DNA of 15,190 bases from an uncultured Deinococcales bacterium. Its GTDB lineage: Bacteria > Deinococcota > Deinococci > Deinococcales > JAAFIG01. Location of the stretch: assembly GCA_964244895.1 (NCBI GenBank), contig CAXTKV010000131.1, positions 1 through 15,190 on the forward strand. The letters run 5' to 3'. Under the pieces are notes generated by a model that saw nothing but the letters and a program-made list of their open reading frames with translations, searched no databases and was not told the origin of the DNA. Made by a program: the position numbers and the translations under genes. Shown here piece by piece: positions 1 to 15,190 of this stretch. The first letter of the stretch is position 1, and every line of letters starts with the position of its first letter.

Positions 1-1
1 C

Positions 2-499
2 TTCCAGATCGATTCGTGGCGCTGGTCGGGCGTGCCGTTTTACGTGCGCGTCGGCAAGAACCTGCCCGTGACCGCCACGGAGGTGCTGGTCGAGTTCCGC
101 GATCCGCCCCAGGCGATGTTCGGCGAGCGCGTACCGGACGCCTCGAATTACCTGCGCTTCCGCCTCAGCCCGGACGTGCTGATCACGCTGGGGGCTCGAG
201 CCAAGCTGCCCGGCGAGGCGATGGTCGGCGAGAACGTCGAATTGGTCGCCCAACACCACCCCGCCGACGAGATGGAACCCTACGAGCGCCTGCTCGGGGA
301 CGCGCTCAAGGGTGATTCCACGCTGTTTGCCCGCGAGGACGGCGTCGAGGAAGCCTGGCGGGTGGTGCAACCGATCCTGGGCGGCATCGGTGATTTATTC
401 CCGTATTTTCCCAACACCTGGGGGCCGCCCGAGGTGGCGGACGAATTCATCGCCGCCGACGGGGTCTGGCACAACCCCGCCGCGACGGAACCGACATGA
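2..499 (+). CDS. zwf: Glucose-6-phosphate 1-dehydrogenase, C-terminal part (5'-truncated by window edge)
   Basis: Frame open from base 2: FQIDSWRWSGVPFYVRVGKNL (RWxGVPFYxRxGK signature), then PYERLLGDALKGDSTLFAREDGVEEAWRVVQPIL and YFPNTWGP, typical of the G6PD C-terminal domain. Confidence 0.95.
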   Translation, partial: FQIDSWRWSGVPFYVRVGKNLPVTATEVLVEFRDPPQAMFGERVPDASNYLRFRLSPDVLITLGARAKLPGEAMVGENVELVAQHHPADEMEPYERLLGDALKGDSTLFAREDGVEEAWRVVQPILGGIGDLFPYFPNTWGPPEVADEFIAADGVWHNPAATEPT

Positions 500-1182
500 G
501 CGCCGCACCGCACCACCGCGCCGCGTTCCTGCTGGACGTGGACAACACCCTGCTGGACAACGATTGCGTCACCGACGACCTGCGCGCCCACCTGGAACGA
601 GAGTTCGGTCAGCAGCAGAGCCAGGATTACTGGACGCTGTTCGAGGCGCGCCGAGCCGAGATGGGTTACGCCGATTACCTCGGGGCCTTGCAGCAGTACC
701 GCTTGCAGTACCCGCACCACCCGCGCATTTTGAAGATGTCATCTTTTTTAATCGATTACCCGTTCAAGGATCGGTTGTACCCCGGCGCGATCAACGCGAT
801 CCACCACCTGCACCGCGCCGGGCTGTGCGCGGTGCTTTCAGACGGCGACGTGGTCTTCCAACCCCATAAAGTAGAGCGCTCGGGCATCCTGGCGGCCATG
901 AACGGGCACGCGCTGATTTACGTTCACAAGGAACAGGAACTGATGGACGTGGAACGCCGCTACCCGGCGGATCACTACGTCATGATCGACGACAAATTGC
1001 GCATCCTGACGGCCATCAAGGGCATCTGGGCGGATCGGGTCACGACAGTTTTCGTGCGTCAGGGGCATTACGCGACCGATCCGAACGTCCTCCAGGCGTA
1101 CCCGCCCGCCGATGTCAGCATCGATCGCATCGGCGACCTGCTGCAACTCGATCCGGCGGCGCTGGCGAGGGCGAAATCCTGA
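496..1182 (+). CDS. HAD-superfamily hydrolase
   Basis: Motif I LLDVDNTL, motif II LSDGD, motif IV MIDDK; ATGA overlap with the zwf stop suggests translational coupling. Confidence 0.88.
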   Translation: MSAAPHHRAAFLLDVDNTLLDNDCVTDDLRAHLEREFGQQQSQDYWTLFEARRAEMGYADYLGALQQYRLQYPHHPRILKMSSFLIDYPFKDRLYPGAINAIHHLHRAGLCAVLSDGDVVFQPHKVERSGILAAMNGHALIYVHKEQELMDVERRYPADHYVMIDDKLRILTAIKGIWADRVTTVFVRQGHYATDPNVLQAYPPADVSIDRIGDLLQLDPAALARAKS

Positions 1183-1200
1183 CGCCCGCCAGGTGCGCGA

Positions 1201-1243
1201 GAACACCGTCCCGGGCACGAAAGTAGAGTAGCGTCCAGGACGC
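1201..1243. repeat. Paired-palindrome intergenic repeat, copy A (centres 1212/1237, 25 bp apart)
   Basis: GAACACCGTCC-C-GGGCACG ... GCGTCC-A-GGACGC; degenerate. Confidence 0.7.
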
Positions 1244-1292
1244 GAGAACCCCCATCGGCCTACGGCACCGCCCCAACCGAAAGGAAGAACCC

Positions 1293-2378
1293 ATGAACGC
1301 GACCAAAGCACTGCACGATATCGGCCAGAGCTTGTGGCTGGACAACATCACGCGCGGCTTGCTCGACTCCGGCACGCTGGCGCGGTACATCAAAGACCTG
1401 TCCGTGACGGGACTGACCTCCAACCCCACGATTTTCGACGCGGCCATCAAGGGCAGCGCCGATTACGATGCGTCTATCATCGAGAAAACGGAGGCAGGAC
1501 TTTCCGGTGACGCGCTCTTTTTTGAACTGGCGCTCGAGGATCTGACGCGCGCCGCCGACCTGTTCAAACCCGTCCACGACGCGACGCACGGCGTGGACGG
1601 GTTCGTCTCGCTCGAGGTTTCACCATTGCTGGCCTACGACGCCGCGCAGACCATCGCGCAGGCGAAAGCGCTCCACGCCGAGGCCGCCAGAGGGAACCTG
1701 TTCATCAAGATTCCCGGCACGCCCGAAGGTTTGCCCGCCATCGAGGAAGCGATCTTCGCGGGCGTGCCGATCAACGTGACGCTCCTTTTCTCCAGCCAGC
1801 AGTACCTGGCGGCAGCCGAAGCCTACCTGCGCGGCCTCGAGCGCCGCGCCGAAGCCGGGTTGTCGCTCGATATCGCCTCGGTCGCGTCGGTCTTCGTCAG
1901 CCGCTGGGATCGGGCCGTGGCCGACAAGGTTCCCAGCGAGCTTCAGAACCACCTCGGCATCGCCGTCATGAACCAGACTTACAGGGCGTACCGCGACCTG
2001 CTGGAATCCGAGCGCTGGAAGAAGCTCGCCGCCAAAGGCGCTCGTCCTCAGCGCGCGCTCTGGGCCAGCACCGGAACCAAAGACCCGAAAGCCTCCGACG
2101 TGATGTACGTGGCGGCCCTGGCTGCCCCGGACACGGTCAACACCATGCCCGAAGCGACCCTGCTGGCCTACGCCGATCACGGCAGCCTGGGCGCAGTCAT
2201 GCCCGAGGACGGCGGCGATGCCGATGCGACCCTGGCCCGATTCGAGGACGCCGGCATCGACGTGGACGCCCTGGCCGCGCAACTCCAGCGCGAGGGTGCG
2301 GACGCCTTCGTCAAATCCTGGCACGAGCTTCTGGGGCAGATCGCCGCCAAAAGCGCGATGCTCGAGAAGACGCACTGA
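1293..2378 (+). CDS. tal: Transaldolase (~360-aa type)
   Basis: GQSLWLDNITR, GLTSNPTIF, VSLEVSP, NLFIKIPGT (Schiff-base Lys), INVTLLFS, VASVFVSRWD, ALWASTGTK, DTVNTMP; purine-rich AAGGAAG upstream. Confidence 0.96.
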   Translation: MNATKALHDIGQSLWLDNITRGLLDSGTLARYIKDLSVTGLTSNPTIFDAAIKGSADYDASIIEKTEAGLSGDALFFELALEDLTRAADLFKPVHDATHGVDGFVSLEVSPLLAYDAAQTIAQAKALHAEAARGNLFIKIPGTPEGLPAIEEAIFAGVPINVTLLFSSQQYLAAAEAYLRGLERRAEAGLSLDIASVASVFVSRWDRAVADKVPSELQNHLGIAVMNQTYRAYRDLLESERWKKLAAKGARPQRALWASTGTKDPKASDVMYVAALAAPDTVNTMPEATLLAYADHGSLGAVMPEDGGDADATLARFEDAGIDVDALAAQLQREGADAFVKSWHELLGQIAAKSAMLEKTH

Positions 2379-2403
2379 GCGAATTTCAATCGGGGAAAGC
2401 CAA

Positions 2404-2456
2404 GAACACCGTCTGGCACGCGAATATTGAAATGCGTGCTGGACGGTCTTCTCGAG
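2404..2456. repeat. Paired-palindrome intergenic repeat, copy B (centres 2415/2440, 25 bp apart), between convergent genes
   Basis: GAACACCGTCT-G-GCACGC ... GCGTGC-T-GGACGGTCTTCTCGAG; the arms can also pair as one long hairpin. Confidence 0.85.
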
Positions 2457-2470
2457 ATACTCGGGCTCGC

Positions 2471-3559
2471 CTACTGCGGCCTGAGGCGGTAAATGCTCGA
2501 GTCCTCGCCCGAATCCGTCGAGAAGTACAAGAACCCGTCCGGCCCGACCGTCACGTCGCGCAAGCGCCCGTAGGTGTTGTCGATCAGGATTTCCTCCGAT
2601 TTGACGCGTTCGCCGTCCAGTTCCAGGCGGTACAACCGGCCCGTCTTGAGCGCCACGAAGAACAGGTCGCCCTTCCAGGCCGGGAAGGCATCGGCGCTGT
2701 AAAACGCCATGTCGCTGATCGCGATGGTTTCGTTGGGCTTATACGAACGCACGGCGGGCTGGTAGTTCGGCACGTCGCACGGGTTCGTGCCGCGACACAT
2801 CGGCCAGCCGTAATTCTGGCCCTTCTTGATGACGTTCAACTCGTCGTCCGTGTCCGGGCCGTGCTCGGTCTCCCACAATACGTTCGTGCCCGGCTGGAAC
2901 GTCAGCCCCTGCGCGTTCCTCGAGCCGAGCGCCCAGACGCTGCTGTTCGGGAAGGGGTTGTCGGACGGGATGCCGCCATCTTTGGTGACGCGGTGAATCT
3001 TGCCCGCCTTGGAATTCAAGTCCTGCGCCCTCGCGGGGTCGCTGGCGGCGTCGCCCATGCTGGCGTACAACATCCCGTCCGGCCCCAGAATCACGCGGCA
3101 ACCGTTATGGTTCCACCAGCCCGGCATGTCGTCGATCAGGAATTTCTCAGCCGTCAAACCCTTGTCGGTCAGCGTGAAGCTCGAGAGCCGGTTGCGCTTC
3201 GTGTCGCCATCGCGCACATTGTCCTTGAAGTACGAGTAACAGATGTACACGCGCCCCGTGGTGGCGAAGGTCGGATCGAGTTCCATGCCCAGCATCCCGC
3301 CCTCGCCGTCCGGTCTGAAACTGTCCCCGAGTTGCCCCAGCACCCTGACCTGACCCGATTTCAAATCCAGGCTGCTGAGTTTGCCCGAGTACCGCCCGGT
3401 GAACAACAATCGTCCATCGGGCGCGAAATTCAGGCTCCACGGGCGCTCCAGCTTTCCCTTGACGAGCTCCACCCGCCAGCTTTTCTGCGCGTTCTGCGCC
3501 ACCCCAACCGCGCACGCCAGGCCGATCAGTCCGATGACCGCAGGGATTTTCAGATTCAT
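2471..3559 (-). CDS. PQQ-dependent soluble sugar (aldose) dehydrogenase, GSDH/YliI family, with N-terminal signal peptide
   Basis: PWSLNFAPDG, GEGGMLG, HNGCRVILGPDG, GKIHR, GIPSDNPF, GSRNAQG, EHGP, NYGWP, GRLRDV motifs. Start reassigned to ATG 3559 (MNLKIPAVIGLIGLACAVGVA-Q, Sec-type signal) rather than 3910. Confidence 0.9.
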   Translation of the reverse strand: MNLKIPAVIGLIGLACAVGVAQNAQKSWRVELVKGKLERPWSLNFAPDGRLLFTGRYSGKLSSLDLKSGQVRVLGQLGDSFRPDGEGGMLGMELDPTFATTGRVYICYSYFKDNVRDGDTKRNRLSSFTLTDKGLTAEKFLIDDMPGWWNHNGCRVILGPDGMLYASMGDAASDPARAQDLNSKAGKIHRVTKDGGIPSDNPFPNSSVWALGSRNAQGLTFQPGTNVLWETEHGPDTDDELNVIKKGQNYGWPMCRGTNPCDVPNYQPAVRSYKPNETIAISDMAFYSADAFPAWKGDLFFVALKTGRLYRLELDGERVKSEEILIDNTYGRLRDVTVGPDGFLYFSTDSGEDSSIYRLRPQ

Positions 3560-3764
3560 TCTTTGAGGATGGCACGAGAAGTCGGCACGGGCTGAGACGA
3601 GATTGACATTCGCTCGCCGTTTTTGCATCCCCTGCACATAGGGAGGCAAAGGGCGGGACGGGTCGCGTTTCGGACTTGCAAGATTCCGGGCTATCATCCC
3701 AGGTGATGAAGTGCCCATCCCCAGGAAAGGGATTGCGGACACGGGACAGGGAGGACTGGGATGA

Positions 3765-5123
3765 ATGCCGATCGAAACCATCACCACCGACGCCGTGATC
3801 ATCGGCGCGGGCATTTCAGGTCTGGCCGCCGCACGACAACTGCTTGACGCCGGACGCGACGTGATCGTGCTCGAGGCCAGCCACCGCGTCGGCGGGCGCT
3901 TGTACACCAAAACCCTGCCGGACGGTACGGCCTTCGATCTGGGCGGTCAGTGGATCGGCCCGGAGATGGAGCGCGTCAGCGCGCTGGTGTCGGAACTCGG
4001 GCTGACGATCTTTCCGCAGCACAACTCCGGGCGCATGGATTTGTCCACCCAGCCCCTGTCCAGCATGGATCGGTTGACGCAGGCCGAATGGGAATGGTTC
4101 ACCGCCAAGATTTCGTGGCTGGTCAACCAGGTGGACGTGAATGATCCCGCCAAAACCCCGAACGCCGCCGAACTGGACGTGGTGTCCGTAGAGGAATGGA
4201 AGCGCGAGAATTTAGAGAGCGAGTACCTGCGCCACCTGTTCGACCAGCTGGTGCGCACCGAATACACGATTGAACCCAAGGATTTCTCGATGCTGTACCT
4301 GCTCTACTCGATCCGCAGCGCGGGCGGCTTCGAGGATTTGCTGGACATGGACGGCGGCAACCACACCAACCGCATCCAGCAGGGCCTGCAGACGCTCTGC
4401 ACGCGTCTGGCGGACGGCATGGCGGATCGGGTGCGGTTGAACTGCCAGGTCTACGACATCGAACACGACGACCACGGCGTCAAGATCATCAGCGAAGGCG
4501 CCATCGTCAATGCCCGCCACGCGATCCTGGCGATCCCGCCGAACCAAGCGCAACGCATCGACTTCAGCCCCGTGCTGCCGCGCCGACGCATGAAACTGAT
4601 GCAACGCCTGGAGATGGGTTCCGTCATCAAATGCTTCGCCATCTACGACCGACCGTTCTGGCGCGATCAACCCGTCAAATCCATCGACCCGGACGTGCTG
4701 GTCTTCGATCACACGATGGACGCCACCAGCGAGAACGGCAAGCACCCCGCGCTGGTCGCGTTCATCGGCGGTGACGACGCGGTGTTCTGGAGCGACCGAC
4801 CCGTTGAAACGCGCCGCCGCGCGGTGCTCGAGAACCTGGCGATGGTCTTCGGCGACGAAGCCCTGTACCCGCGCGATTACTTCGATCACGACTGGCTGAC
4901 CGAACCCTTCATCGGCGGCGGCTACCAGTGCTACGCGCCCCCCGGCGTGATGACGGGCGGTTTCGCCGAATTGCGCGAGCCGATCGGACGTTTGCACTGG
5001 GCTGGTACGGAAACCGCCGTCGGGTACTACGGGTACGTCGAGGGCGCTCTGGAAGCTGCCGAACGCGCTGCGACCGAGGTGGGGAAGTTCCTGGAGAAAG
5101 ATTTGGGGATTGTAACAACGTAG
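3765..5123 (+). CDS. Flavin-containing amine oxidase (monoamine/putrescine oxidase family)
   Basis: IIGAGISGLAAA FAD motif, LEASHRVGGR, DLGGQWIG, MGSVIK, PFWR, LHWAGTETA, GYVEGA; GGAGG RBS at 3750-3754. Confidence 0.92.
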   Translation: MPIETITTDAVIIGAGISGLAAARQLLDAGRDVIVLEASHRVGGRLYTKTLPDGTAFDLGGQWIGPEMERVSALVSELGLTIFPQHNSGRMDLSTQPLSSMDRLTQAEWEWFTAKISWLVNQVDVNDPAKTPNAAELDVVSVEEWKRENLESEYLRHLFDQLVRTEYTIEPKDFSMLYLLYSIRSAGGFEDLLDMDGGNHTNRIQQGLQTLCTRLADGMADRVRLNCQVYDIEHDDHGVKIISEGAIVNARHAILAIPPNQAQRIDFSPVLPRRRMKLMQRLEMGSVIKCFAIYDRPFWRDQPVKSIDPDVLVFDHTMDATSENGKHPALVAFIGGDDAVFWSDRPVETRRRAVLENLAMVFGDEALYPRDYFDHDWLTEPFIGGGYQCYAPPGVMTGGFAELREPIGRLHWAGTETAVGYYGYVEGALEAAERAATEVGKFLEKDLGIVTT

Positions 5124-5180
5124 AACACCGTCCTGGACAGTGTTCCTGAATCTCGAGAAATCGTGTGGTGGACCGTACTC
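5123..5180. repeat. Paired-palindrome intergenic repeat, copy C (centres 5134/5169, 35 bp apart)
   Basis: GAACACCGTCC-T-GGACAGTGTTC starts at the last base of the stop codon; linker contains TCTCGAGA; second unit degenerate (TGTGG-T-GGACCGTACTC). Confidence 0.75.
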
Positions 5181-5201
5181 CCCAGATTTAACAGGAGTTT
5201 T

Positions 5202-5918
5202 ATGGGTGATATTCCGTTTCCTGATCTTCTCAAATATGGTGAAGCTGACTGGCTCGATTGGAAACGTCAACTGTATAGCGGTCTCGAGCTTCAAGCGATA
5301 GATCGTTCGGAATGGGAAATTGGAAAAGGAACGTTACTCAAAGACCTGGCGGCCCTCGCCAATTCCATGTCTGTCAAAGACAAGCGGTATCTCATTCGTG
5401 GCGTTCAGGATCATGGGTACAAGAGAGAAATTATCGGAGTGTCCAAGCAATTTGATGATGCTGATTTTCAAACATGGGTAAAAAATGCTTTTGATCCGCC
5501 TTTGAAAATCCATTATGAAACGATTGAACCTGAACCTGGAAAGCTCGTAGGAGTCTTTGCTATCGAGTTTGATCCGAGAGGTCCACACGTTGCTGTTCAA
5601 AGCGTGGGGGGAAAGTTATTTGAAGGACAGGTTTGGTTGCGACGCGGCACGCAAAACGATTTTGCGCGCCGGGCGGACTTAGAGGCGCTCCTCGTGACTA
5701 CTCCTATTTGTTTACCAAGATGGGGCGGTACAGGTGCGGAAAAGATACTTACTGCCCACTATGCACCCCGAGAATTGTCGCTCCCTCTTTTTGGGCGGCA
5801 ACACGAAATGCTGTTAGATGGATATGACGTAGCGTATTGGCCTGGCACAAGACGCGAAATACACATTAAGCCCGCCCATCTTTCGAGTCCTGAGCATATT
5901 CTTATGGTGAAACCTTAG
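5202..5918 (+). CDS. Schlafen/AlbA_2-domain protein with short unknown C-terminal extension
   Basis: EADWLDWK (ExxxLEFK-like), LLKDLAALANS, YLIRGVQD, IIGV, VWLRRGTQN match the AlbA_2 pattern. AGGAG RBS before ATG 5202. Clearly AT-richer with different codon usage from neighbours. Confidence 0.78.
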   Translation: MGDIPFPDLLKYGEADWLDWKRQLYSGLELQAIDRSEWEIGKGTLLKDLAALANSMSVKDKRYLIRGVQDHGYKREIIGVSKQFDDADFQTWVKNAFDPPLKIHYETIEPEPGKLVGVFAIEFDPRGPHVAVQSVGGKLFEGQVWLRRGTQNDFARRADLEALLVTTPICLPRWGGTGAEKILTAHYAPRELSLPLFGRQHEMLLDGYDVAYWPGTRREIHIKPAHLSSPEHILMVKP

Positions 5919-5933
5919 AGGTGGAGGTTAGCC

Positions 5934-6716
5934 GTGTCGTTCACGCTCACCTCGTACAACGTCCTGGCCTCGAGTTACATCAGGCCGGGTTTCTACCCGC
6001 GCACGCCGCCGGACGCGCTGAACCCCGCGTGGCGAATCCCGGCGCTCGTGAAGCACATCGTCGATCTGGGATCGGACGTGCTGTGCCTTCAGGAAGTGGA
6101 TGTGAACATCCTTGCGGCCCTGCGTGCGGCGCTCGAGCCATTGGGGTACGTGAGTTACGACGCGAGAAAAGGTCTGGGCAAACCGGATGGGTGCAGCACG
6201 TTTTTTCGCTCGAGCATCTTCAAACCCAAAAGCGTGCAAAGGCTCGAGTACGCCGATGGCAACGGTCTCGAGCTGGATTCGGGGCACGTCGCGCTGGTGG
6301 TTGCGCTCGAATTCGAGGGTCGCACGGTGGGCGTGGCGAACACGCATTTGAAATGGGACGCGCCGGGAACGCCGCTTCGGGCGCGGGTCGGGTTTCGGCA
6401 GATCGTGCAATGGCTGAACGAACGCGAGGAACTCGTGCCGGACGCCGAAGCGTGGATCGTGTGCGGGGATTTCAACGTCACGCCGGAAAACGAACTGATC
6501 GCATCGCTTCGAGCCACCGGGCTCGAGTACGCGCACGTCGGTCTGGACGCGTTCACCTGCAATTCCAATCGGCGCGCGAAAATGATCGATTACGTGTTCT
6601 CTGCGGGCTTGCGATCCGCGCCGATCTCGCCGCCAGAGATCGATGACCTGACGCCGCTGCCATCCTGGGATCAGCCTTCGGATCACTTGCCGCTCAGCGC
6701 TCGGCTCGGGTGGTGA
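5934..6716 (+). CDS. Endonuclease/exonuclease/phosphatase (EEP) family protein, CCR4/nocturnin-like
   Basis: SYNVLA, LCLQEVD, DGCSTFF, NTHLKW, IVCGDFN, IDYVF, PSDHLPL motifs; GGAGG RBS before the GTG start. Confidence 0.9.
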   Translation: MSFTLTSYNVLASSYIRPGFYPRTPPDALNPAWRIPALVKHIVDLGSDVLCLQEVDVNILAALRAALEPLGYVSYDARKGLGKPDGCSTFFRSSIFKPKSVQRLEYADGNGLELDSGHVALVVALEFEGRTVGVANTHLKWDAPGTPLRARVGFRQIVQWLNEREELVPDAEAWIVCGDFNVTPENELIASLRATGLEYAHVGLDAFTCNSNRRAKMIDYVFSAGLRSAPISPPEIDDLTPLPSWDQPSDHLPLSARLGW

Positions 6717-6723
6717 CGAACGA

Positions 6724-6781
6724 GGATACTGTCCTGGACGCAATTTCTCGAGGCTCGAGAACGCCGTCCTGGACGATGTTC
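6724..6781. repeat. Paired-palindrome intergenic repeat, copy D (centres 6735/6770, 35 bp apart)
   Basis: GGATACTGTCC-T-GGACGC ... CTCGAGGCTCGAG ... GAACGCCGTCC-T-GGACGATGTTC. Confidence 0.85.
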
Positions 6782-6853
6782 TTTGATCGTGGCGAGCGGT
6801 GTCTCGCATCTAGCATCTGTGACCTGCCCCGAGAACACATCCTGAAATCGCGG

Positions 6854-6859
6854 TATAAA
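6854..6859 (+). promoter_or_regulatory. Putative -10 box of a leaderless promoter for the aminopeptidase
   Basis: TATAAA 5 nt before ATG 6865; no Shine-Dalgarno. Confidence 0.5.
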
Positions 6860-6864
6860 CGCGC

Positions 6865-7977
6865 ATGGACCCACGAATAGAGAAGCTGGCCGACGTGCTC
6901 GTGCGTCACTCCACCAAACTCCAACCCGGCGAGAAGGTCTTCATCGAGGCCTTCGACACCTCGGACGCGCTCGTGACCGCGCTGATCGATCGGGTCACGC
7001 AGGCCGGAGCGATCCCGTTCGTGGAGACGCGTTCGATGCGCGTGATGCGGTCTTTGTTGACCAACGCCACCGAATCGCAGATGCGCGATATCGCGGCGCA
7101 CGAACTCTCGCGCATGAAGAACGTTCAGGCCTACATGGGCATTCGCGGCAGCCACAACGCGCTGGAATACAGCGATGTCCCGAGCGAGAAATTGCGGCTC
7201 TATTCCTCGATCTGGAATCACCAGGTTCACTCTGAGCAGCGCGTCAACCACACCAAATGGGTCGTGTTGCGCTACCCATCGCCCGCTTTCGCGCAGGCCG
7301 CCGGGATGAGCACGGAAGCCTTCGAGCAGTTTTACTTCGATGTCTGCACGCTGGATTACGCGAAGATGGCCCAGGCGCAAAAGCCCCTGCACAAGCGCAT
7401 GCTCGAGGCCGACCGTGTGCGTTTGACGGGCGTGGACACGGATCTGACGTTCAGCATCAAGGGCATCGGGGCGGTCATGTGCAGCGGCGACCGCAACATC
7501 CCGGATGGTGAAACCTACTCGTGTCCGGTCAAGGACAGCGTCAACGGCGTGATTCACTACAACACGCCGACCATCTATCAGGGTACGCGCTTCACGGACG
7601 TGCGCCTCGAATTCAAGGACGGCAAGATCGTGAATGCCACCGCGTCCGACACGAAGAAACTGAACGCGATCCTGGATTCCGACGAGGGCGCGCGCTATGT
7701 GGGCGAATTCGCCATCGGCTTCAACCCGTACATCCTGAACCCGATGATGGATATTTTGTTCGACGAGAAGATCAACGGGTCGTTTCACTTCACGCCCGGT
7801 CAGGCGTACAAGGCCGCTGGCAACGGCAACACCTCGAGCATTCACTGGGACATGGTGTTCATTCAGCGCCCGGAGTACGGCGGCGGCGAGATCTTTTTTG
7901 ACGACGAGCTGATCCGCAAGGATGGCGTGTTCGTTCCCGCCGACCTGCACGGCCTGAATCCCGAGAACCTAAAGTAA
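6865..7977 (+). CDS. Aminopeptidase, peptidase family M29 (AmpS/AmpT-like)
   Basis: DPRIEKLADVLV start, AQAAGMSTEAFE, NIPDGE, GEFAIG, ILFDEKI, SFHFTPGQAY, SSIHWDMV metal-binding motifs. Confidence 0.93.
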   Translation: MDPRIEKLADVLVRHSTKLQPGEKVFIEAFDTSDALVTALIDRVTQAGAIPFVETRSMRVMRSLLTNATESQMRDIAAHELSRMKNVQAYMGIRGSHNALEYSDVPSEKLRLYSSIWNHQVHSEQRVNHTKWVVLRYPSPAFAQAAGMSTEAFEQFYFDVCTLDYAKMAQAQKPLHKRMLEADRVRLTGVDTDLTFSIKGIGAVMCSGDRNIPDGETYSCPVKDSVNGVIHYNTPTIYQGTRFTDVRLEFKDGKIVNATASDTKKLNAILDSDEGARYVGEFAIGFNPYILNPMMDILFDEKINGSFHFTPGQAYKAAGNGNTSSIHWDMVFIQRPEYGGGEIFFDDELIRKDGVFVPADLHGLNPENLK

Positions 7978-8036
7978 AGACCGTCCAGCACGACGTTTCT
8001 CGAGGCTCGAGCGATACCGTGCTGGACGGTCTTTTT
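7976..8036. repeat. Paired-palindrome intergenic repeat, copy E (centres 7987/8023, 36 bp apart); may double as terminator of the aminopeptidase gene
   Basis: Perfect 17-bp inverted repeat AAAGACCGTCCAGCACG / CGTGCTGGACGGTCTTT around CTCGAGGCTCGAG, ending in a T run. Confidence 0.9.
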
Positions 8037-8132
8037 GTCATCCTGAGCGCAGCGAAGGATCTTCTGGTGTTCGCCCGTCGAACTCGCCCCGAGCGGCGAG
8101 AGATACCTCAATGTGAACGCCTCAGGACGACA
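8036..8132. repeat. Second, distinct REP/MITE-like element (TGTCATCCTGAGCG...CTCAGGAYGACA type)
   Basis: TGTCATCCTGAG (8036-8047) pairs with CTCAGGACGACA (8121-8132); inner GAAGGATCT/AGATACCTC arms; inner hairpin CTCGCC/GGCGAG. Confidence 0.7.
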
Positions 8133-8189
8133 GACTGGATTGGGTGGCGCGGCCCCCGAGGCTCAATCCAATCGGTGCAAAAACCGCGC

Positions 8190-9131
8190 TCAACCCTTGG
8201 AAATCGCGTTCGGTAAAACGTCCGTCTCGAGGTTCAGCCAGGCCAGCTCGCCCTTGCTCAGTTCGATCTCCAGGGCGCGGAACGAACTCTGGGTTTCAGC
8301 CACGCTGCGCGGCCCGATCAACGGCAGCGTCGTGAACGGCTGGTGCAGCACGTAGGCCAGCGCGATGTTGATCGTCTCGACTTTTTGGGCTTTCGCCAGG
8401 GCTTTGGCGCGCTCCAGCCGCAGGAAGTTGTCCGGGCTGTACCAGCAACGCACCAGTTCCTCGTTGCTGGTGTCGTTCGGGTCGCCGAGCACGAAGAAAC
8501 CGCGCGCCTGCGATGACCACGGCATCAGCGCGATGCCGTTCTGCTCGAGCCATACCCTGGATTCCGCGTCGTTGCTGGAAATGCAGCCCGCCCAGACGGG
8601 ATCGATCATGCGCGCCAGACTGAACTGATTGGAGACCGCCGTGAACCCGCGCAAACCCTTCGAGGCGGCGTAGGCGTTGGCCTCGGTGGCTCGCGCGACC
8701 GACCAGTTGGAACCGCCGAAGGCGTGAATCCGACCGAGCGCGTGCTGTTCGTTCAGCGCATCCACGAACTCGCCGACGGGCACGTCCGGGTTGTCGCGGT
8801 GCATCATGTAGACATCCACGAAATCCGTCTGCAAGCGCGAAAGGCTGATCTCGAGCTGCTGCCCGATGGCTTCCGGCGTGCAGTTGGGCGTGTGCGCACC
8901 CTTGCCCAGAATCACCACGGAATCGCGGTCGCCGCGCTCCTGAAGGTACTGCCCCAGCAGCACCTCGCACGCGCCGGATTTGTAGGTGTAAGCCGTGTCG
9001 AAGGCGTTGCCGCCGCGCGCCAGGAAGTCGTCCAGCAAGGGTCTGGACGCCTCGAGATCGGTCTGGTTGTCCATGCCCAGCACCAGCCTGGAGACGGGTT
9101 TGCCGAGGCCGGAAGTGGTCGCGAATTTCAT
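8190..9131 (-). CDS. Aldo/keto reductase
   Basis: FDTAYTY (Asp/Tyr), LGKGAH (Lys), SLSRLQTDFVDVYMMHRD (His), GGSNW, SNQFSLA, PWSSQARG, PLIGPRS. Confidence 0.93.
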   Translation of the reverse strand: MKFATTSGLGKPVSRLVLGMDNQTDLEASRPLLDDFLARGGNAFDTAYTYKSGACEVLLGQYLQERGDRDSVVILGKGAHTPNCTPEAIGQQLEISLSRLQTDFVDVYMMHRDNPDVPVGEFVDALNEQHALGRIHAFGGSNWSVARATEANAYAASKGLRGFTAVSNQFSLARMIDPVWAGCISSNDAESRVWLEQNGIALMPWSSQARGFFVLGDPNDTSNEELVRCWYSPDNFLRLERAKALAKAQKVETINIALAYVLHQPFTTLPLIGPRSVAETQSSFRALEIELSKGELAWLNLETDVLPNAISKG

Positions 9132-9137
9132 GATCTG

Positions 9138-9143
9138 AGCCTA
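9138..9143 (-). promoter_or_regulatory. Putative -10 box (TAGGCT) of a leaderless promoter for the aldo/keto reductase
   Basis: On the minus strand TAGGCT-cagatc-ATG (6-nt spacer); no SD. Confidence 0.55.
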
Positions 9144-9167
9144 CCAGATCGAGCGGTTCCGAAACGA

Positions 9168-9212
9168 GAACACCGTCCAGCACGGGGTTTGTAATACGCG
9201 TGCTGGACGGTG
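9168..9212. repeat. Paired-palindrome intergenic repeat, copy F (centres 9179/9204, 25 bp apart)
   Basis: CACCGTCCAGCACG ... CGTGCTGGACGGTG perfect 14-bp inverted repeat with AT-rich linker. Confidence 0.9.
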
Positions 9213-9351
9213 GGGAGCCTGTTGGAGAAGGTGAAAGGGAAAAGCGCGAAGTGAAGGTTAGGCGATCACGATGCGAGTCGACTCGAGCGCGCGCTGATTC
9301 GTGATCTTCGTGTGACTTGCGGGCGTTTCTCGAGACTTCATCAACTCGCGC

Positions 9352-10509
9352 TCAAACGAGGATCGGATCGTGGATTCGGCCTTCGATGCCGCTCAGGAAT
9401 CCGCCCATAAATCCGCGCCTGACCGCGATCAGTTCCGTCATGATCGAGAGCGCCACCTCGTCGGGACTTTCCGCGCCGATGGCCAGCCCGACGGGTGCCC
9501 TGGATTTCTCGAGCTGAGCGGCGGTGGGTTTGAAACCCTCTTCGGCCAGCGCGTCCAAGAGTTTGTGAAAACGCTGCCTCGGCCCCAGCACGCCGACGTA
9601 GGGGGATGGGGATTCCAGCGCGAAGCGCAGGCTTTCCCGGTCGCGCTCGAGGTGGTGGTTCATGATCATCACGAATGATCTCGGGCCGATCTCGAGGCTT
9701 TTTGCGAACTCCTCGAAGTGCGCGGCCACCAGTTTCGCGTCCGGGAAACGGCCTTGCGTCAGGAAGGCCTCGCGCACGTCCACCACGCTCACGCGCCAGC
9801 CCAGGTCGCGGGCGCGCTGGTTGAGCGGCATCGCATCGTGACCCGCGCCGAAAATCACCAGTTCGGGCGGCGGCGCGCTGGCGTCCAGGAACACGTCCAC
9901 CCGCGAACCATCGGGCAGTTTGAACGTCTGGGTTTCGGCTCGCGGGTAGAGCGCACCCATCATTTCGTGCGCCACCTCGAGCACCTGCCGTTCCAGACCG
10001 GCGGGTTCCAGCCATCCGCGCGTCTCGGATTCGGTGATCATCATGCGACCGCTTGTACTTCTTGCTTGTAAGACAGCACCTGCCGGGCCACTCGCGCCAC
10101 CCGATCTGTCCTCCAGCACGGTCGCCAGCACGCCGACCTCTGCGCGTTCCAGCACGCCCAACCACGCGTCCATGACGGGATCAGATTCCAACTTTTCGAT
10201 GCGAATGTCCACGCTGCCGCCGCAGCCGATGCCCAGACCCCAGACGACATCTTCTTCCAGGTCGTAGGCGGTCACGATTGGCGCACCGCTCTGGATTACG
10301 CCCTTGGCGACCTCGACGACTTCGGGTTCCAGGCAACCGCCCGAGAGCATGCAGGTCATCGCGCCATCGTCGCGCACCAGCATCTTCGCGCCCTCGCGTC
10401 GGTAGGCGCTGCCCTTGACGCGCACCACCGTCGCCAGGGCGATGCCCTGCGCGTGCATTCGTGCATCCTTGATCGAGGCCAGAATATCCTCGGTTTCGCG
10501 GCGTTCCAT
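9352..10509 (-). CDS. xdhC: XdhC/CoxI family molybdenum-cofactor maturation factor
   Basis: LATVVRVKGSAYRREGAKM, LSGGCLE, WGLGIGCGG, LVIFGAGHDA, MNHHLERD, YVGVLGPR, APVGLAIGAESPDEVALSI; GGAGG RBS and a TAGACT -10-like box (10531-10536) upstream. Confidence 0.93.
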   Translation of the reverse strand: MERRETEDILASIKDARMHAQGIALATVVRVKGSAYRREGAKMLVRDDGAMTCMLSGGCLEPEVVEVAKGVIQSGAPIVTAYDLEEDVVWGLGIGCGGSVDIRIEKLESDPVMDAWLGVLERAEVGVLATVLEDRSGGASGPAGAVLQARSTSGRMMITESETRGWLEPAGLERQVLEVAHEMMGALYPRAETQTFKLPDGSRVDVFLDASAPPPELVIFGAGHDAMPLNQRARDLGWRVSVVDVREAFLTQGRFPDAKLVAAHFEEFAKSLEIGPRSFVMIMNHHLERDRESLRFALESPSPYVGVLGPRQRFHKLLDALAEEGFKPTAAQLEKSRAPVGLAIGAESPDEVALSIMTELIAVRRGFMGGFLSGIEGRIHDPILV

Positions 10510-10865
10510 GAAAGCCTCCGGTTCACCGTCAGTCTAATCCCGCGGCTCGAGCCAGATTCGTGAGTTGCGCTCGAAAGCCCACCGTGCACGTCCGAGGGTC
10601 GAGTCCCGGAACCGACGTACGTTCAGACCACGGGTGACAGATGACCTTGCATCTTCAGCACGCACGCGGCTTAGAATGCGACACGTTCTACAACCCAGAC
10701 GGGCGCACCGACTTTTTCAAAGCTCGATGGACCGCCTCGTTCCTCGAGCCGCCTCGCTTGAGTCCACGGCTCACCGATTCACCCGCGCGAGGTCGCCCAT
10801 GAACACGAGCTAGACGCCATGTCGAACCCTCGCCAGAGTCTTCAACCCCATCAGGAGGTGTGTTC

Positions 10866-11366
10866 ATGTCCGTAGTCCCCATCACCATCACCGTCAACGG
10901 CGCGACCGAAACGCATCACGTCGAGCCGCGCACCCTGTTGGTGCACTACTTGCGTGACAAACTCGGTCTGACCGGCACGCACGTCGGTTGCGATACCAGC
11001 CAGTGCGGAGCCTGCACGGTTCACCTGGACGGCGTGGCCGTCAAATCCTGCACGGTTTTCGCCGTTCAGGCCGAAGGCATGAAGGTCACGACCATCGAGG
11101 GCATGGGCGAAACTGGCCACCTGCACCCCTTGCAGCAGGGCTTCTGGGAGGAGCACGGCCTTCAGTGCGGCTACTGCACGCCCGGCATGATCATGTCCTC
11201 CGCGGACTTGTTGTCCCGCAACCCGAACCCGTCTGAAACCGAGATCCGTCACGCCCTGGAAGGCAACTTCTGCCGTTGCACCGGCTACCACAACATCGTC
11301 AAGGCTGTGCAGCACGCGGCGGGCGCGATGGCGAACGCTACGGTCGCGGCGGCGGCAGACGATTGA
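10866..11366 (+). CDS. coxS: Molybdenum hydroxylase small (2Fe-2S) subunit, CoxS/CutS family
   Basis: [12 protein letters not shown]...KSC and QCGYCTPG...CRCTGY cluster ligands; AGGAGGTG RBS favours ATG 10866 over GTG 10860. Confidence 0.95.
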
Positions 11367-11418
11367 ATTGTTCACGGGTCGCGGGTCACGAGTCGCGAGC
11401 GACCATCTCGAGGCGCAA

Positions 11419-11485
11419 TCAGGAACACCGTCCTACACGCATGTTCTCGAGACTCAAAAACGGTGTCCCAGACGGTGTCTCCTGA
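11419..11485. repeat. Paired-palindrome intergenic repeat, copy G (centres 11434/11469, 35 bp apart)
   Basis: TCAGGAACACCGTC ... TCTCGAGA ... GACGGTGTCTCCTGA. Confidence 0.85.
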
Positions 11486-11545
11486 AACCCAGCCGCCTCA
11501 GTTCCTGCTCTGACCCGTGACCCCTGACCACCTGGAGGTTCCACC

Positions 11546-13912
11546 ATGACCGAGAAATTCTTTGGCAAAGCCATGAAGCGCGTCGAAGATCCGCGTTTCA
11601 TCACCGGGGCGGGCAACTACACCGACGACATGCAGGTGCTGGGCATGGTTCACGCCGCGATGGTGCGCTCGCCGTACGCGCACGCGAAAATCAAGAGCAT
11701 CGACTCGAGCGCGGCGCTGGCGCTTCCCGGCGTGCTGGCCGTGCTGACGGGCAAGGACTTGACGGGTGCGGGCATCAACCCGATCCCGACGGGCTGGTTG
11801 CTGCCCGACCTGAAGATTTCCGCCCATCACGCCATCCAGCCCGAGGAAGTCAACCACGTCGGCGATATCGTGGCCGCCGTGATCGCGGAATCGAAAGCCC
11901 TGGCGGAGGACGCCGCCGCGCTGGTCAACGTCGAATACGAAGCGCTGGAGACGGTCACGCTGGGCAGCGCCGCACTCGCGGCGGGCGCGGTGCAGGTGCA
12001 CCCGGAAGCGCCCGGCAACCTGGCCTTCGACTGGGAGATCGGCGACAAGGCCGCCACGGACGCGCAATTCGCGGCAGCGCACAAGACGGTTCGGTTGGAG
12101 CTTCGCAACCACCGCCTGGTGCCGAACGCGATCGAACCCCGCGCCAGCCTGGCGGAGTACAAACGCGCCAGCGAAGAGTACACGCTTCACACCACCAGCC
12201 AGAACCCGCACATTCACCGCGTGATGCTGGGCGCGTTCATCATGGGCATCCCGGAACACAAACTGCGGATCGTCAGCCCGGACGTGGGAGGCGGTTTCGG
12301 CAGCAAGATCTTTCAGTACCCAGAAGAAGTGATCGTGCTGTTCGCCGCCAAGAGGCTCAACAAGCCCGTCAAGTGGACGGCCACGCGCTCCGAGGCGTTC
12401 CTCTCGGATGCCCAGGGCCGCGATCACGAGACGGTGGCTGAGGCCGCCGTGGACGAGAACGGTAAAGTGCTGGCATTGCGGGTGGACACGATCGCCAACC
12501 TGGGCGCGTACCTGACGACCTTCGCGCCCGCCGTGCCGACCTACCTGTACGGCACGCTGATGAACGGCACGTACAAGTGGAAAGCCATCCACTGCCACGT
12601 GCGCGGCGCGTACACCAACACCGTCGGCGTGGACGCTTACCGCGGCGCTGGACGCCCCGAGGCGACCTACGTCCTGGAGCGCATCATGAGCGCGTTGGCG
12701 ATGGAACTGGGCGAAGACCCGGTCGAATTCCGCCGCAAGAACTTCATCCAGCCCGACGAATTCCCGTACCAGACGCCCGTGGCCTTGCAGTACGACAGCG
12801 GCAACTACGAACCCGCCATGGACATGGCGCTCGAGAAACTCGGCTACAAGGCCCTGCGCGCCAAGCAAGCGGAGCTCCGCAAGCAAGGCAAGTACATCGG
12901 CATCGGCGTCAGCACCTATCTCGAGGCGTGTGGCCTCGCGCCGAGCGCCCTGGTGGGTTCACTGGGTGCGCAGGCGGGCCAGTGGGAGAGCGCTCTGGTG
13001 CGCGTCGCTGCGACCGGCAAGGTCGAAGTGCTGAGCGGATCGCGCAGCCACGGCCAGGGCCACGAGACGGCTTTCGCGCAGGTGGTGGCCGACGAATTGC
13101 AGATTCCCGTCGAGGACATCAGCATCATTCAGGGCGACACCGCGCGCCTGCCGCACGGTTGGGGCAGCTACGGCAGCCGCAGCGCACCCGTCGGATTGAG
13201 CGCCATCACGTTGGCGTCCCGCAAGATCATCGACAAGGCCAAGAAGATTGCGGCACACCTCTTAGAAGCCTCCCCGGACGACATGGTTCACGAGAACGGC
13301 AAGTTCAGCGTCAAGGGCGTGCCGGAAAAGTCCAAGAGCTTCTTCGACGTGTCTCTGATGGCGCACCTGGCCCACAACTACCCCGCCGATCTCGAGCCGG
13401 GACTCGAGGCCACGCACTTCTACGACCCGAAGAACTTCGTGTACCCGTTCGGCACGCACCTGGCGGTCGTGGAAATTGACAGCGACACCGGCAAGGTCAA
13501 ACTGACCCGTTACGTCTGCGTGGACGATTGCGGCCCGATCATCAACCCGATGATCGCCGAAGGTCAGGTGCAGGGCGGCGTGGCCCAGGGCATGGGACAG
13601 GCGCTGCTGGAAAACACCGTCTACGACGAATCCGGCAACCTCTCGACCGGCTCGTACATGGATTACGCCATGCCGCGCGCCGACGACATGGTGCAACTCG
13701 AGATCGGTCACACGGTCACGCCCAGCCCGCACAATCCCTTGGGCGTCAAGGGCATCGGCGAGGCGGGCACAATCGCCAGCACCGCCGCCATCGCCAACGC
13801 CGTGGTCGACGCGCTTCAGCCGTTCGGCATCAACCACCTCGACATGCCCTACACCTCCGAGAAGGTCTGGCGCGTCATGAATCAGGGACTGCCGCAGGCC
13901 GCCGACGACTGA
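11546..13912 (+). CDS. coxL: Molybdopterin-binding large subunit, form II (CODH-like) CoxL / xanthine dehydrogenase family; substrate unknown
   Basis: RVEDPRFITG, PDVGGGFGSK, AYRGAGRPE, HGQGHET, GSRS, EGQVQGG, KGIGEAG; GGAGG RBS. Confidence 0.93.
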   Translation: MTEKFFGKAMKRVEDPRFITGAGNYTDDMQVLGMVHAAMVRSPYAHAKIKSIDSSAALALPGVLAVLTGKDLTGAGINPIPTGWLLPDLKISAHHAIQPEEVNHVGDIVAAVIAESKALAEDAAALVNVEYEALETVTLGSAALAAGAVQVHPEAPGNLAFDWEIGDKAATDAQFAAAHKTVRLELRNHRLVPNAIEPRASLAEYKRASEEYTLHTTSQNPHIHRVMLGAFIMGIPEHKLRIVSPDVGGGFGSKIFQYPEEVIVLFAAKRLNKPVKWTATRSEAFLSDAQGRDHETVAEAAVDENGKVLALRVDTIANLGAYLTTFAPAVPTYLYGTLMNGTYKWKAIHCHVRGAYTNTVGVDAYRGAGRPEATYVLERIMSALAMELGEDPVEFRRKNFIQPDEFPYQTPVALQYDSGNYEPAMDMALEKLGYKALRAKQAELRKQGKYIGIGVSTYLEACGLAPSALVGSLGAQAGQWESALVRVAATGKVEVLSGSRSHGQGHETAFAQVVADELQIPVEDISIIQGDTARLPHGWGSYGSRSAPVGLSAITLASRKIIDKAKKIAAHLLEASPDDMVHENGKFSVKGVPEKSKSFFDVSLMAHLAHNYPADLEPGLEATHFYDPKNFVYPFGTHLAVVEIDSDTGKVKLTRYVCVDDCGPIINPMIAEGQVQGGVAQGMGQALLENTVYDESGNLSTGSYMDYAMPRADDMVQLEIGHTVTPSPHNPLGVKGIGEAGTIASTAAIANAVVDALQPFGINHLDMPYTSEKVWRVMNQGLPQAADD

Positions 13913-13923
13913 GATCAATCTGG

Positions 13924-13980
13924 CTCGAGATGCCGTCCAGCACGCAAGAATAATATCGTGTCCTGAACGGTGCGCTCGAG
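13924..13980. repeat. Paired-palindrome intergenic repeat, copy H (centres 13939/13964, 25 bp apart)
   Basis: CTCGAGATGCCGTCC-A-GCACG ... GTGTCC-T-GAACGGTGCGCTCGAG; CTCGAG at both outer ends. Confidence 0.8.
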
Positions 13981-14004
13981 GTTCGACAGTTCTGGGAGGT
14001 TTTC

Positions 14005-14814
14005 ATGTACACGGCTGAATTCACGTACCACAAGGCCAACAGCGTCTCAGAGGCGCTCTCGATGATGGCCGCGAACCCGGACGCCAAACTGCTGGCGGGT
14101 GGGCACTCGCTGGTTCCGGCGATGAAGCTCAGGCTCTCGGCCCCAGCGGCGTTGATCGATGTCTCGAGGATTTCGGAGTTGAAGGGCATCCGCGCGGAGG
14201 GTGACACGGTCATCATCGGTGCGATGACTACGCACCGCGAGATCGAATTTTCCGATCTGCTGAAAAAGCACGTGCCGATCCTGGCGGAAGCCGCGTCCTA
14301 CATCGGTGACCCGATGGTCAGGAACCGCGGAACCATCGGTGGGTCGTTGGCGCACGCTGATCCAGCGGCGGATTACCCGGCCTCGATGCTGGCATTGGGC
14401 GCGAAACTGAAGATCGCTTCCGGCACCGGAACGCGCGTCGTGGACGCCGACCAGTTCTTTCTGGGGATGTACGAAACTGCCCTGCAACCCGGCGAGATGT
14501 TGGTTGAAATTCACGTCCCGGCCAACACCAAGGGTTCCGCCTACGAGAAATTCCCGCACCCCGCCTCGAGATACCCGGTGGCGGGCGTGGCGGTCGTGGT
14601 TCACAGCGATGGCACGCTGCGCGCCGCGCTGACCGGGGCCGGCGATCACGCCACGCACCTGAGCAAGCTCGAGTCGGAGGGCGCGTCGAGCGCCTGCCAG
14701 AAGCTCGTGCCATCATCAGAATTGATGGGCGATCACTTCGCCAGCGCCGATTACCGCGCGCACCTGGTGGACGTGATGGCCAAACGCGCGCTCTCGAGGG
14801 CGACGGGCGCGTAA
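14005..14814 (+). CDS. coxM: Molybdenum hydroxylase FAD-binding medium subunit, CoxM/CutM family
   Basis: LLAGGHSLVPAMKLRL, IGDPMVRNRGTIGGSLAHADPAAD, SADYRAHL; GGAGG RBS. Confidence 0.94.
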   Translation: MYTAEFTYHKANSVSEALSMMAANPDAKLLAGGHSLVPAMKLRLSAPAALIDVSRISELKGIRAEGDTVIIGAMTTHREIEFSDLLKKHVPILAEAASYIGDPMVRNRGTIGGSLAHADPAADYPASMLALGAKLKIASGTGTRVVDADQFFLGMYETALQPGEMLVEIHVPANTKGSAYEKFPHPASRYPVAGVAVVVHSDGTLRAALTGAGDHATHLSKLESEGASSACQKLVPSSELMGDHFASADYRAHLVDVMAKRALSRATGA

Positions 14815-14846
14815 ACCGAGCGAGACACCCCACAGACCGATTTTCA

Positions 14847-14912
14847 AAGAACACCGTCCCAGACGGTGTTCTTTTCGCGTCAAAGCGCATCGTCTTGGAC
14901 GGTGCGCTCGAG
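14847..14912. repeat. Paired-palindrome intergenic repeat, copy I (centres 14860/14896, 36 bp apart)
   Basis: AAGAACACCGTC-CCA-GACGGTGTTCTT hairpin followed by GCGCATCGTCT-T-GGACGGTGCGCTCGAG. Confidence 0.9.
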
Positions 14913-14950
14913 TGTGGCTGGCGTTCAGATGCGCCCCGCGCCGGAGGGAA

Positions 14951-14956
14951 TACACT
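14951..14956 (+). promoter_or_regulatory. Putative -10 box (TACACT) of a leaderless internal promoter for the MoxR gene
   Basis: TACACT-acaccc-ATG (6-nt spacer); the nearest GGAGG is 15 nt away, too far for a normal SD. Confidence 0.55.
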
Positions 14957-14962
14957 ACACCC

Positions 14963-15190
14963 ATGCGTCCACAATCCATTCCAGACACGCTCAAAGCCCT
15001 CGAGGCGCACCATTACGTCGCGGAGCGCAGCCTCGCCACCAGCGTGTTCCTGGCGCTCCGCTTGGGCAGACCGCTGTTCCTGGAAGGCGAACCCGGCGTC
15101 GGCAAAACCGAGATCGTGAAAGTCTTGGCCGACGTGCTGGAGACGCGCCTGATCCGCTTGCAATGCTACGAGGGGCTGGACGTTTCTTCC
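14963..15190 (+). CDS. coxD: MoxR-family AAA+ ATPase, CoxD-like (3'-truncated by window edge; absent from ORF track)
   Basis: Manual translation: MRPQSIPDTLKALEAHHYVAERSLATSVFLALRLGRPLFLEGEPGVGKTEIVKVLADVLETRLIRLQCYEGLDVSS; Walker A GEPGVGKT and the LIRLQCYEGLD CoxD signature. Confidence 0.92.
   Translation, partial: MRPQSIPDTLKALEAHHYVAERSLATSVFLALRLGRPLFLEGEPGVGKTEIVKVLADVLETRLIRLQCYEGLDVSS

Follow-up and report, generated by a model that had tools for sequence, protein, structure and literature searches.

The window, i.e., the whole stretch of 15,190 nucleotides from an uncultured Deinococcales bacterium analysed here, carries nine pairs of palindromes, all of them at the centres reported in a preliminary description of this DNA and with the spacings given there (25, 25, 25, 25, 35, 35, 35, 36 and 36 bp). 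The first 25-bp pair (1200..1249, centres 1212/1237) is located between co-directional HAD hydrolase and transaldolase genes, its units scoring 22.3 and 11.0 bits, and the second (2403..2452, centres 2415/2440; 32.1 and 33.7 bits) occupies the convergent gap between the transaldolase gene and a GSDH-family gene. A 35-bp pair with a decayed second unit (5122..5181, centres 5134/5169) directly follows the stop of an amine-oxidase gene, another 35-bp pair (6723..6782, centres 6735/6770; 26.2 and 29.6 bits) follows an EEP-family gene and holds two CTCGAG words in its linker, and a 36-bp pair (7975..8035, centres 7987/8023) is placed in the convergent gap between peptidase M29 and aldo-keto reductase genes. 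Between xdhC-like and aldo-keto reductase genes lies a 25-bp pair (9167..9216, centres 9179/9204; 33.6 and 12.6 bits), and the remaining pairs are found between coxS-like and coxL-like genes (35 bp; 11422..11481, centres 11434/11469), between coxL-like and coxM-like genes (25 bp; 13927..13976, centres 13939/13964) and between coxM-like and AAA-family genes (36 bp; 14848..14908, centres 14860/14896). A weak single unit of 14 bits on the plus strand within the coxL-like gene (13610..13636) may be due to chance. With a PWM trained on the genome 17 of the 18 paired units reach at least 12 bits, the one at 1237 being weak and inverted in orientation compared to the norm, and a 13-mer core pattern with up to two mismatches matches the window 45 times vs 12.9±3.8 times in 200 shuffles.

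These pairs belong to a family that spans the genome. In the MAG, which is 91% complete and was analysed with home-made gene calls, the PWM scan yielded 5,123 positions of at least 12 bits vs 34 in the reversed genome, forming 1,943 two-unit clusters, of which 1,772 fall into the main classes of 25/26 or 35/36 bp. The spacing histogram is discrete rather than continuous: 838 pairs are spaced by 25, 150 by 26, 570 by 35 and 214 by 36 bp, compared to 53 at 30/31, 32 at 40–42, 16 at 27–29, 32–33 or 38–39 and one at 45–47 bp. The main step amounts to 10.1 bp, a second ladder leads from 30.4 to 41.4 bp with a step of 11 bp, half-turn classes comprise 85 of the 1,943 pairs, and a class at a third helical turn (45–46 bp) is missing among them. 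The claim that the units always occur in pairs does not hold strictly, as 1,101 units are single; next to 176 of 460 strong intergenic singles a weak partner was found, 144 times at 25/26 or 34–36 bp.

The unit is a dyad of approximately 27 bp, AA.ACCGT-N5-ACG(G/C), with A/T tracts at ±9 to 13. As described before, the outer halves are better conserved than the inner ones (18.0 vs 12.9 bits and 16.1 vs 12.2 bits), and the spacing is conserved while the sequence varies, the linkers being near-random with a pairwise identity of 0.38 over the 1,943 pairs; the same applies to a congener. CTCGAG is indeed present in four of the five long linkers of the window and in 44–46% of those genome-wide, at offsets extending the unit’s own TTCT/AGAA end; the emphasis placed on it has to be corrected in that the word is over-represented throughout the genome (4.3/kb here, 4–8/kb in relatives of the family). 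The flanks show an A/T periodicity of 11.2–11.7 bp that is phase-locked to the element out to about +70, with a power of 0.21 vs 0.010 in 20 shifted controls (maximum 0.039) and 0.005–0.035 at T-tract anchors elsewhere. The polarity of the 35/36-bp elements shows no relation to transcription.

About 99% of the pairs lie outside genes, only 19 of the 1,772 main-class pairs being intragenic, and the core chromosome carries about one pair per 2–3 kb. Occupied intergenic gaps mostly hold one pair (968 gaps, vs 23 with two), the position is biased to the 3′ side of genes with a median of 16–25 bp after the stop, and convergent gaps are most often occupied (79% vs 66% and 47%, gaps of 200–400 bp). 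Pairs are spaced more evenly than by chance (CV 0.617 vs 0.716±0.016), and 16 contigs of at least 10 kb, island-like by their ORFs, are nearly devoid of them. Occupancy does not correlate with expression as approximated by codon bias (rho −0.003), which counts against a role in transcription supercoiling. Genes between facing single units show no orientation bias (113 cases), and clusters of three to four units adjoin ordinary genes.

In coding DNA, 94 positions reach at least 20 bits where resampling of synonymous codons leaves 12.3, and 47 pairs compare to about 3.5. The distance of these coding pairs to intergenic pairs is large (1,186 vs 636 bp, p=5e-8), and in the long genes pheT, miaA and a fadB-like gene the pairs are colinear with the orthologues; for pheT as for miaA, the alignment with each of 11 orthologues contains no gap, and the pheT pair retains ancestral linker residues. 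Some pairs apparently arose through point changes within essential genes. Among five coding pairs compared to relatives, one lies in a gene lacking an orthologue in five genomes and another in a gene with two extra residues; extra residues were found at six of ten aligned coding pairs. Pair-bearing gaps are longer than in a relative by a median of 66 bp (n=78), vs 0 for gaps without a pair (n=166). The longer occupied gaps and the extra residues at coding pairs show that insertion contributed, and intergenic copies came with added DNA, which speaks against a pure in-place origin.

The strict paired pattern matches 0 of 363 other Deinococcota genomes. Of the 20 joints between units listed for the congener, 18 measure 25, 26, 35 or 36 bp and the other two 30 and 34 bp. 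The comparison for empty sites proposed in the preliminary description showed none, since all five pairs bridged by congener contigs are retained; at 1200..1249 the site is bridged without length loss, the pair at 7975..8035 is bridged as well, and the alignment at 5122..5181 breaks at 5159. An orthologous element in L001 (~80% identity; n=1, found by pattern) has kept site and length with its linker replaced. The family is absent from the other genome contigs, viral contigs, plasmids and phages searched, one metagenome contig matched it, and the literature matches listed, covering openly accessible main texts, contain no description of it.

From anatomy, spacing, phasing, distribution and colinearity of the coding sites we infer, with about even confidence, that the element is a helically phased double site read by a protein that wraps the DNA, and that it is kept at a set density. 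A putative host protein likely reads both units as double-stranded DNA in a fixed rotational register and, once bound, is likely to bend or wrap some 170 bp; it would tolerate two units at 25–26 or 35–36 bp, rarely at 30–31 or 41 bp. The sites may serve to organise the chromosome, with a benefit that acts locally and saturates at about one site per 2–3 kb. Most intergenic copies would have entered with added DNA by some copying route, selection on the bound state would then keep sequence and spacing, and in long stretches of coding DNA the same selection would create pairs anew through substitutions. The phasing by a protein proposed in the preliminary description is thereby supported by the discrete spacing, the 10.1-bp step, the lack of covariation in the 35/36 class, the lack of RNA-strand asymmetry and the phase-locked flanks; against it, a third turn is missing and the reader protein was not found among the genome candidates examined. 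Two candidates with high codon bias were rejected, as the first is also present in 12 of 18 and the second in five of five relatives lacking the motif, GyrA is ordinary, single-copy and without sign of an extra domain, and 11 tyrosine-recombinase and 20 HTH_3 matches show no link to the element. The periods furthermore disagree (10.1, 11.0 and 11.2–11.7 bp), and the existence of half-turn classes also speaks against a wrapped double site.

Alternatively, the pairs might be a self-DNA signal under molecular drive, in which fragments with a good phased pair are putatively preferred in uptake, transfer or recombination, and sites accumulate where tolerated without any chromosomal function. This is rather improbable in our view, even though it fits every distribution result too: copies accumulated in situ, also within coding DNA, where they changed amino acids, the pairs are evenly spaced, and the 16 island-like contigs nearly lack them. 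Lineage-specific dialect and copy number match the behaviour reported for DUS/USS (PMC2397512; PMC2817400), ComEC is present, and ComEA-type HHH_3 matches are the highest in the family (8 vs 1–5), yet relatives without the motif carry ComEA-type genes as well. Known uptake sequences, as far as these two sources describe them, are short, lack palindromic symmetry and need only one copy, and 34–65% of them are located in ORFs (PMC2397512; PMC2817400), whereas here neither a short non-palindromic core nor a large ORF share was found. An intracellular wrapping complex would better account for a double dyad whose phased flanks extend over 70 bp.

The elements are also high-copy, extragenic, imperfect palindromes in inverted dimers, as are REP, BIME and REPIN sequences, and might be the decaying remains of old REPIN/BIME- or MITE-like subfamilies with a fixed length. 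The transposase that spread them would then have been lost or be missing from the assembly, and the step of 10 bp would equal the length of a duplicated TGTTCTCGAG block and not a helical turn. The 3′-biased intergenic location, the weak covariation among 25-bp pairs, one identical pair whose flanks are unrelated, CTCGAG at fixed offsets and the incompleteness of the MAG favour this, as do the fixed doublet distances and variable spacers described for REPINs (PMC3116915). Occupied gaps hold added DNA, so a copying step is possible. We nevertheless consider this origin unlikely. The GTAG tag of classical REPs is missing, as stated before, since the consensus ends GAACA and CGTC is internal to the dyad. 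The RAYT or TnpA gene flanked by dense copies that had been looked for did not appear: a Pfam Y1_Tnp search was negative, misleadingly, as tblastn with proteins of relatives found a RAYT-like gene at L146:1365-1889 (NF047646, 52.6 bits, under the cut-off of 80), which carries its own GTAG REPs (109 hairpin hits) and no unit within about 450 bp. As the sole RAYT found in the MAG serves other repeats, the option of a REP-mobilising nuclease is weakened; a second RAYT may lie in the part of the genome missing from the assembly. No IS110 transposase was found in the MAG, and GIY-YIG has one match, in a 613-aa frame. No flank duplication exceeds z 3.5 over all offsets tried, CTCGAG was rejected as target-site duplication by its occurrence at both ends (22 vs 48 expected), and near-identical copies are not in excess (48 vs 75±14 and 8 vs 11±4), i.e., recent replication is not apparent. 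Two mobile subfamilies of fixed length also leave the colinear pheT and miaA pairs unexplained, the flanks are phased, and the spacing is even, whereas REPIN doublets have been reported as randomly placed.

That the elements act as RNA hairpins, terminating transcription in both directions or stabilising mRNA, is highly improbable: convergent gaps are preferred and five of the nine window elements fold far better than shuffles, but four fold no better, the strands are symmetric, elements also occur in divergent gaps and between cox-like genes, and covariation is the same in all contexts and nil at 35 bp. In the 25-bp class complementary bases do exceed expectation, slightly but genuinely (by about 0.4 to 0.5 of 17 pairs), which counts against the protein-read double site; within units compensatory changes are absent from both tabulated classes (25 and 35), and in the 35/36 class no pairing covariation was detected and chimeras fold as well as real elements. 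The mRNA strand shows no GU/AC or T-run bias (403 vs 410), U-tracts are not oriented with transcription (T-run vs mirror A-run 62/65, 61/46 and 17/19), and an intrinsic terminator scan flagged two of the nine window elements. Rfam gave 0 matches at gathering score in the window, and no RNA holder of the family was among the matches listed.

Whether extragenic palindromes present in many copies are relics of selfish DNA or features of the chromosome that a protein reads has long been an open question. The phased double site makes sharp predictions here for synthetic DNA: a protein should bind pairs spaced by 25 and 35 bp but none spaced by 28, 32 or 38 bp, and its footprint should cover about 170 bp. 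Tentatively, the family may represent a new class of chromosome mark, in which a lineage-specific protein would wrap about 170 bp at each of ~1,900 helically phased double sites encoded in the sequence. The bacterium would thereby possess a hard-wired lattice of even spacing, serving as chromatin or for self-recognition and strong enough to have rewritten essential proteins, PheT among them. If the family is structural, the sequence itself would position chromosome organisation, at a much higher density than matS-, SlmA- and Noc-type sites reach; if it is due to drive, it would be an uptake-type signal of new architecture outside Neisseriaceae and Pasteurellaceae, the two families that the sources cited name. 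The sites of matS/MatP, SlmA and Noc are palindromic and bound by chromosome-organising dimers; they are tens of single sites confined to chromosome regions, unlike the phased pairs found here, which number about 1,900 and extend over the core genome. The E. coli gyrase motif, described as 130 bp long with 10.75-bp periodic arms, degenerate and tracking transcription, also combines a symmetric core with periodicity in the flanks over a comparable length, which has been interpreted as a wrapped complex (PMC6379681); here the core is base-specific, of two lengths and without link to the expression proxy. E. coli REP/BIME dimers (BIME-1 with an IHF site, BIME-2 as gyrase target) and Pseudomonas REPINs, as far as described in the sources cited, are likewise inverted dimers found in many intergenic copies close to 3′ ends, with preferred distances between the units, a variable spacer and protein binding, putative in our case (PMC3333891; PMC3116915; PMC3733652). 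Unlike these, the present family has no GTAG/CGTC tag, is not located at the genome’s RAYT, and shows no within-unit hairpin covariation and no excess of recent copies, and it has two spacings one turn apart, phased flanks and colinear coding copies. Neisseria DUS and Pasteurellaceae USS are likewise described with about 2,000 evenly spaced copies that arise by mutation and recombination, mark proteins, are missing from recent acquisitions and form lineage dialects (PMC2397512; PMC2817400); in contrast to their 9–12-bp core, the element described here is a double dyad of 50–60 bp, paired in fixed phase and almost entirely extragenic.

In the metagenome-assembled genome (MAG) that contains the window as contig C131 (5.12 Mb, 328 contigs, 91% complete), the paired palindromes form a large family with discrete spacings. 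As proposed in the preliminary description, a position weight matrix of the ~27-bp unit was built iteratively and used to scan the genome with a threshold of 12 bits, resulting in 5,123 positions of at least 12 bits compared to 34 in the reversed genome. Clustering places the units in 1,943 pairs and 35 larger groups, and 1,101 stand alone. The quantised spacing suspected from the window holds genome-wide: 838 pairs are spaced by 25 bp, 150 by 26 bp, 570 by 35 bp and 214 by 36 bp, next to minor spacings of 24, 34 or 37 bp (65 pairs), 30 or 31 bp (53) and 40–42 bp (32) and rare ones of 27–29, 32–33 or 38–39 bp (16) and 45–47 bp (1). The mean offsets form two ladders, one of 25.11 and 35.26 bp (inner side) and one of 30.44 and 41.39 bp (outer side), each with a step of about one helical turn. 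Pairs of the 41-bp class (40–42 bp) often have TTTT and AAAA tracts ~25 bp outside the unit centres. The outer half of the unit is conserved while the inner half is of two types, and 25-bp pairs are mostly symmetric, 35/36-bp pairs mostly polar. Almost all copies are unlike (835 of 836 are distinct at 25 bp); the arms match the consensus at 0.88, and linkers of random copies are identical at 0.38.

All nine pairs described for the window were found at their centres and spacings, i.e., 1212/1237, 2415/2440, 9179/9204 and 13939/13964 (25 bp), 5134/5169, 6735/6770 and 11434/11469 (35 bp) and 7987/8023 and 14860/14896 (36 bp), as was CTCGAG in four of the five long linkers; the unit at 1237 is inverted and low-scoring (11 bits). 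As CTCGAG is over-represented family-wide, the linker copies are best interpreted as prolonging the unit ends. The hexamer is a HIP1-like word of this bacterial family, occurring 4.3 times per kb in the MAG and 4–8 times per kb in family relatives (L022–L067 and L220–L319), and GGCGCC, CGGCCG and CCGCGG are strongly avoided in both. CTCGAG at both outer ends of a pair is rarer than expected by chance (22 vs. 48).

The window encodes housekeeping functions, i.e., pentose-phosphate enzymes, oxidoreductases and a cox-like cluster; gene names going beyond Pfam labels, here and elsewhere, are tentative. Homologues of one protein encoded in the window indicate an uncultured member of the Deinococcales. 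No Rfam match was obtained in the window. Positions 5202–5918 hold a Schlafen/AlbA_2 gene of low GC content, which is replaced by ~790 different letters in a congener present in sequencing run X1; the break begins within the 5134/5169 element, and elements coincide with several further synteny breaks in this comparison. Immediately after the 7987/8023 pair lies a second, rare palindromic repeat (8036–8062; 2–4 exact word matches genome-wide), which we take to resemble CGTC-type REPs. The 11434/11469 pair is flanked on both sides (11375–11400 and 11510–11535) by short 7-mer-like tandem repeats, and similar repeats fill the cox-cluster gaps of relatives (L142–L144).

In support of a wrapped protein complex, the frequency of AA/TT/AT outside the outer units rises and falls every 11.2–11.7 bp to about +70. 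The power is 0.21 compared to 0.010 at shifted anchors and 0.005–0.035 at anchors on T-tracts, whether these lay away from elements, within coding DNA or in a relative. Core and flanks span ~170 bp, and the three periods of the element differ (10.1, 11.0 and ~11.5 bp). A putative host protein would bind both dyads together on duplex DNA and bend or wrap the flanks, and the benefit to chromosome organisation would be local and saturating. We regard the chances of such a wrapped double site with a role in chromosome organisation as evenly balanced. Reader candidates were sought through codon bias, and the two tested are both common to relatives lacking the motif. A basic 159-aa protein (L321:1094–1573, minus strand) with high codon bias, a Lys/Ala-rich tail and no Pfam family is possibly a nucleoid protein; it has conserved counterparts in 12 of 18 family genomes and more distant ones in another family of the order. 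The MAG has eight ComEA-type HHH_3 matches (on C225, C115, C240, C39, C206 and C179), the highest number in 19 family genomes, and several of them show high codon bias.

The strict paired pattern occurs at 590 sites in the MAG and at none in 363 other Deinococcota genomes; the relaxed pattern gives 518 vs. 0–1 in each of 18 family relatives. In 2 Mb of one relative, four positions of at least 20 bits were found and a comparable repeat was absent. Metagenome contig L001, ~80% identical to C118 of the MAG, has retained a 25-bp pair in the identical position but with another linker, adjoined by a GTAG REP absent from the MAG. In the best-supported matches to the X1 congener (~89–95% identical), 18 of the 20 unit-unit joints listed measure 25, 26, 35 or 36 bp, the other two 30 and 34 bp, and all five bridged pairs listed are retained.

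Coding DNA carries 94 strong positions compared to 12.3 under synonymous resampling, and 47 pairs compared to ~3.5, spaced as elsewhere and far from intergenic pairs. As an example, pheT contains a 36-bp pair (both units at least 22 bits) that is gap-free against 11 of 11 orthologues, like the 34-bp pair of miaA. Lineage-specific residues N-T-V form the first pheT unit and the linker residues are largely ancestral, hence the pair was not pasted as a block. A fadB-like pair is colinear with three of five relatives, and a fourth gene has two extra residues. Compared to the relative G006, 16 of 18 alignable coding singles deviate by at most three residues from colinearity (three others lie outside the alignment), and of ten alignable coding pairs (one other lies outside) six have extra residues in the MAG, three are near-colinear and one is shorter. 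Syntenic gaps with a pair are longer than in G006 by a median of 66 bp (n = 78), tight junctions by ~135 bp, and gaps without a pair show a difference of 0 (n = 166), so that intergenic copies arrived with added DNA. The extra residues and longer gaps speak against a purely in-place origin.

Pairs are spread more evenly than in a stratified shuffle (CV 0.617 vs. 0.716 ± 0.016), and occupancy climbs with flanking gene length from 0.53 to 0.75, with no relation to a codon-bias proxy of expression. With home-made gene calls, on which the intragenic and gap counts rest, only 19 of the 1,772 pairs of the main classes are intragenic, gaps of 150–400 bp hold one pair in 968 cases, none in 606 and two in 23, and occupancy of 200–400-bp gaps is 79% for convergent, 66% for co-directional and 47% for divergent neighbours. 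Sixteen contigs of at least 10 kb (344 kb in total) are nearly devoid of pairs; those inspected seem mobile or defence-related from their ORFs. Evenness, islands and coding excess argue for a density maintained by selection or drive. A drive like that of DNA uptake sequences (DUS/USS) fits the distribution equally well, judged from the parts of the literature consulted (PMC2397512, PMC2817400), and competence genes are present, whereas the paired architecture differs from that of DUS/USS in the same sources; we consider this explanation rather unlikely. Wrapping and drive both need a phased site read by a protein, and one or the other probably applies.

Decayed REPINs are unlikely. REPINs with fixed doublet distances are known (PMC3116915, in the part consulted), therefore quantised spacing alone is not new, and one identical pair of copies with unrelated flanks exists. 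However, the paired family shows neither tag nor target duplication, nor an excess of near-identical copies. The suggested REP-mobilising gene did not materialise for this family: the RAYT-like gene on C12 (L146:1330–1889), missed by the Pfam search of the genome, is accompanied by GTAG REPs of its own, a separate family with 109 hairpin hits and many identical copies. One such REP lies upstream and a second within the reading frame.

RNA hairpins are very improbable: 25-bp pairs show a weak covariation excess across units, the same in every context, but no covariation was found within units or across 35/36-bp pairs, the mRNA strand shows no bias, with G-U about as frequent as A-C juxtapositions (403 vs. 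410 at 25 bp), T-runs lack orientation to transcription, and for four of the nine elements in the window shuffled sequences fold at least as well.

No description of the paired family appeared among the hits listed in the literature searches, and the main text of PMC3733652, as far as consulted, does not mention Deinococcus or Thermus; repeat lists in supplements could bear on novelty. Among known systems, the gyrase motif of 130 bp, according to the part of the source consulted (PMC6379681), is comparable in length to the ~170 bp of core and flanks, whereas the GyrA of the MAG is ordinary.
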